Source: Flavobacteriales bacterium
GTDB lineage: Bacteria > Bacteroidota > Bacteroidia > UBA10329
Direction: 5' to 3'
NCBI GenBank assembly: GCA_021739625.1
Contig: JAIPBJ010000001.1
Span: forward strand, 2,553 to 66,552
Length of the DNA: 64,000 bases
Both the position numbers and the translations under genes were made by a program. How positions within the stretch are numbered: the first letter of the stretch is position 1; each line of letters opens with the position of its first letter. The notes beneath the pieces were generated by a model. It did not search any database. It saw nothing but the letters and a program-made list of their open reading frames with translations, and was not told the origin of the DNA. Positions 1-64,000 of the stretch are shown here, piece by piece.

Positions 1-204
1 GCGCACCTCTTCGCAATACTCCATGGCCTTGTCCGGGTCGGCCAGATAGACGTTTTCGGCCAAGGCGATGAGGGCCTTCACCTTCAGGGTATCGTGCTTG
101 GCGGTGCGGTACGTTGTGACCAACGAGTCGGTGACTGACTCCTGCGCAAGACATGGAGACTCCGACACGACCAGCAAAAAGACCAATGTCCACGCTATTC
201 TCAT
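1..204 (-). CDS. 5' part of a signal-peptide/TPR-type protein, likely a TPR sensor kinase or phosphatase; runs off the window edge
   Basis: Manual translation from ATG at 204: MRIAWTLVFLLVVSESPCLAQESVTDSLVTTYRTAKHDTLKVKALIALAENVYLADPDKAMEYCEEVR. A signal peptide followed by 'DSL...HDTLKVKAL..LA' is typical of Bacteroidota TPR sensor N-termini. Confidence 0.6.
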   Translation of the reverse strand, partial: MRIAWTLVFLLVVSESPCLAQESVTDSLVTTYRTAKHDTLKVKALIALAENVYLADPDKAMEYCEEVR

Positions 205-356
205 GGCCGGAGGAATGGAGTGCAAGATGCGAAATTGAATGTGAAGAAGCACGGGCCAAGTTTGGTCTGACCGGTAACCGCAGAGGATGGTCTTCATCGG
301 GCCTGTCCTACTTTTAGCGCAATGCTCTGCCTCCAGTTCCAATATCACATCCAAGC

Positions 357-800
357 ATGAAGTCGGCATTGTTGAACCATTGCATCAGCGTGGCACGCCA
401 GAAGGTGCAATCGCTGGAAACCGAGCTCACTTCCACGCAGCAATCGACCGCTTCAGAAGGCAAGAGCACCGCTGGCGACAAGCACGAGACCGCCCGCGCC
501 ATGATGCATCTGGAACAGGAGAAACTCCACAGACAGATCGCAGAAGCCCAGATGCTGTTGGCCGAACTGGAACGGATTGATGCCAAGGTGAATCACACCA
601 GGGTCGGACTGGGATCGCTCATCACCACCGACAGGGGCATGTTCTTCATTGCCGCTGGTCTGGGCAAGGTTGAGTTTGAGGGAACACCCTATTTCGTGGT
701 GTCAGTACAGGCCCCTCTCTCAGCGCAGCTTCTGGGGAAAGCTGTTGGAGAGAAGGTCGGAATGAATGGGGTGGTGTATGAGATCCGTGCGGTGGAGTAG
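357..800 (+). CDS. GreA/GreB-like elongation factor family protein
   Basis: 147 aa; coiled-coil N-terminus with 'KSTAGDKHETARAMMHLEQE', and a Gre C-terminal-like 'VGLGSLI...VVSVQAPLSAQLLGKAVGEKV'. Confidence 0.75.
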   Translation: MKSALLNHCISVARQKVQSLETELTSTQQSTASEGKSTAGDKHETARAMMHLEQEKLHRQIAEAQMLLAELERIDAKVNHTRVGLGSLITTDRGMFFIAAGLGKVEFEGTPYFVVSVQAPLSAQLLGKAVGEKVGMNGVVYEIRAVE

Positions 801-833
801 GTGTTTCACAATACCCCGCGAATTCAAATCCAC

Positions 834-3800
834 TCAGAAAAACGCCCTCACCTGCACATTCCCAGTATGAATGGCATCATTCTCACCGCTCTTGCGGCCG
901 TTGTACTGGAGGTTGAGCTGCATGTTCTTGCCCAATTTGGTCTGGAAAAGCACGGCCCAGGTGAAGTTGGCCCCGTTCTTCAGGCCGTCCAGCATCTCGA
1001 ATTCCACCGTGGTTCCTTCCGGCCCATTGTAGCTGATGCTGATGAAATTGAAGCTGGCATTCACGCTGCCCCGTTGCAGTATGTTGTATTTGGCCTCGAT
1101 GCCCGCATCCCGCAGATAGGCCCCTTGTCCCGGTCCCTCGGCCAAACTGTTGAGGCGCTCGGTGTAGCGGAATGAGCCTCGCACCCTGAACTTGGTCCCA
1201 AGCTGATAGACCAATTGTGGTTCAAGGAAGTAGTAGTCTATCTCATAGTTGTTGCTGTTGATGAAATCAGAAATGGCGGTCTTTTTTCCAGGCTCATACT
1301 CCATGTTGAAAGTGAAGCTCTTGGTGATGTTCCACCGCGACTTGAGGTTGTGCGAGGTGCGCGTGCGGGTCTCGAATCCGTTGGCCAGCGAGGTCTTGGT
1401 GCGGGTGTCCTGAAAGGTGTAGTCGCCTCCTACCTTCGAGCTGCTTCGGTTGAAGAAGAACGTGTTCCGGAAACTGCTCGTCAATGTCACCAGCGATGTG
1501 TCGGCCACCTGGGTGAAGAACGGGTCGAAGGCCTGAAGCAGGTCTGTACGCTGTATCCTGCGGTCCATGCTATAGACGAACTGGTCGCTCAGGCGCGATA
1601 GGAACTTGAGCATCCCTTTCTTGTTTGCCCACAGCACACGCGGGTTGATGTTGATGGCCTCGCTGAACTGCGTGGTATAGACCTTTATATATTCATCAGT
1701 GGGAATGAACACCCTGATGTATTTGGCCGTATCGATGAAGGTCGCTTCAACAAATTCAGTGATCTCCTTCACTCCATTGCCGTTCTGGTCTATCCAGTTC
1801 CATGCGCCCTGGCCTGATACGACCTCCACGAATGTGTAGTCCTTCTTGCTCTCCAGCCCCGAGCCCACCTCATAGAAAGTATTGCTGGTAATGGCCCCCT
1901 TGAGCACCGACAGATAGTATTCCAAGCGGTTGATCAGCGTGTTGTCCGGTGGCTGATCGCTCAGCTCGCTGTCCTTTATCTGCAACCTGCGATAGGTGAT
2001 GGTGCCTTTGAGGACGCTGTTCGGATTCTTGCCCAGCACACCGCTCAGACCGAAACTCTCGCCCACGCTGCTGTAGGCCAGCTCATTCAGTTTGGGCAGC
2101 ATATCGTCCCTCCGTTGGTAGAAGAGGGAATAGGAATTCTTCCAAGTGGCCGGACTCTTGACGTAGATCTTGGCATCGTTCCACATGTAGCTGGTCGCCA
2201 GCAACGAATCGGTGCCACTGGCACGGAACCGGTTGTCCTCAAACTGGTTCTGCCCCCCGATGACGAACCACTTGAACTTCTGCTCCAGATCGAGAATGAA
2301 ACGCCCGAAGCGGTTGTCGGTCACCTCGCCATCGGAGGTGATGTAACTGCCGTTGAACTGCATGTTGAAGCCCTTATGCGTCACCTTCGACTCAACGGCA
2401 TGTTGGTTGGCGTTGAACACTCCCTGATTGATGAACGAACGGAAGGTGTAGGCCAGTTCGCCCACCTCTCTGCGCACCACGCCCACTGTTCCGGACGATA
2501 TGTATTGCGCCACGGGTTTGGCAAGCGGCTGAAGGTTCCAGTCGCGCTCAAATTCCACGGTCCGGTAGCGTTCGATGGGGCGGAAGGTCTCGCTCACGTG
2601 CTCAAAGTCCACCGATGTCTTCAACGCCCATTTGGCCGAATCGCCCTTGCCATCGAGCGGTATGCGGTGGTCGTATCGCACCTTCATGCCATAGCCGAGA
2701 TTGTCCTCATTGTCCACACTCGAAAAGCGGTTGAGGTCGGTGTTCGACAGCGCACCTTCCATGGTGGCCTTGCCGTTCTTGCCCACCAGATACTCGGCAC
2801 CAAGGGTGAAAAGTTGGCTCTGTTTCGGAGTAATGAGTTTCTGGATGGGCAGATAACGGCCCTGTCTTGCACCGGTCAGCGAGTCGGGCGGCACCCATTG
2901 ATAGACACGTCCATTGGCCGAGCTTGGCACCTGCTCATAGTCGCCATTGCCAAGGCCGACATCTGAGAACACCACCTGATAATAGGCCGTTGCCGGGTCG
3001 AAGCTTTGAACGAAGATCTCCTGAAAGATTGCAGGAACGCCCATCACCGTCACCGTGGTGTCTGTTCTGCGATAACGCACCTGATCGTTCGTGTAGCCCA
3101 CCGAATCTGATGCCGGCAGTATGGCAAGGTCGAGGTTGTCGCCTATGGAATCGAGCAATCGGTACTGGTCTTCGTTGATATTGATGTTCGACACCGGATT
3201 CTTGCTGTCCTGCTCTGAATACAGATTGAACCGCACCTTCACCTTGTGCTTCTCATAGTTGAGCCCCGCGTGGAACAGCGACCGCGAGTAATTCCTTTCG
3301 GAATACTGGAATTCGACCACAATGCGCGAGTCCTTGCTGATCATGCGCTTGGAGGTGAAAGTGATCTCGGCCGTGTTATAGTTGATGATATAGTCGTTCT
3401 CCTGCCCGCGCGTCAGCAGTTTTCCATCGATATAGACCATCTCGGTGCCTGCGATAATGATGATGAACGGCTCGTTCTCTGCCCCGCGCAGCAGATACGG
3501 CCCCTGAACGCCCTCCTTGCCCGGAAAGATCTGCCTGCTGAATTTTCCCTTCGACAATGCACCGCTGCCGTCCACCTCAAAGAATCCGGGATGAGGGTCT
3601 GTGACGCGCTGCTTCCTTATGTCGAACCGATGCTTGATGCGAAGGCCCTGCGCGCGTTTCAGAAAATTCATGAAATAGCTGGGCGGTCTGTCTATGCGGA
3701 AATCGCCAGCGGTAAGCTCCGTCCTGTCCGTGAAAAGCTGAATGTAGATCTGGTCGAAATCCTGCAACTGCTGAGTGTTGCCCTCAGGCTGGAATGGGAT

Positions 3801-4346
3801 GTTGTTGTCGGTGATCACCGCTCTGATGCCTATCTGCGGGGTGATCTGCCCCGTCAGGTTCAGGTTGAGGCTCGATGTGACACCGAGATCCTGATTGTTG
3901 CCCACCTGAATGCCGCGTGATATGGATCCGCTCTTGGTCAGTGTGCCGAGGTCGAACAGCTCATCCATGCTCCGTTTCTTCACCGTGTAGGTGAACGGGT
4001 TGATGGGTTCGTTCACCTTGGTCTGTATGAGGCTGGGATCTTTGTTGAATGTCCTTTGGGAGAAAAGAATGGAGAACACGCGGTAGTTGGCGGTGAGCGT
4101 CTGTCCCACAAGTCCCTGCTTCGCGATAAGCATCCCTGAGAACCATTCGAGGGAATAGAGGCTGTCCGGCACTGCGCTACCGTCCGCTGCCAACAGGTGG
4201 AAGCTGTCGGGAATGATGCTGAGCGTGTCGAGGGCAATGGTGTCCGAATCGACCTTCACGGAGCGCGATCGCAGGTTGCCGCCATCCTGCGCGGTCGCAG
4301 CCATGGTGAAGCACAGCAGCATGAGCAGGATGTGGAGCTGACGCAT
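834..4346 (-). CDS. Large outer-membrane beta-barrel protein, conserved Bacteroidota hypothetical
   Basis: 1170 aa; Sec signal peptide, alternating amphipathic beta-strands, terminal Phe (VQVRAFF). Confidence 0.75.
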   Translation of the reverse strand: MRQLHILLMLLCFTMAATAQDGGNLRSRSVKVDSDTIALDTLSIIPDSFHLLAADGSAVPDSLYSLEWFSGMLIAKQGLVGQTLTANYRVFSILFSQRTFNKDPSLIQTKVNEPINPFTYTVKKRSMDELFDLGTLTKSGSISRGIQVGNNQDLGVTSSLNLNLTGQITPQIGIRAVITDNNIPFQPEGNTQQLQDFDQIYIQLFTDRTELTAGDFRIDRPPSYFMNFLKRAQGLRIKHRFDIRKQRVTDPHPGFFEVDGSGALSKGKFSRQIFPGKEGVQGPYLLRGAENEPFIIIIAGTEMVYIDGKLLTRGQENDYIINYNTAEITFTSKRMISKDSRIVVEFQYSERNYSRSLFHAGLNYEKHKVKVRFNLYSEQDSKNPVSNININEDQYRLLDSIGDNLDLAILPASDSVGYTNDQVRYRRTDTTVTVMGVPAIFQEIFVQSFDPATAYYQVVFSDVGLGNGDYEQVPSSANGRVYQWVPPDSLTGARQGRYLPIQKLITPKQSQLFTLGAEYLVGKNGKATMEGALSNTDLNRFSSVDNEDNLGYGMKVRYDHRIPLDGKGDSAKWALKTSVDFEHVSETFRPIERYRTVEFERDWNLQPLAKPVAQYISSGTVGVVRREVGELAYTFRSFINQGVFNANQHAVESKVTHKGFNMQFNGSYITSDGEVTDNRFGRFILDLEQKFKWFVIGGQNQFEDNRFRASGTDSLLATSYMWNDAKIYVKSPATWKNSYSLFYQRRDDMLPKLNELAYSSVGESFGLSGVLGKNPNSVLKGTITYRRLQIKDSELSDQPPDNTLINRLEYYLSVLKGAITSNTFYEVGSGLESKKDYTFVEVVSGQGAWNWIDQNGNGVKEITEFVEATFIDTAKYIRVFIPTDEYIKVYTTQFSEAININPRVLWANKKGMLKFLSRLSDQFVYSMDRRIQRTDLLQAFDPFFTQVADTSLVTLTSSFRNTFFFNRSSSKVGGDYTFQDTRTKTSLANGFETRTRTSHNLKSRWNITKSFTFNMEYEPGKKTAISDFINSNNYEIDYYFLEPQLVYQLGTKFRVRGSFRYTERLNSLAEGPGQGAYLRDAGIEAKYNILQRGSVNASFNFISISYNGPEGTTVEFEMLDGLKNGANFTWAVLFQTKLGKNMQLNLQYNGRKSGENDAIHTGNVQVRAFF

Positions 4347-4454
4347 CAGGCAGGGCGGGTCACGGGGTCAACAAGTATAGCGTTTCCAAATGCGACATCT
4401 GCGCAGCGGGAAACCAACGGTAACGCGAAAACAGGAAGTATGTGCAGACGCGAA

Positions 4455-6974
4455 CTACTGCACTATGAATCGCCCAAGAACGCTTCCATCCGCAAGAGAA
4501 CGCAGATAATAGATGCCGGCCGGCATAGATGTCAGGCTGACAATGTGCTGATGACCGCTGGCGATGAACGTGGTCACCTGACGGCCAAAAGCGTCCAGCA
4601 CCTCAACGTTCTCACCGGCAGTCAGGCGGTCGGAGACCATGGTGATGGCATCTGTTGCAGGCACCGGGAAGATGCGGACCTCCCGTTGCACGGTCTCCCT
4701 GATGCCGATGTTCAGGGCATTCATCAGAGGAGATTCCCACATGCCGCGTCCGTAGGTGGCGATACGCAACAGTTCCTCACCATCATGGATGTGAATATCG
4801 GTGACGATCACATTGGGAAGACCGCTCATGAATGGCTCCCATGCATCCATTCCCTCTTCCCAGTAATAGACCCCGGCATCTGTGCCCACATACACCCCGT
4901 TCACCGCACTCTTTTCCATGGCAATGCAATTGGCAGGCAGATTGGGCAGTCCGGTGCTCATGTTCTGCCATGAGTTGCCCGAATCCCTACTGCGGAAGAC
5001 CTTCCGTCCGTCCGTGTATCCCGAAACTGTGATCCATACCTCCTCCTTGTTGTAGGGATGAACGGCTATGCCGGTCAACGTGATGCCGCCCGGCAGGCCG
5101 GACGAGACCATGTCCCACTGGCTGCCTAGATCTGTGCTACGATAGACTCTGCTCCCGGTCGTCACATACATCCATTCATTGTCCTGTGGTGAAATGGCTA
5201 TGGCGGTCACAGAGCCCCCGACCAGATCGGGTGAGAATTCATACCATCCACTTCCGAGGTCATCGCTCCGATAGACCTTGTTGTTCCAACCACCGTACAT
5301 GACGGTCCCGCCCTGCGGCTCAATGACAAAAGGCACCACCCATTGTCCTTCCATCCCATCCGGACTCAGATTGGATGTAAAATTGAACCCAGCATCGTTG
5401 GAGCGGTACAGCGAGCCGTTCTGTGTGGTGCAGAACATGATATTGCCATCCTCAGGATGAATGAGGGTCTGCATTCCATCACCTCCGAAAACAATGGTCC
5501 AAAGCCCATTGCGTAATCGCATGGTGCCGTTGTCCTGAGCCCCAGCGAGAAGGAGATTCGGATCCTGCGTCCCCTGTGCCATCTTATAGAACTGGGTGAT
5601 GCTCATCCCCTCGCTGAGAAGGTTGAAGCCGTTGAAATTCCACGCCTTTCTGAAGACCCCGCCATCATTGGCCGTGAAGAACCGATTGGTCACGGGATGG
5701 AAAGCAAGGCGGTGATGGTCGGCATGGGAATAGGGTGCGCTTGCACCGTTCCAGTGGGAGAACGGCACGAAACTCTCGCCTCCATTGGTGCTATGCCAAA
5801 GGCTTACACTGCCTGCCACAATATGGTCCGGGTCCGTGTTGCTTACAGCGATGTCCATCGCATACCAGGAGGCCCCATCGTTCTCATCACCAGAAAGCGA
5901 CCAGTCGAAAATGTTCGGGGCCGATGCCATGGGCTCGAAATTCATGCCTCCGTCCTCGCTTCGCCAAAGGCCCTTGAAACCAGACTGCATGTTGCTGCAA
6001 AGCGCATAGACCCTGCGCGGTGCGGCCGGACTGCTCCTGACCTTGATGCGCTCCACATCGTTGGGCGGAAGCCCTTGCGACATCTGCCAGATGATACCCC
6101 CGTCAGTGCTGAACATCACATGGGCACCCCCTGTCCAACTGAAGGTCGATGCGACCACAGTATCGCTCTGACCATGCTGCCACTGGATGTCGGTGAAATG
6201 TCCCAGCGCCACGGATTCGAATGTCTCACCCGCATCCACCGACCGTTTCAAGCCGTCATTCGTAGCGGCCAGTAGGATATGTGGACGCAAGGGGTCGAGT
6301 GCCACTTTGCGAAAATTGATGCCGTCAGGGATATTAAGGGTCAGCCCGGTGGCCTCCCAACTCACTCCCCCGTCCGCGCTACGCAGCAGGCCATAGCTGT
6401 ACGTGTCGCTCACGCTGCCGTCACCGCTTGCCAGATACATGGTGTCGGGATGATGCGGATGAATGACCAGATCGCCCACTCCGAGATTGGGCATGTCCGG
6501 GGTCATGTTCTCCCAGTTGTCACCATTGTCGGTGGTGCGCCACAGCCCCCCGGATGGCGCACCCGCCCAGATGATGTTCGTGTCAAGCGGGTGAAATGCC
6601 AATGCCGTGATGCGGCCGATGCCATCGGCAGGATAGCCGATGACAGCATAAGGGCCACGCTGAGGCCCGATGACATGCCAGTCACCACTGCTTCTGTAAC
6701 TCCTTTGCATCTTCACGCGGTCAATCTCGCGGAGCAAAAATTCCCCGTTGGGCATCATCCCGCTCTCACCAGTCCGCTGACCCGCGAACCACTCCCAGCG
6801 TTTGAAATGCTTCCATCCACCTCCACGTTGACGATGGCCATCTGCGTAGTAGGCGGCAAGCCTATCGTGGAGTTCATGATATGACGTGCCGGGAATGGCA
6901 TCCGGGCGGGAAGGCTGCGCCCGTACCCACATGAAGGACAGAAACAGTGGCGTAAGGCTTATGATTCTTAGCAT
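4455..6974 (-). CDS. T9SS type A cargo with BNR/Asp-box (VPS10/sortilin-like) beta-propellers
   Basis: Many S/T-x-D-x-G-x-x-W Asp-boxes (RTTDNGDNW, RSADGGVSW, RSDDLGSGW); C-terminal 'IFPVPATD...GIYYL' CTD. Start taken at MLRII (ATG 6974). Confidence 0.85.
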   Translation of the reverse strand: MLRIISLTPLFLSFMWVRAQPSRPDAIPGTSYHELHDRLAAYYADGHRQRGGGWKHFKRWEWFAGQRTGESGMMPNGEFLLREIDRVKMQRSYRSSGDWHVIGPQRGPYAVIGYPADGIGRITALAFHPLDTNIIWAGAPSGGLWRTTDNGDNWENMTPDMPNLGVGDLVIHPHHPDTMYLASGDGSVSDTYSYGLLRSADGGVSWEATGLTLNIPDGINFRKVALDPLRPHILLAATNDGLKRSVDAGETFESVALGHFTDIQWQHGQSDTVVASTFSWTGGAHVMFSTDGGIIWQMSQGLPPNDVERIKVRSSPAAPRRVYALCSNMQSGFKGLWRSEDGGMNFEPMASAPNIFDWSLSGDENDGASWYAMDIAVSNTDPDHIVAGSVSLWHSTNGGESFVPFSHWNGASAPYSHADHHRLAFHPVTNRFFTANDGGVFRKAWNFNGFNLLSEGMSITQFYKMAQGTQDPNLLLAGAQDNGTMRLRNGLWTIVFGGDGMQTLIHPEDGNIMFCTTQNGSLYRSNDAGFNFTSNLSPDGMEGQWVVPFVIEPQGGTVMYGGWNNKVYRSDDLGSGWYEFSPDLVGGSVTAIAISPQDNEWMYVTTGSRVYRSTDLGSQWDMVSSGLPGGITLTGIAVHPYNKEEVWITVSGYTDGRKVFRSRDSGNSWQNMSTGLPNLPANCIAMEKSAVNGVYVGTDAGVYYWEEGMDAWEPFMSGLPNVIVTDIHIHDGEELLRIATYGRGMWESPLMNALNIGIRETVQREVRIFPVPATDAITMVSDRLTAGENVEVLDAFGRQVTTFIASGHQHIVSLTSMPAGIYYLRSLADGSVLGRFIVQ

Positions 6975-7042
6975 GATGGACAAATGTAAACAGATGACCG
7001 AACAGGCATGACCGAACATCGCCTCCGTGTGATATTTGTCCT

Positions 7043-7363
7043 ATGCCCACACAACGCTCCCTGTTCCTATTGTCCGTTCAAACCCTCTTCGCTGGATTTT
7101 CAATGACCGTAGGCGGCTGGAAATAGGCGGCCAGGGTCTCGGCCATTGGCGGCATCGTGGTGCTGTGGCCCCACTTCTCAGTCCATTTCGGGAAGAATGG
7201 CACGCGGATGAAGGCATGCCATCAACATCTGTTCATCGTCTGTTTCATCATCGTCCACCTGCTGCGCGGATTGGAAGTGGGCTTCGCCACAGCAGTGTTC
7301 ATCATCGTTTTCGCGGCACTGCTGGCAAATGTTCTGGTGAGCGCAATATCTTTTTCTCAATGA
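7043..7363 (+). pseudogene. Possible degraded small membrane-protein gene with in-frame TAG
   Basis: The frame from ATG 7043 reads hydrophobic segments on both sides of a single TAG (7124-7126) and continues into the tracked 7157..7363 ORF. Confidence 0.25.
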
Positions 7364-7371
7364 CTCGCCCT

Positions 7372-7379
7372 TAGTTTTG
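7372..7379 (+). promoter_or_regulatory. Bacteroidota -7 promoter element (TAGTTTTG)
   Basis: Matches TAnnTTTG, 16 bp upstream of the ATG at 7396. Confidence 0.55.
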
Positions 7380-7395
7380 CGCGAAATAACCGAAC

Positions 7396-8535
7396 ATGAA
7401 ATTCGCCACCAAGGCCATCCACGCGGGTGTGGAACCCGATCCAACGACAGGGGCCATCATGACCCCCATTTACCAGACATCGACCTATGTGCAGGCCGCA
7501 CCGGGCGACCACAAGGGCTATGAGTACTCACGCACCGGAAATCCCACCCGCAACGCACTGGAGAAAGCATTGGCCGCGCTGGAGAATGGAAAGTACGGGC
7601 TGTGCTTCGGCAGTGGCATGGCCGCCACCGACTGTGTCATCCACATGCTGAAGCCTGGTGACGAGGTCATCAGCACCAACGACCTCTATGGCGGCACCTA
7701 TCGCCTCTTCACCAAGGTCTATGAACCGATGGGCATCAAGTTTCATTTTGTGCCGATGGGCGATGTGGAATCTGTGAAGTCCAAGGTGAATGCCAATACC
7801 CGTCTCATCTGGGTGGAAACGCCCACCAACCCGATGATGAACATCATCGATATCAAGGCCATGGCGGCCATTGCTAAAGAGTCCGGTGCATTGCTCGCAG
7901 TTGACAACACATTCGCAACGCCATATCTGCAACGCCCGCTCGAACTCGGTGCAGACATCGTGATGCACTCTGTGACCAAATTCCTCGGAGGCCACTCCGA
8001 TGTAGTGATGGGTGCGCTCATCACTGCAAATGATGCGCTGGCCGAACGCCTCTACTTTTTGCAGAACAGCATCGGGGCGGTCACCGGTCCAATGGACAGT
8101 TTCCTTGTGCTTCGTGGCCTCAAGACGCTTCACCTGCGCGTGCAGCGTCACTGCGAGAACGGAAAGAAAGTGGCCCATTTCCTCCAAGCGCACCCGAAGG
8201 TGGACAGCGTGAACTGGCCCGGATTTGAAAGCCACCCCAATCACGCGGTAGCCAAGGAGCAGATGAGCGGTTTCGGGGGAATGGTGTCGTTCTCTCTGAA
8301 AGACAACACCAAGGAGGCTGCGGTGAAGGTGCTTTCGGCCACCAGACTGTTCTCGTTGGCAGAATCATTGGGCGGAGTGGAATCTCTGATCGGCCATCCC
8401 GCGACTATGACCCATGCGTCCATCCCGAAAGAGGAAAGAGAGAAGACAGGTGTGGTCGATTCGCTCATCCGTCTAAGTGTGGGCCTGGAGGACGCTGACG
8501 ACCTTATTGCAGACCTCCGAACTGCTCTTGGGTGA
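7396..8535 (+). CDS. Cystathionine gamma-synthase / gamma-lyase (PLP-dependent transsulfuration enzyme)
   Basis: YSRTGNPTR, DLYGGT, WVETPTNP, VDNTFATP, HSVTKFLGGHSD (PLP lysine), SLGGVESL, IRLSVGLE. MetB and MccB cannot be separated by eye. Confidence 0.92.
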   Translation: MKFATKAIHAGVEPDPTTGAIMTPIYQTSTYVQAAPGDHKGYEYSRTGNPTRNALEKALAALENGKYGLCFGSGMAATDCVIHMLKPGDEVISTNDLYGGTYRLFTKVYEPMGIKFHFVPMGDVESVKSKVNANTRLIWVETPTNPMMNIIDIKAMAAIAKESGALLAVDNTFATPYLQRPLELGADIVMHSVTKFLGGHSDVVMGALITANDALAERLYFLQNSIGAVTGPMDSFLVLRGLKTLHLRVQRHCENGKKVAHFLQAHPKVDSVNWPGFESHPNHAVAKEQMSGFGGMVSFSLKDNTKEAAVKVLSATRLFSLAESLGGVESLIGHPATMTHASIPKEEREKTGVVDSLIRLSVGLEDADDLIADLRTALG

Positions 8536-8599
8536 GCAACGCGACATTCGCCCACACATTCGCACCCTACTTTTAGCGACCCACAAAACAGATCTTCAC

Positions 8600-10654
8600 A
8601 TGCGTGTTGCATTCATCGCTGCCTTTGTAACCCTCAGTCTTGGTTCGTTCGCCCAGTCCCATCATTGGTGCGGCACCGATCGCCATATTGAAGCCGCTGT
8701 TGAGCGGGACCCATCTCTCATTGGCGTTTACGGGGACCTGCTTCGGATCACCGAGGAGGTGAAGGCCCAGGGCGAACGTGGAGGTGGTCCACGAATCATC
8801 CCTGTGGTGTTCCACGTCATTCACACTGGTGGCCCAGAGAACATCAGCAAGGCGCAGATAGAAGATCAGATTCGCATTTTGAATGAGGATTTCTCGCGCA
8901 CGAATCCTGACACCGTGAATACTCGGGAAATTTTCAAACCCGTTGCGGCCAATCCCAATGTGGAGTTCCGTTTGGCCAAGCTCGACCCGCAGGGCAATTG
9001 CACCGAGGGCATCAACCGTGTCTATTCTGCATTGACCAACAATGCCGATGATGCTGTGAAGGCTGTCAGCTATTGGAACAGCACCCGCTATTTCAATGTT
9101 TGGGTGGTAAATTCCATCGACAATGACGGTGAGGCTGGCCTTGTGCTCGGTTATGCTCAATTTCCGGGATTCGGGGGTGCCACCACCGATGGTGTGGTGG
9201 TTCGTGCAGACCGCGTGGGGAGCATTGAATTTGCCGTGGCTGGCGACAAGGGTCGCACCCTGACCCACGAGACAGGTCATTGGCTCGGGCTGATGCACAC
9301 CTTCCAAGGAGGTTGCACCGGAGGATTTTTCGGTGAAGGGGTTGATGACACTCCCCCAGTTGCGGAGGCCAACTTCAACTGCGGGTTCAATCTCAACAGC
9401 TGCACCAATGACAACCCCGACCTACCGGACATGGTGGAGAATTATATGGACTATGCGTCCGGTTCGTGCATGAACATGTTCACCCTTGGGCAGAATTCCA
9501 GGATGGACGGGGTGATGGTCGGAAGTCGCGCTCTCATTCATTCTGGTGAGAATCTCGCCTTCACCGGTGTCGGCAGCCCTTCGTCCACCCCATGTGCCCC
9601 CATAGCTGAATTCTACGCTGAGCAGACCTTCGTCTGCACAGGCGAGACCGTCACCTACCGCGATGATTCTTACAATGGAGAAGTCGCCTCGCGCAGTTGG
9701 GAGTTCCCGGGTGGCACACCGGAGACATCTGGTGAGGCCGATCCACAGGTCACCTACAGTCAGCCAGGTCTTTACTCCGCAACACTGACTGCAATCAATG
9801 CACAGGGTCAGGCCACGGCCACACGCACGGAGTATGTGCGCGTGATTTCCGCAACGGCCGATGTCAGCAGCTTTTTCCTACAGGAGGATTTTGAAAGCGA
9901 GGAGGATGGCTACATCGCCCTCACAGATTTCGGTAATGGCTGGGAGCGTGCCAGCGTGGGTTTCACAGGCGCAAAGAGCATCTATGTCAACAATTTCAGC
10001 GGCAATCCTGTTGGTGCGCTTGACGAGTTCATTCTGCCTTCGGTGGACATGCGCAACATCGGCAATCCGAAACTGTACTTCAAGGTGGCCTACCGCACAC
10101 GCAGTGGTCTGAGCGATCAACTGCGGATATTCGTGTCCACCAACTGCGGACAGAGCTGGTCCATGCGCTACAATAAATCTGGCAACAGCCTGGCCTCGGT
10201 CTCCGGCAATCAGGGCAGTCCGTTCACCCCGGCCGGTCAGAACGAATGGAAGGAGGAGGATATCTCACTCTCCAACTTCACCAATGCTGAGCATCTGTTG
10301 GTGAAATTTCAGAACCGCAGTGATGCCGGCAACAACATCTATGTGGACGACATCCGTATCTCTGGCCCGCTTTCAGTGACCGATTCTCAACTGAATATGG
10401 AGTTGACCCTATCTCCAAATCCTGCCACAGAATCGACATGGCTACGGTTAGTTGCCCAGACCAATGAGCGTACAGAGATCACGGTGACTGACATCACGGG
10501 CCGTGAAGTGGCCCACCTGTATGACGGTACGCTTGCGCAGGGTGTCCACAATTTCCCCATCAATGTGATGGCCTTGGGAAGTGGAGGCGTTTACCTCATT
10601 GCCGTGCAGACTGTCACTGCTCGCGAGGTGCTCAAACTGGTGGTGGCAAAGTAG
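8600..10654 (+). CDS. M43 (pappalysin/ulilysin-like) zinc metalloprotease with PKD domain and T9SS type A CTD
   Basis: Prodomain Cys (HWCGT), IPVVFHVIH, HETGHWLGLMH zinc motif, NYMDY Met-turn, PKD (WEFPGG), CTD 'SPNPA...GVYLI'. Start at MRVAF (ATG 8600). Confidence 0.9.
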   Translation: MRVAFIAAFVTLSLGSFAQSHHWCGTDRHIEAAVERDPSLIGVYGDLLRITEEVKAQGERGGGPRIIPVVFHVIHTGGPENISKAQIEDQIRILNEDFSRTNPDTVNTREIFKPVAANPNVEFRLAKLDPQGNCTEGINRVYSALTNNADDAVKAVSYWNSTRYFNVWVVNSIDNDGEAGLVLGYAQFPGFGGATTDGVVVRADRVGSIEFAVAGDKGRTLTHETGHWLGLMHTFQGGCTGGFFGEGVDDTPPVAEANFNCGFNLNSCTNDNPDLPDMVENYMDYASGSCMNMFTLGQNSRMDGVMVGSRALIHSGENLAFTGVGSPSSTPCAPIAEFYAEQTFVCTGETVTYRDDSYNGEVASRSWEFPGGTPETSGEADPQVTYSQPGLYSATLTAINAQGQATATRTEYVRVISATADVSSFFLQEDFESEEDGYIALTDFGNGWERASVGFTGAKSIYVNNFSGNPVGALDEFILPSVDMRNIGNPKLYFKVAYRTRSGLSDQLRIFVSTNCGQSWSMRYNKSGNSLASVSGNQGSPFTPAGQNEWKEEDISLSNFTNAEHLLVKFQNRSDAGNNIYVDDIRISGPLSVTDSQLNMELTLSPNPATESTWLRLVAQTNERTEITVTDITGREVAHLYDGTLAQGVHNFPINVMALGSGGVYLIAVQTVTAREVLKLVVAK

Positions 10655-10753
10655 GTGTCCATTCCTGCGAAAAGTCATTTTCAGGGCTGATGCAGATCTG
10701 CTCGCGGCAACTATGATTCTTGGTGCTTTGTGGCGTTGAGAGAAGGCAGCGAC

Positions 10754-11173
10754 ATGAAGAAGAGAGAGCCAGTGAGCCACATCATGACCGCGCAGGTGGT
10801 CACGCTCAATCTTTCGCATACACTCAAGGATGCCGAGGCGCTTTTCAAGAAGCATCACATCCGCCATATACCCGTGGTCAGTGGCGGGAGTCTTATCGGC
10901 ATGTTGAGCCTTACCGACCTGTTGCGCATCAGTTTTGTGGACAACTACAGTGATGAAGAAGGACGGGTGGACACGGCCATTTATGACATGCTGAGCATCG
11001 ATCAGGTGATGGTGAGCAATCCGGTATGTGTGCAGTCTGGGCTTTCCATCAAAGAAGTGGCCGAGATCCTCGCATCCAAGGAGTTTCATGCGCTACCTGT
11101 TGTGGACGGGGAGAAGCTCGTAGGTATCGTCACCACCACAGACCTTATCAAGTACATGTTGACGCAATACTGA
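10754..11173 (+). CDS. CBS domain-containing protein
   Basis: Two CBS repeats (VSHIMT...IRHIPVV...LIGML; IDQVMV...FHALPVV...LVGIVTTTDL). Confidence 0.9.
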   Translation: MKKREPVSHIMTAQVVTLNLSHTLKDAEALFKKHHIRHIPVVSGGSLIGMLSLTDLLRISFVDNYSDEEGRVDTAIYDMLSIDQVMVSNPVCVQSGLSIKEVAEILASKEFHALPVVDGEKLVGIVTTTDLIKYMLTQY

Positions 11174-11280
11174 TCATCCGTACTGCCTTGCGCTTTTGGG
11201 GGTTTAAGCGTGAAGGACAAGCGCCAGTGATCCGGACAATTCCGGCACTGGCGCATTTGTTTTCATGAATATGAAGCCAA

Positions 11281-11314
11281 AATAAAGGGCCGCCCGATGG
11301 GGCAGCCCTTTATT
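11281..11314. terminator. Bidirectional intrinsic terminator
   Basis: AATAAAGGGCCGCCC-GATG-GGGCAGCCCTTTATT hairpin with A/T tails, between convergent genes. Confidence 0.7.
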
Positions 11315-11333
11315 CATGCGTGGTCAGTGGTAA

Positions 11334-12161
11334 TCACTTCATCAGGCGGATGACCACTCCCTCATCCGTGCGGAGGAAATAATGGCCTTCGCGCTTCGAA
11401 GAAAGGTCGATCAGGTTGGTCGATCTCAATGAAAGCACCTGCTGACCAAGGATGTCATAAACTCCACCTGTCACGTTGGTCGAAAGTTGAAAACGCCCCG
11501 TAGCACTTGGGTTGGGGTATGCCGTGAGGGTAGAGATGATGTTGTCATCTATGCCCACTGCCACACATTCAGAATTGACTGCGCTCGGTGTGGCGAAAAT
11601 CTCGATTCCGTTTACAGTCACACCTGTCGAGGTAGTGGATGCGATCCAGCTTTCAGGCAGTGTTCCATCAGAGGTTGGGTCGCAGCGTTCCAGAGACGCT
11701 CCACCGCCATCTGCACTGACAGGCCAAGCGACAGTGTCATCGAAATACACGGTATCGACCAGATTTCCCTGTGCATCACGGATGCTCAGTCCTTCACCGT
11801 TGTTGGAAAGGGCTCCGGTAGTCCAGGAGGTGGCATAACCGAGATTGAAGGTGTTCACAAGCGCGGTGTCGTTTATGCCGATCACACTGTGCTCTCCTGC
11901 CGGCAGGATGGGTGGATTACCCTCTATCATGGTGGGAATCACAAAATCGATGCCCGTGAATGTGAAGCCTCCAAGATTCACACCTGCACTTCCATAGTTG
12001 TATATCTCGATGTACTCCAGCGAGTCGTTTCCCGCCTCAGGTGGATTGTACATGATCTCGGTGATGGCAATGGTCGCATTTTGAGCGGCCAACTGTGCTG
12101 TCAGCGAAACTGCCACCGCAATAAGGGACAGTGAACGCAATGCCGGGTAATGTTTTTTCAT
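11334..12161 (-). CDS. Lamin-tail-domain (LTD) protein with T9SS type A CTD
   Basis: Signal peptide; 'IAITEIMYNP...EYIEIYN...LSNNGE' LTD motif; CTD 'YPNPS...GHYFL'. Upstream TACCTTTG (minus strand) at 12183-12190. Confidence 0.85.
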   Translation of the reverse strand: MKKHYPALRSLSLIAVAVSLTAQLAAQNATIAITEIMYNPPEAGNDSLEYIEIYNYGSAGVNLGGFTFTGIDFVIPTMIEGNPPILPAGEHSVIGINDTALVNTFNLGYATSWTTGALSNNGEGLSIRDAQGNLVDTVYFDDTVAWPVSADGGGASLERCDPTSDGTLPESWIASTTSTGVTVNGIEIFATPSAVNSECVAVGIDDNIISTLTAYPNPSATGRFQLSTNVTGGVYDILGQQVLSLRSTNLIDLSSKREGHYFLRTDEGVVIRLMK

Positions 12162-12214
12162 GTTGTGGTTTTATGAACTGGTCAAAGGTAAGGATCGGGC
12201 AGGTTAACTCACGG

Positions 12215-13909
12215 CTAAGAAATCTGTGATTCGGATTTCAAGTTCATCGTTTCCGGGCCAAGAATGGCCGCACTGTTCAGCGTCTGTTCATTGATCTTGA
12301 AATTCAACCAATAGTCCAATGCCGACCGGTATCCGTCTTTCCGGTTGGAGGCGATGAATTCGGCCCATAGCAATGCGATGGTCAGCTCTGCGATGTAGAA
12401 TGCCATATCGCGGGCGCTTGCTTCCTTTTCCATTGGAGTTGCCAATTTGCCGAGGAAGGTCATCAGCGTGGTGTATCTGCCCTGAATGATGCGCCATTGC
12501 TCGGGCGTGGCACCATGCTGTTCTTGGAGTCGGGGTTCTGCAAAGTCGCGGAATCCCTCCAGACCGTTTTCCTTTGCCATGGCCCGGAGCATGTCCAACG
12601 ACAGCACGTTGGTCGTGCCCTCCCAGATGCTGAGGGTCTGGGCATCGCGCAGCATCACAGGGATTCCGCTGTCTTCCAGATAGCCCAGTCCACCGAACAT
12701 CTCAATGTGCTCCGATGCTGAGGCAATGGCCTGCTTGGCCGTGTAGAGCTTCCCCACCGGGGTAAGCAGGCGCAAAAGGGCACTTTCCGGTGCTGTGGCC
12801 ACGTTGCATTCCTCTTTGCCCAACAGACGGGTGAGGAACAGGGCAAGCAATGCGTTGCTCTGGTAGGCAATCTCCAGCTCGCGCAACGTCCTCCGGTAGA
12901 GCACGTGCTCGCCCACAGGCTTTCCGAATGCCGATCGCTCTTTCCCGTATGCCGCGCTCAGCGCGAATGCCCTGCGCATGTATGACACCGCACTCACCGT
13001 GTTGTAGATGCGGGTGATGTTGAACAGCGTTGCTATTGTGGGCACTCCTCGGCCTTTTTGGCCTACCATCCGTGCCTTCGACCCCAGAAGCTTCAACTGC
13101 GCGGTGGGCAGGGCCCTTGTTCCGAGCTTGTCCTTCAAGGCCTCCACTTCTATGTGGTTGAGGCTTCCATCATCATTGCGTATGGGAAGGTGGAACAGCG
13201 AGAGCGGTGCGCGTCCGCCATTCTCCGGCTGGTCGGTGGATGCCAGTGTGAAGGCCATGTTGGCCGTGATGGCCGATGTGAACCATTTGTGGCCGTGCAG
13301 CGCAAAATGCTCCCCCGCAGGAACTGCGATGGTCATGGAGCGCGACACGTCCGAGCCTCCCGTGCGTTCGGTCATCCACTGGCCACTGGTGAGGAATTCG
13401 GCCGGGTTGCGTGAGGTGAGGCCGGGATAGGCCCCCTTGCGAAGGAAATCATCGCCATGAAGTTCAATCAGCCGCGCAGCACCGTCAGTCATCGCCAACG
13501 GAGACGTGTAGATGGCGGAGGAGGCCGTGTAGAGATAGAGTGTGGCGAACTGATAGAGCCGCGAATGCGCTCCATACTTCCGTTCATAGCCTATGGCGAC
13601 CAGACCCTCTTCGGCTGCCACGCGTTCGAGACCGAGCCATCCCTGCGAGACTTTTATCTCATCCACCCGCTTGCCCCACGCATCGAACTGGGTGAGTTGC
13701 GGAGGATTCGTTTCTGCTTCGCGCGCCCAAGCGATGCAGTCTGTGGTGACCAATTTTCCGAACCTTTCAAGGTCGGGGGCTATTTCTTTGAACACATCTT
13801 CAGGAAGATTTGCTGCGAGATAATCTCTTAGAAATTGGTCGTCCAAGAACTCGTTGCCGAGCTGCGGTGCTTTTTGGAGAAAATCCGAGTGGGGAGTAGC
13901 GTTTGACAT
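12215..13909 (-). CDS. Acyl-CoA dehydrogenase, AidB/ACAD11-like
   Basis: PLAMTDGAA, GQWMTERTGGSDV, LHGHKWFTS, LKDKLGTRALPT, GGLGYLED, IWEGTTNV. Start taken at MSNAT. Confidence 0.88.
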   Translation of the reverse strand: MSNATPHSDFLQKAPQLGNEFLDDQFLRDYLAANLPEDVFKEIAPDLERFGKLVTTDCIAWAREAETNPPQLTQFDAWGKRVDEIKVSQGWLGLERVAAEEGLVAIGYERKYGAHSRLYQFATLYLYTASSAIYTSPLAMTDGAARLIELHGDDFLRKGAYPGLTSRNPAEFLTSGQWMTERTGGSDVSRSMTIAVPAGEHFALHGHKWFTSAITANMAFTLASTDQPENGGRAPLSLFHLPIRNDDGSLNHIEVEALKDKLGTRALPTAQLKLLGSKARMVGQKGRGVPTIATLFNITRIYNTVSAVSYMRRAFALSAAYGKERSAFGKPVGEHVLYRRTLRELEIAYQSNALLALFLTRLLGKEECNVATAPESALLRLLTPVGKLYTAKQAIASASEHIEMFGGLGYLEDSGIPVMLRDAQTLSIWEGTTNVLSLDMLRAMAKENGLEGFRDFAEPRLQEQHGATPEQWRIIQGRYTTLMTFLGKLATPMEKEASARDMAFYIAELTIALLWAEFIASNRKDGYRSALDYWLNFKINEQTLNSAAILGPETMNLKSESQIS

Positions 13910-13924
13910 GATGATGTTTGCTTT

Positions 13925-13958
13925 AGACCTGACAGGTTCCAAAATCCCGTTGGGGTCT
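13925..13958. repeat. Imperfect intergenic palindrome (REP-like)
   Basis: AGACCTGACAGG-TTCCAAAAT-CCCGTTGGGGTCT; the outer AGACC/GGTCT pair perfectly and the inner arms are degenerate. Confidence 0.35.
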
Positions 13959-13965
13959 GTGTCGG

Positions 13966-15438
13966 TCAATTGGAAACTTTCAGATAAGCACTCAACCCTT
14001 GAAGACCTCCTTCCCTGCCGAATCCACTCTCCTTGTAGCCACCGAAGGGCGAGGTCGGGTCGAACTTGTTGTAGGTGTTGGCCCAGACCACGCCCGCCCG
14101 CAGCCTTTGGGTGAGGTTGAAGATGCGGCTGCCCTTGTCAGTCCACACGCCCGCGCTGAGGCCGAACGGGGTGTTGTTGGCCTTCTCTATCACCTCGTCC
14201 ACCGTGCGGAAGGTCTGTACCGCCAGCACAGGCCCGAAAATCTCCTCCTGCACGATGCGGTGGCTCTGCGATGCGTGGAGGAACAGCGTGGGGCGGCACC
14301 AGTTGCCCTTCTGCGGCAGGGCGCACTCGGGCTGCCACATTTCCGCGCCCTCTTCCGCGCCCAGTTTCAGGTATTTCTCGATGGTAGCGAGCTGCTCTTT
14401 GGAGTTGATGGCCCCGATGTCGGTGTTCTTGTCCAGCGGGTCGCCCACGCGCAGGGTGGCGATGCGGTCTTTCAGCTTGCGGACGACCGTCTCATAGACA
14501 TTCTCCTGCACGAACAGCCGCGACCCCGCGCAGCACACGTGCCCCTGGTTGAAGAAGATGCCGTTGATGATGCCCTCCACGGCCTGATCGAGCGGGGCAT
14601 CGTCAAAGATGATGTTGGCCGCCTTGCCGCCCAGTTCGAGGGTCACTTTCTTGTGCGTTCCCGCCACGGCCTTCTGGATGAGCTTGCCTACGCCCGTGCT
14701 GCCCGTGAAGGCGATCTTGTCCACATCGGGGTGGTTGACCAGTGCCGCACCCGTGGCCCCTGCGCCTGTGATGATGTTGACCACTCCGGCAGGAAGCCCA
14801 GCATCGTGGATAAGCTCGGCCAGTTTGATGGCCGTGAGCGGGGTGGTCTCGGCAGGTTTCAGCACCACGGTATTGCCGCAGGCCAGTGCGGGCGCAATCT
14901 TCCAAGCGGCCATCAGCAGCGGGAAATTCCAAGGGATGATCTGCCCCGCCACCCCCAACGGCTGCACTTTCTTCCCTGGGAAAGCGTACTCCAGCTTGTC
15001 GGCCCAGCCTGCGTAGTAGAAGAAATGGTTGGCCGCCAGCGGAATGTCGATGTCGCGGCTCTCGCGGATGGGCTTGCCCCCGTCCATGCTCTCGCAGATG
15101 GCAAACTCCCGCGCCCGCTCCTGAATGAGCCGTGCGATGCGGAAGATGTACTTTGTCCGTTCCTTGGCGGGCAGTTTGCTCCATACATCTGTGTATGCCT
15201 TGCGGGCGGCCTTCACAGCCTTGTCCACATCCTTGTCGCTGGCCTCTGCAAAGAGCGCGATGTGCTCCCCGTTGGCGGGGTTCTCCGAGGCGAAGGTCTT
15301 CCCGCCCTCGGCCTTCTGCCATTTGCCGTTGATGTAAAGGCCATACTCCTTTTGGATGGAGACGTTGGCCGTGCTCTCAGGGGCGGGGGAGTAGTCCCAA
15401 GCGGTGCCGAAGGTGAGGGTGTGCGCGGTGGAGGTCAT
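13966..15438 (-). CDS. Aldehyde dehydrogenase family protein
   Basis: IIPWNFPL, LKPAETTP, FTGSTGVG, LELGGK, FFNQGHVCCAG (catalytic Cys), EEIFGPV, PFGGYKESGFGREGG. Start at MTSTAH. Confidence 0.93.
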   Translation of the reverse strand: MTSTAHTLTFGTAWDYSPAPESTANVSIQKEYGLYINGKWQKAEGGKTFASENPANGEHIALFAEASDKDVDKAVKAARKAYTDVWSKLPAKERTKYIFRIARLIQERAREFAICESMDGGKPIRESRDIDIPLAANHFFYYAGWADKLEYAFPGKKVQPLGVAGQIIPWNFPLLMAAWKIAPALACGNTVVLKPAETTPLTAIKLAELIHDAGLPAGVVNIITGAGATGAALVNHPDVDKIAFTGSTGVGKLIQKAVAGTHKKVTLELGGKAANIIFDDAPLDQAVEGIINGIFFNQGHVCCAGSRLFVQENVYETVVRKLKDRIATLRVGDPLDKNTDIGAINSKEQLATIEKYLKLGAEEGAEMWQPECALPQKGNWCRPTLFLHASQSHRIVQEEIFGPVLAVQTFRTVDEVIEKANNTPFGLSAGVWTDKGSRIFNLTQRLRAGVVWANTYNKFDPTSPFGGYKESGFGREGGLQGLSAYLKVSN

Positions 15439-15631
15439 TCGGTAAGTTATAGTGTGAATTGCGGCCTGTCGGGCAGCTGTGATCAATCGGGTTGAGGTTG
15501 AGCAAAAGTAACCCACCGAGCAACTCCCGGATGCCCAAAGGAGGTATTGGTATTGAAAGTCCGGTTGACACATCCGTCACATTCCTCTCCACCTTTAACC
15601 CCTATTTTCGCCACCTCAAAAATCAGAGCAG

Positions 15632-16843
15632 ATGAACATTCATGAATATCAGGCGAAGGCCATTCTGAGCAGCTTCGGGGTGACCGTGCAACAGGGCAAA
15701 GTGGTTGACAGGGTGGAGGATGCTGTGGCTGCGGCCAAGCAACTGACCGAAGAGACCGGCACAGGCTGGTACGTGGTGAAGGCACAGATCCACGCAGGTG
15801 GACGCGGCAAGGGCATTGTGACCGAGACCGGTTCGCATGGGGTGGTACTGGCCAAGGGCATCGATCATGTGGAGGAGAAGGTGAAGGGCGTTCTGGGCGG
15901 CCATCTGGTCACCAAGCAGACCAGTGCCGGTGGCAAGAAGGTGAACAAGGTGCTCATTGCGCAGGATGTCTATTATCCCGGCCCAAGCGAGACATCGGAG
16001 TTCTATATGAGTGTGCTGCTGAACCGTGCCACGGGCCGCAACATGATCATGTACAGCACCGAGGGCGGCATGGACATCGAGGCGGTCGCAGAGCATACGC
16101 CACATCTCATCTTCACTGAGGAGATCGACCCATCAGTGGGTCTGCAAGCATTTCAGACCAGGAAGATCGCCTTCAACCTCGGTCTTTCGGGTCAGGCGTT
16201 CAAGGAGATGGCCAAATTCGTGGAGGCACTATACCGTGCCTACGTGGAAACCGACAGCAGCATGTTCGAGATCAACCCCGTTCTAAAGACATCTGATGAC
16301 AGGATATTGGCCGTGGACGCCAAAGTTACCCTCGATGGCAACGGGCTTTTCCGCCACAAGGACTATGCAGCACTGCGCGACACGAGCGAAGAGGATCCCA
16401 CAGAAGTGGAGGCCGACAGCCATGGCCTCAACTATGTGAAGCTCGATGGCAACGTGGGCTGCATGGTGAACGGTGCCGGACTGGCAATGGCCACCATGGA
16501 CATGATAAAACTTGCAGGATACGAGCCTGCCAACTTCCTCGATGTGGGCGGCACTGCCGATGCGGCACGTGTGGAGAAGGCGTTCCGCATCATACTCAAG
16601 GACCCGAACGTGAAGGCCATCCTCGTCAACATCTTCGGAGGCATTGTGCGCTGCGACCGTGTGGCGCAGGGCGTTGTGGATGCCTACAAGAGCATTGGCG
16701 AGATCAATGTGCCCATCATCGTGCGCCTGCAGGGCACCAATGCGGTGGAGGCCAAGACCATCATCGACAACAGCGGCCTCAAAGTCCTTTCGGCCATTGC
16801 GCTGAAGGAGGCTGCCCAGAAGGTGCAGGAGGCGTTGGCCTGA
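15632..16843 (+). CDS. sucC: Succinate--CoA ligase beta subunit
   Basis: [64 protein letters not shown]. Confidence 0.97.
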
Positions 16844-16846
16844 ATT

Positions 16847-16874
16847 GTAGAGACGCAGTTGACCGCGTCTCAAC
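16847..16874. repeat. GTAG-type REP palindrome
   Basis: GTAGAGACGC-AGTTGACC-GCGTCTCAAC, 28 bp; related copies at 16947-16974 and 18300-18327. Confidence 0.7.
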
Positions 16875-16878
16875 CGGA

Positions 16879-16923
16879 AAACAGAAACCCCGCTGCGCGA
16901 GATGCGTGGCGGGGTTTTCTGTT
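16879..16923 (+). terminator. Intrinsic terminator after sucC; also the left copy of a 54-bp direct repeat
   Basis: AACAGAAACCCCGCTGCGC...GCGTGGCGGGGTTTTCTGTT; the stem pairs on the + strand using G-U wobbles and is followed by a U-run. Confidence 0.75.
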
Positions 16924-16946
16924 GGTAGAGACGCTGATTCCATTAG

Positions 16947-16974
16947 GTACAGACGTGATTGATCGCGTCTCTAC
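16947..16974. repeat. GTAG-type REP palindrome overlapping the stop codon of the 235-aa gene
   Basis: GTACAGACGTGATTGATCGCGTCTCTAC; a half copy GTAGAGACGC lies at 16925-16934. Confidence 0.7.
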
Positions 16975-17678
16975 CCTGCGACCGGGGCGTTCTTCCCGTC
17001 CATGACCTTGGTCTTGGCCCTATAGCGCTGATACTGTGCCCTCCGTTCGGCATCTTTCGCCCAGACCACACTGGCGCAGATGCTCAGGGTGGACATGCGT
17101 TCCCAGACCATGTTGAACAACGCCACGCGGTCGTGCCGCTTCACCTTTCTGTCAGCCTTGGCGGCCTCCAGCAACTTATTGCGCTCATAGAGCTCGGTGA
17201 CCAGCGCGTCCAACTGGTCTATGGCCTCCTGCCTGTAGCCCTTGTCCAACAGCTGTGGCTTGAAGTCCGCTGACTGCGCGGTGGCATGCGCCAGTTCGAG
17301 CATCTCGGCAAGCAACAGCGTGTTGGGGCGTGCTTCCGGCCATCGGTCCTGCCCGAAGGCGCGCTGCCGCGACAGATCTGTGGGCCATGCCAATGTGGCG
17401 TAGCCCGCCAGGGCCTGCAGTGCGGCATAGCCCCTTTCCATGGCCGCACGGAGGTCGCTACTCAGCACTCCTATATCGAGCAGCAGACTGAGGTCGGAGG
17501 GGAAGGCATCTGCGGCCTTGGTCTCCGCCTCGAAGGCCGAGGCCCATGCGGAGTCCATCCATGGGAATTTCACTGTGAAGTCGGCCAGCTCTGCGTTCAG
17601 GCAGGAGGAGAACACCTCTGCACGCTCCAACATCACATTGTCGGGCATCGTGTAGGCCCTTGCTGCTGTCTGTGCCAT
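16971..17678 (-). CDS. Uncharacterised all-alpha-helical protein (235 aa)
   Basis: Clean ATG ORF with host-like GC; no signal peptide, TM segment or recognisable catalytic motif; basic C-terminus. TAGCTTTG -7 promoter (minus strand) at 17710-17717. Confidence 0.75.
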   Translation of the reverse strand: MAQTAARAYTMPDNVMLERAEVFSSCLNAELADFTVKFPWMDSAWASAFEAETKAADAFPSDLSLLLDIGVLSSDLRAAMERGYAALQALAGYATLAWPTDLSRQRAFGQDRWPEARPNTLLLAEMLELAHATAQSADFKPQLLDKGYRQEAIDQLDALVTELYERNKLLEAAKADRKVKRHDRVALFNMVWERMSTLSICASVVWAKDAERRAQYQRYRAKTKVMDGKNAPVAG

Positions 17679-17704
17679 TGTGGGGTAAGGGAATGCGTCA
17701 ATCT

Positions 17705-18133
17705 GTTCACAAAGCTAATTATTCGTTTCATATAATGCTTGTATGCATTCAAATGTATGATTAAAACATTCATACTCAAGAATGCACTCATCATATACTT
17801 GATCTATTTATTCAAACGAAGAACTAAAATTTTCAGATAAATATGAAAATCATTATGATGATGAATCTGTGAATTCAAATGAATAAATAAATCATTCAAA
17901 TGATGAATGAAACATGTTGAACTTATCATGTGAATGGATAAAAATATCAAATGAATAAACAAAAGAGATATATGAAAAGGTAAATTGATCATCTGAATAA
18001 TTAACAAGTTCATTTGAATAAATGGTATCATCATAGGAATAGATATATTGATCATAAGAATGAATATATTTATCAATAGAAACAATGAAATTTCCATTTG
18101 AATGAAAAGATTAATTATCTTAATGAAAAATTT
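17705..18133. repeat. AT-rich degenerate tandem array, ~20 units with 21-bp period
   Basis: TCA recurs at 17707, 17728, 17749, 17770, 17791, 17812, 17833, 17875, 17896, then after a 9-bp register shift at 17926, 17947, 17989, 18010, 18031, 18052, 18073. GAA is fixed 6 nt after the TCA position in nine consecutive right-hand units. Confidence 0.8.
17710..17717 (-). promoter_or_regulatory. Bacteroidota -7 promoter element (TAGCTTTG) for the 235-aa gene
   Basis: CAAAGCTA on the + strand, 31 bp upstream of ATG 17678, inside the first array unit. Confidence 0.55.
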
Positions 18134-18250
18134 CTTGGAAGTGGGCCAAAGCCTTCGATTCCATTTCCCGAACTCGGCTCTGTTTCGGTAAAACGTGGGA
18201 AACTCGCCTCAAGCTGGTGTATGCACGAAGCGTGAATCACTCCCAAGTGC

Positions 18251-18327
18251 GGAAAAAGAAAGCCCCGCTGTGCGGGATGCGTGGCGGGGGCTGTTGCTGG
18301 TAGAACCGTGATGCATCGCGGCTCTAC
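18251..18327. repeat. Right copy of the 54-bp direct repeat plus a GTAG REP
   Basis: 18251-18304 matches 16876-16929 at 43/54 positions ungapped; overlapped by REP GTAGAACCGTGATGCATCGCGGCTCTAC (18300-18327). Confidence 0.75.
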
Positions 18328-18335
18328 ATAGCGCA

Positions 18336-18968
18336 TCACCCCAACATCACGAACATGCCGGTAAAGACCAGTTCGTCCTCACCAGCGAATTTCACGCGGA
18401 TGTGGTAGAGGAAGGTGCCTGTGCCGATCCACTGCCCGTCATCTCTTCCGTTCCATCCATCCTCCAGACTGTGGGTCTCGAAAAGCAGGGTTCCGTCAAG
18501 GGAGCGCACCTGCCAGTGGAGAAATTCAAGCTCCGGGCCGAGAAGGCCAGGGTTGATCACGGGTTTCCACCCAGTAGAATAGGAATACCAACGGTCAAAG
18601 GCTGTCGGCACCATCACGAATCGATAGCAGGTGTAGAAATGTGCGGTGCGAATGATAGTGTCGCCTTGCCAATGGATCAGGCATCGCACCGAACCGACCC
18701 CTTGCGATGTCGGTAAATGGAGCGCAGTATCAGTTCCCAGCGGCTCCCACTCACCACCACCGACCGGCCTTGACCACTCTACAGAATCGACCCAGAAAGG
18801 GGCTTGCAGCTCGTAATTGTCGAACTCGTTCTCAAGGGCCTGGCATACCTCCACCACTTCGGCATCCAACAGAATGGTCTGCTGTCCGGGAATAGAAGGC
18901 ACCGATGGCGGCTCCTTGAGGCAGCCCGTCATTGCAAAACAGAACATGGTGACCAGAAGTAGCCTCAT
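18336..18968 (-). CDS. Lipoprotein with T9SS type B (gliding-motility-associated, CHU_C-like) C-terminal domain
   Basis: Lipobox AMTGC; C-terminal 'VPTAF...WKP...G.LLFET....GWNG...GTFLYHI...FTGMFVML'. Confidence 0.7.
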   Translation of the reverse strand: MRLLLVTMFCFAMTGCLKEPPSVPSIPGQQTILLDAEVVEVCQALENEFDNYELQAPFWVDSVEWSRPVGGGEWEPLGTDTALHLPTSQGVGSVRCLIHWQGDTIIRTAHFYTCYRFVMVPTAFDRWYSYSTGWKPVINPGLLGPELEFLHWQVRSLDGTLLFETHSLEDGWNGRDDGQWIGTGTFLYHIRVKFAGEDELVFTGMFVMLG

Positions 18969-19966
18969 CCTTTTTTCCTTTTGAAGTAATCCCAGTGGAA
19001 CCAGAGCCGCACCTCCACAGTGGCGGCACCTGCTATCTCTGCCATCACAGGGTCGGTGTATATGGACGAGCCCGCCTGAAGGGTGACCCAGCTCTTTATC
19101 TGCCCACCAAGGGCGAAGGTCATCCGGTTATGATCGGCCAGTCCGAGTTGGAAGTAGGCCGCATCGCGATAAGTGATGGACAGGAAACCGGAGGCGAACC
19201 ACCGCTCCAACTCATTGTTGTGAACCATGATCTCAGGGGACAGTGTGAAGTCATCATCCACTTTGAAGTGATAGGCGGTCACAAAGTGGTGGAACCACAG
19301 CGTGGTGGGCATTCCGGCAAAGGCGAACGGGTCATCGGGGCCATATCTGAAATCGTAGTCGAATCGCAGTCTTTGCCAGTAATAACGCGTGCCCAGCTTG
19401 AAACCGATGCGATTCAAATCAGAGTGGTAGCGGCCATGGGTACTCTGATAGATGGCTCCATATCGCGGATCTATCATTTCCGGCCATAGCAGGTTGTCCT
19501 GGTCGAACTCGCCCAAATTCCATTGCAAACCGCCACCGAGTATGATGTGATGCTGGCCCATGTCGATCCTCCCCGAATGGGCGAAATACACCTGTTGGAG
19601 GATGTGCCTCCCCTCCTGCCTGCGCACATAGGCCAAGCCCGTCCCCCAGCGGTCTGAACGGATGCCGAAAGGCCCATCTATCGCCACGCGGTGCTCTTGG
19701 AATGCGTGTCTGTAGGTGCCGTCAGAGGCGTAGTAGCCCAGCGAGAGCTTCTCGGCCATGAAACCATAGCGCACATTCAACCGCCTATCGAACCCTGCCA
19801 GCGCTGGATTGCTCTCGAAAAAATGATGGATGCGGTTGTAGATGCGGCCCTCCTGACCGTAATTGATCGGTCTCCAAGATGAGGACGTCCAGACTCCGGT
19901 GGAATCCTGCGCCACGGCCAAGCTGTGTGCAAGGATCATCAGGAGGATGCAAAGTGCCTTTTGCAT
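18965..19966 (-). CDS. PorP/SprF-like T9SS outer-membrane protein (divergent)
   Basis: Signal peptide; 'NPALAG' and 'LLWPEMIDPRYG' motifs; beta-strand pattern; 4-bp overlap with the type B CTD gene. Confidence 0.6.
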   Translation of the reverse strand: MQKALCILLMILAHSLAVAQDSTGVWTSSSWRPINYGQEGRIYNRIHHFFESNPALAGFDRRLNVRYGFMAEKLSLGYYASDGTYRHAFQEHRVAIDGPFGIRSDRWGTGLAYVRRQEGRHILQQVYFAHSGRIDMGQHHIILGGGLQWNLGEFDQDNLLWPEMIDPRYGAIYQSTHGRYHSDLNRIGFKLGTRYYWQRLRFDYDFRYGPDDPFAFAGMPTTLWFHHFVTAYHFKVDDDFTLSPEIMVHNNELERWFASGFLSITYRDAAYFQLGLADHNRMTFALGGQIKSWVTLQAGSSIYTDPVMAEIAGAATVEVRLWFHWDYFKRKKG

Positions 19967-19987
19967 CCGTCCAAAGTAGCAAAATGG

Positions 19988-20467
19988 CTACTTGCTCAGC
20001 TGCACCGGATTTGTGCTGCCCGTGCGGTCCACCGGTTCCCCATTCAACACGAATGTCTTGGTCGTGTTGTGATAGCAGCAGCAGCAGTCGGTGGGGTAGA
20101 TGCCTTTGGTGGTGATGTCGGTGATGATGAATGCATTCTCGCGGCTGTTGTCGTAGATGCCATAGATGTGCGACAACGCCCCGGTCGTGAGATCGTTTGA
20201 AGTCAGCGGAATGAAGAACGTCAGGTCATTCTCAGAGAGCACATCCTTGAGATATATGGTATCGATCGGCTGTTCGAAATTTCCGGGATGGAATCTGAGC
20301 ACCGTGGCATTGCTCACCTCCTCAAATGTGAAGCTGCTGCGGTCGAATTCGAACTGAAGCCCGTTGATGAAAGCGACATCCGGTTCATTGCAGGCCACAT
20401 TGTAGCATTGGTCGCAACTTGAAAGGGCAATGGCCACAGTCACCAGACAGATCCATAATGCTTTCAT
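19988..20467 (-). CDS. Cys-rich hypothetical lipoprotein
   Basis: Lipobox LSSC; CDQC..AC near the N-terminus and DCCCCY near the C-terminus. TACCTTTG promoter (minus strand) at 20508-20515. Confidence 0.7.
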   Translation of the reverse strand: MKALWICLVTVAIALSSCDQCYNVACNEPDVAFINGLQFEFDRSSFTFEEVSNATVLRFHPGNFEQPIDTIYLKDVLSENDLTFFIPLTSNDLTTGALSHIYGIYDNSRENAFIITDITTKGIYPTDCCCCYHNTTKTFVLNGEPVDRTGSTNPVQLSK

Positions 20468-20565
20468 ACCGTGTAATTTATGCAGGGTTAATGTGCAATT
20501 GACAGGTCAAAGGTAGCCTATGCGTGAATCACGCACCGTGATGCGGTCAACCGTTGTCTCGCTGA

Positions 20566-20877
20566 TTATTCGTAAGGTGTGGCCGAAATCACCTCTGCAT
20601 CCTGTTCCAGTTTCAGCAGATGGCCGTCCAGTTCCTGGGCTGTGCAGGGCAGTATGAATAGGACGGTAAGCGGTTCGCGGCTCAGCTCTCTTACCATTTC
20701 AATGCGCAGCGCAGCATACTTGTAGGGCACGCGTTTGAGGCCCTCCATGCCTTTGAACGTGATGGCGATCTTGAATTGCTGCACTTCCTGCGCACGTTGT
20801 TCGATGACTGTGGGCGGGGCAGTTCTGCAGCCCGCGACCGATATGAGCAACAGCGGAATGAGCAAATGGACCTTCAC
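20566..20877 (-). CDS. Small hypothetical lipoprotein
   Basis: GTG start gives MKVHLLIPLLLISVAGC (lipobox). Confidence 0.55.
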   Translation of the reverse strand: MKVHLLIPLLLISVAGCRTAPPTVIEQRAQEVQQFKIAITFKGMEGLKRVPYKYAALRIEMVRELSREPLTVLFILPCTAQELDGHLLKLEQDAEVISATPYE

Positions 20878-20954
20878 GGTGCAAAGGTGTAAAAGTGCAG
20901 GGGGCCGAAGGTGGATTTCGCCTGACACTTGTCGGTCACCGTAGATTTGTCATC

Positions 20955-21716
20955 ATGACCATTCAACTCACATCAGAAGGCAGGGACTATCAGGTTGACC
21001 TTTCCAAAGGCATAGACCTCAGCATTGCCGTAACAGAAGGGCCGCAGGTGAATGCCTACTGGGCCAGCCCGACCGACATGGAACCCTTCCGCATGGGCGA
21101 TTGGGTGGGCGAGGTGAGGCAAGGCGGCAGTGTCAATTATCGCAACATACGGTTCAACCCGCATGGCAATGGCACGCATACCGAGTGCGTGGGCCATATC
21201 AGCCCGGAGATCCATAGCATCAACAGACATTTCAAACAGTTCCATTGCATCGCACAGCTGGCGAGCGTCCGACCGGAAGAACTTGCGAATGGCGACCGTG
21301 TCATCACAGCGGCCCTGTTGCATGGCGTTGGCCTACAGCGGGCCGAAGCGTTCATCATCCGCACGCTGCCCAATCCCGTCAGCAAGCGCACGCACAACTA
21401 TTCGGGCACCAACCCGCCCTATTTCACTGTGGATGCCATTGAGGCATTGATGCAGAACGGCTGTCGCCATCTGCTCACAGACCTTCCAAGTCTCGACCGC
21501 GAGCAGGACGAAGGCAAGTTGCTGTGTCACCGGGCATTTTGGAAGTATCCCGAGAATCCGCGCATGGACTGCACTATTACCGAGCTCATCTTCGTGCCCG
21601 ATGAGGCGGAGGACGGTCTGATTCTGTTGAATCTTCAGGTGGCTGCCTTCGAGAATGATGCGGCACCGAGCAGGCCTGTAATTTTTGAATTGATGGAGGG
21701 AAAACGTAGCTCCTGA
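20955..21716 (+). CDS. Cyclase-family metal hydrolase (kynurenine formamidase-like)
   Basis: HGNGTHTECVGH (HxGTH-like), DLPSLD, TITELI, DAAPSRP. TAGATTTG promoter at 20942-20949. Confidence 0.85.
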   Translation: MTIQLTSEGRDYQVDLSKGIDLSIAVTEGPQVNAYWASPTDMEPFRMGDWVGEVRQGGSVNYRNIRFNPHGNGTHTECVGHISPEIHSINRHFKQFHCIAQLASVRPEELANGDRVITAALLHGVGLQRAEAFIIRTLPNPVSKRTHNYSGTNPPYFTVDAIEALMQNGCRHLLTDLPSLDREQDEGKLLCHRAFWKYPENPRMDCTITELIFVPDEAEDGLILLNLQVAAFENDAAPSRPVIFELMEGKRSS

Positions 21717-21725
21717 CCGCCCGTT

Positions 21726-23810
21726 TCAGTACATCCCGCTCCGTTTCCGGACGAACCATTCCACCGCCAACAGCAGCAGAATGACCGCGAACAGCCAGCG
21801 CAGGTGAATGGCCTCTTTGAACCAGGTCTGCTCATAGATCACATTGCGCACATCGTCACGCGCAGCGATCACTTCGGCCAGCTGTTCCATTTCCGATGGG
21901 GTGAAGACCTCTCCGCCCGTCTGCGATGCAAGGCGATGCAGCAGCCCGTGGTCGGCAGTGGTGTTCACACTTTCCAAAGTGAGGGCCGCCACCATGAAAC
22001 GTCCTTTGGCCTCGTGAACCTTGCCAGCATGGTTGACCGATGCCGCATAGCTGTAGCTGCCGGCCTTGAAGCTGCCCACGTTGAGGCGGTAGGCCGTTTC
22101 GGTGCGATTGAAGGTGTAAGCGTATTCCTTGCCTGCCTCATCGCGGATGGACAGGATCACATCCGGGCCATTGAGCGGTTCGTAGGTCTCGTCATAAAGC
22201 TCGCAGCCGAAGATGACCTGCTCGTCCTCTGTGTAGCGGTTGCGCGTGCTGACGCGGAAAAGACTCTTGTCGGTCTTCACGGCCAGATACTGCACCACTT
22301 TCGACATCAGCCCATCGAACACTTCATGAGATGCATTGTCCTGAAAATCCTTGATGCGCCAACGCCAGATGCCATCACCGGCAATGATGCCCAGCTTGCG
22401 GCCCGAAAGGTCGTTGAACAGCAGCAGCGGGTGCTCGGTCTCCACATTGCCTATGCGCTGCAGGAACAGCGATTGGGCCGAACCTGATGCGCTGAACTCA
22501 CCGAACGGAACATTGAGCGGTGGAAACCGGTTGAGCATCCTGCGCAGGTCGGCATCCACAGCAAAAAGTGAGAACCCTTTCGCCATCACCGGTTGCACCT
22601 GATTCTGTGCTCTTCGTCCAGCCGTCACCTTCAGCCCGAGGTTGAGGGCGTTGAATGCGGTGAGGTCTGTGGCCGGACCGACAATGGCGAGCAACGGAAC
22701 ATCATCGGCCATGATACGTGCCAGTTCGGCACGGCCCTCCGCTCCGCTGCTCGGCAATTGGTGCAGAATGATGAGGTCGTATTTCTCTGGAACCACATCG
22801 CCCTGTCCGGCAATCACGACCTCCACACCATAGTTGCGGTTGCTGGAAATGGAGCGTCTCAGCACGGCTATGTCAGGGTGGGGCGATGCTGCAAGAACAA
22901 GCACCTGCTGCCGTCCGTCCAATACTTCCACGAACACATCCTGCGTGTTGTTCGCGTATGAAAGTTCGTCAGGAAGTGATTGTACGGTCACCCGCAGGCG
23001 GTTGAGACCCGGTGAGTCAGCTTTCAATTTTGCACCCAATGTTTTGCGGAATGACGCAGTTCCGATGGAGACCCGCTCTTCCCAAAGCAGACCATGCTCA
23101 CCATTTATCTGTACCGATACATTCTGCCCCTTGAATTGCTCCGCCTCCACGGTCACTTCCACGGGATATTCATTGCCGAGATAGGCATATCGGTTGTGAT
23201 CCACCTTAGAGAGAACGATGTCCTTCTTCACCGAAGTATCACCCAAGGCAATGGCATAGAGCGGTGCATTGAGCCTCAACGGACTGTAAACAGGGTCGGC
23301 TCCACGGTTGAAAATGCCGTCAGATGCGAGGATGACAGCCCCAACATTCCGGTTAGCGAAGCGGTTGTCCAGCTCAGCGAACAGCTGTGAATAATCGGTG
23401 CGGCCCTCCGAAAAAATCACGTCACCGTCCGGCTCGACCTTTGACCCGAAACTGAACTGCCGGACATCGAAATCCTTTGACAGCGATGCGCGCAATGCTT
23501 CCAACTGCTCCAGATAGGTGGTGCGATAGAATGTTGAATCGGCATTCAATGGAACGGATCCTGAGTTGTCCTGTGCGATGATGATGATGGGCTTCTCGGT
23601 GCGTTTCTGTGTGGTGCGCAGCAAAGGCCCGAGCAGCAGAAGTGCGATGATGAACACCGCCATGCCACGCAGAACCGCCAGAGTCCGCAGCGTCCATTCG
23701 GGCAACTCGGCAGCGCGCTGTTCGCGGAAATACATGCCCACAGCGTAGCCAGCACCTGCAATGATGCACGGAATGATGAGCCAGACGGGGTATTGAAAGA
23801 TGATATCCAC
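21726..23810 (-). CDS. Membrane-anchored VWA-domain protein
   Basis: N-terminal TM helices, DNSGS (DxSxS) and SDG MIDAS elements, C-terminal 'LLAVEWFVRKRSG'. TAAGTTTG promoter (minus strand) at 23863-23870. Confidence 0.8.
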   Translation of the reverse strand: MDIIFQYPVWLIIPCIIAGAGYAVGMYFREQRAAELPEWTLRTLAVLRGMAVFIIALLLLGPLLRTTQKRTEKPIIIIAQDNSGSVPLNADSTFYRTTYLEQLEALRASLSKDFDVRQFSFGSKVEPDGDVIFSEGRTDYSQLFAELDNRFANRNVGAVILASDGIFNRGADPVYSPLRLNAPLYAIALGDTSVKKDIVLSKVDHNRYAYLGNEYPVEVTVEAEQFKGQNVSVQINGEHGLLWEERVSIGTASFRKTLGAKLKADSPGLNRLRVTVQSLPDELSYANNTQDVFVEVLDGRQQVLVLAASPHPDIAVLRRSISSNRNYGVEVVIAGQGDVVPEKYDLIILHQLPSSGAEGRAELARIMADDVPLLAIVGPATDLTAFNALNLGLKVTAGRRAQNQVQPVMAKGFSLFAVDADLRRMLNRFPPLNVPFGEFSASGSAQSLFLQRIGNVETEHPLLLFNDLSGRKLGIIAGDGIWRWRIKDFQDNASHEVFDGLMSKVVQYLAVKTDKSLFRVSTRNRYTEDEQVIFGCELYDETYEPLNGPDVILSIRDEAGKEYAYTFNRTETAYRLNVGSFKAGSYSYAASVNHAGKVHEAKGRFMVAALTLESVNTTADHGLLHRLASQTGGEVFTPSEMEQLAEVIAARDDVRNVIYEQTWFKEAIHLRWLFAVILLLLAVEWFVRKRSGMY

Positions 23811-23943
23811 CAGAGAGTACGGTTCCCACGCGCTAAAGTCAGAACCTGTGCGCAGGGGGCCGCAAACTTACGTGACTTGCAGACGCCTTCGGGCGACAGT
23901 GTCCCAAACTTCAATAGGCGGCTTCAGCGCAACGCTCCCGGAC

Positions 23944-24591
23944 CTACTTGAAGGTGAACCCGAGATTGATGATCAATCGGTGCTGCTTGTCACTGGTGGT
24001 GACGTCCTGCCACAGGAGGGAGGCATTGACGACCTCGCGCTGGTCTGTGCGAAGGAACTGATAGGCCAGCCCGATATTGAAAAGGGCCTTTTCCCCGACC
24101 TTGAATGCCATGCCCAATGAGGGTTCTGCAAAAATGCCATCCCATTTGTAGTAATCAGTGGAAAGGAGATCGTTCGTGTTCTGATTGAGGGTGTAGTTAT
24201 ATCCCAATCGGAGGTCTGTAAATGGCCTGAAACGTCCTTTGGCAAAGTGCAGTCGCAACTGGCCAAAGCCCATCACGTTGTGCTGATAGGGCAGCGGGTC
24301 CTCATTGGCCTGAAACTGATAGCCTGCACCTGCACCGACAAAGATCAGGTCGAAAAGCATCACCCCAAATGAGGTCATCAGCCTTGGAGCTGGTATCTTG
24401 TAGGTCTCGGGATTGCTGGTGGCCGACTGTTCGTTCCCGAGTATGTCTGTGTAAGTGAGCTCGCGGGTGGTATTTCCAACCTGAAATCCTGCTCCGAGTT
24501 CGGTGATGTTGGAGAAACGCACATTGCCCTGTCCAAGCACGGTGGAAATGGAGAGCACCAGTATGATACTGAGGATGGATGTGATTTTCAT
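23944..24591 (-). CDS. Small outer-membrane beta-barrel protein
   Basis: Signal peptide MKITSILSIILVLSISTVLG; amphipathic strands; ends INLGFTFK. The tracked ORF's upstream extension overlaps thiL and is not used. Confidence 0.7.
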   Translation of the reverse strand: MKITSILSIILVLSISTVLGQGNVRFSNITELGAGFQVGNTTRELTYTDILGNEQSATSNPETYKIPAPRLMTSFGVMLFDLIFVGAGAGYQFQANEDPLPYQHNVMGFGQLRLHFAKGRFRPFTDLRLGYNYTLNQNTNDLLSTDYYKWDGIFAEPSLGMAFKVGEKALFNIGLAYQFLRTDQREVVNASLLWQDVTTSDKQHRLIINLGFTFK

Positions 24592-24757
24592 GTCCTTTGA
24601 GATAAGGTTGCCATGGGGGATGGACCGAATGATCCGGTTCGGGGCAAAGCACGGAAAATTGATTGTCATCTGCCTTGATGTAATCGAGTGGTAATTCTTA
24701 GAACATGATGGTAGGCCATGAAAGCCATAGGTTTGCAGCCCATCAGAAGAAAGGCAA

Positions 24758-25789
24758 ATGCTCGAAGGCAACGGACGTACTGAACTTGAAAAATTGGGCG
24801 AATTCGGCCTCATAGACCACATCGCGGCAAGTGTGACACTGCAGAACCCTTCATCGCTCATTGGTATTGGCGATGATGCTGCTGTGATCGGAGAGGGTGA
24901 CAGGCGCACTCTGGTAAGCACAGATATGCTGGTGGAAGGTGTTCATTTCGACCTTGGCTATGTGCCGCTGAAACATCTGGGATACAAGGCCATAGTGGTG
25001 AATCTGAGCGACATCTGCGCGATGAACGGAAGACCCGAACAGGTCACCGTGAGCATCGCCCTGAGCAACCGCTTCCCTTTGGAGGCCATTGAGGAACTGT
25101 ACAGCGGTATTCTGATGGCCTGCGAGAAATACAAGGTGGACCTTGTGGGTGGCGATACCACCAGTTCCACCTCTGGCCTGGTCATCAGCGTCACCGTCAT
25201 TGGCACTGTGGCTCCTCAGGACATGGTGCTTCGAAGCGGTGCAAGGCCCACCGACCTCATCTGTGTCTCTGGCGATCTGGGTGCAGCATATCTGGGTCTT
25301 CAGATATTGGAGCGTGAAAAGCGTATTTTCGTTGAGAATCCGTCCATTCAGCCAGACCTTACGGGCCATGATTATATCCTCGAACGCCAACTGAAGCCAG
25401 AGGCCCGCACCGACATCATTGATATGCTGCGACAGGAGGGTGTGATCCCCACCTCAATGATCGACATCTCTGACGGGCTGAGTTCGGAGCTGATGCACAT
25501 CTGCAAGCAGAGCAACGTGGGCTGTAGGGTCTATACGGAGCGCATTCCGATCGATGCTGCGACAGGACTTGCCGCAGAGGAACTACACCTTGATGTGCTT
25601 ACCTGTGCGCTCAACGGGGGTGAGGATTATGAACTGCTTTTCACCGCAAGCATCAGGGCGCACGACCGCATCAAGGACAATCCCGCCATGCACATCATCG
25701 GCCATGTGACCGAATCTTCTGACGGAGTGAATCTGGTGAGCGGTGGCAGTCTCATCCCCTTGAAAGCGCAGGGGTGGAGGCATCTATGA
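24758..25789 (+). CDS. thiL: Thiamine-monophosphate kinase
   Basis: GEFGLI, GIGDDAAV, STDMLVEGVHF, NLSDICAM, GGDT, MIDISDGL, GGEDYELLFT. Confidence 0.95.
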   Translation: MLEGNGRTELEKLGEFGLIDHIAASVTLQNPSSLIGIGDDAAVIGEGDRRTLVSTDMLVEGVHFDLGYVPLKHLGYKAIVVNLSDICAMNGRPEQVTVSIALSNRFPLEAIEELYSGILMACEKYKVDLVGGDTTSSTSGLVISVTVIGTVAPQDMVLRSGARPTDLICVSGDLGAAYLGLQILEREKRIFVENPSIQPDLTGHDYILERQLKPEARTDIIDMLRQEGVIPTSMIDISDGLSSELMHICKQSNVGCRVYTERIPIDAATGLAAEELHLDVLTCALNGGEDYELLFTASIRAHDRIKDNPAMHIIGHVTESSDGVNLVSGGSLIPLKAQGWRHL

Positions 25790-25943
25790 TGCATGCCTTA
25801 TCCAGCTTTGTCTGATGAGGCGGAAGTAAGTGAGCATGTTCAGTCCAAGGCCAAGATCGGCAATTATGGCCAACCCTGTCAAATTTACTAATATCGGATA
25901 ATGTGAATAAAGAACCAAAACGATTGATTACCTTTGTGGGGTC

Positions 25944-26897
25944 ATGTGGAAAGTTGACCTGTCCGATATTATTGAACTGCAAGCGAACATCGATCGCCTT
26001 GAGGAGAAGAAAAAGCTCCTTGATGCGAAGCGCCCTTTGGCGCAGGTGGCCCTCGAAAGGCTGCGTGAGGCCATCAATGTGGAGTGGACCTATAATTCCA
26101 ACAGCATTGAAGGCAATACGCTTACCCTGAATGAGACCAGAATAGTGCTTGAAGATGGCATGACTGTGAAGGGCAAATCCATGCGCGAGCATTTTGAGGT
26201 GACGAACCACCATGATGCTATCGCGCATCTTGAAAAGTTGGTAATATCGGATTCGCCCATTTTGGAGCAGGAAGTATTGCATCTTCATTCGCTGGTGATG
26301 TTGCGCATTGAAAAGGACTTTGCAGGGCGGCTTCGTAATGCTGGCGTACGCATAGTCGGGGCGAATTTCACTCCGCCCAATGCGCTGAAAGTTCCTGATC
26401 TGCTGTCTGAACTCATTGATTTTGTGAATGCGAATGAGATGGGGCTGAGTCCTATTGTGTTGGCCTCAGTGTTCCATCATAGGTTCGTTTGGATACATCC
26501 CTTCTTTGATGGGAATGGCCGCACTGTGCGTTTGGTTATGAATCTTCTGTTGATGCGGAAGGGTTATCCGCCTGCCATCATTCTCAAGAATGACCGCAAG
26601 AAGTACTATGATGCGCTCAATAGGGCCAATGGCGGTTCATATGCCAAGCTGGTTCTGCTGATGGTGCAGGCCATGGAACGCTCATTGGACATCTATCTCA
26701 GCCTTTATCCGGAGATGGAGGAGTATCGCCCGATTTCCAACATTGTGGCTGAAAGCCCTAAGCGTTATGGGCAGGAGTATGTGAGCCTGTTAGCGCGACA
26801 GGGCAAGATAGATGCCTACAAGGAGGGGCGAAATTGGTTCACCACGGAAGCGGCCATCAGGGAATATGTGGTGAATAGGAAGCGGAAAAGGAAATGA
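25944..26897 (+). CDS. Fic-family AMPylase (class II, N-terminal inhibitory helix) with C-terminal helix-turn-helix
   Basis: Intact HPFFDGNGRTVR; SNSIEGN inhibitory (S/T)xxxE(G/N) motif; C-terminal 'YGQEYVSLLARQGKIDAYKEGRNWFTT'. TACCTTTG at 25929-25936; lower GC than neighbours. Confidence 0.88.
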   Translation: MWKVDLSDIIELQANIDRLEEKKKLLDAKRPLAQVALERLREAINVEWTYNSNSIEGNTLTLNETRIVLEDGMTVKGKSMREHFEVTNHHDAIAHLEKLVISDSPILEQEVLHLHSLVMLRIEKDFAGRLRNAGVRIVGANFTPPNALKVPDLLSELIDFVNANEMGLSPIVLASVFHHRFVWIHPFFDGNGRTVRLVMNLLLMRKGYPPAIILKNDRKKYYDALNRANGGSYAKLVLLMVQAMERSLDIYLSLYPEMEEYRPISNIVAESPKRYGQEYVSLLARQGKIDAYKEGRNWFTTEAAIREYVVNRKRKRK

Positions 26898-26900
26898 GAT

Positions 26901-28274
26901 TCAAATAATCTCAAAATACCTTTTCGTCTCCCAATCTGTCACGGCCTTGGAGAACTCGCGCCACTCCCATTCGCGGGTGGCTGTGAAGTGGGCCACGAAG
27001 TCGGCACCGAACAGCTCGTTGGCAATGTCGGAATTCTTCATGGCCTGCGTGGCGTCCCATAGGTTACGGGGCAGAAGTCCGGCACCTTTGTCGCGGTAGC
27101 CGCTGCCGATGGTCTCGGTGGTGGAGAGTTTCAGGTTGTGTTTGATGCCATAGAGCCCGGCAGCGAGGCAGGCGGCCATGGCGAGATATGGGTTGGTGTC
27201 AGATCCAACGACCCGCGTTTCCAACCGACAGCTCTTCTCACCTTCGGGCAGGGCGCGCAGGGCCACGGTGCGGTTGTCCGTTGCCCAAGTGAGTGTGGTG
27301 GGCGCCCATGCGCCTTCCACCAAGCGCTTGTAGCTGTTGATGGTGGGCGCGATCATCGGCAGTATGTGCGGCAGGCAATGCAGTTGGCCCGCCATGTAGC
27401 TCTCCATCACCTTGCTCATTTTCTTGCGGCCTTTAGCATCGAAAAAGAGGTTCTTCTTGGCCTTGATGTCCCATAGGCTCTGATGGACGTGGCCGCTACA
27501 ACCAGGCAGGGCGGGACTGATCTTGGCCATGAAGGTGGGCATGATGCCATGCAGGTGAGCGATCTCCTTGACGCCCGTTTTGAACAGCACGGCACGGTCG
27601 GCAGCGGTGAGGATGTCCGAATAGAGAATGGCGGCCTCATACACGCCTGGGCCGGTTTCGGTGTGGAGGCCTTCTATCGGCACATCGAAGTCTTCCAACA
27701 GGTCGAACAGATCGGTGAAGAACTCGCTGTTCTGCGAGCTGCGCACGATGGAATAGCCGAACATGCCGGGCGTCAGTGGCTGCAAGTTGGCGAAGCCTTT
27801 CTCCTTGAGGCTGTCGGCATCTTCGCGGAAATTGAACCACTCGAACTCTTGCGAGAAGAAAGGCTTGTAGCCCATCTGCTCGGCTCGGTCGCGGACGGTC
27901 TTGAGCAGGCTGCGCGGACACACCTGCAACGGCCCGCCCTTGGCATCGCGGAAATCGGCCAGGAAGAAAGGGATGCCGCTCTGCCATGGCACCTTGCGGA
28001 AGGTGGCAAGGTCGATCTGGGCCTGCGCATCGGGATAGCCGGTGTGCCAGCCGGTGTAGGTGACGTTGTCGTAGGCGACATCGCCACTGTCCCACCCGAA
28101 GACCACATCGCAGAAGCCGAAACCGCTTTCCGCCACAGAGAGGAACTTGTCCTTACGCATCACCTTGCCGCGCAGCACACCATCAATGTCTACCACCGCC
28201 ACCTTCACCTTGAGGTGCGGGGAGTTGCGGATCTCGTTCAGGATCTGTTCTTGGGAGAGGGTTGCTTCTTTCAT
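26901..28274 (-). CDS. Glutamine synthetase-like gamma-glutamylating ligase (GlnA4/PuuA-like)
   Basis: DIDGVLRGK, EFEWF, HTETGPGVYE, TFMAK, GCSGHVHQSL, PTINSYKRL, DNRT, RLETR, NPYL. A GS-like rather than canonical GSI-beta sequence. Confidence 0.88.
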   Translation of the reverse strand: MKEATLSQEQILNEIRNSPHLKVKVAVVDIDGVLRGKVMRKDKFLSVAESGFGFCDVVFGWDSGDVAYDNVTYTGWHTGYPDAQAQIDLATFRKVPWQSGIPFFLADFRDAKGGPLQVCPRSLLKTVRDRAEQMGYKPFFSQEFEWFNFREDADSLKEKGFANLQPLTPGMFGYSIVRSSQNSEFFTDLFDLLEDFDVPIEGLHTETGPGVYEAAILYSDILTAADRAVLFKTGVKEIAHLHGIMPTFMAKISPALPGCSGHVHQSLWDIKAKKNLFFDAKGRKKMSKVMESYMAGQLHCLPHILPMIAPTINSYKRLVEGAWAPTTLTWATDNRTVALRALPEGEKSCRLETRVVGSDTNPYLAMAACLAAGLYGIKHNLKLSTTETIGSGYRDKGAGLLPRNLWDATQAMKNSDIANELFGADFVAHFTATREWEWREFSKAVTDWETKRYFEII

Positions 28275-28382
28275 GGGTAGTGTGTCAACGCATTACGGAT
28301 GCTGCGAATGTACGAATGGGAGTGAAGGAAGACCTTCGGGGGTCTTAGCAGAACAGATTTGGTCGGCCCGACCATACATCCA

Positions 28383-29546
28383 TCAATCCTTTATACAACG
28401 CACGGAAAACCCACGAAATTTGGCAGCACTCTCTTTCATCGGATACGTTGAATAGCTGATAGTTCCGTAATACCATGCTTCCTTCTTGTCACGTTCAGAG
28501 GAACTCCACCAAAGGCCTTTGACCGCGATATCTTCAAAGGTGCCTTTATGGCCCACCTGACCGCCCGGAAGCGCTGAGAACCCACTTTCATTCGTTGCCC
28601 CCAGATTGGGGCTTTCCCAATGACGAGTGCCTTGGGTCTTCATCTTGCTACCTGCATTCCATCCTATGAAACTGAAGGCGGTCGGGTTGTCAACAGTGGC
28701 ATCTATTGAATTCAACAAGGCGAACCATTCCTGCTGCTTCGGCACATGCCAGCCCTTTGGGCATAGCCCTCGGGCAGCACCCACCGCATACCAATTGTAG
28801 AGCTTGCCATAGGTGACCCCTTTGGCACCGTCATTCCCATAGTGCGCCCATGCCCCTGTGGCGAGGGTCTTCCAAGCGGTATTGTCGCTAACGTGGGGAA
28901 TCGAATCGCCATTGGCATAGAGGGCCGTGGTGAGGTTCTCTGCGAACCAGCATTGGTCGCCTATGCCCACAAGGGCGTAGGTATGGCCGTTGTGCTCCAA
29001 TCTTGCCGGGTCACCGCAAAGGCACTTGGTGATCAGTCGGTGTGCCGCCTTTTTCGGGAAAGCACCTTTGTTGCTTCCGGCCTCGACCGCGAACCTGATG
29101 GAGTCGGGGATGACCTTGCCGATGGACTTTTGAAGGTTGTCCTTGTGCCGTTCGAAAGCGGTGTTCCAGCCAACGAGATGATCGGTCATGCTGTCCATGG
29201 CTGCGGCAGAAATGCCCATATCCTTATAGTGGCCCTTGTGCTTCTTCAGATGGGCCAGCATCTCGGTGTTGAGGCCGTGCAGCGCGGATGCGTCCCGGAA
29301 AGTTTTGCCATTTTTCGCATACGACCGATAGGTCTTCTCGCTCTCCATCACTAGCCCGATGAACCTGCCGCAGACCGTTGTCGTGTCGTGTGTTTCGGCA
29401 AGGATAGCTGGCCTTGCAGGTCCCGCACTGCATTGAACATGAGAGCTGCACAGCACGAGAAGGCTCAGGAATGCTGGGACGAGAAGAAGAGTTGACGCGT
29501 ATCTCTTTCCGTCTTCATGGCTTGAAGTTTCCGTCCATGAAGGCAT
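28383..29546 (-). CDS. Fibrobacter succinogenes major paralogous domain (FISUMP) protein
   Basis: IGDQCWFAENL, YGKLYNWYA, LCPKGWHVP, NESGFSALPGG, WWSSS, GFSVRCIKD. Start uncertain (29546-29590). Confidence 0.8.
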   Translation of the reverse strand: MPSWTETSSHEDGKRYASTLLLVPAFLSLLVLCSSHVQCSAGPARPAILAETHDTTTVCGRFIGLVMESEKTYRSYAKNGKTFRDASALHGLNTEMLAHLKKHKGHYKDMGISAAAMDSMTDHLVGWNTAFERHKDNLQKSIGKVIPDSIRFAVEAGSNKGAFPKKAAHRLITKCLCGDPARLEHNGHTYALVGIGDQCWFAENLTTALYANGDSIPHVSDNTAWKTLATGAWAHYGNDGAKGVTYGKLYNWYAVGAARGLCPKGWHVPKQQEWFALLNSIDATVDNPTAFSFIGWNAGSKMKTQGTRHWESPNLGATNESGFSALPGGQVGHKGTFEDIAVKGLWWSSSERDKKEAWYYGTISYSTYPMKESAAKFRGFSVRCIKD

Positions 29547-29655
29547 TGTGAATAGTCTCTCCATCTTCCCGCAGCTCTGCCCATTACGCATGCCGCGAAG
29601 GTACGAAGGCGGGTGAAGGAAGTCTTGGTGGGGTTTATTGGGGGTTGGAAAGAAG

Positions 29656-29750
29656 AAGTTCCACCGATGGTAGCGGAAGGTTCCGCTGTCATAGCGAAAG
29701 TTCCACCGATGGTGGCGGAAGGTTCCGCTGTCGTAGCGGAAGTTCCACGG
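29656..29750. repeat. Short tandem array of alternating 21-nt blocks (42-bp period)
   Basis: AAGTTCCACCGATGGTAGCGG / AAGGTTCCGCTGTCATAGCGA / AAGTTCCACCGATGGTGGCGG / AAGGTTCCGCTGTCGTAGCGG / AAGTTCCACGG. Confidence 0.85.
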
Positions 29751-29775
29751 ACCATGAAAATCCTCTTCCCGCGAC

Positions 29776-29917
29776 CTACCCTCTTGTCTGGAGCAAGGCA
29801 TACCCAAGGTAGCTCACCCCCATTATCCCCGCGAACACAGCCGCCAGCCCCGGATTGTACCACGCCATGGCGATGATGCTGAACGTGGCGATGCCCAGGG
29901 CCAGCGCGGGGATGATT
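29776..29917 (-). pseudogene. Displaced duplicate 3' end of the ethanolamine permease gene
   Basis: 29800-29893 is 92/94 identical to eat 31425-31518. The fragment reads IPALALGIATFSIIAMAWYNPGLAAVFAGIMGVSYLGYALLQTRG-stop. Confidence 0.85.
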
Positions 29918-29948
29918 TAACAGTTAACATTTTTCGCACTAAAAACGT

Positions 29949-31043
29949 TTAATCATGGGAACCTTTGAAAATACCGTCTTCAATGTCTTCCTTTTTGCCG
30001 GTTGCGCCTCTTAGATTTGCATGTTTGAAATCTGCTCCTGTCCAAATCGCTCCTGTGAGGTCTGTATCCATCAGGTATGCACTTCTGAGATTTGCTTCCG
30101 TGAAATTGGCTCCTTCGACATTAGCATGGCACATGTTGGAATTTTGGAGGTTTGCTCTTTGAAATTTTGCTCTGCGGAGGTCTGCTCTGTGAAGGTCTGC
30201 TCTCTCGAGATCTGCTCCTTGAAAGGTTGCTCCTTGGAGGTTTGCTCCTTCGAAGCTTACATATCTTAGGTTTGCCCCTTCAAGGTTTTGTCTTTCGATG
30301 TTTACTCGTTTGAGAGTTGCTCCATTGAGGTGTGCCTCTCTTAGGTCTGTACCTTTAAGGTTTGCCATATTGAGGTTCGCACACACGAAGCTTCCGCCTT
30401 CGAGGTTTGCGCCTTCGAGGTTTGCACCTTCGAGGTTTGCACCTTCGAGGTTTGCATTTTTGAGATTTGCGCCTTTTAGGTTTGCATTTTTGAGATTCGC
30501 TCCTTTGAGGTTCGCATCCCTCAGATTTGCATTTTCGAGATTTGCATCCCTGAGATTTGCATTTTCAAGATTTGTCCCTTGAAGGGTTGCCCGTTCAAGA
30601 TTTGCATTTCTGAGAGTTGATGCCTTGAGTTCTGCCCGACTTAGGTCAACGCTTTTGAGAAGTGTCCCGTTCAGCATTGCACTATTGAGATTTGTGTCCC
30701 TGAGAATTGACCGTTCAAGATTTGCCTCGTTCAATTCAGCAAATTCAAGATTCGCTCCCCCAAGGTCAGCATCACAAAGCCTCGCCCCACATAAATCAGC
30801 TCGATATAGGTTTGCTTTTGAGAGATCAACTCGGTTGAGCCATGCTTTAGTGAGAGTTGCAAAACTGAGGTCTGTACCAATGAGCTTGGCTCCCCTGAGA
30901 TCTGCCTCTATAAGGTTTGCGGAACCTAAATTTAGACCAGAAAGATTTGCTTGTTGTAAGTCTTTTTTCATCAAATCCACCTTTGCTTTCCCGCCAGTGC
31001 TATTTATTAATTCAACTACCAGCTCCCTTGTTATGCTCTCCAT
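29949..31043 (-). CDS. Pentapeptide repeat protein
   Basis: Almost entirely A(N/D)Lxx repeats; distinctly AT-richer than flanking genes. Confidence 0.9.
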   Translation of the reverse strand: MESITRELVVELINSTGGKAKVDLMKKDLQQANLSGLNLGSANLIEADLRGAKLIGTDLSFATLTKAWLNRVDLSKANLYRADLCGARLCDADLGGANLEFAELNEANLERSILRDTNLNSAMLNGTLLKSVDLSRAELKASTLRNANLERATLQGTNLENANLRDANLENANLRDANLKGANLKNANLKGANLKNANLEGANLEGANLEGANLEGGSFVCANLNMANLKGTDLREAHLNGATLKRVNIERQNLEGANLRYVSFEGANLQGATFQGADLERADLHRADLRRAKFQRANLQNSNMCHANVEGANFTEANLRSAYLMDTDLTGAIWTGADFKHANLRGATGKKEDIEDGIFKGSHD

Positions 31044-31358
31044 TTTGATCAACTTGAATTTGATGTAACCCCCGTCCCCCACTTGTTTAGGTCATAGACT
31101 GCAATAATGAACGCGTCTTCGATTTAAGTAGTTGAATTGCGTTCGTTGGTCTTATCGTGCTCTTCCTATGCGTTTTGAAGTTCAATTTCCAGATGCACCA
31201 ACTATGCTTCGCCCAAGATAGAAAGAAACACTTCTTGTTAGAGGGCAATCGAACTTAATTTCAGTCGCAACGAGGCGAGGATACGATTAGATCCTAAGTA
31301 CCATTTTAATGATTCGTCCTATTGGCATCCAGTGTCACTGAGATTGCGACAACGCTTC

Positions 31359-32750
31359 CTACAAATCTGCCGAAATGTTATCGGTTCCTTTTTCCTCCAA
31401 CCATTTCCCTCTGAAAAAGAACAGATACCCAAGGTAGCTCACCCCCATTATCCCCGCGAACACAGCCGCCAGCCCGGGATTGTACCACGCCATGGCGATG
31501 ATGCTGAAGGTGGCGATGATCAGCGCCAAGGCCGGAAACACGGGATAGAACGGCACCTTGAACGGCCTTGGCATGTCGGGCTCCTTTTTGCGCAGCACAA
31601 AAAAGGACACCATGCTGATGATGTAGAGCGCGAGCGCCCCGAAGCAGGCAATGGTGATGATCTGGCCCGTTTTGCCCGTCATCAGTGCGATGATGCCGAT
31701 GCCCATGTTGAAGATGAGCGCGTTGGCGGGCGTCCGGAATTTGGAATGCACCTGCCCCAATCCCCTTGGCGCAAGGCCATTGCGGCCAAACTCGTAGGTG
31801 GCGCGCCCCGCAGCGAGAATGATGCCGTGGAAGGAGGCCACCAGCCCCAGCAGCCCGATGGTGAGCAGCAGGTGGTACATCGCACCGCTGTCGCCCACCA
31901 CATGCGCCAAGGCCAATGGCAGTGGACTGTCCGAAGCGTTGCCCTGCGCATCATAGACCACCGCCTCCCAGCCCGCAACCCCTACAGACGACACGAAGGT
32001 GAGGATGCATAGAATGACCAGCGTGAGGATGGCCGACCCGAAACCGAGCAGCACATTGCGCTGCGGGTTCACGGTCTCCTCCGCCACATTGGCCACGCCC
32101 TCTATGGCGAGGAAGAACCAGATGGCGAACGGGATGGCCGCGAATATGCCCGGTATGCCGTTGGGCAGGGCGTTGGTGGTGAGATGCACCATTTCGAACG
32201 ATGGCAGCGTTACGCCTGCGAAAATGAGCAGTTCGGCCACGGCAAGGATGGTGATCACCAGTTCGAACATAGCGGCCGCCTTCACCCCCGCAATGTTCAA
32301 GGCCGTGAAGGCGAAGTAGGCGAGGATGGCCAGCCAGGGGAGTTCAAAGTTGAAGGTTCCAAGTTCAATGAGAACAGGCTCAGTCTTGAGAAAGAGTTGG
32401 AAGTATGCCCCGATGGCGGCAGCGATGGCGGGCGGTGCGAACACGAACTCGATGATCTGCGCCATGCCGCCCACAAAGCCCCATTTGCGGCCCAAGGCGC
32501 GGTCGGCATAGTCGAATGCCCCGCCCGCCTTCGGGATGGCGCAGGCCAGTTCGGTGTAGCTGAATGTGAAGGTCACATACATCACGATGATGAACAGCGT
32601 GGCGATGCCCAGTCCAAGCGTGCCGCCCTCGGCCAGCCCGAGATTCCACCCGAAATACATGCCGCTGATGACGTAGCCCACGCCCAGCCCCCAGAGCATC
32701 ACAGGGCCAAGGGTGCGTTCGAGTTTGGGGGAGTTTGGCCGGATTTCCAT
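31359..32750 (-). CDS. eat: Ethanolamine permease (APC superfamily)
   Basis: LWGLGVGYVISGMYFGWN, FSYTELACAIPKAGG, IEFVFAPPAIA, PFAIWFFLAIEG, GLVASFHGII; about 12 TM helices. Confidence 0.88.
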   Translation of the reverse strand: MEIRPNSPKLERTLGPVMLWGLGVGYVISGMYFGWNLGLAEGGTLGLGIATLFIIVMYVTFTFSYTELACAIPKAGGAFDYADRALGRKWGFVGGMAQIIEFVFAPPAIAAAIGAYFQLFLKTEPVLIELGTFNFELPWLAILAYFAFTALNIAGVKAAAMFELVITILAVAELLIFAGVTLPSFEMVHLTTNALPNGIPGIFAAIPFAIWFFLAIEGVANVAEETVNPQRNVLLGFGSAILTLVILCILTFVSSVGVAGWEAVVYDAQGNASDSPLPLALAHVVGDSGAMYHLLLTIGLLGLVASFHGIILAAGRATYEFGRNGLAPRGLGQVHSKFRTPANALIFNMGIGIIALMTGKTGQIITIACFGALALYIISMVSFFVLRKKEPDMPRPFKVPFYPVFPALALIIATFSIIAMAWYNPGLAAVFAGIMGVSYLGYLFFFRGKWLEEKGTDNISADL

Positions 32751-32809
32751 CACGAGCGCAAGTTCAAAAACTATGGTCAACTTGCAACCTTCATCCAATG
32801 GAATTGAAC

Positions 32810-33862
32810 ATGGCCGACATCATCATTTACGGAGCTTACGGATACACAGGCGAACTCATTGTGAAAGAGGCGTTGCAACGCGGCCTTGCGCCCCTATTGA
32901 GCGGTCGCGATGCGCAGAAACTGGAGGCCGTGGCCAAGCGGTTCGGCCTGCCCTTCAAGACCTGCAACTTGAGCAGCACAGCCGAACTCGATAGTCTGTT
33001 GGCGGGTGCCAAGGTGGTGATCCATGCCGCTGGGCCGTTCCTACACACGGCACGGCCTATGATGGAGGCATGCATCCGCAACGGGGTGCATTACACCGAC
33101 ATCACGGGCGAGATAGCCGTGTTCCAGATGGCGCACAGCCTCGATGCGAAAGCGAGGGAGAAGGGCGTGATGCTGATGTCGGGCACGGGGTTCGACATCG
33201 TGCCGAGCGACTGCCTCGCGGCCCATCTCAAGTCACGGATGCCCGATGCGGAGAGTCTGGTGATGGCGTTCCACAGTGGCGGAAAGGCATCGCGTGGCAC
33301 CAGCCTCACCGTGGTCGAAGGCATGGGCATGGGCGGAGCCATCCGCGAGAACGGGAAGCTGAAGGCCGTGCCCGATGCGTTCGACATCCAGCGTTTCGAC
33401 TTCGGGGAAAAGAACCTGACGGCCGTCACCATCCCGTGGGGCGATGTGTTCACGGCCTATTTCAGCACGGGCATCCCCAACACACGGGTCTATATGTCGA
33501 TGCCCGAGAAGATGGCGAAGGGGCTGCGCTGGGGCCGATGGTTCGGTTGGCTCACGCGCTCGGAATGGTTCAAAGACCGGCTGCGCAACAAGATAAAGGC
33601 GGGAATACCGGGGCCAACGGATGCTGAGCGGGCCAAGGGCCGGATGGACCTCACAGGGTTCGTCACCAATGCCAAAGGCGAAAAAGTCACCTCCTCCATC
33701 CGCACGCCCGAAGGATATACGCTTACTGCGCTCACGGCCGTGCACATCGCCAACGAGGTGGCACAGGGCAATCTCCGCGCGGGATTCCAGACACCGAGCA
33801 TGGTGTATGGGAAAGACCTCGTCACGAAGTTCTCGGAGAAGGGGTTCGAGGACCGGGATTGA
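32810..33862 (+). CDS. Saccharopine dehydrogenase-like NADP-binding oxidoreductase
   Basis: IIYGAYGYTG, AAGPF, HYTDITGE, GFDIVPSDC, GFQTP. Confidence 0.88.
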   Translation: MADIIIYGAYGYTGELIVKEALQRGLAPLLSGRDAQKLEAVAKRFGLPFKTCNLSSTAELDSLLAGAKVVIHAAGPFLHTARPMMEACIRNGVHYTDITGEIAVFQMAHSLDAKAREKGVMLMSGTGFDIVPSDCLAAHLKSRMPDAESLVMAFHSGGKASRGTSLTVVEGMGMGGAIRENGKLKAVPDAFDIQRFDFGEKNLTAVTIPWGDVFTAYFSTGIPNTRVYMSMPEKMAKGLRWGRWFGWLTRSEWFKDRLRNKIKAGIPGPTDAERAKGRMDLTGFVTNAKGEKVTSSIRTPEGYTLTALTAVHIANEVAQGNLRAGFQTPSMVYGKDLVTKFSEKGFEDRD

Positions 33863-33895
33863 ACGGATGCTGATGGGCTGCCGTAGCAGCATGGA

Positions 33896-34885
33896 TCATC
33901 CGTAATTCTCCTTGAACCATTGGAGGGTGACGGCCATGCCTTCCTTCAGTTTCACATTGGGCTCATAACCCAGATAGGCGCGGGCCTTGCTGATGTCGGC
34001 CAATGAGTCACGCACATCTCCCTTACGCTCCTCGCGGTAGGTGGGCTGCACATCGCTTCCTACCAATTCGCGTATCGTGTGGAACAGCTCATTGACCGTA
34101 AAGCGTTCCCCACAGGCGATATTGTAAACCTGTCCCGTGGCTCCCCGGACATCTGTGAGCAGGGCACGGATGTTGGCCTGAATGGCATTGTCCACGTAGG
34201 TGAAATCGCGCGACTGCTCGCCATCGCCATTGATGTAGGGCGACCTGCCTTTGAGCAGGGCATCCATGAAGAGTGGGATCACCGCTGCATAAGGGCCGTC
34301 TGGCTTCTGGTTGGGTCCGAAGATGTTGAAGTAGCGCAGTCCGATGACCTCCATTCCATAGTTGAGCGCATAGACACCGGCATACACCTCGTTCACAAAC
34401 TTGGAAGCTGCATAAGGTGACAGCGGGCTACCGATGTGCTCCTCCACTTTGGGCAGGCGGATGCTGTCGCCATACACACTCGATGAGCTGGCATAGACGA
34501 ACCGTTTCACGCCACTGTCTTTGGCAGCAGTGAGCATATTGAGGAAGCCGGTGACGTTCGCGGCATTGGTCTTCAAAGGGGTGTCAATGGACCTGGGAAC
34601 CGACCCGAGGGCGGCCTGATGAGACACGTAATGTACTCCCCGACAGGCCTTCATACAGGTCTCCGTATCGGTGATGTCGCCTTCAACGAACTCGAAATTG
34701 GGCAAACGGAGGAATGGCTGGATGTTCTGGATCCTGCCCTCACTCAGATTGTCGAGTACACGGACTTTCCCAACGCCATTCCTGATCAGGTACCCGACAA
34801 TGTTCGAGCCTATGAATCCGGCCCCACCGGTCACCAGAAAGGCGAGATCGCTGATGTCGTTCTTATGGTGTCTGGTCGCTTGCAT
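33896..34885 (-). CDS. UDP-GlcNAc(A) 4-epimerase (WbpP/TviC-like SDR)
   Basis: VTGGAGFIGS, HQAALGSVPRS, ASSSSVYG, SPYAASK, LRYFNIFGP. Confidence 0.88.
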   Translation of the reverse strand: MQATRHHKNDISDLAFLVTGGAGFIGSNIVGYLIRNGVGKVRVLDNLSEGRIQNIQPFLRLPNFEFVEGDITDTETCMKACRGVHYVSHQAALGSVPRSIDTPLKTNAANVTGFLNMLTAAKDSGVKRFVYASSSSVYGDSIRLPKVEEHIGSPLSPYAASKFVNEVYAGVYALNYGMEVIGLRYFNIFGPNQKPDGPYAAVIPLFMDALLKGRSPYINGDGEQSRDFTYVDNAIQANIRALLTDVRGATGQVYNIACGERFTVNELFHTIRELVGSDVQPTYREERKGDVRDSLADISKARAYLGYEPNVKLKEGMAVTLQWFKENYG

Positions 34886-34951
34886 TGAAGGGGTTCGATG
34901 TTCACAGTTCAGGTGTTCATGGTTGGCAGAGTATGGCCATCGGCCCGATGC

Positions 34952-36004
34952 TCATCTTTCCTGATACTGTTTCGTGTAATAATGTTGATAGCTGCCGCTG
35001 GTGACATTGTTCAGCCAGCGTTCATTGGCAAGATACCAGTCCACGGTCTTGGGCAGTCCTTCCTCGAAGGTGAGGCTCGGTTGCCAGCCCAACTCCCGTT
35101 TCAGTTTCGATGAATCGATGGCATAGCGCAGATCGTGGCCCGCACGGTCCTGCACGTAGGTGATAAGTTGGGCCGAGGTGCCCGGTTCGCGGCCAAGTTT
35201 CTCATCCATCACCTTGCACAGCAGGTGGATAAGGTCAATGTTCGTCCACTCGTTGTTGCCTCCTATGTTGTAGGTCTCACCCGCCCCGCCCTTGTGAAAG
35301 ATCACATCGATTGCCGAAGCATGGTCTTCCACATAGAGCCAGTCGCGCACATTCTCGCCCTTGCCGTAGATGGGAATCGGGCGGTTGTTCACAATGTTGT
35401 TGATGGCCAATGGAATCAGTTTCTCTGGGAAATGATTCGGGCCGTAGTTGTTGCTGCAGTTGCTGATGACCACTGGCAGTCCGTAGGTGTGGAAATAGGC
35501 CCGCACCAAGTGGTCGCTGCTGGCTTTGGAAGCTGAATAGGGGCTGCGGGGGTCATAGGAGGTCTCTTCGGTGAAAAGGCCTTCTTCGCCCAGCGAACCA
35601 TATACCTCATCGGTGCTGATGTGATAGAAGCGCTTGCCTTCGAAATTGTCCTTCCATGCGATGCGTGTGGCATTCAGCAGGTTTACCGTTCCTTCGATGT
35701 TGGTGCGGATGAAGGCCATTGGATCGGCAATGGAACGGTCCACGTGCGACTCTGCGGCCAGATGGATCACACCATCGGGACAGTGTTTGGCAAACACTGC
35801 GTTCACAGCGGCAGCATCGGTAATATCGACCTTCTCGAACATATAGTTCGAGGCGTTCTCCACATCTGCAAGGTTCTCAAGGTTGCCCGCGTAGGTAAGT
35901 GCATCAAGATTGATGATGCGGATGTGAGGATAGCGGTTCACGAATCTGCGCACAACGTGCGAGCCGATGAAACCTGCACCTCCGGTAATGACGATTGTTC
36001 TCAT
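34952..36004 (-). CDS. rfbB: dTDP-glucose 4,6-dehydratase
   Basis: TGGAGFIGS, LTYAGN, HLAAESHVDRS, HISTDEVYG, PYSASKASSD, NCSNNYGP, GHDLRYAID. ATGA overlap with the galE stop. Confidence 0.95.
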   Translation of the reverse strand: MRTIVITGGAGFIGSHVVRRFVNRYPHIRIINLDALTYAGNLENLADVENASNYMFEKVDITDAAAVNAVFAKHCPDGVIHLAAESHVDRSIADPMAFIRTNIEGTVNLLNATRIAWKDNFEGKRFYHISTDEVYGSLGEEGLFTEETSYDPRSPYSASKASSDHLVRAYFHTYGLPVVISNCSNNYGPNHFPEKLIPLAINNIVNNRPIPIYGKGENVRDWLYVEDHASAIDVIFHKGGAGETYNIGGNNEWTNIDLIHLLCKVMDEKLGREPGTSAQLITYVQDRAGHDLRYAIDSSKLKRELGWQPSLTFEEGLPKTVDWYLANERWLNNVTSGSYQHYYTKQYQER

Positions 36005-37041
36005 AGTCCCAAGGTTTGGCAATGTTGTTCCCATGCCCATGCCGATCGCAATGCCTCTTCAAGGCCCAGTCCGGCCTTCCAGCCAAGCTCAGCATTTGAA
36101 TAGACGGTATCTGCATAGACCTGTGTGATATCGCCCGCTCTTCTTGGGCCGATGCGATAATTCAATGACCTGCCGCTCACCTTTTCAAAGGTCCGGATCA
36201 CCTCAAGAACAGTTGAACCACTTCCGGTCCCGATGTTGAACACTTCATAGGTGGCCTTCTGCTGTCGGTCGAGCAACCTGCCGAGGGCCCGGATATGCGC
36301 CTTGGCAAGATCTACCACATGAATGTAATCGCGTATGCAAGTACCGTCAGGAGTGGGATAGTCGTTGCCATGAACGGTAAGCTGCTCGCGTTTTCCTATA
36401 CCCGTCTGGGTGATGTAGGGCACAAGGTTGTTGGGTGTGCCGAGGGGCAGTTCACCGATGAGTGCGGACGCGTGTGCCCCGATGGGATTGAAATACCTCA
36501 GCGCAACCACCATCAATGAAGAACTGGCCGAGGCATCGCGCAGCACATCCTCACATATCCTCTTCGTGTTGCCGTAGGGCGACTCGGCATCTTTGCGCGG
36601 GGCCGATTCGTTCACGGGAATCACATCGGGCTGACCATAAACGGTACACGAGGAGGAGAATACGATGCTTTCCACCCCATGCCCGGCCATGCACTCCAGC
36701 AGGTTCACCGTCCCACCAACATTCACCCGATAGTACATCAGTGGAAATTGGACAGACTCTCCAACGGCCTTCTTTGCAGCGAAGTGGATGACCCCTTCAA
36801 TCTGTCCGTGAAACTTCTTGAAAACCCCGTCCAACGCCTCGCGGTCAGTGATGTCCACCTGCTCGAACAGTGGTCGTTTGCCACTGATCTGGGCAATGGC
36901 ATCCAGCACCTCGATGCGGGAATTGCTCAGGTCATCGACCACCAGCACCTCGTGGCCCGCCTGTAGCAGTTCCACGACCGTGTGTGAACCTATGAAACCT
37001 GTGCCGCCTGTTACGAGAATCAACTTGGGTTCAATTATCAA
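36001..37041 (-). CDS. galE: UDP-glucose 4-epimerase
   Basis: VTGGTGFIGSHT, HFAAKKAVGES, FSSSCTVYG, SPYGNTK, LRYFNPIGAH, DGTCIRDYIHV. Confidence 0.95.
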   Translation of the reverse strand: MIIEPKLILVTGGTGFIGSHTVVELLQAGHEVLVVDDLSNSRIEVLDAIAQISGKRPLFEQVDITDREALDGVFKKFHGQIEGVIHFAAKKAVGESVQFPLMYYRVNVGGTVNLLECMAGHGVESIVFSSSCTVYGQPDVIPVNESAPRKDAESPYGNTKRICEDVLRDASASSSLMVVALRYFNPIGAHASALIGELPLGTPNNLVPYITQTGIGKREQLTVHGNDYPTPDGTCIRDYIHVVDLAKAHIRALGRLLDRQQKATYEVFNIGTGSGSTVLEVIRTFEKVSGRSLNYRIGPRRAGDITQVYADTVYSNAELGWKAGLGLEEALRSAWAWEQHCQTLGL

Positions 37042-37145
37042 TTAATAATGAGATATTATCAGTTGGGGCCTGTGATGAGGAGGTTCGGCCCGTTTCCCCC
37101 AATTGCAGATCGACAGTTGCAGATTGTCCATCGCAAATTGAATCC

Positions 37146-38441
37146 TCAAAGGCTCCAGTATCCCAACCGGCTGATCTTTCCTTTGTAAACGCCTTTCACG
37201 TCCACCACCAGGCCCTTATCTGAAGAGATGTTCTCAAAATAGGATTCTGGAAGATCGAGATACTCCTTATGGTTCACTGCCACAACAATGGCATCGTAAC
37301 CGGTGGAAGGCTCATCGCGCAGCGTGAATCCATATTCGTGCTCCACGTCCTTGGATGATGCATGAGGATCGATGACATGCACTTTCACCCCGAACGATTC
37401 CAGTTCGCGCAGAACGTCCACCACCTTCGAATTCCGGATATCTGAAACATTCTCTTTGAAGGTGCCGCCCATCAACAGGACTTTGCTTTTGCTGATGTTC
37501 TTGCCATTGGCGATGATGCGCTTCACCGTCTCCTGCGCCACATAGGCACCCACCGCATCGTTGGTCGAACGGCCAGAGATGATGACCTTGCTATGGAAAC
37601 CCAGTTTGCGGGCCTTGTGCGTCAGGTAGTATGGATCGACCCCTATGCAGTGACCGCCCACAAGACCGGGAAAGAACTTGAGGAAATTCCATTTGGTGCC
37701 AGCTGCTTCCAACACATCGAAGGTGTTGATGCCCATGCGGTTGAAGATCATCGACAGCTCGTTCATCAGGGCGATGTTCACATCGCGCTGGGTGTTCTCG
37801 ATGATCTTGGCAGCTTCGGCCACTTTGATGGAAGGAGCGCGGTGAACCCCCGCATCCACCACCAGCTCGTAGGTCTTCGCGATATTGTCCAACGACTCGG
37901 CATCGCAGCCGCTCACCACCTTGGTGATCTTTGAGAGCGTGTGTTCCTTGTCACCCGGATTTATCCGCTCAGGGGAGTAGCCCACTTTGAAGTCGATATT
38001 GAATTTCAACCCTGATTCGGCCTCCAGCACAGGGATGCAATCCTCTTCTGTGCAGCCGGGATATACCGTGGATTCATAGACCACATAATCACCCTTTTTC
38101 AGCGCTTTTCCCACAGTGCGCGATGCAGAGATCACAGGGCGCAGGTCGGGCAGGTTGTGCTCATCTATCGGGGTTGGAACGGCCACAATGAAGAACTTGA
38201 CATCGGCCAGGTCCTTGGGGTCGGCAGTGAAAAGGATGTCCGCGCCTTCGAAGTCCTTCGCTTCCAACTCCTCGCTGGGGTCGATGTTGTTCCGCATCAG
38301 ATCTACACGCTGCGCGTTGATATCGAAGCCGACCACTTTGATCTTCTTGGCGAAGGCCAACGCAATGGGAAGTCCCACATATCCAAGCCCTATGAGGGCA
38401 AGTTTGTCCTGTTTCTTAACGAGTTGCTGGTAGATGCTCAT
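37146..38441 (-). CDS. UDP-N-acetylhexosamine 6-dehydrogenase (TviB/WbpO-like)
   Basis: GLGYVGLP, YESTVYPG, YSPERINPGD, AEAAKIIENTQRDVNIA, GLVGGHCIGVDPYY. Confidence 0.9.
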   Translation of the reverse strand: MSIYQQLVKKQDKLALIGLGYVGLPIALAFAKKIKVVGFDINAQRVDLMRNNIDPSEELEAKDFEGADILFTADPKDLADVKFFIVAVPTPIDEHNLPDLRPVISASRTVGKALKKGDYVVYESTVYPGCTEEDCIPVLEAESGLKFNIDFKVGYSPERINPGDKEHTLSKITKVVSGCDAESLDNIAKTYELVVDAGVHRAPSIKVAEAAKIIENTQRDVNIALMNELSMIFNRMGINTFDVLEAAGTKWNFLKFFPGLVGGHCIGVDPYYLTHKARKLGFHSKVIISGRSTNDAVGAYVAQETVKRIIANGKNISKSKVLLMGGTFKENVSDIRNSKVVDVLRELESFGVKVHVIDPHASSKDVEHEYGFTLRDEPSTGYDAIVVAVNHKEYLDLPESYFENISSDKGLVVDVKGVYKGKISRLGYWSL

Positions 38442-38504
38442 CGGTGAAAGGGTGAAAGGGTGAAAAGGTGTAAAAGTGTTAAGGGATAAGATGTGATAGA
38501 GTGC

Positions 38505-39089
38505 TCAGTTTTTGCTCACCCGTCCATTTTTAAGTTGGTAGATCTCTTTGCTCTCCGGACAGGTCGCAAGCCCATTCGTATCAAAGCTGAGACGATGTCC
38601 GTACTCGCTCATCCAGCCTATCTGGCGTGATGGATTGCCAACCACCAGAGCGAATGCAGGAACCTCTTTGGTCACCACGGCCCCCGCTCCGATAAAAGCG
38701 AATTCACCGATGTTGTGACCGCAGACGATGGTCGCATTTGCACCAATGGACGCGCCACGGCCTACGCGGGTCTCCATATACTGATCCCTGCGGTTCACCG
38801 CACTTCGCGGGTTGATGACGTTCGTGAACACCATGCTCGGGCCCAAGAATACGTCATCCTCGCATATCACCCCTGTGTAGATGGAGACGTTGTTCTGAAC
38901 CTTGACGTTGTTGCCAAGCACCACGCCTGGAGACACCACCACATTCTGCCCCAGATTGCAGTTCGCTCCGATGGTGCAGTTTGGCATCACATGGCTGAAA
39001 TGCCAGATGCGCGTTCCCTTACCGATGGTGCAACCCTCGTCAATCACAGCAGTCTCATGGGCGATGTAGTTCGTATCCATTGTTTCCAT
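38505..39089 (-). CDS. Hexapeptide-repeat N-acetyltransferase (WbpD/WlbB-like)
   Basis: IWHFSHV, NLGQNV, KVQNNVSIY, GPSMVFTN, GANATI, VGNP. Confidence 0.9.
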   Translation of the reverse strand: METMDTNYIAHETAVIDEGCTIGKGTRIWHFSHVMPNCTIGANCNLGQNVVVSPGVVLGNNVKVQNNVSIYTGVICEDDVFLGPSMVFTNVINPRSAVNRRDQYMETRVGRGASIGANATIVCGHNIGEFAFIGAGAVVTKEVPAFALVVGNPSRQIGWMSEYGHRLSFDTNGLATCPESKEIYQLKNGRVSKN

Positions 39090-39124
39090 CAGATTTCCTC
39101 CGCTCAGGGGAGGTCAGGAGGGGT

Positions 39125-40126
39125 CTATTTCCGAATGTACCCCTCGAAGGTGTTGTGCTCTTTCTTATGAAGTTCATCAGATGAGAGGCTCTTGAAATAC
39201 TCGTAGGTGATCTTCAGTCCTTGGGCACGGCCCACTTTCGGCTCCCAACCGAGAATGCTGCGAGCTTTGGTGATGTCTGGTTGCCGCTGCATCGGGTCGT
39301 CCACTGGAAGCGGTCTGTAAATCACCTTTTGCTTCGTTCCTGTAAGTGCAATGATTTCCTCCGCGAACTGCGAAATGGTGATCTCATCGGGGTTGCCGAT
39401 GTTCACCGGTTCGGCATAGTCCGACAGCAGCAGGCGATGGATTCCTTCAACAAGGTCGTCCACGTAGCAGAACGAGCGGGTCTGCGAGCCGTCACCGAAA
39501 ACCGTGAGGTCCTCACCACGCAGTGCCTGCCCGATGAATGCCGGCAACACCCTTCCGTCATTCAGCCGCATCCTTGGGCCATAAGTGTTGAAGATGCGGA
39601 TGATGCGCGTCTCCAGCCCGTGATAGCGGTGATAGGCCATGGTGATGGCCTCCTGAAAACGCTTGGCCTCGTCATACACCCCCCGTGGGCCGATGGTGTT
39701 CACGTTGCCGTGATACTCCTCGGTCTGCGGATGAACGGTCGGGTCGCCATAGACCTCTGAGGTCGATGCGACCAGTATGCGCGCTCCTTTTGCCTTGGCA
39801 AGTCCGAGGAGGTTGTGTGTTCCCAATGATCCGACCTTCAGTGTCTGAATCGGAATCTTGAGATAGTCGATCGGGCTGGCTGGCGAGGCGAAGTGGAGGA
39901 TGTAGTCAAGGTCTCCGGCCACATGCACGAACTTGCTCACATCGTGGTGATAGAACTCGAACTCTTTCAGCTTGAAAAGGTGCTCGATGTTGCGCAGGTC
40001 GCCCGTGATGAGGTTGTCCATCGCCACCACCTGATACCCTTCGGCAATGAACCGGTCGCAGAGGTGCGAACCGAGGAAGCCTGCGGCACCGGTGATCAGG
40101 ATTCTCTTATTCGAGCTGTTAGCCAT
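39125..40126 (-). CDS. UDP-glucuronic acid decarboxylase (UDP-xylose synthase family)
   Basis: [44 protein letters not shown]. Confidence 0.92.
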
Positions 40127-40193
40127 TAGCTGTTCGCCTTAAGTAGCGGTGAATCCCGCTGCGGGTCGGGACCATTTTCAATCTTCCAATTTC

Positions 40194-41516
40194 TCATTTT
40201 CCTGCTGGAACAACCGTTCTGCGCCCGATGCTGTTGTAGTAGAACCCAAGTTCGGCCATGTGAGGAAGGTCGTAGAGGTTGCGGCCATCAAAGATGACCT
40301 TCTCTTTCAGCAGATCGGTGAGTTTGTCAAAATCAGGGGAGCGGAACACAGACCATTCCGTAGCGATGATGAGTGCATCAGCATCTCTCAAAGCTTCATA
40401 TTGGTCTGATGCGAAGGAGATCTTATCGCCCAGCAGTCTTTTCACATTGCCCATCGCCTCAGGGTCGAATGCCGTGATGGTGGCTCCTGCCTCCAACAGT
40501 TTGGCAATGACATAAAGGGCAGGCGCTTCGCGAATGTCGTCCGTATCGGGCTTGAAGGCAAGGCCCCAAAGCGCAAAATGCCTGCCTTTGAGCTCGCCTC
40601 CGAAGAAGTCAAGGATCTTGGGCACGATGATGGTCTTCTGCTGCTCGTTCACTTTCATCACGCTGGCGAGCAGTGGGAATTCATAGCCTGCATCGTTAGC
40701 GGACTTGGCCAACGCCTGCACATCTTTGGGGAAGCAGCTTCCACCATAGCCGATGCCTGGGAAAAGGAACCGCTTGCCGATACGGGTGTCAGTGCCGATG
40801 CCAATGCGCACCTTGTCCACGTCTGCGTCCAAACGCTCACAGAGATTAGCGATCTCGTTCATGAAGGTGATCTTGGTGGCGAGGAAGGCGTTGGCAGCGT
40901 ACTTCGTCAGCTCGGCACTCTTCTCATCCATGAAAATGATGGGATTGCCCTGCCGCACATACGGCTTGTACAGTTCTTCCATGATGGCCTCTGCCCGCTT
41001 GCTGCTGGTGCCCACCACCACTCGGTCGGGCTTAAGGAAGTCGTCCACCGCAAAGCCTTCGCGCAAGAACTCAGGATTGGAGACAACGTCAAAGTCCACT
41101 TTGGCGTGTTTCGCCACCGCTGCGGTCACTTTGTCGGCAGTGCCCACTGGGACAGTGCTCTTGTCCACGATCACCTTGTAGTCGGTGATGATCTTACCCA
41201 ATTCTTCAGCAACACCCAGAACGTAGGAGAGGTCTGCACTGCCATCTTCGCCCGGAGGGGTTGGCAATGCAAGGAATATCACCTTGGCATCCTTGATGGC
41301 CGAGGCCAGGTCGGTAGTGAAACTAAGGCGGTCCTGCTTGATGTTCCTGTGAAAAAGCACGTCAAGGTGCGGCTCATAGATGGGCACTTCACCATTGCGC
41401 ATCCGTTCGACCTTCGATGAGTCGATGTCCACGCAGGTAACGGTATTGCCCGTCTCGGCAAGGCAAGTGCCTGTGACGAGTCCCACATATCCCGTACCTA
41501 CAACCGCTATTTTCAT
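40194..41516 (-). CDS. ugd: UDP-glucose 6-dehydrogenase
   Basis: GTGYVGL, KSTVPVGT, SNPEFLREG, KYAANAFLA, GYGGSCFPKD, AFKPDTDDIRE. Confidence 0.95.
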   Translation of the reverse strand: MKIAVVGTGYVGLVTGTCLAETGNTVTCVDIDSSKVERMRNGEVPIYEPHLDVLFHRNIKQDRLSFTTDLASAIKDAKVIFLALPTPPGEDGSADLSYVLGVAEELGKIITDYKVIVDKSTVPVGTADKVTAAVAKHAKVDFDVVSNPEFLREGFAVDDFLKPDRVVVGTSSKRAEAIMEELYKPYVRQGNPIIFMDEKSAELTKYAANAFLATKITFMNEIANLCERLDADVDKVRIGIGTDTRIGKRFLFPGIGYGGSCFPKDVQALAKSANDAGYEFPLLASVMKVNEQQKTIIVPKILDFFGGELKGRHFALWGLAFKPDTDDIREAPALYVIAKLLEAGATITAFDPEAMGNVKRLLGDKISFASDQYEALRDADALIIATEWSVFRSPDFDKLTDLLKEKVIFDGRNLYDLPHMAELGFYYNSIGRRTVVPAGK

Positions 41517-41562
41517 TGTCTATTTAAAATGATTCGTGATGATTGGGCCGGATGCCTGATGG

Positions 41563-42696
41563 TCATTGTGCGGCAACGCCCTCCAACACCTTTTGAATGA
41601 TGTATTCCAGTTGGTCCGCATCCATTTCTGTGTGGATCGGGAGGGAAAGAACATTGTCGCAAAGCATATCGGTGACAGGGAAAGCCGCATCATCGTAACG
41701 CGTGTCCTGAAATGCTTTCTGCTTGTGCAGTGGAATCGGGTAATAGATCATGCTCGGAACCCCGTTCTGCGCAAGGAAATTACGGAGCCTGTCACGGTCA
41801 ATGCCGTTGAGCACCACCGTGTATTGATGGAAAACGTGGGTGGATCTGGGATGCTGGTTTGGGATCCTGATGCGCGGATGCTTCTCAAAGGCATCACCAT
41901 AGGCATCGGCCACAGCCTGCCTGTTGGCGATGTACTCGTCCAGATACCTCAGCTTCACACGGAGAATGGCCGCCTGCAATGCATCGAGCCGCGAGTTGCA
42001 GCCCACCACGTCATGCACATACTGTTTTGACTGTCCGTGCGAGGCGATCATCTTTGCGATGCGTGCCATCTCATCGTCATTGGTCATGATGGCACCTCCG
42101 TCACCGTAACAGCCCAGATTCTTGGACGGGAAGAACGAGGTGCAACCGAAGATGCCCATGGTTCCTGCCATCACAACTTTGCCACTGGAGAACAGGTAAT
42201 CGGCACCTATGGCCTGAGCATTGTCCTCAATGATGTGAATCCCATGTCTCTCGCCCAATGCCAGCAACCGTTCCATGTCGGCACATTGGCCGTAGAGATG
42301 AACGGGCACGATGACCTTGGTTCTTGGTGTGATGGCAGCTTCCACCTGTGCAATGTCGATGGTATAGGTGTCGGCATCCACATCCACCAGCACAGGTGTC
42401 AGGCCAAGCAGGGCAATGACCTCGGCAGTGGCTATGTAGGTGAATGTTGGGGTGATGACCTCGTCACCGGGCTTCAGCCCAAGGGCCATCATGGCAATTT
42501 GCAAAGCATCGGTGCCATTGGCGCACGGAATCACATGCTTCACGCCAAGGTAAGCCTCCAGTTCTGCTTTGAATCCGTCAACTTCGGGGCCTCCTATGAA
42601 CTTGGTGGAGCGAATGGTGCCCAGCACCGCATCGTCAATCTCCTTTTGAATGCGTTCATACTGCGCCCCGAGATCTACCATCTGAATTTCACGCAA
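41563..42696 (-). CDS. DegT/DnrJ/EryC1/StrS aminotransferase (WbpE-like)
   Basis: NGTDAL, PVHLYGQ, EDNAQAIG, SFFPSKNLGCYGDGG, NSRLD. TATATTTG promoter (minus strand) at 42734-42741. Confidence 0.92.
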   Translation of the reverse strand: MREIQMVDLGAQYERIQKEIDDAVLGTIRSTKFIGGPEVDGFKAELEAYLGVKHVIPCANGTDALQIAMMALGLKPGDEVITPTFTYIATAEVIALLGLTPVLVDVDADTYTIDIAQVEAAITPRTKVIVPVHLYGQCADMERLLALGERHGIHIIEDNAQAIGADYLFSSGKVVMAGTMGIFGCTSFFPSKNLGCYGDGGAIMTNDDEMARIAKMIASHGQSKQYVHDVVGCNSRLDALQAAILRVKLRYLDEYIANRQAVADAYGDAFEKHPRIRIPNQHPRSTHVFHQYTVVLNGIDRDRLRNFLAQNGVPSMIYYPIPLHKQKAFQDTRYDDAAFPVTDMLCDNVLSLPIHTEMDADQLEYIIQKVLEGVAAQ

Positions 42697-42806
42697 AGCC
42701 TCTGATTTAAGATTTCTACTCTCTTAAGGGCGGCAAATATAGCCATGGGGATGAGGGTGGGTGGGCAAAATCCAAGTTTGTGAGGATTTTGGATGCCCTG
42801 CCTTGA

Positions 42807-43934
42807 TCACCAATGCAAGAGCTCTTTCGCAAACCTGCTCCAACTGAATTTCTCCCTCTCCTTGGGCAGGTTGTCCCGGAATGTCTGTTCGTCATTCCCA
42901 GAGAAGAAATCATTGAGGTGCCGTGCAATGGACGAGGGTTGCGGAGGGCACACATGGCCGACCGTTCTGTGCGGTACCATCTCGGGCAGGCCGCCCACAT
43001 CTGTCACCAGCATGGGTGTTCCGAAATGATAGGCTATCTGCGTCACCCCGCTTTGGGTGGCACTGCGGTACGGCTGTGCCATGATGTTGGCCGCACAGAA
43101 ATAGTATTTCACTTCATTCTCCGGGATGAAGTTGTCATGCAGAATGACATGCTTTTCAAGACCGTTCTTCCTTATGATTTCGAGGCATTCCTCCTTGCCT
43201 TCGTAAAACTCTCCTGCAACGACAACTTTGAGACCGGTGCGGTCGGGCATCTGCGCCACGGCTTCCAATAGCAGGTCGAGGCCCTTGTAGTGCCGCACAA
43301 TGCCGAAGAAAAGAATGACGCGGTCGTTTTCGGAAAGCCCAAGTCGCTTCCTTGCCTCGGCCATGGGCACCGACTCACCGAAGTGGTCATAAACCGGATG
43401 ATACAGGAGCTTGCGGGCCTTTGTGCGGTCGTAGGAACTGAGGTCGGCCATCACACTTGACGACATCACAGCGAAGTGGTCGCAGGAGTTCAGGAACATC
43501 TTGGTCAGACTGCGGTCGCCAATGCGGTGCTCGTGCGGGATCACGTTGTCCAGCAGACCCACGATCCGAACATCGGAGCGTTTCTTCACATAGCGGCAAA
43601 TGGCCGAAAGTGCAGGGGCCATGAACGGGATCCAGAAGCGGACAATGATGATGTCCGGCTTTTCCTCAAGGATTTTCCTTGCGGTCGAAAGCCAGGTCCA
43701 TGGGGCAATCGAGTTGATGGTGGTGCGGATGCGCATCGTCCCAAGGTCGTGGGCACCCTCTTCCATCTGTGTTTTTCCAGGAAAAAGGAAATCGGGATAT
43801 TGAAGCGAGAAAGAATAGATCACGTTCTCTACGCCCATCTTGGTGAGTTGCCGGCTCAGCGACTCATTGAGCTGAGCAATGCCGCCCCTGAGCGGATAGG
43901 CGGGTCCGATGATGACACATTTCTCAGGCAGCAT
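42807..43934 (-). CDS. Glycosyltransferase family 4
   Basis: GPAYPLRGGI, FFGIVRHYKG, PYRSATQSG, TDVGGLPE. Confidence 0.9.
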   Translation of the reverse strand: MLPEKCVIIGPAYPLRGGIAQLNESLSRQLTKMGVENVIYSFSLQYPDFLFPGKTQMEEGAHDLGTMRIRTTINSIAPWTWLSTARKILEEKPDIIIVRFWIPFMAPALSAICRYVKKRSDVRIVGLLDNVIPHEHRIGDRSLTKMFLNSCDHFAVMSSSVMADLSSYDRTKARKLLYHPVYDHFGESVPMAEARKRLGLSENDRVILFFGIVRHYKGLDLLLEAVAQMPDRTGLKVVVAGEFYEGKEECLEIIRKNGLEKHVILHDNFIPENEVKYYFCAANIMAQPYRSATQSGVTQIAYHFGTPMLVTDVGGLPEMVPHRTVGHVCPPQPSSIARHLNDFFSGNDEQTFRDNLPKEREKFSWSRFAKELLHW

Positions 43935-44007
43935 ATCAGGTTCTCAGCGTATCAGGCACTCAGGACATCAGCAATCGGCAGGTTCGGTCAACCTTGAACA
44001 TGAAACG

Positions 44008-44976
44008 TCAAACCTTGGACCCTTCTCCCTCTATCGTCTCCGAGATGTGATAATGATTCCGCTCGCTGGACGAACGTGCGATCATCTCTGCAAGAAAACC
44101 CGCGAGGAACAATTGTGTTCCGAGCACCATCGCCAAAAGTCCGAGATAGAACAGCGGCTGGTCGGTCACCTCGCGAAAAATCGCCCCGTTTGTTATTGCG
44201 AGCACTTTCTGCGTCAGCAGGTAGAGACTCACAGCGCCTCCCATCATGAACATCAACATGCCCACGCTGCCGAAAAAGTGCATCGGACGCTTACCGAAGC
44301 GGCTCACGAAGGTGATGACCATCAGGTCGAGCGGGCCGTTGATGAACCGCTCCATCCCAAACTTGGTGACCCCGAATTTCCGTTCCTGGTGCTGCACCAC
44401 CTTTTCCCCGATCTTTCTGAAACCGGCCCATTTGGCGATGACCGGGATGTAGCGGTGCATCTCGCCATAGACCTCTATGCTCTTCACCACATCCCTGCGA
44501 TAGGCCTTCAGCCCACAGTTGAAATCGTGGAGCTGGATACCCGACATGCGCCTTGCGGCCCAATTGTAGAGCTTGGTGGGGATGGTCTTGCTGAGTGGGT
44601 CAAAACGTTTCTGTTTCCAGCCCGACACTATGTCCAGTCCCTGCTCGGTGATCATGCGATACAGCTCCGGGATCTCCTCCGGGCTGTCCTGAAGGTCGGC
44701 ATCCATTGTGATGATCACATCGCCCTGCGCCTTGGCGAAACCGCAGTTCAACCCGGCCGATTTGCCATAGTTGCGTCTGAATCTCAGCGCGATGATGTTC
44801 GGATTCTCTTGCCTCAGTTGGCGGATGATCTGCCACGAATTGTCGGTGCTGCCATCGTCCACGAACACGATCTCGTAGCTGAATCCGTGCGCTGTCATCA
44901 CACGCTCGATCCAAGCTGTGAGCTCGGGCAGCGATTCGGCCTCATTGAAAAGCGGGATGACGAGGGAAAGCTGCAA
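44008..44976 (-). CDS. Glycosyltransferase family 2 (ArnC/DPM1-like, polyprenyl-phosphate type)
   Basis: VIPLFNE, VDDGSTD, RNYGKS, MDADLQD, HDFNCG; two C-terminal TM helices. Confidence 0.9.
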   Translation of the reverse strand: MQLSLVIPLFNEAESLPELTAWIERVMTAHGFSYEIVFVDDGSTDNSWQIIRQLRQENPNIIALRFRRNYGKSAGLNCGFAKAQGDVIITMDADLQDSPEEIPELYRMITEQGLDIVSGWKQKRFDPLSKTIPTKLYNWAARRMSGIQLHDFNCGLKAYRRDVVKSIEVYGEMHRYIPVIAKWAGFRKIGEKVVQHQERKFGVTKFGMERFINGPLDLMVITFVSRFGKRPMHFFGSVGMLMFMMGGAVSLYLLTQKVLAITNGAIFREVTDQPLFYLGLLAMVLGTQLFLAGFLAEMIARSSSERNHYHISETIEGEGSKV

Positions 44977-45086
44977 GGGATTGATTATTGTCGATTGATT
45001 ATTGTTGATCGGTGCTTCGGCTTGGAGAACATTGGTTGAAGCTCTGTTTGCTTGAAGCTTGTGGCATAAGGCCTGCAGCTATTTTC

Positions 45087-45590
45087 TCACTTGAAATTCG
45101 CCTCAAACGACTCGTCATTCTTTTTGAAAACGGCTGCGGCAATCAACGAGATGATGAAACCGGTGAATGCACTGCTGATGATGGTCATGAAGAACATCGG
45201 AACAGGCTTGAAGATCTTCTCATAGATGCCCATCATCATGTCAACCTGCGAAGTGGGCAGGCCCTGCTCAAAAAGCTGGTCCTCCATCTTCACAAGCAGT
45301 CGGGCAAGTTGCTCGGTGTCAATAAAACTCATGTGGATGAACGCATAGAAGGCCGAGATGATACCCCCGAAGAAGGCGATGGCAGTGCCGGTAGCCAACC
45401 CCTCGCCATAGGTGATGAAGCCTTCCTGATGCTTCCTGCGCTGAACAATCCCGTAGCAGATCACCCCGATCATGAGGCCATAGGTGAGTCCCACAGCATT
45501 CGATTCGCTCATTCCCAACAGGTAGAGTGTCACCGAGAACATGATGAGCAGCAGGCCCAGCACCGCGCCCCAATTCATTGCGTGTCTCAT
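45087..45590 (-). CDS. DUF4199-like membrane protein
   Basis: Four TM helices; 'GFITYGEGL..G' pattern. TATATTTG promoter (minus strand) at 45614-45621. Confidence 0.75.
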   Translation of the reverse strand: MRHAMNWGAVLGLLLIMFSVTLYLLGMSESNAVGLTYGLMIGVICYGIVQRRKHQEGFITYGEGLATGTAIAFFGGIISAFYAFIHMSFIDTEQLARLLVKMEDQLFEQGLPTSQVDMMMGIYEKIFKPVPMFFMTIISSAFTGFIISLIAAAVFKKNDESFEANFK

Positions 45591-45669
45591 GCAGTCTGTG
45601 TTTTGAACATCGGCAAATATAGGAACCTGCCATGTGCGGAATGGGCGGTTGTTCTGCTCACAATAGTTC

Positions 45670-45677
45670 TACCTTTG
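45670..45677 (+). promoter_or_regulatory. -7 promoter element (TACCTTTG) of the SRP RNA gene
   Basis: TAnnTTTG ending 4 nt before the RNA 5' stem. Confidence 0.65.
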
Positions 45678-45681
45678 CAGC

Positions 45682-45779
45682 GGGGTAAGTCCTGTGCGAC
45701 CAGCTCCCATCTAATCCCCCAGAGCAGGAATGCAGCAAGGGTCGGTGGTTGTAGCGGTGCGACACAGTCAGCTTACCCC
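45682..45779 (+). ncRNA. ffs: Signal recognition particle RNA (4.5S, small bacterial type)
   Basis: Terminal stem GGGGTAAG/CTTACCCC; domain IV core CAG-A-GCA-GGAA-TGC-AGCA with a GGAA tetraloop; about 98 nt, followed by a T-run. Confidence 0.85.
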
Positions 45780-45888
45780 ATTTTTTGTGCCCTGAAGTGA
45801 ACCATGGGGCCAGAACCAGAATCCTCATTGACCCTCCAGATTTGAGACGATCACTCAAAATTGCAGGGTCAGTCCTTTCGTAGTTCGG

Positions 45889-47004
45889 TTACTCCTTGTA
45901 CCCCAACCGCCCGAAAATCTCCTTCCACGCAGCGAAAACCTCTTGCTTACGCTGTTCGGGATAATCATACTTGTTGGTCTGATACGCAATGTATGATTTC
46001 ACTTCACTGGCGATGTGCGGGCGGGCCGCATCAAAATTGTCCAACCCACAGTCGCTGTACGCTTTTTCCACCACCTCCAGCTCATTGCCGATGAGGTCTT
46101 CATAGCGTATCTCTGCCAGATGCCCTTCGGGAATGAGTTCGCGCTCCCGCAGGTACTTCTCCATCATTTCCCGGTAGGAGAAAAGGATGTAGTCCTCGAT
46201 CATCTTGCCCTCACAGTGCTGGAAACTCACCATCGGCAGTGTGATGGAATAGAGCCGCTCTGTTGAGAAATAGACCGAGTATGGATTGCGGCTGATGTGA
46301 ATGAACCGCGCGTCTGGAAAGACCTCCAAGATCTCGAGCACCCGTGCAGTGTTCTCAGGGCTCTTTATCAGGAGCTGTTTCCCATGGTGAGTGAAGGTCA
46401 GTTTCTGCAAGAAATAGCGCAGCGTGTCCTGCCATTCGCGTTTTGCTTTGCCATCCTCAAAGAGCACATTCTTGGAAAAGATTTCTTGCATCCTTCTTGG
46501 GAAGTAATAACCGGGAGCCATGGAAGAAGGTGTCATGTTGCCCAAGGAATATTCGGGTTCCGTGGGCAGGTCGAGGCCCATGCGCAGGTTATCCATGGGC
46601 CTTGTCTCCGGCAGTGCCCTGCGATAGATGCGCTTCAGAATGTCCTCAGAAGTGAGATAGACCCAGGGCATGAAACTCTCCTTGACGGTGAGATTTCCGA
46701 ACCGCCCGTCTCTTCCCAACAGATAATGCAGATAAGTGGTGCCGCTGCGCTGATGTCCCAGGATGAACACTGGTGATCTTACTTCTGCGGCACGGATGCG
46801 CTTGTCATATCTCCACCGTTCCCACAGGATCACTGGCCACATCAGACAAGTGACGATGCCAACGATCACAGCCTTGGGCCAGAATTGCCAGTCCACATCG
46901 CGCCAATGCTTGCGCAGGATGCCGAACCACGTAATGGGGTCAGCCCCTATGGCAGTGGTAGCCCCGAAGTTCAGGTATTGCTTGCGGCCTATTTCGAGTT
47001 TCAA
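45889..47004 (-). CDS. Sulfotransferase family protein
   Basis: FILGHQRSGTT (5'-PSB), LLIKSPENT, FIHISRNP..V..S (3'-PB), IRYEDL. Start uncertain; TTG at 47004 assumed. Confidence 0.85.
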   Translation of the reverse strand: MKLEIGRKQYLNFGATTAIGADPITWFGILRKHWRDVDWQFWPKAVIVGIVTCLMWPVILWERWRYDKRIRAAEVRSPVFILGHQRSGTTYLHYLLGRDGRFGNLTVKESFMPWVYLTSEDILKRIYRRALPETRPMDNLRMGLDLPTEPEYSLGNMTPSSMAPGYYFPRRMQEIFSKNVLFEDGKAKREWQDTLRYFLQKLTFTHHGKQLLIKSPENTARVLEILEVFPDARFIHISRNPYSVYFSTERLYSITLPMVSFQHCEGKMIEDYILFSYREMMEKYLRERELIPEGHLAEIRYEDLIGNELEVVEKAYSDCGLDNFDAARPHIASEVKSYIAYQTNKYDYPEQRKQEVFAAWKEIFGRLGYKE

Positions 47005-47139
47005 ATCAAGAAGGGAAATGGAAGATGGAAATTGGTCAACTACCTGCTCCGTAGCAGGTCTGTATCCTTGTTGCTCGAATGAGCGGCAAAGTTCGTAAGC
47101 ATCCCTGCCACAGCGACAATTTTCAGTTTTCAATTTCCC

Positions 47140-48225
47140 ATGTTCCCAACAGTCGCCAATAGGTCGTATCGGCTCGCCCTACCTTTGGCACGCATGGCGG
47201 GTTTCAGGGCACGGGCTTTCGATCTGTTGGGGGGAATGGCGCAGTTGCTGCCGATCGGCCTGCTGCGCTCCATCAGTCGGCAAGGTCTGGTGATGCCCGT
47301 CTATCATCTCGTGTCAGACGTTCCTGTGGACCATGTGCGCCACCTGTATCCCATAAGGACCACAAGTGAATTCGGGGCCGACCTCGATTTCCTACTGCGT
47401 CATTTCACGCCTGTCGATTTGCATCAGATCATTGCATCTGCCACGGATGGAAGACCATTGCCCAAGAATGCTTTCTTCCTCTCGTTCGATGACGGCCTGC
47501 GCGAGTTCCATGATGTGATTGCTCCCATACTTCTGCGGAAAGGCGTGCCCGCCACCTGTTTCCTCAACAGCGATTTCATTGACAACCGTGGTCTGATGTT
47601 CCGCTACAAGGTGAGTCTTGCACTCAACGCTCTCGGCAGCGACCCCGCGCTGTCCCGGGCAACAGCAGTTGCAGAATGGTCGGAGACCCACGGCCACAGT
47701 GGTGTGTTGGCCCAGGCGCTGCCCACTTTGCGGCACGGGGCCGATGCTGCATTGGACGAACTGATGCCGCTGTTGGGAATCGACATTGCCGCGTTCCTTA
47801 GCGGGCAACGGCCCTATCTCACATCGCAGCAGATAAGTTCACTGATCCATCGGGGATTCCATTTCGGGGCGCACAGCATCGACCATCCCGAATACCGTTT
47901 CCTGAGTATGGACGAACAGCTGCACCAGACCCTCGGCAGCATGGACGCCATCCGGCAGCAGTTCGGGCTGGATTATCGGGCCTTCGCGTTCCCCTTCACC
48001 GATTTCGGAGTGACTGACGCTTTCTTCCAAAAGGTCTTTTCGGGAGATGATGCGATGGATGTGACCTTCGGCTGTGCGGGGCTGAAGCGTGAACCGGTGG
48101 CCCGCCATTTCCAGCGCATCCCCATCGAGCAGGAGGGCCAGAGTGCCGAGCGCACCATCCGCACCGAATATCTTTACCATCTGCTGAAGGCTCCGTTGGG
48201 CCGTCACATCACACGCAGAAGCTGA
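47140..48225 (+). CDS. Polysaccharide deacetylase (CE4-like)
   Basis: PVYH, LSFDDG, ATCF, FGAHSIDH, FAFPF. The true start may be 47173 or later. Confidence 0.85.
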   Translation: MFPTVANRSYRLALPLARMAGFRARAFDLLGGMAQLLPIGLLRSISRQGLVMPVYHLVSDVPVDHVRHLYPIRTTSEFGADLDFLLRHFTPVDLHQIIASATDGRPLPKNAFFLSFDDGLREFHDVIAPILLRKGVPATCFLNSDFIDNRGLMFRYKVSLALNALGSDPALSRATAVAEWSETHGHSGVLAQALPTLRHGADAALDELMPLLGIDIAAFLSGQRPYLTSQQISSLIHRGFHFGAHSIDHPEYRFLSMDEQLHQTLGSMDAIRQQFGLDYRAFAFPFTDFGVTDAFFQKVFSGDDAMDVTFGCAGLKREPVARHFQRIPIEQEGQSAERTIRTEYLYHLLKAPLGRHITRRS

Positions 48226-49319
48226 TGGAGATCCGCACCCTGAATAGGCAACAGTTGGAGGCATTCGTCCACGGCCCTGCCTTTGAGCGGCTGCCGTTCA
48301 TCCCCATCAGCCGCCACAGGGCGCTGTCGCACATTGCCAATCCGCGCGCAACTGACGGGGACGTACTCCTGCTGTTGGCCTACGATGGCGATACGATGGT
48401 GGGTTATCTCGGTGTGCTGCCCGATCGGCTGCATCGCGATGGTCGCATCCAACGCTGCGGCTGGCTCAGCTGCATGTGGGTCGATGATGCGCAGCGTGGA
48501 AAAGGAATAGCAAAGAAGCTGCTCCAACGTGCTTTCGAGGCGTGGGACGACCGCATCCTCGTCACCGAATTCACCCCGGCCGCCAAGGTGCTTTACGACC
48601 GTTCGGGCATCTTCCGCGCATTGGCCGACCCGGCCGGGCTTAGGCTTTACATACGCTCCGACCTTGCCACACTTCTGCCGCCTAAGCGGGAGTTCTTCAA
48701 GAGGAACATTCCGATACTGAACGCGATTGACCGCATCGCCAATGCTGCGCTGGACCTTAGGCTTCCAAAACCTCGAATGCCAGAAGGTATCACGTTGGAA
48801 AGGGTTGAGGACGTTGATAACGAGGCGATAACCTTCATCGAGAGCCATCGAACAGATGAATTGCTGAACCGGGGCCGGGCCGAAATCAACTGGATGCTGC
48901 GCAACCCTTGGCTCATCTCGGCTCCTGTGGTGGACGCACTCAATGCCCGCTATCACTTCTCGGCCGTGGCGCGGTGTTTCGCCTACCACACCATCAAAGT
49001 GCGCGATGCGGAGGGCCGACTGCGTGCGCTCCTGATACTTTCCCAACGCGACAATTCGTTGAAGCTGCCCTATCTCTATCACGATGGCGACCTCGCTCTG
49101 GTCTGGGCCGTGGTGCGCCACGAGCTGCTGCGGCTCCGCTCCGCCACGTTCACCGTTTTTCATGCCGACCTGCGCGCGTTCATCCGTCAGCACGATGACC
49201 TGTCACTGAGACAACGGCCATTGCAGCGGCACTACATCGTCTCAAAGGTGTTCAACAATTTTCTGGGAGACAGCACATTCACCATTCAGGACGGGGATGC
49301 CGACTGTGCGTTCACTTGA
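48225..49319 (+). CDS. GNAT family N-acetyltransferase
   Basis: Acetyl-CoA motif 'MWVDDAQRGKGIAKKLL'; 1-bp overlap with the deacetylase gene. Confidence 0.8.
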   Translation: MEIRTLNRQQLEAFVHGPAFERLPFIPISRHRALSHIANPRATDGDVLLLLAYDGDTMVGYLGVLPDRLHRDGRIQRCGWLSCMWVDDAQRGKGIAKKLLQRAFEAWDDRILVTEFTPAAKVLYDRSGIFRALADPAGLRLYIRSDLATLLPPKREFFKRNIPILNAIDRIANAALDLRLPKPRMPEGITLERVEDVDNEAITFIESHRTDELLNRGRAEINWMLRNPWLISAPVVDALNARYHFSAVARCFAYHTIKVRDAEGRLRALLILSQRDNSLKLPYLYHDGDLALVWAVVRHELLRLRSATFTVFHADLRAFIRQHDDLSLRQRPLQRHYIVSKVFNNFLGDSTFTIQDGDADCAFT

Positions 49320-51828
49320 ACCTCTCTTACAGCGGATGACACGCAAGGCCCTTATCCTGCTTGTGACGGTGCTGTCAATTGGCACGGGTCACGATGCGTT
49401 CGCACAGCGCACCCGCATCCTCGGCTCGGTGGCCAATGCGGTCACGGGCCGGCCGCTGCCTTTCGCCAATGTGAGTTTCAGCAGCAGCAGCTTGGGCACT
49501 GTCACCGATTCGCTCGGCAACTTTGTGCTGGAGACCAACCGCAGGTTCGATTCCCTGCGGGTGTCATCCATCGGCTATCGCACCGAGGTGGTGCCCGTGG
49601 TGCATGGCGTCACCGAGGAGATCGACTTCCTGCTCCAACCATTGTTCTATGAGTTGAGCGAGGTTATCGTGCTGCCGGGCGAGAACCCCGCCTTCCGGAT
49701 CCTACGCAAGGTCATCGCCAACAAGCCCATCAATACCCCCGAACGGCTCGATGCCTACGAGTATGGCGTGTATCACCGCGTGCGCTTCGACCTCAACAAC
49801 TTCACTGAGAAGGCGAAAAAGAACTTCATCCTCCGCCCGTTCGACTACATCTGGGACCATGCCGACACCACCGAAGCTGGCGTGGCCTATCTGCCTATCC
49901 TCATGACCGAGACCAGCCGCGAGGTCTTTTACCGCAAGGACCCGCAGGCCCGCATGGAGGTCATCCGTGGCCGCAGGGACTACAAGTTCTTCCGCGCACC
50001 ACGCATCATGGAGTTCGTGCAGGACATGTACATCGACCCCAACATCTACGACAACCATGTGGTCATCCTCGACAAGAGTTTCCCCAGTCCCATCAACGAT
50101 TTCTACAGACGCAACTACCGCTTTGTGCTGATGGACAGCCTCGTGCAGGTCGATGGCCGCTCGTGCTATCACATCGCATTCCGCCCAAAGGGCAAGAGCG
50201 ATGTGGCCTTCACGGGCGGAATGTTCATTGACGACAGCACATTCGCGGTGGTGCAGGTGGATGTCGAGTTCAGCATCGAGGCCAACATCAACTTCGTGCG
50301 CAATTATTGGATCCGGCAGAACTATTCACTTGTTGAGGGAAAACAGTGGTTCCTCACACGCAGTCAGGTCTTGGGCGATTTCACCGTGGTGGAGAACTCC
50401 AAAGAGATGACGGGCTTCTTCGGGCGCAAGACCACCGAGCTGCGCGACATCAGGATGAACCGGCCCCGCGAGGACGGATTCTATTCCACCCTCGACCCCG
50501 TGGTGGAGCAGGACAGCGCCTACACCCGTACCGATGGTTTCTGGGAAATGGAGCGGCCCGACACCCTTTCGCAGAAGGAGCAGGAACTCATCGGCATGGT
50601 CGAGCGCCTCAACAGCGACCCGAAGTGGAAGCGCACCGAGGCCATCATACGTCTTGTGGCGGAAGGCTATCTTGAGCTTGGCCCCATCGACCTCGGCAAC
50701 GTGTTCACCTTCTACAGTTGGAACACCGTGGAGGGCCACCGCGCAAAGCTCGGATTCCGCACCAACAGGCGGTTCAGCGAGACCGTGCAACTGAGCGGCC
50801 ATGCGGCCTACGGCTTCGGTGACCAACGATGGAAAGGAGGCGGCACCATCGACTTCTTCTTTCCCGAAAAACTGAACAGACGCATGGAATTCGGGGCCAG
50901 CTACCGCAACGACCTGATGCAGCAGGGCAGGGGAGAGGGCCAGCTTCCGCTCGACCATGTGCTCACCTCGTTCGTGCGCATCAGCGGGGCATTCAAACGG
51001 ATGATGGCCGAGCAGACCGAGGCCCATGCCGAGCGGCAGTGGTTCACGGGGTTCAGCACGCGGGTCGGGATGTTCCGTGAACGATACAGCCCGCTGGAGC
51101 GCGATTTCAGTGTGATGGCTGCTGACGGCAGCACTGTGCCCGCAGCGCATTTCACCGCATCGGGTCTGCGCGTGGGCCTGCGTTTCGGTTGGGGGCAGAA
51201 ACTGTTGCCTGCGGCCTACAACGCTGTGGACAGCGGGCTTTTCGCCCAGCGGTTGCCAGTGGTGGCGTTTGAGGTGGCGGCAGGGTTCCGTGGGCTTTAT
51301 GGCGGGCAGTTCGACTACCAGCACCTGCGGCTCAAAGTGCAGCACCGCCAGCGCGCCAACAAGCTCGGCTATCTGCAGATACTGGCCGAGGGCGGCATCA
51401 TCAACGGCACCGTGCCCTTCCCGCTCTTGCACGCCCCCGCAGCCAACCCGCTCGTGTTCAATGACGACCGTTCGTTCAACCTCATGAACTATATGGAGTT
51501 CGCTGCCGACCGCTATGTGTCGCTGCAGGTGGAGCACCACTTCGAGGGGTTCTTCTTCAACAGGATACCCGGTGTGCGGCTGCTCAAGCTACGCGAGTTC
51601 GTCTTTGCCAAGGCGTTCTACGGCACGCTGACAGACCAGAATGCCAATGGCCCGTTCGTGCTGGCCGATGGCATCGACCCGATGACACATCCGTACGTGG
51701 AGGTCGGTTTCGGCATAGAGAACATCCTCAAGATCGCCCGCATCGACTTCACTTGGCGGCTCACCCACCTCGATAGGCCGAATGTGCTGCCTTTCGTGGT
51801 GAAGCCGAGTTTTTACTTTCGGTTCTGA
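49297..51828 (+). CDS. DUF5686 family outer-membrane protein with N-terminal carboxypeptidase-regulatory-like domain
   Basis: 'GSV...TGRPLPFANV...GTVTD..GNF', 'SPI', 'YNxVEG'-like WNTVEG, C-terminal 'YVEVGFGIENILK..RIDF', terminal Phe. Confidence 0.85.
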   Translation: MPTVRSLEPLLQRMTRKALILLVTVLSIGTGHDAFAQRTRILGSVANAVTGRPLPFANVSFSSSSLGTVTDSLGNFVLETNRRFDSLRVSSIGYRTEVVPVVHGVTEEIDFLLQPLFYELSEVIVLPGENPAFRILRKVIANKPINTPERLDAYEYGVYHRVRFDLNNFTEKAKKNFILRPFDYIWDHADTTEAGVAYLPILMTETSREVFYRKDPQARMEVIRGRRDYKFFRAPRIMEFVQDMYIDPNIYDNHVVILDKSFPSPINDFYRRNYRFVLMDSLVQVDGRSCYHIAFRPKGKSDVAFTGGMFIDDSTFAVVQVDVEFSIEANINFVRNYWIRQNYSLVEGKQWFLTRSQVLGDFTVVENSKEMTGFFGRKTTELRDIRMNRPREDGFYSTLDPVVEQDSAYTRTDGFWEMERPDTLSQKEQELIGMVERLNSDPKWKRTEAIIRLVAEGYLELGPIDLGNVFTFYSWNTVEGHRAKLGFRTNRRFSETVQLSGHAAYGFGDQRWKGGGTIDFFFPEKLNRRMEFGASYRNDLMQQGRGEGQLPLDHVLTSFVRISGAFKRMMAEQTEAHAERQWFTGFSTRVGMFRERYSPLERDFSVMAADGSTVPAAHFTASGLRVGLRFGWGQKLLPAAYNAVDSGLFAQRLPVVAFEVAAGFRGLYGGQFDYQHLRLKVQHRQRANKLGYLQILAEGGIINGTVPFPLLHAPAANPLVFNDDRSFNLMNYMEFAADRYVSLQVEHHFEGFFFNRIPGVRLLKLREFVFAKAFYGTLTDQNANGPFVLADGIDPMTHPYVEVGFGIENILKIARIDFTWRLTHLDRPNVLPFVVKPSFYFRF

Positions 51829-51839
51829 ACTTCATGGTC

Positions 51840-52290
51840 CTGTCGGAAGGAAGGCTGACACAGCGGAGCAACTGCTTTGCCCCGATGGGAGAACTCCGAT
51901 CACAGCGGAGCAACTGCTTTGCCCCGATGGGAGAACTCCGATCACAACGGAGCAACTGCTTTGCCACGATGGGAGAACTCCGATCACAGCGGAGCAACTG
52001 CTTTGCCCCGATGGGAGAACTCCGATCACAGCGGAGCAACTGCTTTGCCCCGATGGGAGAACTCCGATCACAACGGAGCAACTGCTTTGCCCCGATGGGA
52101 GAACTCCGATCACAACGGAGCAACTGCTTTGCCCCGATGGGAGAACTCCGATCGCAACGGAGCAACTGTTTTGCCCCGATGGGAGAACTCCGAACGCAAC
52201 GGAGCAACTGCTTTGCCCCGATGGGAGAACTCCGATCACAACGGAGCAACTGCTTTGCCCTGTCGGAGGCCCGTCCGACACAGCGGAGCA
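51840..52290. repeat. Tandem array of ten 42-bp units with diverged terminal blocks
   Basis: Unit CARCGGAGCAACTGCTTTGCCCCGATGGGAGAACTCCGATCA x9 (51861-52238), a tenth unit with a different second half, and partial units at both ends. Confidence 0.95.
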
Positions 52291-52453
52291 TATTTTTTTA
52301 GGTTCGCCCGCATCTGTTGCACATTGCAATTCAGTGACAGTGTAGCGTTCTTCGGGCTGAAACCGAGTGTTTACTTCAAGTGCTGACGCTTGCTCGGCCG
52401 GTGAGAAAGGAAGGGGCCGTGGCGTGAATGCGCATCCATTACCTTCGCCCGCC

Positions 52454-53092
52454 ATGCACGTGATTCTGCCCTCGGCCTATTTTCCGCCCGTCAGCTATTT
52501 CGCCTATCTGCTCTCGCCTGCCGTGACCAAGGTGACCATGGAGGCGAAGGAGCATTTCGTGAAACAGAGCATCCGCAGCCGTTGCATAGTGGCCGATCCG
52601 CATGGGAAGCTCACGCTCTTCGTACCGAAGGAGAAGACGGGGAACCGCTCGGTGATGGACGAGGTGCGCACCGTGGAGGAGGCCCATTGGCGCAGGACGC
52701 ATTGGCGCAGCATTGCAGATTCCTATCGCAGTTCGCCCTATTTCGAGTATTATGAGGACGACTTCGAACCGTTCTTCAGGGAGCACGAGGACCGCATCCT
52801 CAACATCGGTCAGCGAAGCATTGCCAAGGTCTGCGAACTCCTTCGGATTCCTTTGCAGGTAGAATTGACCACCGGTTTCTGGGAAGGTGATGATGCACTC
52901 GACCTGCGAAGTGCGTGGAACAACAAGGACTATCGGGAGCGCCCGCCCGTGGTGCATTTCCCGGAATACACGCAAGTGTTCTCCGACCGCAACGGGTTTC
53001 TGCCCGACCTGAGCATCCTCGATCTCCTGTTCTGCAACGGCCCTAAAAGTCTGGACTACCTCAAAGCACTGGAATTGCGGGGCATGGAATGA
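52454..53092 (+). CDS. WbqC family protein
   Basis: AYFPPVSYF, EHFVKQSIRSRC, HWRSI..SY.SSPYFEYY, YTQVF, DLSILDLLFCNGP. Confidence 0.88.
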   Translation: MHVILPSAYFPPVSYFAYLLSPAVTKVTMEAKEHFVKQSIRSRCIVADPHGKLTLFVPKEKTGNRSVMDEVRTVEEAHWRRTHWRSIADSYRSSPYFEYYEDDFEPFFREHEDRILNIGQRSIAKVCELLRIPLQVELTTGFWEGDDALDLRSAWNNKDYRERPPVVHFPEYTQVFSDRNGFLPDLSILDLLFCNGPKSLDYLKALELRGME

Positions 53093-53095
53093 CCG

Positions 53096-56000
53096 CTATC
53101 TCACCAGGATCACCTGTCCGGTGCGCTGCCCTTCGTCTCCATTGATGTCGGTCCAGTCGATACGATAGACATAGACCCCGCTCTCGACCTGTGCGCCCTT
53201 GTAGCTTCCGTCCCAACCCTCGTCCATGTCGGCCGTCTGGAAGATCTGTTCGCCCCATCGGTCGAAAATGAGCATCCCGAACGCAACGATGTTCTCACCG
53301 TAGGCGGTGAAGCGCTCATTGTGGGCGTTGTTGTCGGGCGTGAAGGCATTGGGAATATAGATGCTCACGTGCGGGGTGATGATGACCTCGTAACTGATGG
53401 TGTCCGTGCAGCCGAACTCATTGACCACCATCAGCCTCACGGTGTAGGTGCCTGTGTCGATGGCGCTCGGATACGTATAGGTGGGCGAAGGGGTCTGTGT
53501 GCCCAACGTGGCCCCGTCACCGAAGGCCCAATGCCATTCCACTGCTCCGGTGGACATGTCGGTGAACTCGAATCTGGGGTTGAGCGCACTGGCCGTGGTA
53601 GGATTCACTCCAAAGAAGGCCGTAGGCAACGGATGCACAGTGATGAGGTCGGGCATCACGAGTTCGGCCACACAGCCCTGATTGGAAGTGGCGGTCAGCC
53701 CGATGGTATAGACCCCTTCGTCAGGATAACAGTGCGAGGGCGAATGTGCAGTGATGATATTCCCGTCTCCCATATCCCATGAATAGGAATTCATGCTTCC
53801 CGATGCGATGGTGGTAAGGTTGTTCATCTGCACACAATGGGTGCGGCAGCCTTCCACGGGCCCGGCAACGAAATCGACCACAGGGTTGGGATGGACGGTC
53901 ACAGTGGCCACGGCATCGTCCGTGCAGCCCAGCGTGGTGCCAACGACCGTGTAAACGGTTGTCGTGGTCGGGTTGGCCGTTACGGATGTCCCTGTCGGGC
54001 TGCTCAGGTCGGTGGCAGGTGTCCAAGCGTAGGTGTCGGCACCACTTGCAACCAGTGTGGTTGAATCGCCATCGCAATAGCTTGTGGCCGAAGGTGTCAC
54101 ATTGACGGTCGGGGTCTGGTTCACCGTCACTGTCACATCTTCCGAAGATGAGCAGTTGAGGCTTGTGCCAGTCACGGTGTAAGTGACGGTGGTCATGGGC
54201 GATACGAGCACGGCCGCACCCGTGGTGGCACTGAGTCCGGTGGCCGGAGACCAGACATAGCTGTTGGCACCGTTGGCTGTGAGCGGAGCCGAGGTGCCGC
54301 TACAGATAGTGGTGTCGTTGCTCAGAATGACAACCGGAATCGGGTTGACCGTCAGTACCAGTGTGGCAGTGTCGTTGCATCCGAGGCTGCTGCCCACCAC
54401 CTCGTAGGTGGTGCTGACGACAGGGTCGGCAATCACCGTGGCATCTGTGGTGGTGCTAATGCCCAATGCTGGCGACCACACATAGCTGTCGGCCCCGCTG
54501 GCAGTGAAATCCTTGTTCTCGCCCACGCACATGGTGAACGAGGCGGGCGAGATGCTCACGCTCGGATAAGGGTTTACGGTGATGGTGACCGTGCGCGTGG
54601 TGGTGCATCCCAACCCTGTGCCCACCACGGTGTAGGTGGTGGTGGAAGCTGGTGTGGCGACAACAGAGGCGGTGTTGGTGGCGCTCAGGCCCGTTCCAGG
54701 ACTCCACGCGTAGGTGTCGGCCCCGCCCGTGGTCAGCGTCACGGGATTGCCCTCACACACGGTGGTGTCGTTGCTCATGGGCATGGTGGGCGATGGATTC
54801 ACGGTGATGTCGAAAGTGGCATCGCTGCTGCATCCGAGCGAAGTGCCCGTGACCGTGTAGGTGGTGCTTGCAAGCGGTGCCGCATCCACGGTGGTGCCGG
54901 TGGTGGCGCTCAGCCCTGTGGCTGGCGACCATGCATAGGTGGTGGCCCCTCCGGCCGTGAATGTGGTGGCTGTTCCAGCGCACACAGTGGCCGTGGTCGG
55001 ACTCACGGTGACCACAGGGAACGGGTTGACCGTCACCGTCACATCATCGGTGCCGGTGCATCCTGCCGATGTTCCGGTGACCGTATAGGTCGTGGTCGCT
55101 GCCGGAGTAGCCGTGACGGATGCTCCCGTGGTGGCACTCAGTCCGGTGGGTGGGTCCCAGCTGTAGGTCGTTGCGCCCGATGCGCTCAGCGGGGTGCTTC
55201 CCCCTTCACAGACGGCCACATCTGTTCCCGCATCGATCACCGGTAGGGCATTGACCACCACCGATGTGGTGGTGACTGAGGAAACGCAGGAGCCCAGGGC
55301 CACTTCCAGTGTGATGTTCTTGGTGCCCGGAGTGGCCCAGTCGATCTCGTAAGGCCCTTGACCGGATCCCGACACCACGGTTCCTCCGTCAAAATCCCAA
55401 GTGTAATTCGAATTGGCCGGAGCGTTGCCAGTATAGGTGACTGTCGAGGTCTGGTTCAGACAGATGGGAGATGTGGTGGTGAAAGGCGATGTAGGCACCG
55501 AGAGGACGGTCACATCTATGGTCGTGTCGGCCAGACAGGGAGGCCATGCCACCCCGAGCCGAACCGGATAGGTGCCAGTTGCAGGGAAGGTGTAGGATGG
55601 ATTCTGCGTCATGTCATCGGGCGTGCCATTGTTGTCGAAGTCCCATGCCCAATTGGTGATCTGACCAGCAGGTGAGGATGCATCGGTGAACACGATCGGG
55701 TCTCCGGCACAGGCGGGCGTATAGGTGAAATTGGCGGTAGGATTGCTGGGGCTGGGCGGGATCACCGTGTCGAGAGAGAAAGTGCAGGGCGTGACACCGA
55801 AGGTGGTCATGGTCACTGTGTAGGGGCCGGGCGCGTTGATGGTCACCTGCTCAGCGTTTCCGCCCGACACGACTCCCGGACCTGCCCAACTGTAGGTGGC
55901 AGCACCGGTCGGTGCGTTCAACGTGATGTTCTGCCCTCCGCACACGTTGGGTGCCGATGAGATGATCTGCAAAGGTTGGCAGGACGCATCGATATAAGCG

Positions 56001-56752
56001 TAGGCGAAGTGACTTCCGCCTCCGGCATCGCAGTCGCGGGTGATGAATTCGATGCGCACCGTCTGGCCGATATAGTTGTTAAGTGGAATGAAAACAGGAG
56101 TCCAAGGATTGTAAAGAATACCTCCGACAGCCACAAAACCACCTATACCAGCGGCAGTCGAGGCATCTACATCGAACGAGGCGCAGTTGATGACGTTGTT
56201 GCTGCCGTCATACATCCTTATCTGGAAAAAAGGCTGTTCACCGGACGGATGCCCACCATCGTTCAGAACGGCCGCATAGTGATAGGTGAAGTTGCTATTG
56301 GCGTTTGTGACCGTGAAGGTGGTGCTGATGGTCTCTCCACCGTCCTCGGCCTGTGCATTTCCAAGTCTGAGGGAATACGCTCCACCACCGGGATACACCA
56401 CTGGCAGTGTGGTGCCGCCCACGATAGGGTCGAATCCTCCGGTCATGATGAAGTGATTCATTTCGGGCCCTGCATTGGCGGCCTGATTGTTGGCACCCTG
56501 ATTCAGACCATTGTACTGGTAGGGGTCGGGTGCAGTGACACCCACGCACAGCCCGAACAGCGTGCCCCCGTTGCACACACCGTCACCCCAGGTGCCGGTC
56601 CATCCTGTGAGCGTGCCTGTCTCCAGATCGACATTGCCGCAGCTCTGTGCGCGGGTCTCGGAAGCAAGTATCGTCAGCAGTGCCATAAGGGACAGGGCCG
56701 TCAGTGCGCTCATCGCCCGCTCACGTCCGGCTCTCAAAATGATATTGATCAT
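53096..56752 (-). CDS. Large PKD/Ig-repeat surface protein with T9SS type B CTD
   Basis: Signal peptide; PKD motifs (WDFD, WDMGDG, WAFGDG); six tandem 'GA.TY.WSPATGLSATTG..V...P..TTTYTV.GT..GC' modules; CTD 'IPNAFTPD...IFDRWGE...GWDG...GVYVY'. Confidence 0.88.
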   Translation of the reverse strand: MINIILRAGRERAMSALTALSLMALLTILASETRAQSCGNVDLETGTLTGWTGTWGDGVCNGGTLFGLCVGVTAPDPYQYNGLNQGANNQAANAGPEMNHFIMTGGFDPIVGGTTLPVVYPGGGAYSLRLGNAQAEDGGETISTTFTVTNANSNFTYHYAAVLNDGGHPSGEQPFFQIRMYDGSNNVINCASFDVDASTAAGIGGFVAVGGILYNPWTPVFIPLNNYIGQTVRIEFITRDCDAGGGSHFAYAYIDASCQPLQIISSAPNVCGGQNITLNAPTGAATYSWAGPGVVSGGNAEQVTINAPGPYTVTMTTFGVTPCTFSLDTVIPPSPSNPTANFTYTPACAGDPIVFTDASSPAGQITNWAWDFDNNGTPDDMTQNPSYTFPATGTYPVRLGVAWPPCLADTTIDVTVLSVPTSPFTTTSPICLNQTSTVTYTGNAPANSNYTWDFDGGTVVSGSGQGPYEIDWATPGTKNITLEVALGSCVSSVTTTSVVVNALPVIDAGTDVAVCEGGSTPLSASGATTYSWDPPTGLSATTGASVTATPAATTTYTVTGTSAGCTGTDDVTVTVNPFPVVTVSPTTATVCAGTATTFTAGGATTYAWSPATGLSATTGTTVDAAPLASTTYTVTGTSLGCSSDATFDITVNPSPTMPMSNDTTVCEGNPVTLTTGGADTYAWSPGTGLSATNTASVVATPASTTTYTVVGTGLGCTTTRTVTITVNPYPSVSISPASFTMCVGENKDFTASGADSYVWSPALGISTTTDATVIADPVVSTTYEVVGSSLGCNDTATLVLTVNPIPVVILSNDTTICSGTSAPLTANGANSYVWSPATGLSATTGAAVLVSPMTTVTYTVTGTSLNCSSSEDVTVTVNQTPTVNVTPSATSYCDGDSTTLVASGADTYAWTPATDLSSPTGTSVTANPTTTTVYTVVGTTLGCTDDAVATVTVHPNPVVDFVAGPVEGCRTHCVQMNNLTTIASGSMNSYSWDMGDGNIITAHSPSHCYPDEGVYTIGLTATSNQGCVAELVMPDLITVHPLPTAFFGVNPTTASALNPRFEFTDMSTGAVEWHWAFGDGATLGTQTPSPTYTYPSAIDTGTYTVRLMVVNEFGCTDTISYEVIITPHVSIYIPNAFTPDNNAHNERFTAYGENIVAFGMLIFDRWGEQIFQTADMDEGWDGSYKGAQVESGVYVYRIDWTDINGDEGQRTGQVILVR

Positions 56753-56898
56753 GTATGTCTGAAGTAAGGGTGCAAAGTAATCAGCCCACAAAGAAATCAT
56801 TGCCGACAGTGACTAAGACTTGATCATGATGGGAAGTTGCCTTGACACCGGTCCGATTCCGACCGATGTCATGCATCGCGCGGCCACATTGCTTCGGC

Positions 56899-56906
56899 TA
56901 CCTTTG
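56899..56906 (+). promoter_or_regulatory. -7 promoter element (TACCTTTG) of ychF
   Basis: TAnnTTTG 20 bp upstream of the ATG, followed by an A-rich leader. Confidence 0.6.
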
Positions 56907-56926
56907 CGCTCCTCAAAAAAACAAGT

Positions 56927-58024
56927 ATGGCCCTTCAATGCGGAATCGTAGGACTGCCCAATGTCGGCAAGTCCACCCTTTTCAACTGCCTCTCCAACGC
57001 CAAGGCACAGGCCGCCAATTTCCCCTTCTGCACCATCGAGCCCAATGTGGGTGTCATCACTGTGCCTGATGAAAGATTGGAGAAGTTGGAAACGTTGGTA
57101 AAGCCCGATCGCGTGGTGCCCACCACCATCGAGATCGTGGACATAGCCGGTCTGGTGAAAGGTGCCAGCAAGGGCGAGGGCCTCGGCAACCAGTTTCTCG
57201 GCAACATCCGCGAAACGGATGCCATCATCCACGTGGTGCGCTGCTTCGATGATGGGAACGTGGTACACGTGGACGGTTCGGTGGATCCCGTGCGCGACAA
57301 GGAGGTCATCGATACTGAGCTGCAACTCAAAGACCTTGACACGGTGGACAAGCGGATTCAGAAGGTGCGCAAACAGGCCGATACCGGCAATAAGGACGCG
57401 AAGACCGAGTTCCAGGTGCTCTCCATTCTGAAGGGCACGTTGGAAAAAGGCATCTCTGCCCGCGCTGCCGTGCTTGACGACAATCAGGTCGAGATTGCCA
57501 GATCCTTCCAGTTGCTCACATTCAAACCTGTGCTCTACGTCTGCAATGTGGATGAGGCTTCTGTGGTGAGTGGAAATGCACACAGCCAGCGTTTGGCAGA
57601 GTCGGTGGCAAAGGAGAAGGCCGAGGTCATCCTCATCAGCGCGGCCATGGAGGCCGACATAGCCGAACTGGAGAGCTATGAGGAGCGTATGGAGTTCCTA
57701 AACGATGCCGGCCTGAGCGAGGCGGGTGTGAACAAGCTCATCCGCTCGGCCTACCGTCTGCTGGAATTGCAGACCTACTTCACTGCCGGAGTGAAAGAGG
57801 TGCGTGCCTGGACCATCCGCAGGGGCATGACCGCCCCACAGGCCGCAGGCGTTATCCACACTGATTTTGAGAAAGGATTCATCCGTGCCGAGACCATCCA
57901 TTACGATGATTTCATAAAGTACGGGTCGGAGACTGCGGTGAAGGAGGCCGGCAAGATGGGCGTGGAGGGCAAGGAGTATGTGGTGCAGGACGGTGATGTG
58001 ATGCACTTCCGCTTCAACGTTTGA
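56927..58024 (+). CDS. ychF: Redox-regulated ATPase YchF (Obg family)
   Basis: [61 protein letters not shown]. Confidence 0.97.
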
Positions 58025-58262
58025 TCGGAACACTCCTCGAAGAGGCCCGGTTCACGATTTCTGACCGTTGTGTCATTCTGTTTCATCGTTGACCATCGGT
58101 CGCTTGTCGACAACGACTGCCAACTCGTCCGCGCGGTGTGTCGTAAAGCGTTCGGAATGCGTGTTACTGTTAATAAAAAGTAAAGGAAATGCGTAGCTAA
58201 GACGAACTTGAAAGGTTCTTATTACGTACTTCGCTGGGACGCACCAAATGGTAGGAAGCGAT

Positions 58263-60089
58263 ATGGCCAGCAATCGGAATGGGAAATCTAATGGGTCGGA
58301 AGTCAGTGATAATGAGTCATATCAGGCTCCGGAAGCACGTTATTTCAAATCGAAGGAGCAGTTTGACCAGGCGGTCGGACAGGATTTCATCCAATATGTG
58401 AACCAGGGCACGTTGCGTAGCGACAGCTATCTGGTGGGCCTGTCGCACGGGCAGTCGCCTGCGGGTGCATACTCCTACATCATCGACCATTTCAACGAGG
58501 TCAAGAACCCCAGACAGCTGCGGTTCACGTTTGTCAATACGCCTCTTGTCCGTCAGCGGGGTCTGCATGGTGTGGTCGATGCCAAGGTGTTCCTCACGCG
58601 GCTCATCCGCGAAGGATTCATCCGCAAGGAGCAGATCATAGGGCGCACTTCGAAACGGGAAAGTCCGGAACTGTATGTGAGCGAATTCAACCATGAGCTT
58701 CAAGGATTTCTGACCGCAGAGAACAAGACGGGATTGGACTATGTGTTCCTCGCCTCAGACCCAACGGGCAGAGTAGCAGGTATTGCGCGGCATTCGGAGG
58801 CCTTCTTGTCCAAGGATATCGCGGTGGTGGTGGACGACCGCAATGAGAAGGAGCTCACCGCCACGCCCTATTTCCTGAAGCAGTCCAAAAGAGTGGCCTT
58901 CCTCGCCACCAAGGCCGACAAGAGACGGCCGCTTGCATGGCTCTATTATCGTTGGTCGTTGGAGGACGAGAGTCCAAGTTTCCTCCGTTTCATGGAGAAT
59001 GTGAAGAAGCGCATGACCGTGTTCATTGACGACAAGGCCCTCACTTGGCCGCAGGTCACGCTGAAGCGAGAAACGCCTTATGGTGAGACCGTCATACGCA
59101 TTGATACCGCCAAACCGTTCAACGAAAAGGCGAAGCGCAAACTGCCGGTGGTGCTACTTGTGCATGGGTTTCTGGGCCTCAATTCCTATGATGCACTCCT
59201 CACGGCCATCCCGTCACACAAGTACATCGCTGCGGCCATGCATTATGGGTCGGTGCCGACCGACCTGCCGCCAAAGGATTATTCCAAGCACGTTGAGAAG
59301 AACATCAATCACGTGGTGCGCTATTTCGGTGAACTGGGCCACCCGGTCTATCTTTTCGACCATTCTATGGGAAACATCTATTTCCTGATGTTGGACCGCG
59401 ACTGGGATGAGATGGACGGTGTGCGCAATTATCTCTGCGGCCGCATCGGGGCCAATCCGTTCTTCGGTGAGGAGGCCCGCCATGCCATGCTGGGCTTTCT
59501 CGACAACGTGATATTGCCTTCGGGCCAGGGAATAGTTGCCCGTGCCCTGTTCGCGGCCGCAAGGAGTCTTGTGCCGTTGGATTCGAAAGTGGGTGTCCGC
59601 AACCGTGGCATCGCCCTGGCCGACTGGCTCATCAGCAAGGATTCCGATTTCCGCGACCGTGTCTGGAAGGCCGCCAAGGAGCGCATCATGCACCTTATGG
59701 TCAACATGGGATCGCTTCCCCACGTCAATCGCATTCCATTGGAACAGGCGCTGAGCCGACTTCCGGCCAAACTCTTCGCCATTCAGACCCATTCGGCCCT
59801 CATCGATTCGAAGGCGTTCGACAGGCAGACCGGCCTTCTCAATATGACCAAACACGATATTCCTGTGCTCATTCTCAAAAGTGAGCGGGACGGTGTGGCC
59901 AAATATGTTCACCGCATCTACCAGGGCGAGGAGGTGAAGGTGGTGGATGTGACCGATCACGATGAGAGGGATGCTTTCAGAGAGCACCTCTTTCACATGA
60001 TACAGCCTGTGAGGACGGCAAACATCATCGACAGCTTCATCACTGAGGCAGAGTTGAAGCGAGATGTTCCCCAAGCACTGATGGTGTAG
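58263..60089 (+). CDS. Fusion of a NagB/6-phosphogluconolactonase-like domain and an alpha/beta-hydrolase domain
   Basis: N-half: VGLSHGQSP..AY, GLDYVFL..DPTGRVAG, RVAFLAT..DKR. C-half: VVLLVHGFLG, DHSMG. Confidence 0.6.
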   Translation: MASNRNGKSNGSEVSDNESYQAPEARYFKSKEQFDQAVGQDFIQYVNQGTLRSDSYLVGLSHGQSPAGAYSYIIDHFNEVKNPRQLRFTFVNTPLVRQRGLHGVVDAKVFLTRLIREGFIRKEQIIGRTSKRESPELYVSEFNHELQGFLTAENKTGLDYVFLASDPTGRVAGIARHSEAFLSKDIAVVVDDRNEKELTATPYFLKQSKRVAFLATKADKRRPLAWLYYRWSLEDESPSFLRFMENVKKRMTVFIDDKALTWPQVTLKRETPYGETVIRIDTAKPFNEKAKRKLPVVLLVHGFLGLNSYDALLTAIPSHKYIAAAMHYGSVPTDLPPKDYSKHVEKNINHVVRYFGELGHPVYLFDHSMGNIYFLMLDRDWDEMDGVRNYLCGRIGANPFFGEEARHAMLGFLDNVILPSGQGIVARALFAAARSLVPLDSKVGVRNRGIALADWLISKDSDFRDRVWKAAKERIMHLMVNMGSLPHVNRIPLEQALSRLPAKLFAIQTHSALIDSKAFDRQTGLLNMTKHDIPVLILKSERDGVAKYVHRIYQGEEVKVVDVTDHDERDAFREHLFHMIQPVRTANIIDSFITEAELKRDVPQALMV

Positions 60090-60100
60090 GGCAGCAAACG

Positions 60101-63100
60101 TTACTGCTTCACCACCCGCATCACTTCCACCGTATCATTGCCCTGCACGCGCAGCACATAGGTTCCTGCGGCAAGTGAGCTGATGTCCAATGTGCTGATG
60201 TTCCCTGATGCTGTGGTTCGCATGACGACCCGCCCATCCGCAGCGATCATTTCCAACGATACCGCACCCATTGATGCCGGTAGCACAATGTCGATGGCAT
60301 CGCTTGCAGGGTTGGGCCAAACAGCAAAACGTTCTGATGCAAGGTCGCGGATGTTCACCGCAATGACCTCGTAGGGGTCTGAGGTGCTGACACATCCGTT
60401 GGCATCGGTCACGGTCACTGTGTAGATGCCGGGACCTTGGACGGGAATAGTGGCAGAATTGCTATTGGAAATGGCATTTCCTTCCAAGAACCATTGGTAG
60501 CTGGTACCTGAAACAGTGGAACTGAGCGTTGACCCGTTGTCGATGATCACAGGCTGCGTCACATTGTGCTGCGTCACGGTAAATGACGTGGAAGTGGCCC
60601 CGCATCCGAAAGCGTTGAAAACTGTCACTGCATGTTGCCCCGCTGTGCCGATGATGCCCACCGCTGTGGTCCCTCCATCTGTCCAGCTATAACTGTCATG
60701 TCCCGATGGTGCCGCAAGGCGCACGGTCTCGCCCGGACAGAAGGTGAGCGCACCTCCATTGAACTGTCCGATGACCGCACGTCCGTTGCCACCGCGCACC
60801 GCTCCGTTGATCTGCGTCCCCACTGCCTGTGCTACCATGAACACGGGAATGGAGACACTCGCGCCATTGACTCCCGCTCCCATTTCGATGGGGGCATCGG
60901 CCACATTATTTACGATGATGACGGCCACTGCACCAGCATTCTGCGCATTGAGCGCCTTATCTCCGAATTCGCAGATTCCCCTATAGACAACCGCAATCTT
61001 GCCTGCCACCTGCGCTGCGTTGAATGCGGCCGAGCAAAGTAGGCTGTCGTTGGCGGCAGAACGGGCGATTACCATGTCGGCCTCCACGCTGATGGTAGCA
61101 AAGTCCGGACTGCCCCAGCCAGCGGCCGGAAGGGTGTAGGCATACTGACCTTGCACCGCAGGAGTGTTGAGCATCACGAAGCCGACATCATTGCCAGAGA
61201 CCACCATGGGGGTGGCCGGTACCGGATTCACCGTCACCTGCACAGTGGCATTGTCAGTGCAGCCTGTTGTTGTGCCTGTGACCGTGTAGGTGATGTTGCC
61301 TGAGGGCGATGCGTTCACCGATGCTCCGGTTGTTCCGCTAAGGCCGGTCGCGGGACTCCACACATAGCTCTGTGCACCTGAGGCCGTAAGCGATGCAGAA
61401 CTTCCGCTGCACAGGCTCACCGTAGCGTTGTTCACCTGCACATTCGGGGAGGCATTCACCACAACGGCACTGCTCATCACCATCTGGTCAGAACCATAGG
61501 CGTTGGAGACGTTGAGGGTCACATTGTAAGTTCCGGGTGTGTTGTAGGTGATGCTTGGCGATGGAAGGTTGGATGTGGCCGGAGTTCCGCCCGGAAAGCT
61601 CCAGTTGTACGTGGTCGGTGTGTTGGTGCTCTGGTCAGTGAACTGAACGGAACTGCCCGCACAGACCGTATTCGTAGAAATGTTGAATCCGGCCACAGGC
61701 GGGTCGTTCGACAGCACACAGTTGCCCGATAGTTGGACATTATCAATATAGATGTTGTTGCCATAGTCGTTGTAGGTCTCGAACTTGATGCGCACGTTGG
61801 GCAGGCCGTCAAACTGGCTGAGGTCAACAGTGAAGCAGCCCGACCCGAGGTCGCCACCGAAACACCAGTCAATGCCGTTGGTGGGCACAAAGTCGCTGCC
61901 CAGAATGCTGTTGGTGGCAAAACTGCCCGTTCCATTCTCTGCTGCGGCAAGCACACGGAAGGGGAAGGTCGTTCCCCCGTTGGTGCTCACATAAACAATG
62001 AGCGAATCGCGGTAGTCGGCCGAATATCTGCGGTGCGCGTGTTGAAAGTCGAGCTGGATGTTGGCATGGTTCGAGAAGTCGAGGACTGCAGTTGTCAGAC
62101 CGTCCCGCTGGCCCTGTGTGTCATAGTTGAAGAGATTGATGCCCGCGGCCTTGGTGCCGCTGATGGAGCCGGCCACTGTGAACAGACCCCATGTGATGCC
62201 GTTGTCGGGGTTCTGCACACTCCATCCGTTCGATGTGAAAGTCCCGGTCTCGAAACTCTCTGTGAAGAATATGTCAGTGCCGCTGGGCGAGATGTTCACA
62301 TAGCCGTTCAGCGTCTCGGTGTCCGTGCCGAATGCATTGGTAAGGGTAAGCGAAACGGTGTAAGTTCCTATGGAAGCATAGTTCACCACCGGGTTCTGTG
62401 AGGTGGAGGTTGTCGGACTTCCGCCCGGAAAGCTCCACTGATAGGAGTTGGGCAGTCCTCCTATGCTCGACCCATAGAATTGGACGTTCGCTCCCGGACA
62501 GCGCAACGGATTGTCTGTCTGAATGACCGCTATGGGCGGGGCATTGATAGTGGTCTGAGCGCACAGCACGGCCTGATAGGCGTTGATGCGGCCAGCGCCC
62601 AACTGCCCTATGTAGCTGCTGTTCACCGCGTTTATGTTGTCTGCGGTCGAGAGTACGCAGTTCTCGATCTGGGTGCGGGTCATCTGCGGGTTCACAGATT
62701 TGACCAGACCGCAGAGCCCAGCGACCATGGGCGAGGCCATTGATGTGCCGTCCAGGTTGGCATAGGTGGGCGAGTAACTGCTGTTGAAATAGGTGCTGCG
62801 AATTGAACTGCCCGGTGCAGAGATGTCGATCCAACTGCCGTAGTTCGAGAAGCTGCTCTTGGCATCGTTGGTGGTGGTGCTGGCCACGCTGATGACATTG
62901 CTGTATCCTGCGGGATAGAAAACCGTGTTCACGCCATCATTGCCCGCAGCCGCCACATTGACGCAACCGGCCGAGGCCGCGTTGTTCATGATGTCCTGCC
63001 CCGTCTGGCTGTAGCCCGAACCACCCCACGACATGTTGATGACATCCGCCCCGTTCTGATAGGCCCATACCACCCCCGCGTATGCATCACTGATGAATTC

Positions 63101-63823
63101 ACTTGAATTGGAACTTTTCACCGGAAGGATCTTCACACTGAAACCGATGCTGGCCACGCCCACTCCATTGTTGGTTGCAGCAGAGACTATGCCGGCAACG
63201 TGGGTCCCATGGCTCATGCCTGTTTCGTTGGGCATCGGGTCGTTGTCGTTGTCGGCCACATCCCGGCCGGGCAACAGGTTGGGAATGAGGTCGGGGTGGG
63301 TCGTGAGCACCGCATCGTCCACCACGGCCACTTTCACGGTGGTATTGCCTGTGGTGATGTCCCATGCCTGCTGTGCGTTGATGCGGTGAAGCCCCCATTG
63401 ATTGGGGTTGCCAGAGGCAGCTCCGAGATCGTTCGGGGTAAGGCTGGGACGCATGATGGGAACGCGCTCCGCATAGTTCACCACGTCCAGCTTTTCCAGC
63501 GCGCGGGCGAAGACCATCTCCAGTCCGGCCGCATCGAAGAAGAGCTGATAGACTTCGCGCACGCCTGGGTCGATGGCAAAATGGAACGGCCTGCGCACGC
63601 GGCTCAGTCCGTATGTCTCGGCAAGTTCGCTGCCGATGATCTGGCGGAACGCCTCAAGGTTCACTTTGTCATCCGTGAGCGACAAACCTTTGGTTGTTGT
63701 CGGCTGCACTTGCACCCACAGCTGGCCGTCATAATACTCGTGGTTGATGGTCTGCGCACGGAGGGTGGTGAACAGAGAGACCGAGAACAATAATGCCGTG
63801 AGGAGGGGAACGATTCGCTTCAT
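60101..63823 (-). CDS. S8 subtilisin-like serine protease with PKD and PA domains and T9SS type A CTD
   Basis: Catalytic D (VAVVDD), HGTHVAG, AAAGN, GTSMASP; PA domain (GKIAVVYRG.C.F..K..NAQ.AGA); CTD 'WPNPA...GTYVL'. Confidence 0.92.
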   Translation of the reverse strand: MKRIVPLLTALLFSVSLFTTLRAQTINHEYYDGQLWVQVQPTTTKGLSLTDDKVNLEAFRQIIGSELAETYGLSRVRRPFHFAIDPGVREVYQLFFDAAGLEMVFARALEKLDVVNYAERVPIMRPSLTPNDLGAASGNPNQWGLHRINAQQAWDITTGNTTVKVAVVDDAVLTTHPDLIPNLLPGRDVADNDNDPMPNETGMSHGTHVAGIVSAATNNGVGVASIGFSVKILPVKSSNSSEFISDAYAGVVWAYQNGADVINMSWGGSGYSQTGQDIMNNAASAGCVNVAAAGNDGVNTVFYPAGYSNVISVASTTTNDAKSSFSNYGSWIDISAPGSSIRSTYFNSSYSPTYANLDGTSMASPMVAGLCGLVKSVNPQMTRTQIENCVLSTADNINAVNSSYIGQLGAGRINAYQAVLCAQTTINAPPIAVIQTDNPLRCPGANVQFYGSSIGGLPNSYQWSFPGGSPTTSTSQNPVVNYASIGTYTVSLTLTNAFGTDTETLNGYVNISPSGTDIFFTESFETGTFTSNGWSVQNPDNGITWGLFTVAGSISGTKAAGINLFNYDTQGQRDGLTTAVLDFSNHANIQLDFQHAHRRYSADYRDSLIVYVSTNGGTTFPFRVLAAAENGTGSFATNSILGSDFVPTNGIDWCFGGDLGSGCFTVDLSQFDGLPNVRIKFETYNDYGNNIYIDNVQLSGNCVLSNDPPVAGFNISTNTVCAGSSVQFTDQSTNTPTTYNWSFPGGTPATSNLPSPSITYNTPGTYNVTLNVSNAYGSDQMVMSSAVVVNASPNVQVNNATVSLCSGSSASLTASGAQSYVWSPATGLSGTTGASVNASPSGNITYTVTGTTTGCTDNATVQVTVNPVPATPMVVSGNDVGFVMLNTPAVQGQYAYTLPAAGWGSPDFATISVEADMVIARSAANDSLLCSAAFNAAQVAGKIAVVYRGICEFGDKALNAQNAGAVAVIIVNNVADAPIEMGAGVNGASVSIPVFMVAQAVGTQINGAVRGGNGRAVIGQFNGGALTFCPGETVRLAAPSGHDSYSWTDGGTTAVGIIGTAGQHAVTVFNAFGCGATSTSFTVTQHNVTQPVIIDNGSTLSSTVSGTSYQWFLEGNAISNSNSATIPVQGPGIYTVTVTDANGCVSTSDPYEVIAVNIRDLASERFAVWPNPASDAIDIVLPASMGAVSLEMIAADGRVVMRTTASGNISTLDISSLAAGTYVLRVQGNDTVEVMRVVKQ

Positions 63824-63940
63824 TTCTGGAGAATTGGACGGTGAAAATAGCAGTCATCCGGCAAAGTGAATCCATGTCAGTGGCCGATTCCATGAAATGG
63901 CCATCACGTCACTGATGTCTGAAGGCCAAGACATGTGACC

Positions 63941-64000
63941 CTATGCGCCAATGGCATCATGAATCACATCTTCCACAGGCCGCACATCCGCATAGAATGC
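63941..64000 (-). CDS. Possible 3' end of a gene entering from the right edge
   Basis: Reads AFYADVRPVEDVIHDAIGA-stop; too short to identify. Confidence 0.3.
   Translation of the reverse strand, partial: AFYADVRPVEDVIHDAIGA

Follow-up and report, generated by a model that had tools for sequence, protein, structure and literature searches.

CRISPR arrays are built of near-identical repeats of ~23-50 bp that alternate with unique spacers of similar length, and TIGR-Tas systems carry an adjacent Tas protein with a Nop domain. At ParR/parC centromeres, a partition NTPase gene and a small adaptor gene lie beside the repeats, while iteron origins (F RepE, R6K Pi and pPS10) have phased direct repeats of 17-22 bp beside a winged-helix Rep gene, with one origin per replicon. 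LytTR operators (AgrA, ComE) are composed of a 9-bp repeat and a 12-bp spacer, and occur in pairs. The published account of the Pptx promoter describes six dimers of BvgA~P placed 22 bp apart, the last of which abuts the -35 element, and BvgA itself as a NarL-type response regulator serving many promoters (PMC7250471). The BrickBuilt minisatellite MITE of Porphyromonas gingivalis has a 23-nt unit at 19 loci with a leader, a tail and inverted ends (PMC4596501). The heptamer TAACTGA (STRR) repeats are short single-heptamer runs just before start codons in Beggiatoaceae, cyanobacteria and a few Bacteroidetes (PMC4679880). BrickBuilt and the TAACTGA heptamers were the only cases recovered from the literature on 21-bp arrays, minisatellites and iteron-like repeats in Bacteroidetes and Flavobacteria, supplementary files lying outside the scope of this search, and no published description of a module of helical gene and 21-bp array was found in it.

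We analysed a DNA stretch of 64,000 nucleotides from a Flavobacteriales bacterium, hereafter called the window, and focused on the unit located between sucC and a T9SS-type gene. The features of this unit are as follows.

16847-16875, no strand assigned: REP-like hairpin 1, GTAGAGACGC...GCGTCTC, immediately 3' of the sucC stop codon (fold z -3.9)
16875-16929, no strand assigned: hairpin A, left copy of a 55-nt direct repeat (fold -32.1 kcal/mol, z -6.3)
16947-16975, no strand assigned: REP-like hairpin 2, overlapping the last codons of the 235-aa gene, with the stop codon TAG inside
16971-17678, minus strand: gene for a 235-aa all-alpha protein (ORF call, AF2 model)
17690-18130, no strand assigned: whole AT-rich 21-bp-phased array of about 20 (19-20) units (GC, autocorrelation)
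17710-17717, minus strand: TAGCTTTG, candidate -7 box, which fits TAnnTTTG
17721-17909, minus strand: promoter-proximal block, 9 units of 21 bp (core mapping)
17920-18108, minus strand: distal block, 9 units of 21 bp with the core reversed (core mapping)
18134-18247, no strand assigned: single-copy 114-nt segment between the array and hairpin B
18250-18304, no strand assigned: hairpin B, right copy of the 55-nt direct repeat (repeat search, fold)
18300-18328, no strand assigned: REP-like hairpin 3 (fold z -4.25)

The initial annotation had described about 20 degenerate units at a 21-bp period directly upstream of the gene, with a GC content of only 20-25%, and both statements were borne out by measurement. 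The array (~440 bp) has 24% GC compared with 55% for the genome, and its autocorrelation reached z = 9.0, 7.8 and 9.5 at lags 21, 42 and 63, compared with a highest z of 4.5 among 300 shuffles. Owing to the degeneracy of the units, TRF counted no more than 2.2 copies. Each unit consists of a conserved core of 9-10 bp (aTTCAaATGAt), the other 11-12 bp being free fill, and the information profile showed ~9-10 informative positions per 21 bp. The copies are spaced by 21, 42 or 63 bp with the single exception of 30 bp. In gene orientation, the core of the proximal block reads TCATTTGAAt and is located at -57, -78 and onwards to -225 from the ATG; that of the distal block reads aTTCAnATGAt and is located from -256 to -424, the two blocks being joined by a step of 30-31 bp. 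Clusters of more than three core matches were detected at one place only in the 3.7-Mb genome, namely, the window array (n=9). No RNA run was listed as containing the array, and no length variants of it were detected among DNA contigs of sequencing runs, one of which possibly represents the source of the window and one of which, from the same study, was identical where covered. In a strict 8-mer test of 26 loci, opposed blocks were detected at 4 loci and a single proximal inverted copy at 3, and the expected rule of an inverted core copy at the end of most arrays was unsupported, as 19 of the 26 loci had no inverted copy.

The array was then compared with that of a same-genus orthologue (L012; 68% protein identity), which lies at a different locus. 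The L012 array keeps the design, with ~10 aTTCAaATGAt cores in one orientation, a switch of 30-31 bp and ~10 reversed cores; the core, the 21-bp register and the 31-bp switch between blocks are shared, and the last core is located at -57/-58 from the ATG in both. Between the two species, identity was 0.68-0.74 for the cores and 0.35-0.43 for the fill. This pattern argues for selection on the cores, even though the conserved cores could also be explained by selection for the periodicity itself with frozen anchors. The same comparison bears on a coding reading, in which the array encodes a heptad-repeat peptide, 21 bp being seven codons. A 97-aa ORF (17804-18097, minus strand) is indeed open through the two blocks, and every spacing, that of the 30-bp switch included, is divisible by three; however, the frame is open because the stop-free core is read in one frame, the 97-aa ORF has no Pfam match, and the L012 array contains no frame open throughout, its ORF pieces being of 74, 35, 45 and 66 aa. 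As no ORF is conserved in L012, we rejected the coding reading, to which we attach almost no credence.

The word TAGCTTTG is located at -39 to -32 from the ATG, downstream of the last core. It fits TAnnTTTG, the consensus of the -7 box of Bacteroidota promoters, and similar TAnnTT(T/C)G-like words were noticed by eye in homologous loci, ~40-50 nt upstream of the ATG. The array is located upstream of this predicted promoter region and overlaps it. The array looks like cis-regulatory DNA and unlike an RNA array of the CRISPR or TIGR type. Our preferred reading, which we consider somewhat probable, is that this non-coding array offers multiple helically phased sites as a docking platform and thereby controls the promoter of the gene. 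The unit would then represent one gene with a private control region, and the 21-bp period, equal to two helical turns, would align numerous molecules of a sequence-specific DNA-binding protein along the same side of the helix. The bound copies would assemble cooperatively toward or over the promoter, and this assembly would set the transcription of the helical-protein gene. Iterons with their Rep protein and the BvgA dimers at the ptx promoter offer parallels, the latter as a working precedent (PMC7250471). Protein binding, cooperativity and a regulatory outcome at the array are what we infer from this arrangement. The reader may be the product of the gene itself (autoregulation) or a factor encoded elsewhere, for instance from a small, basic, winged-helix-like family. 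LytTR was rejected as a general reader of such arrays, given that the genome contains only 6 LytTR genes.

The encoded protein was described initially as all-helical with no recognizable motif, in agreement with our analysis. The AF2 model (mean pLDDT 89.9) is all helix without any beta strand, its longest helix comprising 56 residues (an estimated ~80 A), and the computed pI is 5.1. No match was detected in Pfam (E up to 1), PHROG, NCBIfam or PADLOC, and sequence-profile searches of the PDB gave no credible match. Foldseek against the PDB gave no match below E 0.2, and the top hit of a wide VIA search was LemA (2etd; Z 10.8), followed by generic helical bundles, all within the noise for helical proteins. 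No DNA-binding fold was recognizable in these Foldseek and VIA searches; Rep was also absent from the listed fold matches of this all-alpha, elongated model, where such an absence is not exclusionary. For the earlier suggestion of a protein acting on the array, whether by binding, processing or generating it, no support was obtained; the protein is acidic and lacks a recognizable DNA-binding fold. An extended version of this idea, that the helical proteins themselves are the readers, with a bundle lying along each 21-bp unit (~71 A) and forming a head-to-tail, private protein-DNA filament, is in our judgement doubtful.

Matches in the ESM Atlas were confined to clusters of Bacteroidota, apart from a weak lead to DUF6261 that Pfam did not confirm and that was rejected as an identity. 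One paralogue reached 26.8 bits against NCBIfam PQLLE_fam, for which the cut-off is 80, and this candidate was also rejected; 'PQLLE' gave no match in the literature. In this all-alpha family of ~220 aa, we identified 47 close homologues and 2075 representatives (clusters) at E up to 1e-3, many relatives having an added C-terminal CarboxypepD_reg-like domain. By these similarities, the 235-aa protein is a member of a large uncharacterized Bacteroidota family, 14 genes of which are present on chromosomal contigs of the source assembly.

The homologue check proposed initially, that 21-bp periodicity should recur beside homologues with differing sequences, gave a positive result. An array of 21-bp period, with a sequence of its own in each case, was detected upstream of the homologue at 20 of 20 public loci, including three with weak scores and one at a contig end. 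Within the genome collection, the strongest 21-bp-period stretch of each ~10-kb locus lay within ~400 bp upstream of the homologue in 12 of 13 loci; the 13th (L007) has just 206 bp of upstream sequence, which begins inside a 21-bp array. All seven metagenome loci had such an array upstream of the homologue. The weak periodicity scores came from three AT-rich relatives (L001, 0.10; L002, 0.12; L012, 0.16), for which the 95th percentile of 0.12 among genes of the source genome serves as a guide, scored over a slightly different span from that of the relatives. In the source genome, 8 of the 13 assessable paralogues scored above 0.2, compared with 3.4% of 2846 genes, and the remaining five were without a clear array. 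The unit sequences are unrelated between paralogues, the period being constant at 21 bp. The window array itself lies within ~500 bp upstream of an all-alpha family gene, has at least ~10 units of 21 bp and carries a locus-specific sequence, in line with the Bacteroidota module of helical gene and upstream array.

A second family, small (82-aa) and basic, is also accompanied by such arrays. Its AF2 model (pLDDT 84.4) has an alpha-beta-alpha-beta-beta layout compatible with a winged helix, and its top fold match was RepE (2z9o; Z 5.8), which is below the noise level and therefore a lead only. A search of the window locus for a gene or remnant of this small family found none, and complex prediction for a helical protein with its divergent small neighbour (L004) gave no verdict (score 0.00).

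The gene and array are located together at different loci in related genomes and apparently move together. This co-occurrence, together with an RNA fold z of -3.05 for the opposed blocks, would agree with a system of protein and array akin to CRISPR or TIGR, in which the array gives rise to ~21-nt RNAs or the protein generates or edits the array. However, the fill is not spacer-like, because some relatives (L006) have 10 nearly identical units; the promoter-like -7 word is located downstream of the array; and neither a nuclease, Nop, Cas or defence-family match among the adjacent proteins nor an Rfam match was obtained, the search of Rfam over 16700-18500 giving only two sub-threshold chance matches. 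We rejected this reading as very improbable. The module proposed initially is partly supported: gene and array recur together at different loci, but the array looks cis-regulatory, and arrays of 21 bp are not exclusive to the helical family. We also rejected, as scarcely credible, an origin of replication or a partition site: the array is iteron- or parC-like in its unit length, phasing and copy number, but the 14 paralogous genes, of which most have arrays, are located on the chromosomal contigs of a single genome, and the neighbours are sucC and the T9SS-type gene, with no adjacent Rep, ParA or ParM gene.

Repeats on a 7-nt quantum are widespread in this genome: 244 of the 352 tandem-repeat loci have a period of 7n, including 25 with a period of 7 and 62 with a period of 14, neither of which corresponds to whole helical turns. 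These arrays occur in every intergenic orientation, roughly in proportion to the genome, 17 of them between convergent genes, and some adjoin housekeeping genes; many contigs end inside arrays. Given their number, orientations and neighbours, many of the 7n arrays may therefore be without any reader. Such abundance and the contig ends would be consistent with a neutral minisatellite, arising by lineage-specific slippage with a 7-nt quantum, of which the window array would be an old, decayed and functionless copy. We regard this reading as improbable, since even decay is expected of a neutral array and conservation of the cores without the fill counts against neutrality; moreover, the ATG register is the same in two genomes at 68% protein identity, and the arrays beside homologues at all 20 public loci contrast with 3.4% of genes. 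A less remote alternative, possible if unlikely, is structural DNA without any reader, in which small phased bends add up to a curved or wrapped stretch by which the promoter is tuned or insulated, so that the period is selected and not the word. It would accommodate the constant period of paralogues with unrelated units, the absence of DNA-binding features from the adjacent protein, and the ~85 different readers that the long arrays of the genome would require, as against 6 LytTR genes. The arrays of period 7 and 14 do not fit it, and the pseudo-palindromic core word in two orientations, with a conserved switch of 30-31 bp, fits orientation-specific recognition instead.

The flanks of the unit were described initially as a hairpin direct repeat with GTAG REPs at the ends, which was confirmed: hairpins A and B are 55 nt and 80% identical, and the three REP-like hairpins (16847, 16947 and 18300) have the GTAG...CTAC form. 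Hairpin A has a G+C-rich stem with T runs on both strands and is terminator-like on the minus strand; it looks like a terminator for both sucC (plus strand) and the 235-aa gene (minus strand), and hairpin B looks like one for the T9SS-type gene at 18336-18968 (minus strand). Genome-wide, the terminator-hairpin family has 3 copies at 6 or fewer mismatches, and REP-like sites number 12 under a strict pattern. The genome also contains 2 RAYT-like Y1 transposase genes, for which no link to the array locus was found. The segment at 18134-18247 exists as described, with normal GC, a closing 10-bp stem, a single copy in the genome and no match among 30 relatives, but its claimed structure did not reach significance, as the fold relative to shuffles gave z +0.41 on the plus strand, no better than the shuffles, and a marginal -2.54 on the minus strand (3 of 200 shuffles as good).

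Synteny with sucC or T9SS genes was observed at none of 13 homologous loci, and L012 and L001 share an upstream neighbour different from that of the window. The comparison of the sucC slot suggested initially was informative: in the same-genus relative G005, the slot holds a ParE toxin pair with one copy of the hairpin, and in G004 other small ORFs lie between duplicated hairpins. The unit was probably inserted after sucC into a slot of variable content, the terminator-hairpin/REP module having been duplicated to either side of it.

Taken together, a family of 2075 representative clusters appears to be paired with a DNA array of fixed geometry and free sequence. If the arrays are docking platforms, they would represent a regulatory design that is very common in a major phylum yet undescribed, and would offer a direct handle on the readers. 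If the helical proteins are the readers, there would be thousands of paralogue-specific protein/array pairs, amounting to a new DNA-binding fold whose specificity can evolve and to a mobile, self-contained module, a 'gene with its own chromatin'. The window copy, with two opposed blocks, is useful experimentally, since in an old and degenerate array the conserved cores would mark functional positions, and a word unique in the genome would allow clean binding and reporter experiments.

Compared with CRISPR, the whole unit of the window array is just 21 bp with a degenerate 9-10-bp core, the arrays of some relatives are near-identical units without spacers, and no cas gene was detected by Pfam or PADLOC among the proteins adjoining the array. 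The 235-aa protein, without a Pfam family at E up to 1, does not show the Nop domain of TIGR-Tas, and the locus differs from ParR/parC in its neighbours, sucC and the T9SS-type gene, and in an AF2 model without a beta strand. Iteron/Rep systems share with the modules described here ~10-20 direct repeats of ~21-22 bp in helical phase by an accompanying gene, a private sequence per locus, and inverted copies near the promoter as in rep operators; in contrast, many modules occur per chromosome, with arrays at 8 of 13 assessable family genes, the protein next to the array is modelled as an elongated helical bundle, acidic and with no Rep among its listed fold matches, and an origin function is rejected here. 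The 9-bp core and 12-bp spacer of LytTR operators add up to a 21-bp period, which fits the information profile of the window array, but these operators occur in pairs and not in tens of sites, and none of the 6 LytTR genes is adjacent. BrickBuilt is similar in its intergenic, tandem ~22-bp units in a Bacteroidota genome, with reported promoter activity (PMC4596501); the window array differs from it in a core cluster confined to a single locus and linked to a gene family. The TAACTGA heptamers share the genome-wide excess of repeats on a 7-nt quantum (PMC4679880), whereas the units described here are of 21 bp, differ per locus and lie upstream of the promoter. BvgA at Pptx is similar in its many weak sites, which are spaced by two turns of the helix along a single DNA face, the last of them abutting the core promoter, and in activation or repression that arises from cooperative multi-site occupancy (PMC7250471), as is proposed for the window array; the latter differs in its ~20 sites, two opposed blocks and private word.

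The 21-bp periodicity that the initial annotation had noted upstream of the 235-aa gene is real. Autocorrelation of the low-GC stretch gave peaks at lags of 21, 42, 63, 84, 105 and 126, with z values of 9.0, 7.8 and 9.5 at the first three, above all 300 shuffles (maximum z 4.5). The copies were spaced by 21, 42 or 63 bp, with a sole exception of 30 bp. TRF reported just 2.2 copies in this array, because its units are degenerate. The elements of the region are listed below.

Features between sucC and the T9SS-type gene (window coordinates; fold z relative to shuffles)
15632–16843, plus strand: sucC, stop end at 16843
16847–16875: REP-like hairpin 1, fold z −3.9
16875–16929: hairpin A, 55 nt, G+C-rich, T runs on both strands, fold z −6.3
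16947–16975: REP-like hairpin 2, with the stop codon of the 235-aa ORF inside
16971–17678, minus strand: 235-aa ORF
17690–18130: low-GC 440-bp stretch, 21–28% GC
18134–18247: 114-nt normal-GC segment
18250–18304: hairpin B, second 55-nt copy, 80% identical to hairpin A
18300–18328: REP-like hairpin 3, fold z −4.25
18336–18968, minus strand: T9SS-type gene, weak CHU_C match

In gene orientation, the distal block consists of nine cores of the form aTTCAnATGAt (−256 to −424), and the proximal block of nine cores of the form TCATTTGAAt, the reverse complement of the distal core (−225 to −57), the two blocks being separated by a step of 30–31 bp. Approximately 9–10 positions per unit are informative and the remainder, the fill, is nearly uninformative. 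Immediately downstream of the last core, at −39 to −32, is a TAGCTTTG word, which fits TAnnTTTG, the −7 box consensus of Bacteroidota promoters.

The array was then compared with that of a same-genus orthologue (L012; 68% protein identity) at another chromosomal locus. The orthologue's array shares the core and the layout, with 10 distal cores (−467 to −278), a 31-bp switch and 10 proximal cores (−247 to −58), and the proximal registers relative to the ATG agree within 1 bp. When units were paired by register, identity across species was 0.68 (proximal) and 0.74 (distal) for the cores, and 0.35 (proximal) and 0.43 (distal) for the fill, values taken, by rough estimate, to be near chance for the AT-rich composition. 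With up to one mismatch, the core word had nine matches at the window locus and at most three at any other locus of the genome. As judged from these sequence comparisons, the window array appears to be under selection and not simply decaying; a neutral minisatellite is unlikely.

Homologues of the 235-aa protein recurrently carry adjacent 21-bp arrays with differing unit sequences, the outcome for which the initial annotation had proposed to look, and these were seen at 13 genome-collection loci (MAGs of Flavobacteriales, Crocinitomicaceae or Bacteroidia) and seven metagenome loci, although the genomes examined are mutually related and the counts are thus non-independent. At 12 of the 13 genome-collection loci, the strongest 21-bp-period window of the approximately 10-kb locus was situated upstream of the homologue, at a distance of up to about 400 bp, while the 13th (L007) has just 206 bp of upstream sequence, whose first bases already belong to a 21-bp array (3.3 copies). 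Periodicity scores at these loci ranged from 0.10 to 0.67, the weakest being those of three AT-rich close relatives (L001, 0.10; L002, 0.12; L012, 0.16). All seven metagenome loci behaved in the same manner (0.17–0.66). The unit sequence differs for each of these arrays, and their GC ranges from 0.27 to 0.63. Within the window's genome, an iterated profile search detected 14 family members, and 8 of the 13 paralogues with enough upstream sequence scored above 0.2, compared with 3.4% of 2846 called genes. Two paralogues were borderline (contig C77, 0.18; C178, 0.12), and no phased array was found upstream of those on C12, C87 and C32.

The gene and its array occur together at different loci, in agreement with the self-contained unit originally proposed: neither sucC nor the window's T9SS-type genes were found beside the homologue at any of the 13 loci, and L012 and L001 have another neighbour in common upstream of the homologue, namely a membrane-protein gene. 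In one same-genus genome, the slot after sucC (G005 contig C72, 1615–2183) contains a ParE-toxin gene, preceded by a small gene, together with a single REP and a single hairpin. In another (G004 contig C1, 800–1552), it contains other small ORFs, flanked by two copies, of approximately 110 nt, of the sucC 3′ end, REP and hairpin. The slot is thus variable within the genus. The proposed bracketing by direct repeats holds and is specific to the unit, since two of just three copies of the hairpin family in the genome flank it; the arrangement is consistent with insertion of the unit into the variable slot. Both 55-nt hairpins scored as intrinsic-terminator-like on the minus strand, on which hairpin A sits 3′ of the 235-aa gene and hairpin B 3′ of the T9SS-type gene. 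The 114-nt segment, initially described as structured, did not fold outstandingly relative to shuffles (z +0.41, plus strand; −2.54, minus strand). The segment occurs once in the genome, and no match was found among 30 relatives.

No family match for the 235-aa protein was detected in Pfam, PHROG, NCBIfam or PADLOC. The AlphaFold2 model, based on a 14-row alignment, is all-helical and confident (pLDDT 89.9); its helices include ones of 36 and 56 residues. Foldseek returned no match below E 0.2 for this model, and VIA-align only generic helical bundles, the best of which (Z 10.8) does not rise above the noise expected of such folds. The family is large, with 47 close homologues and, at an E threshold of 1e-3, 2075 representative clusters. 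Many members have an added Pro/Gly linker and C-terminal CarboxypepD_reg-like domain; the N-termini of the family align, indicating that the window's gene is complete.

Phased arrays are upstream of 97 genes in the window's genome, some of them housekeeping, and are therefore not exclusive to the helical family. The genome contains 352 tandem-repeat loci, and in 244 of them the period is divisible by 7, including 25 loci of 7 bp, 62 of 14 bp, 82 of 21 bp, 36 of 42 bp and 21 of 63 bp. By rough gene calls, 157 of the 244 are intergenic, in all orientations, with 17 between convergent genes. Many of the contigs end within an array of this kind. The window itself contains a 42-bp unit at 51859–52260 (9.6 copies, 96% match) between two plus-strand genes; related GGCAAAGCAGTTGCTCCGTTG-type units recur at at least four other contigs and contig ends, so this array represents a multi-locus family, unlike the private 21-bp array. 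At 30143–30561, two tandem repeats with a period of 30 bp (3.6 and 5.5 copies) are located within a called gene. Two Y1/RAYT-like genes were found elsewhere in the genome. On contig C96 (793–1137 and 1826–2127), a Y1 (RAYT-like) transposase gene lies approximately 700 bp from another AT-rich, 21-bp-phased stretch.

A second family, of approximately 82-aa basic proteins (pI 9.5–10.3) with the conserved motif ...EVG...W...GW[VF]I.R, has 11 members in the window's genome. All 10 assessable genes have an upstream 21-bp array of 8–12 units. Members occur on contigs C146, C77, C26, C69, C79, C46, C164, C95, C148 and C161, and at public loci L003–L006, L008 and L009. At six public loci the small and helical genes point away from each other on either side of the array, and on C26 and C77 the two are in tandem. 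The layout of the predicted model would suit a winged helix, and its top structural match, RepE (Z 5.8), is below noise. No small-family gene or remnant was found at the window locus; one frame at 18132–18158 (plus strand) reads FLEVGQSLR, similar to the small family's EVGQ motif, but it matched the profile at chance level (E 0.83) and is probably a coincidence.

The array may act as a docking platform with many sites for a DNA-binding protein that recognises a specific sequence; copies of this protein would assemble cooperatively on one helix face and control the promoter of the helical-protein gene. Several features fit this reading: the period is fixed at two helical turns, the cores are short and conserved whereas the fill is free, the blocks are orientation-specific, the core word is confined to this locus, the spacing from the start codon is conserved, and the last core adjoins the −7-like word. 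Towards the reading as a whole we lean slightly. Its main rival, in which selection acts on the periodicity as such, through curvature or wrapping of the DNA, and the anchors are frozen, we regard as unlikely. It is favoured by the many arrays of unrelated sequence and the scarcity of candidate readers, and disfavoured by the arrays of period 7 and 14 and by the orientation-specific design. A CRISPR- or TIGR-like RNA array, a coding ORF, and an origin or partition site are each unlikely as well. As for the protein that would dock on the platform, autoregulation is favoured in that the helical gene is the sole gene co-occurring with the array across the examined loci and the word has no other genomic target, and disfavoured in that the 235-aa protein is acidic (pI 5.1; relatives span 5 to 9), without a recognisable DNA-binding fold. 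That the helical protein itself reads the array is quite doubtful.

In the articles searched, no description was found of a gene family whose members each have a 21-bp array of their own upstream. Multi-site docking of this kind is known for iterons with Rep. Among repeats, BrickBuilt (PMC4596501) and the TAACTGA heptamers (PMC4679880) differ from the window array. BvgA at Pptx is a further known case of such multi-site docking, with six dimers positioned 22 bp apart and the last abutting the −35 element (PMC7250471). The window array is matched in geometry by iterons, by LytTR operators (9-bp core and 12-bp spacer) and by promoters of the BvgA type, but the unit appears to depart from each of these classes in its protein side or copy number.

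Follow-up and report, generated by a model that had tools for sequence, protein, structure and literature searches.

A sequence-degenerate array of strict 21-bp period lies upstream of an acidic helical-bundle gene in a Flavobacteriales genome

The locus and its phased array

The window (the whole stretch of 64,000 nucleotides that was analysed) holds, at 17705-18133, a tract situated between a gene for a 235-aa protein and an upstream gene for a 210-aa protein. The neighbours are chromosomal genes, namely sucC, an aldehyde dehydrogenase, an acyl-CoA dehydrogenase and genes for T9SS-related proteins; a close orthologue of the 210-aa flanking gene was not found. GC content from 17690 to 18140 is 24%, against 55% for the genome, and the tract is the highest AT island within the 3.69-Mb assembly. 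The features of the locus are as follows.

16877..16903, minus strand: terminator-like hairpin with T-tract, 3' of the 235-aa gene
16971..17678, minus strand: gene for the 235-aa acidic, all-helical protein, with the array on its 5' side
17705..17914, no strand: proximal half-array, 10 x 21 bp, with TCA on the lattice in 9 of 10 units
17710..17717, minus strand: TAGCTTTG, a perfect match to TAnnTTTG in the first unit
17873..17893, no strand: unit lost by an exact 21-bp deletion in an unrelated groundwater metagenome contig (depth 2.6)
17915..17923, no strand: 9-bp register jump separating the half-arrays, placed by autocorrelation and register layout
17924..18133, no strand: distal half-array, 10 x 21 bp, consensus tATCATaTGAATaAAT
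18253..18277, minus strand: terminator-like hairpin with T-tract, 3' of the 210-aa upstream gene

The periodicity of the tract was determined by base-identity autocorrelation of positions 17705-18133. Strong peaks were obtained at lags of 21, 42 and 63 (z = 8.4, 7.1 and 8.85), with further peaks at 84, 105 and 126 (z = 5.67, 5.45 and 5.16), against a maximum z of 5.07 across 130 lags in 1000 dinucleotide-preserving shuffles. Autocorrelation at lags 10 and 11 was negative (z -4.4 and -3.4, respectively), significantly low values which indicate a unit of 21 bp and not of 10.5 bp. Minor peaks belonging to the series 21k+9 (lags 12, 51, 72, 93 and 114) arise from a 9-bp register jump. The layout is accordingly one of ten units from 17705, nine extra bases and ten units from 17924, with a core spacing of 30 bp across the jump and 21 bp elsewhere.

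TCA occupies 16 of the 20 lattice points (the left series starting at 17707 and the right at 17926), and the lattice holds 16 of all 21 TCA in the tract, where the best two-register lattice among 5000 shuffles holds at most 6. The proximal half-array has the plus-strand consensus ATTCAaATgAat followed by 9 variable bp; in the distal half-array, 7 of 10 units have TCA on the lattice and 9 have the G of TGA there. The unit core comprises 10-12 bp with the consensus ATTCA-WW-TGAAT, the C and the G being best kept: a C fills its column in 17 of 20 units, although C makes up 10% of the tract, and a G does so in 14 of 20, at a tract content of 12.6%. The 9-bp spacers are at background identity. Only 6 of the 20 units carry the complete TCA-N2-TGA palindrome, and 9 have TGA at +5, so that the palindrome describes the consensus and not each unit. 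The left block best preserves the ATTCA half and the right block the TGAAT half. Comparison of the position matrices gave a similarity of 4.17 for the left against the reverse-complemented right half-array; without reverse-complementing it was 2.72, and the halves against themselves scored 4.73 and 5.77. The half-arrays are therefore best related as inverted copies.

TAnnTTTG is the Bacteroidota -7 promoter consensus, and the window contains 22 matches to it where 12.9 are expected, many of them just 5' of gene starts. The match in the first unit, TAGCTTTG, sits 32 nt 5' of the ATG of the 235-aa gene, and 7 family loci out of the 21 listed, counting a near-duplicate pair and the window itself, have TTTG at -34 to -36. 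The hairpin at 18253..18277 places the array outside the transcription unit of the 210-aa gene, and that at 16877..16903 makes the 235-aa gene look monocistronic; without their T-tracts the hairpins occupy 18277-18263 and 16903-16887. Hairpins and promoter match together thus show an array that fills the spacer between the end of one unit and the next promoter. Terminator-like sites near arrays in general numbered 5 before and 4 after among 46 gene-end/array pairs, a scan of low power because just 306 of 2966 genes have such a site.

These results bear on an earlier note, made from the letters alone, which had described a 21-bp periodic array, a TCA lattice with a single 9-bp shift, palindromic cores spaced two helical turns apart on one face of the DNA, and a -7 promoter within the first unit. 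The period stands clear of the shuffles, and our recount of the lattice is identical (9 of 10 on the left, 7 of 10 on the right). The phased, partly dyad-symmetric lattice is real, and the array lies upstream of the promoter match (17717-17710) while touching it. The note also expected the array to be hidden from repeat finders; Tandem Repeats Finder (TRF) lists 2.2 copies only, at 18030-18075, and the array does escape such programs. The TCA-N2-TGA palindrome proposed as its core stood as a consensus but not as a trait of every unit.

The tract is also present in metagenome contigs, one of which, at low depth, carries the 21-bp deletion at 17873..17893. With low confidence, this deletion may represent a unit-number polymorphism and may illustrate how such arrays change length.

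An abundant array class and its gene family

The tract is an old, sequence-degenerate member of a class of non-coding arrays of strict 21-bp period that is very common in this lineage of Flavobacteriales. Our own detector found 116 arrays of period 21 or 42 in the source genome. In parallel, TRF listed 241 tandem-repeat loci, about half of which (about 129) have a period of 21×n, distributed over periods of 21 (71 loci), 42 (41), 63 (10), 84 (3), 105 (3) and 126 (1). The count at period 20 was 0 and at period 22 it was 2; period 7 accounted for 16 loci and period 14 for 25. Lag 21 gave 106 windows of at least 50% identity, lags 20 and 22 just 2 each. A typical array has 8-14 units, and 72 arrays were sorted into 55 unrelated unit families.

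The genes flanking the arrays are co-directional in 49 cases, divergent in 20 and convergent in 15, and for some of the convergent pairs both genes are Pfam-confirmed. Array neighbours include valS, ruvC, fumC, folA, accA, ispF, uvrB, purL and hisD. Of the remaining arrays, 16 sit at contig ends and another 16 have called ORFs running over them: the arrays break assemblies, and they mislead gene callers. Outside the source genome, array counts were taken in four sampled genomes. In 366 kb of a same-genus genome without a detectable family gene there were 8 arrays; two genomes carrying 12 family genes yielded 13 and 17 per 400 kb, and a genome of another family yielded 1. Two orphan arrays, one 5' of ispF and the other next to folA, were compared with the loci fetched around these genes in 5 relatives, and no array was found there with one exception, a relative with an array beyond the 3' end of ispF. 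The relatives without an array near ispF include some whose IspF is 95-97% identical, and among the relatives the gene order 5' of ispF is not preserved. The absence of these arrays from close relatives indicates that many arrays are short-lived.

A search for a short motif shared across arrays showed no enrichment of GGAA. TTCAAA/TTTGAA was present in 7 of the 55 unit families versus 0.7 expected (Bonferroni p 0.019), and A-rich 4-mers were enriched too, the background being the whole genome, so that intergenic composition may explain part of the enrichment. Dyad symmetry is weakly enriched in the class (mean arm 3.69 vs 3.31 bp; 5 of 67 units at p<=0.05), and the palindrome is a trait of the clade of the window's array, not of all arrays.

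The 235-aa protein was screened against Pfam and NCBIfam without a match. Its AlphaFold model is an all-helical bundle (pLDDT 86.5). Foldseek searches of PDB and BFVD returned nothing at E<=0.001, and the best fold match by VIA was the LemA four-helix bundle (Z 10.6), the VIA matches being generic helical bundles whose Z of 10.6 or less is below what counts for helical proteins. ESM Atlas neighbours comprise only unnamed Bacteroidota clusters. Three family members compared with Pfam DUF6261 (PF19775) had no match at E<=10, nor did DUF6261 match anything else encoded in the genome or any of 148 family representatives; its one trace is a feature-space neighbour at 0.88. The pI of the protein is 5.83, most of the family lying between 4.3 and 6, and the C-terminus of many relatives bears one or two Ig-like CarboxypepD_reg domains. 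The N-terminus MAxxxxR is conserved in the family and begins after the array. Judged from sequence matches, the protein belongs to a large, patchy and unnamed Bacteroidota family: 3,595 clusters were found at E<=0.001 among 1.84 billion metagenome representatives, 14 members are encoded in the source genome, and matches were found in 19 of 61 sampled relatives and in 14 of 300 further Bacteroidota genomes, other classes included.

The arrays are strongly tied to this one family, and the tie is phylum-wide. With an array defined as a 210-bp window within 800 bp upstream having a lag-21 identity of at least 0.45, an upstream array was found at 28 of 32 homologue loci, or 18 of 20 after duplicate removal, the two distinct loci below this threshold scoring 0.39. 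The same holds for 9 of 13 testable family members in the source genome and for 8 of 10 loci from other families or classes of the phylum, as against 27 of 730 random genes of the source genome (3.7%). A criterion of 'best lag 21 or 42' was dropped for its window-choice bias, as 346 of the 730 random genes pass it. The tract thus represents a subclass of arrays travelling with the acidic helical-bundle family.

Unit sequences vary by locus, with a GC content of 16-66%, and paralogues 72-75% identical have wholly different units. This difference between paralogues is all that we take from a comparison of protein identity with array-matrix similarity over 190 locus pairs, a poor measure since the matrices are blurred by register jumps. 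Three other species hold the three closest homologues (65-68% identical), at unrelated genomic places, and the sucC locus of all 5 same-genus genomes compared holds other genes and lacks an array within 1.5 kb (lag-21 identity 0.33-0.39). Homologues and arrays at unrelated places, with the sucC locus otherwise occupied, indicate that gene and array travel together. On the 21-bp lattice, TCANNTGA has 6 and 4 matches in the arrays of two of these three homologues and 6 in the window, compared with 0 for the third closest homologue and 0-1 for 15 other family loci, two of them AT-rich. These two arrays, belonging to homologues L034 and L024, are also shifted by +9 between their proximal and distal blocks, just as the window array is. 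Core, phase and bipartite plan have been kept while the spacers diverged, which is the mark of selection on a short, sequence-specific site every two turns.

What the array may do

The best explanation, which we favour only tentatively, is a phased multi-site docking lattice through which a factor encoded elsewhere controls the promoter of the 235-aa gene. The array would present 20 putative docking sites on one DNA face, in two oppositely polarised blocks of 10 with a 9-bp offset, and would span the transcription start region to about -430. Period, lattice, non-coding character, the tie to the gene family and the retention of core and layout are demonstrated; protein binding, cooperativity and transcriptional control as the output are what we infer here: a sequence-specific, probably dimeric factor would bind cooperatively, and its binding would set how strongly the 235-aa gene is transcribed. 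Repression would fit the layout at the promoter, where the first core directly adjoins the -7 box.

Selection on the core is indicated by the fact that C and G, the rarest bases in the tract, form the best-kept columns (17/20 and 14/20). The docking lattice is further favoured because period and lattice clearly exceed what shuffles give, because arrays precede 18 of 20 homologue loci, 9 of 13 members in the source genome and 8 of 10 loci elsewhere in the phylum, because two of the three closest homologue arrays keep the core and the 9-bp jump, because the array sits between a terminator-like site and a promoter motif, and because the period of 21 is exclusive in a class without coding-type variation. 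Several observations argue against it. The 116-129 arrays with at least 55 unit families are too many for one dedicated factor each, and 15 of the 84 intergenic arrays lie between convergent genes, so the arrays are not confined to promoters. Many arrays are short-lived, and units differ between paralogues 72-75% identical; dyad enrichment in the class is weak, and the full palindrome occurs in 6 of 20 units of the window array. The neighbouring protein, moreover, is acidic and has no DNA-binding fold. The earlier note had proposed a platform for cooperative protein polymerisation, operator-like or centromere-like, and a binding check with the 235-aa protein. Multi-site docking survives from that proposal as the best reading, while its centromere-like version falls with about 129 arrays in the genome and no partition genes nearby. 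The protein itself, an acidic helical bundle that matches no DNA-binding family or fold, makes a poor candidate and is probably not the binding factor.

On a broader and rather improbable view, the strict 21-bp arrays would be the DNA part of an undescribed, phylum-wide Bacteroidota system, a generic re-writable docking lattice with dedicated machinery and with the helical-bundle family as its constant protein partner. Any sequence might then serve, at one site per two helical turns over about 10 units; the dedicated machinery would make or read the arrays, and the helical family would be nearly always array-preceded. If this is true, the degenerate copy is a natural mutagenesis experiment, in which a 10-12-bp core per unit together with phase suffices.

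A neutral or selfish minisatellite, produced by lineage-specific slippage or amplification with a step of 7 or 21 bp, would leave the tract as a decaying relic and the gene link as hitch-hiking. We regard this as unlikely, although much of the census fits it: of the 241 TRF loci, 129 are at 21×n and 41 at period 7 or 14, the unit families are 55 and unrelated, and the arrays occupy all intergenic orientations beside varied housekeeping genes. The ispF and folA orphan arrays not found at the loci of close relatives, the apparent exact one-unit deletion polymorphism and the 8 arrays in 366 kb of a same-genus genome without a detectable family gene point the same way. Neutral decay, however, should not spare the rare C and G columns alone, and the same core and 9-bp jump are retained in two other species; hitch-hiking leaves the frequencies of 18/20, 9/13 and 8/10 versus 3.7% unexplained; and a mutational ruler should give 20 and 22 bp too, both of which are almost absent. 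Were it the period and not the sequence that counts, the array could act as an architectural element, a coherent bend or wrapping track serving the nucleoid, insulation or a shape-reading nucleoid protein. The strict 21 bp kept whatever the sequence (array GC 16-66%), the typical length of 8-14 units and the occurrence in any intergenic context, convergent pairs included, are consistent with such a role, and a protein polymerising on constant-size bacterial 20-21-nt repeats has been proposed (PMC8161180). It is nevertheless distinctly improbable, since a shape-only role needs no conserved specific core. The amplitude of the 10.5-bp bend was also not significantly above that of shuffled units (p 0.11-0.15), with both half-consensus units of the window array below the shuffle-mean bend, a test made with three dinucleotide roll tables, on which no weight is put here.

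A role of the array as RNA, transcribed by itself or through read-through and taking the form of a sponge or scaffold, a long imperfect hairpin of the inverted halves or a source of 21-nt pieces, as the earlier note had suggested, is very unlikely. Folding energies are far below those of shuffles (z -5.1 for the plus strand and -5.8 for the gene strand), the gene strand folds slightly better in 23 of 36 co-directional arrays (p 0.046), and transcription has been reported for the 52-nt satellites of Bacillus coagulans (PMC8625621). The low energy, however, results from palindromic cores pairing at many lattice offsets and not in one register. Rfam gave no match to the array (one chance sRNA hit at E<=1 lies outside it), the array stands between the terminator-like site and the promoter motif, the class has no purine or strand bias, and variable parts of 9 bp are too short for guides. 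That the tract is a replication origin, an iteron set of plasmid type or a partition centromere can be considered effectively excluded. The AT-rich island with phased repeats in two blocks does resemble iteron origins and R1 parC, and a weak cumulative GC-skew minimum of the contig lies about 10 kb away, but about 129 similar arrays occur in one genome, dnaA is on another contig (C164), and a scan of 15 flanking proteins showed no Rep, ParA, ParB or ParM. Metabolic and T9SS genes of the chromosome surround the tract, and neither the tract nor, by tblastn, the protein was matched in 72,556 plasmid and 50,697 phage records. The earlier note had called for a search of phage and plasmid sequence with the variable parts; at 9 bp these are too short to serve as spacer queries, and the array as a whole had no DNA match in either collection. 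Equally excluded in effect is a coding sequence, whether a peptide of heptad repeats, an upstream ORF or a decayed extension of the gene's N-terminus, despite 21 nt being 7 codons, an ORF of 97 aa running across 14 units on the minus strand (17804-18097), and gene callers having extended N-termini into such arrays in other records (P0047). The length of that ORF is expected by chance from the unit composition (P 0.16), and it is out of frame with the 235-aa gene. The period-3 test was positive in 1 of 68 arrays at p<0.05 (Fisher combined p 0.9999), and 9 of the 68 are without any open frame, with no strand preference. The decayed heptad-repeat gene that the earlier note had considered as a refutation is likewise contradicted by the absence of codon-type variation in the arrays and by the conserved family N-terminus, MAxxxxR, which starts after the array.

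Relation to known systems and wider meaning

Bacterial tandem repeats whose size is fixed (20-21 or 52 nt) but whose sequence varies are called enigmatic by Subirana and Messeguer, who propose a repeat-polymerising protein or transcription (PMC8161180, PMC8625621). As far as the accessible part of PMC8161180 describes them, these repeats have in common with the present class that they are non-coding, head-to-tail and of fixed unit length, with many arrays of unrelated sequence per genome. Unlike them, the arrays of our source genome are strictly of 21 bp (with 42 and 63) and not of 20-21, and the window array is too degenerate for repeat finders, is bipartite with a 9-bp jump and is tied to a specific gene family. 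A literature search gave nothing linking 21-bp arrays to a gene family.

Among systems with specific binding proteins, LytTR-type operators (AgrA, ComE) consist of two to three 9-bp direct repeats with 12-bp spacers. Like the window array, they repeat every 21 bp from centre to centre and place a short conserved core and a variable spacer upstream of a promoter, but the array's 20 cores have dyad character and form two inverted blocks. Against more than 100 arrays stand just 6 LytTR genes in the genome, all on other contigs. R1 parC and theta-plasmid iterons are phased repeat blocks near a promoter to which one small protein binds cooperatively. The two phased repeat blocks around or adjoining a promoter are a likeness; in contrast to these systems, the window array is chromosomal and without partition or Rep genes, its neighbour protein is acidic and helical, and the class runs to more than 100 arrays per genome with no plasmid match. 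ARG boxes, which are bound by hexameric ArgR, have the form TGAAT-N4-ATTCA with about 7 bp between boxes. The half-sites TGAAT and ATTCA, a period of about 21 bp and the position on one DNA face are alike, whereas the window array reads ATTCA-N2-TGAAT-N9, has twenty sites instead of two and has no arginine gene near it; the resemblance may be taken as a lead only. A CRISPR array was considered and rejected. CRISPR repeats of 23-50 bp alternate with unique spacers of similar length, whereas the unit here is 21 bp in total (a 12-bp core and 9 variable bp), and cas genes were absent among the neighbours scanned.

The tract is a worn copy in which core and phase alone have been left by selection, and as such it points to the bases that matter. 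The arrays follow the gene family across the phylum even at unrelated genomic places, and the census shows the scale of the class, with about half of the tandem-repeat loci of the genome at 21×n beside genes of every kind. If these arrays are protein lattices or architectural elements, freshwater Flavobacteriales would have a major layer of genome organisation that is not annotated.

Further repeats and palindromic elements in the window

Besides the degenerate 21-bp array, the window holds several other repeated or palindromic elements:

16844-16975: small palindromes of the form GTAGAGACGC...GCGTCTC(TAC), on either side of a terminator after sucC
29656-29748: short 42-bp (2 x 21) repeat, 2.2 copies, 94% matches
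30012-30814 and 30143-30619: T-rich, low-GC (46%) stretch, within or across a 377-aa minus-strand ORF
51859-52260: second, well-preserved array with a 42-bp unit, 9.6 copies, 96% matches

The terminator following sucC, together with one of the palindromic elements, is kept after sucC in two genomes of the same genus (loci L203 and L204). The well-preserved array separates two plus-strand genes, encoding 831 and 213 aa, and the short 42-bp repeat is placed directly past the stop codon of a 474-aa ORF (28383-29807, minus strand). Tandem repeats of 15, 30 and 45 bp are present in the T-rich stretch, as are four promoter-like TAG(A/G)TTTG motifs on the plus strand.

Arrays with a 7-bp period

Across the whole source assembly, 37 arrays repeat at a strict period of 7 bp, compared with a single array at lag 6 and three at lag 8. 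Tandem Repeats Finder assigned 16 loci a period of 7 bp and another 25 a period of 14 bp, with none at 28 and one at 35. Two examples lie outside the window:

C33:27661-27797: 7-bp-period array
C87:8623-8864: 7-bp-period array

A handful of heptamers, among them TTCGCTG, GGGACGA, CAATTAT, AGACCAT and GGTTCAA, are reused among these arrays, with unlike heptamers frequently adjacent to each other, and the arrays resemble the heptamer STRR repeats of cyanobacteria.

Array number, gene calls and neighbouring HTH genes

Contig ends were touched by 16 of the 116 period-21/42 arrays detected in the assembly (for example on contigs C4, C9, C36, C51, C55, C101 and C121); because the arrays break the assembly, their true number is greater than that counted. 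Public gene calls stretch members of the 235-aa protein family upstream across their arrays (protein records P0047 and P0048), and the resulting false N-terminal extensions show leucine at each seventh residue.

Elsewhere in the assembly, two genes that each start directly beside a 21-bp array encode proteins of roughly 217 aa whose C-terminal part is a Cro/C1-type HTH (HTH_26):

L082:3343-3993 (contig C102): HTH_26 protein gene
L096:2338-2994 (contig C139): HTH_26 protein gene

XRE-type HTH proteins account for 4 of the 126 array-flanking genes. The HTH proteins may constitute a second array-linked gene family.
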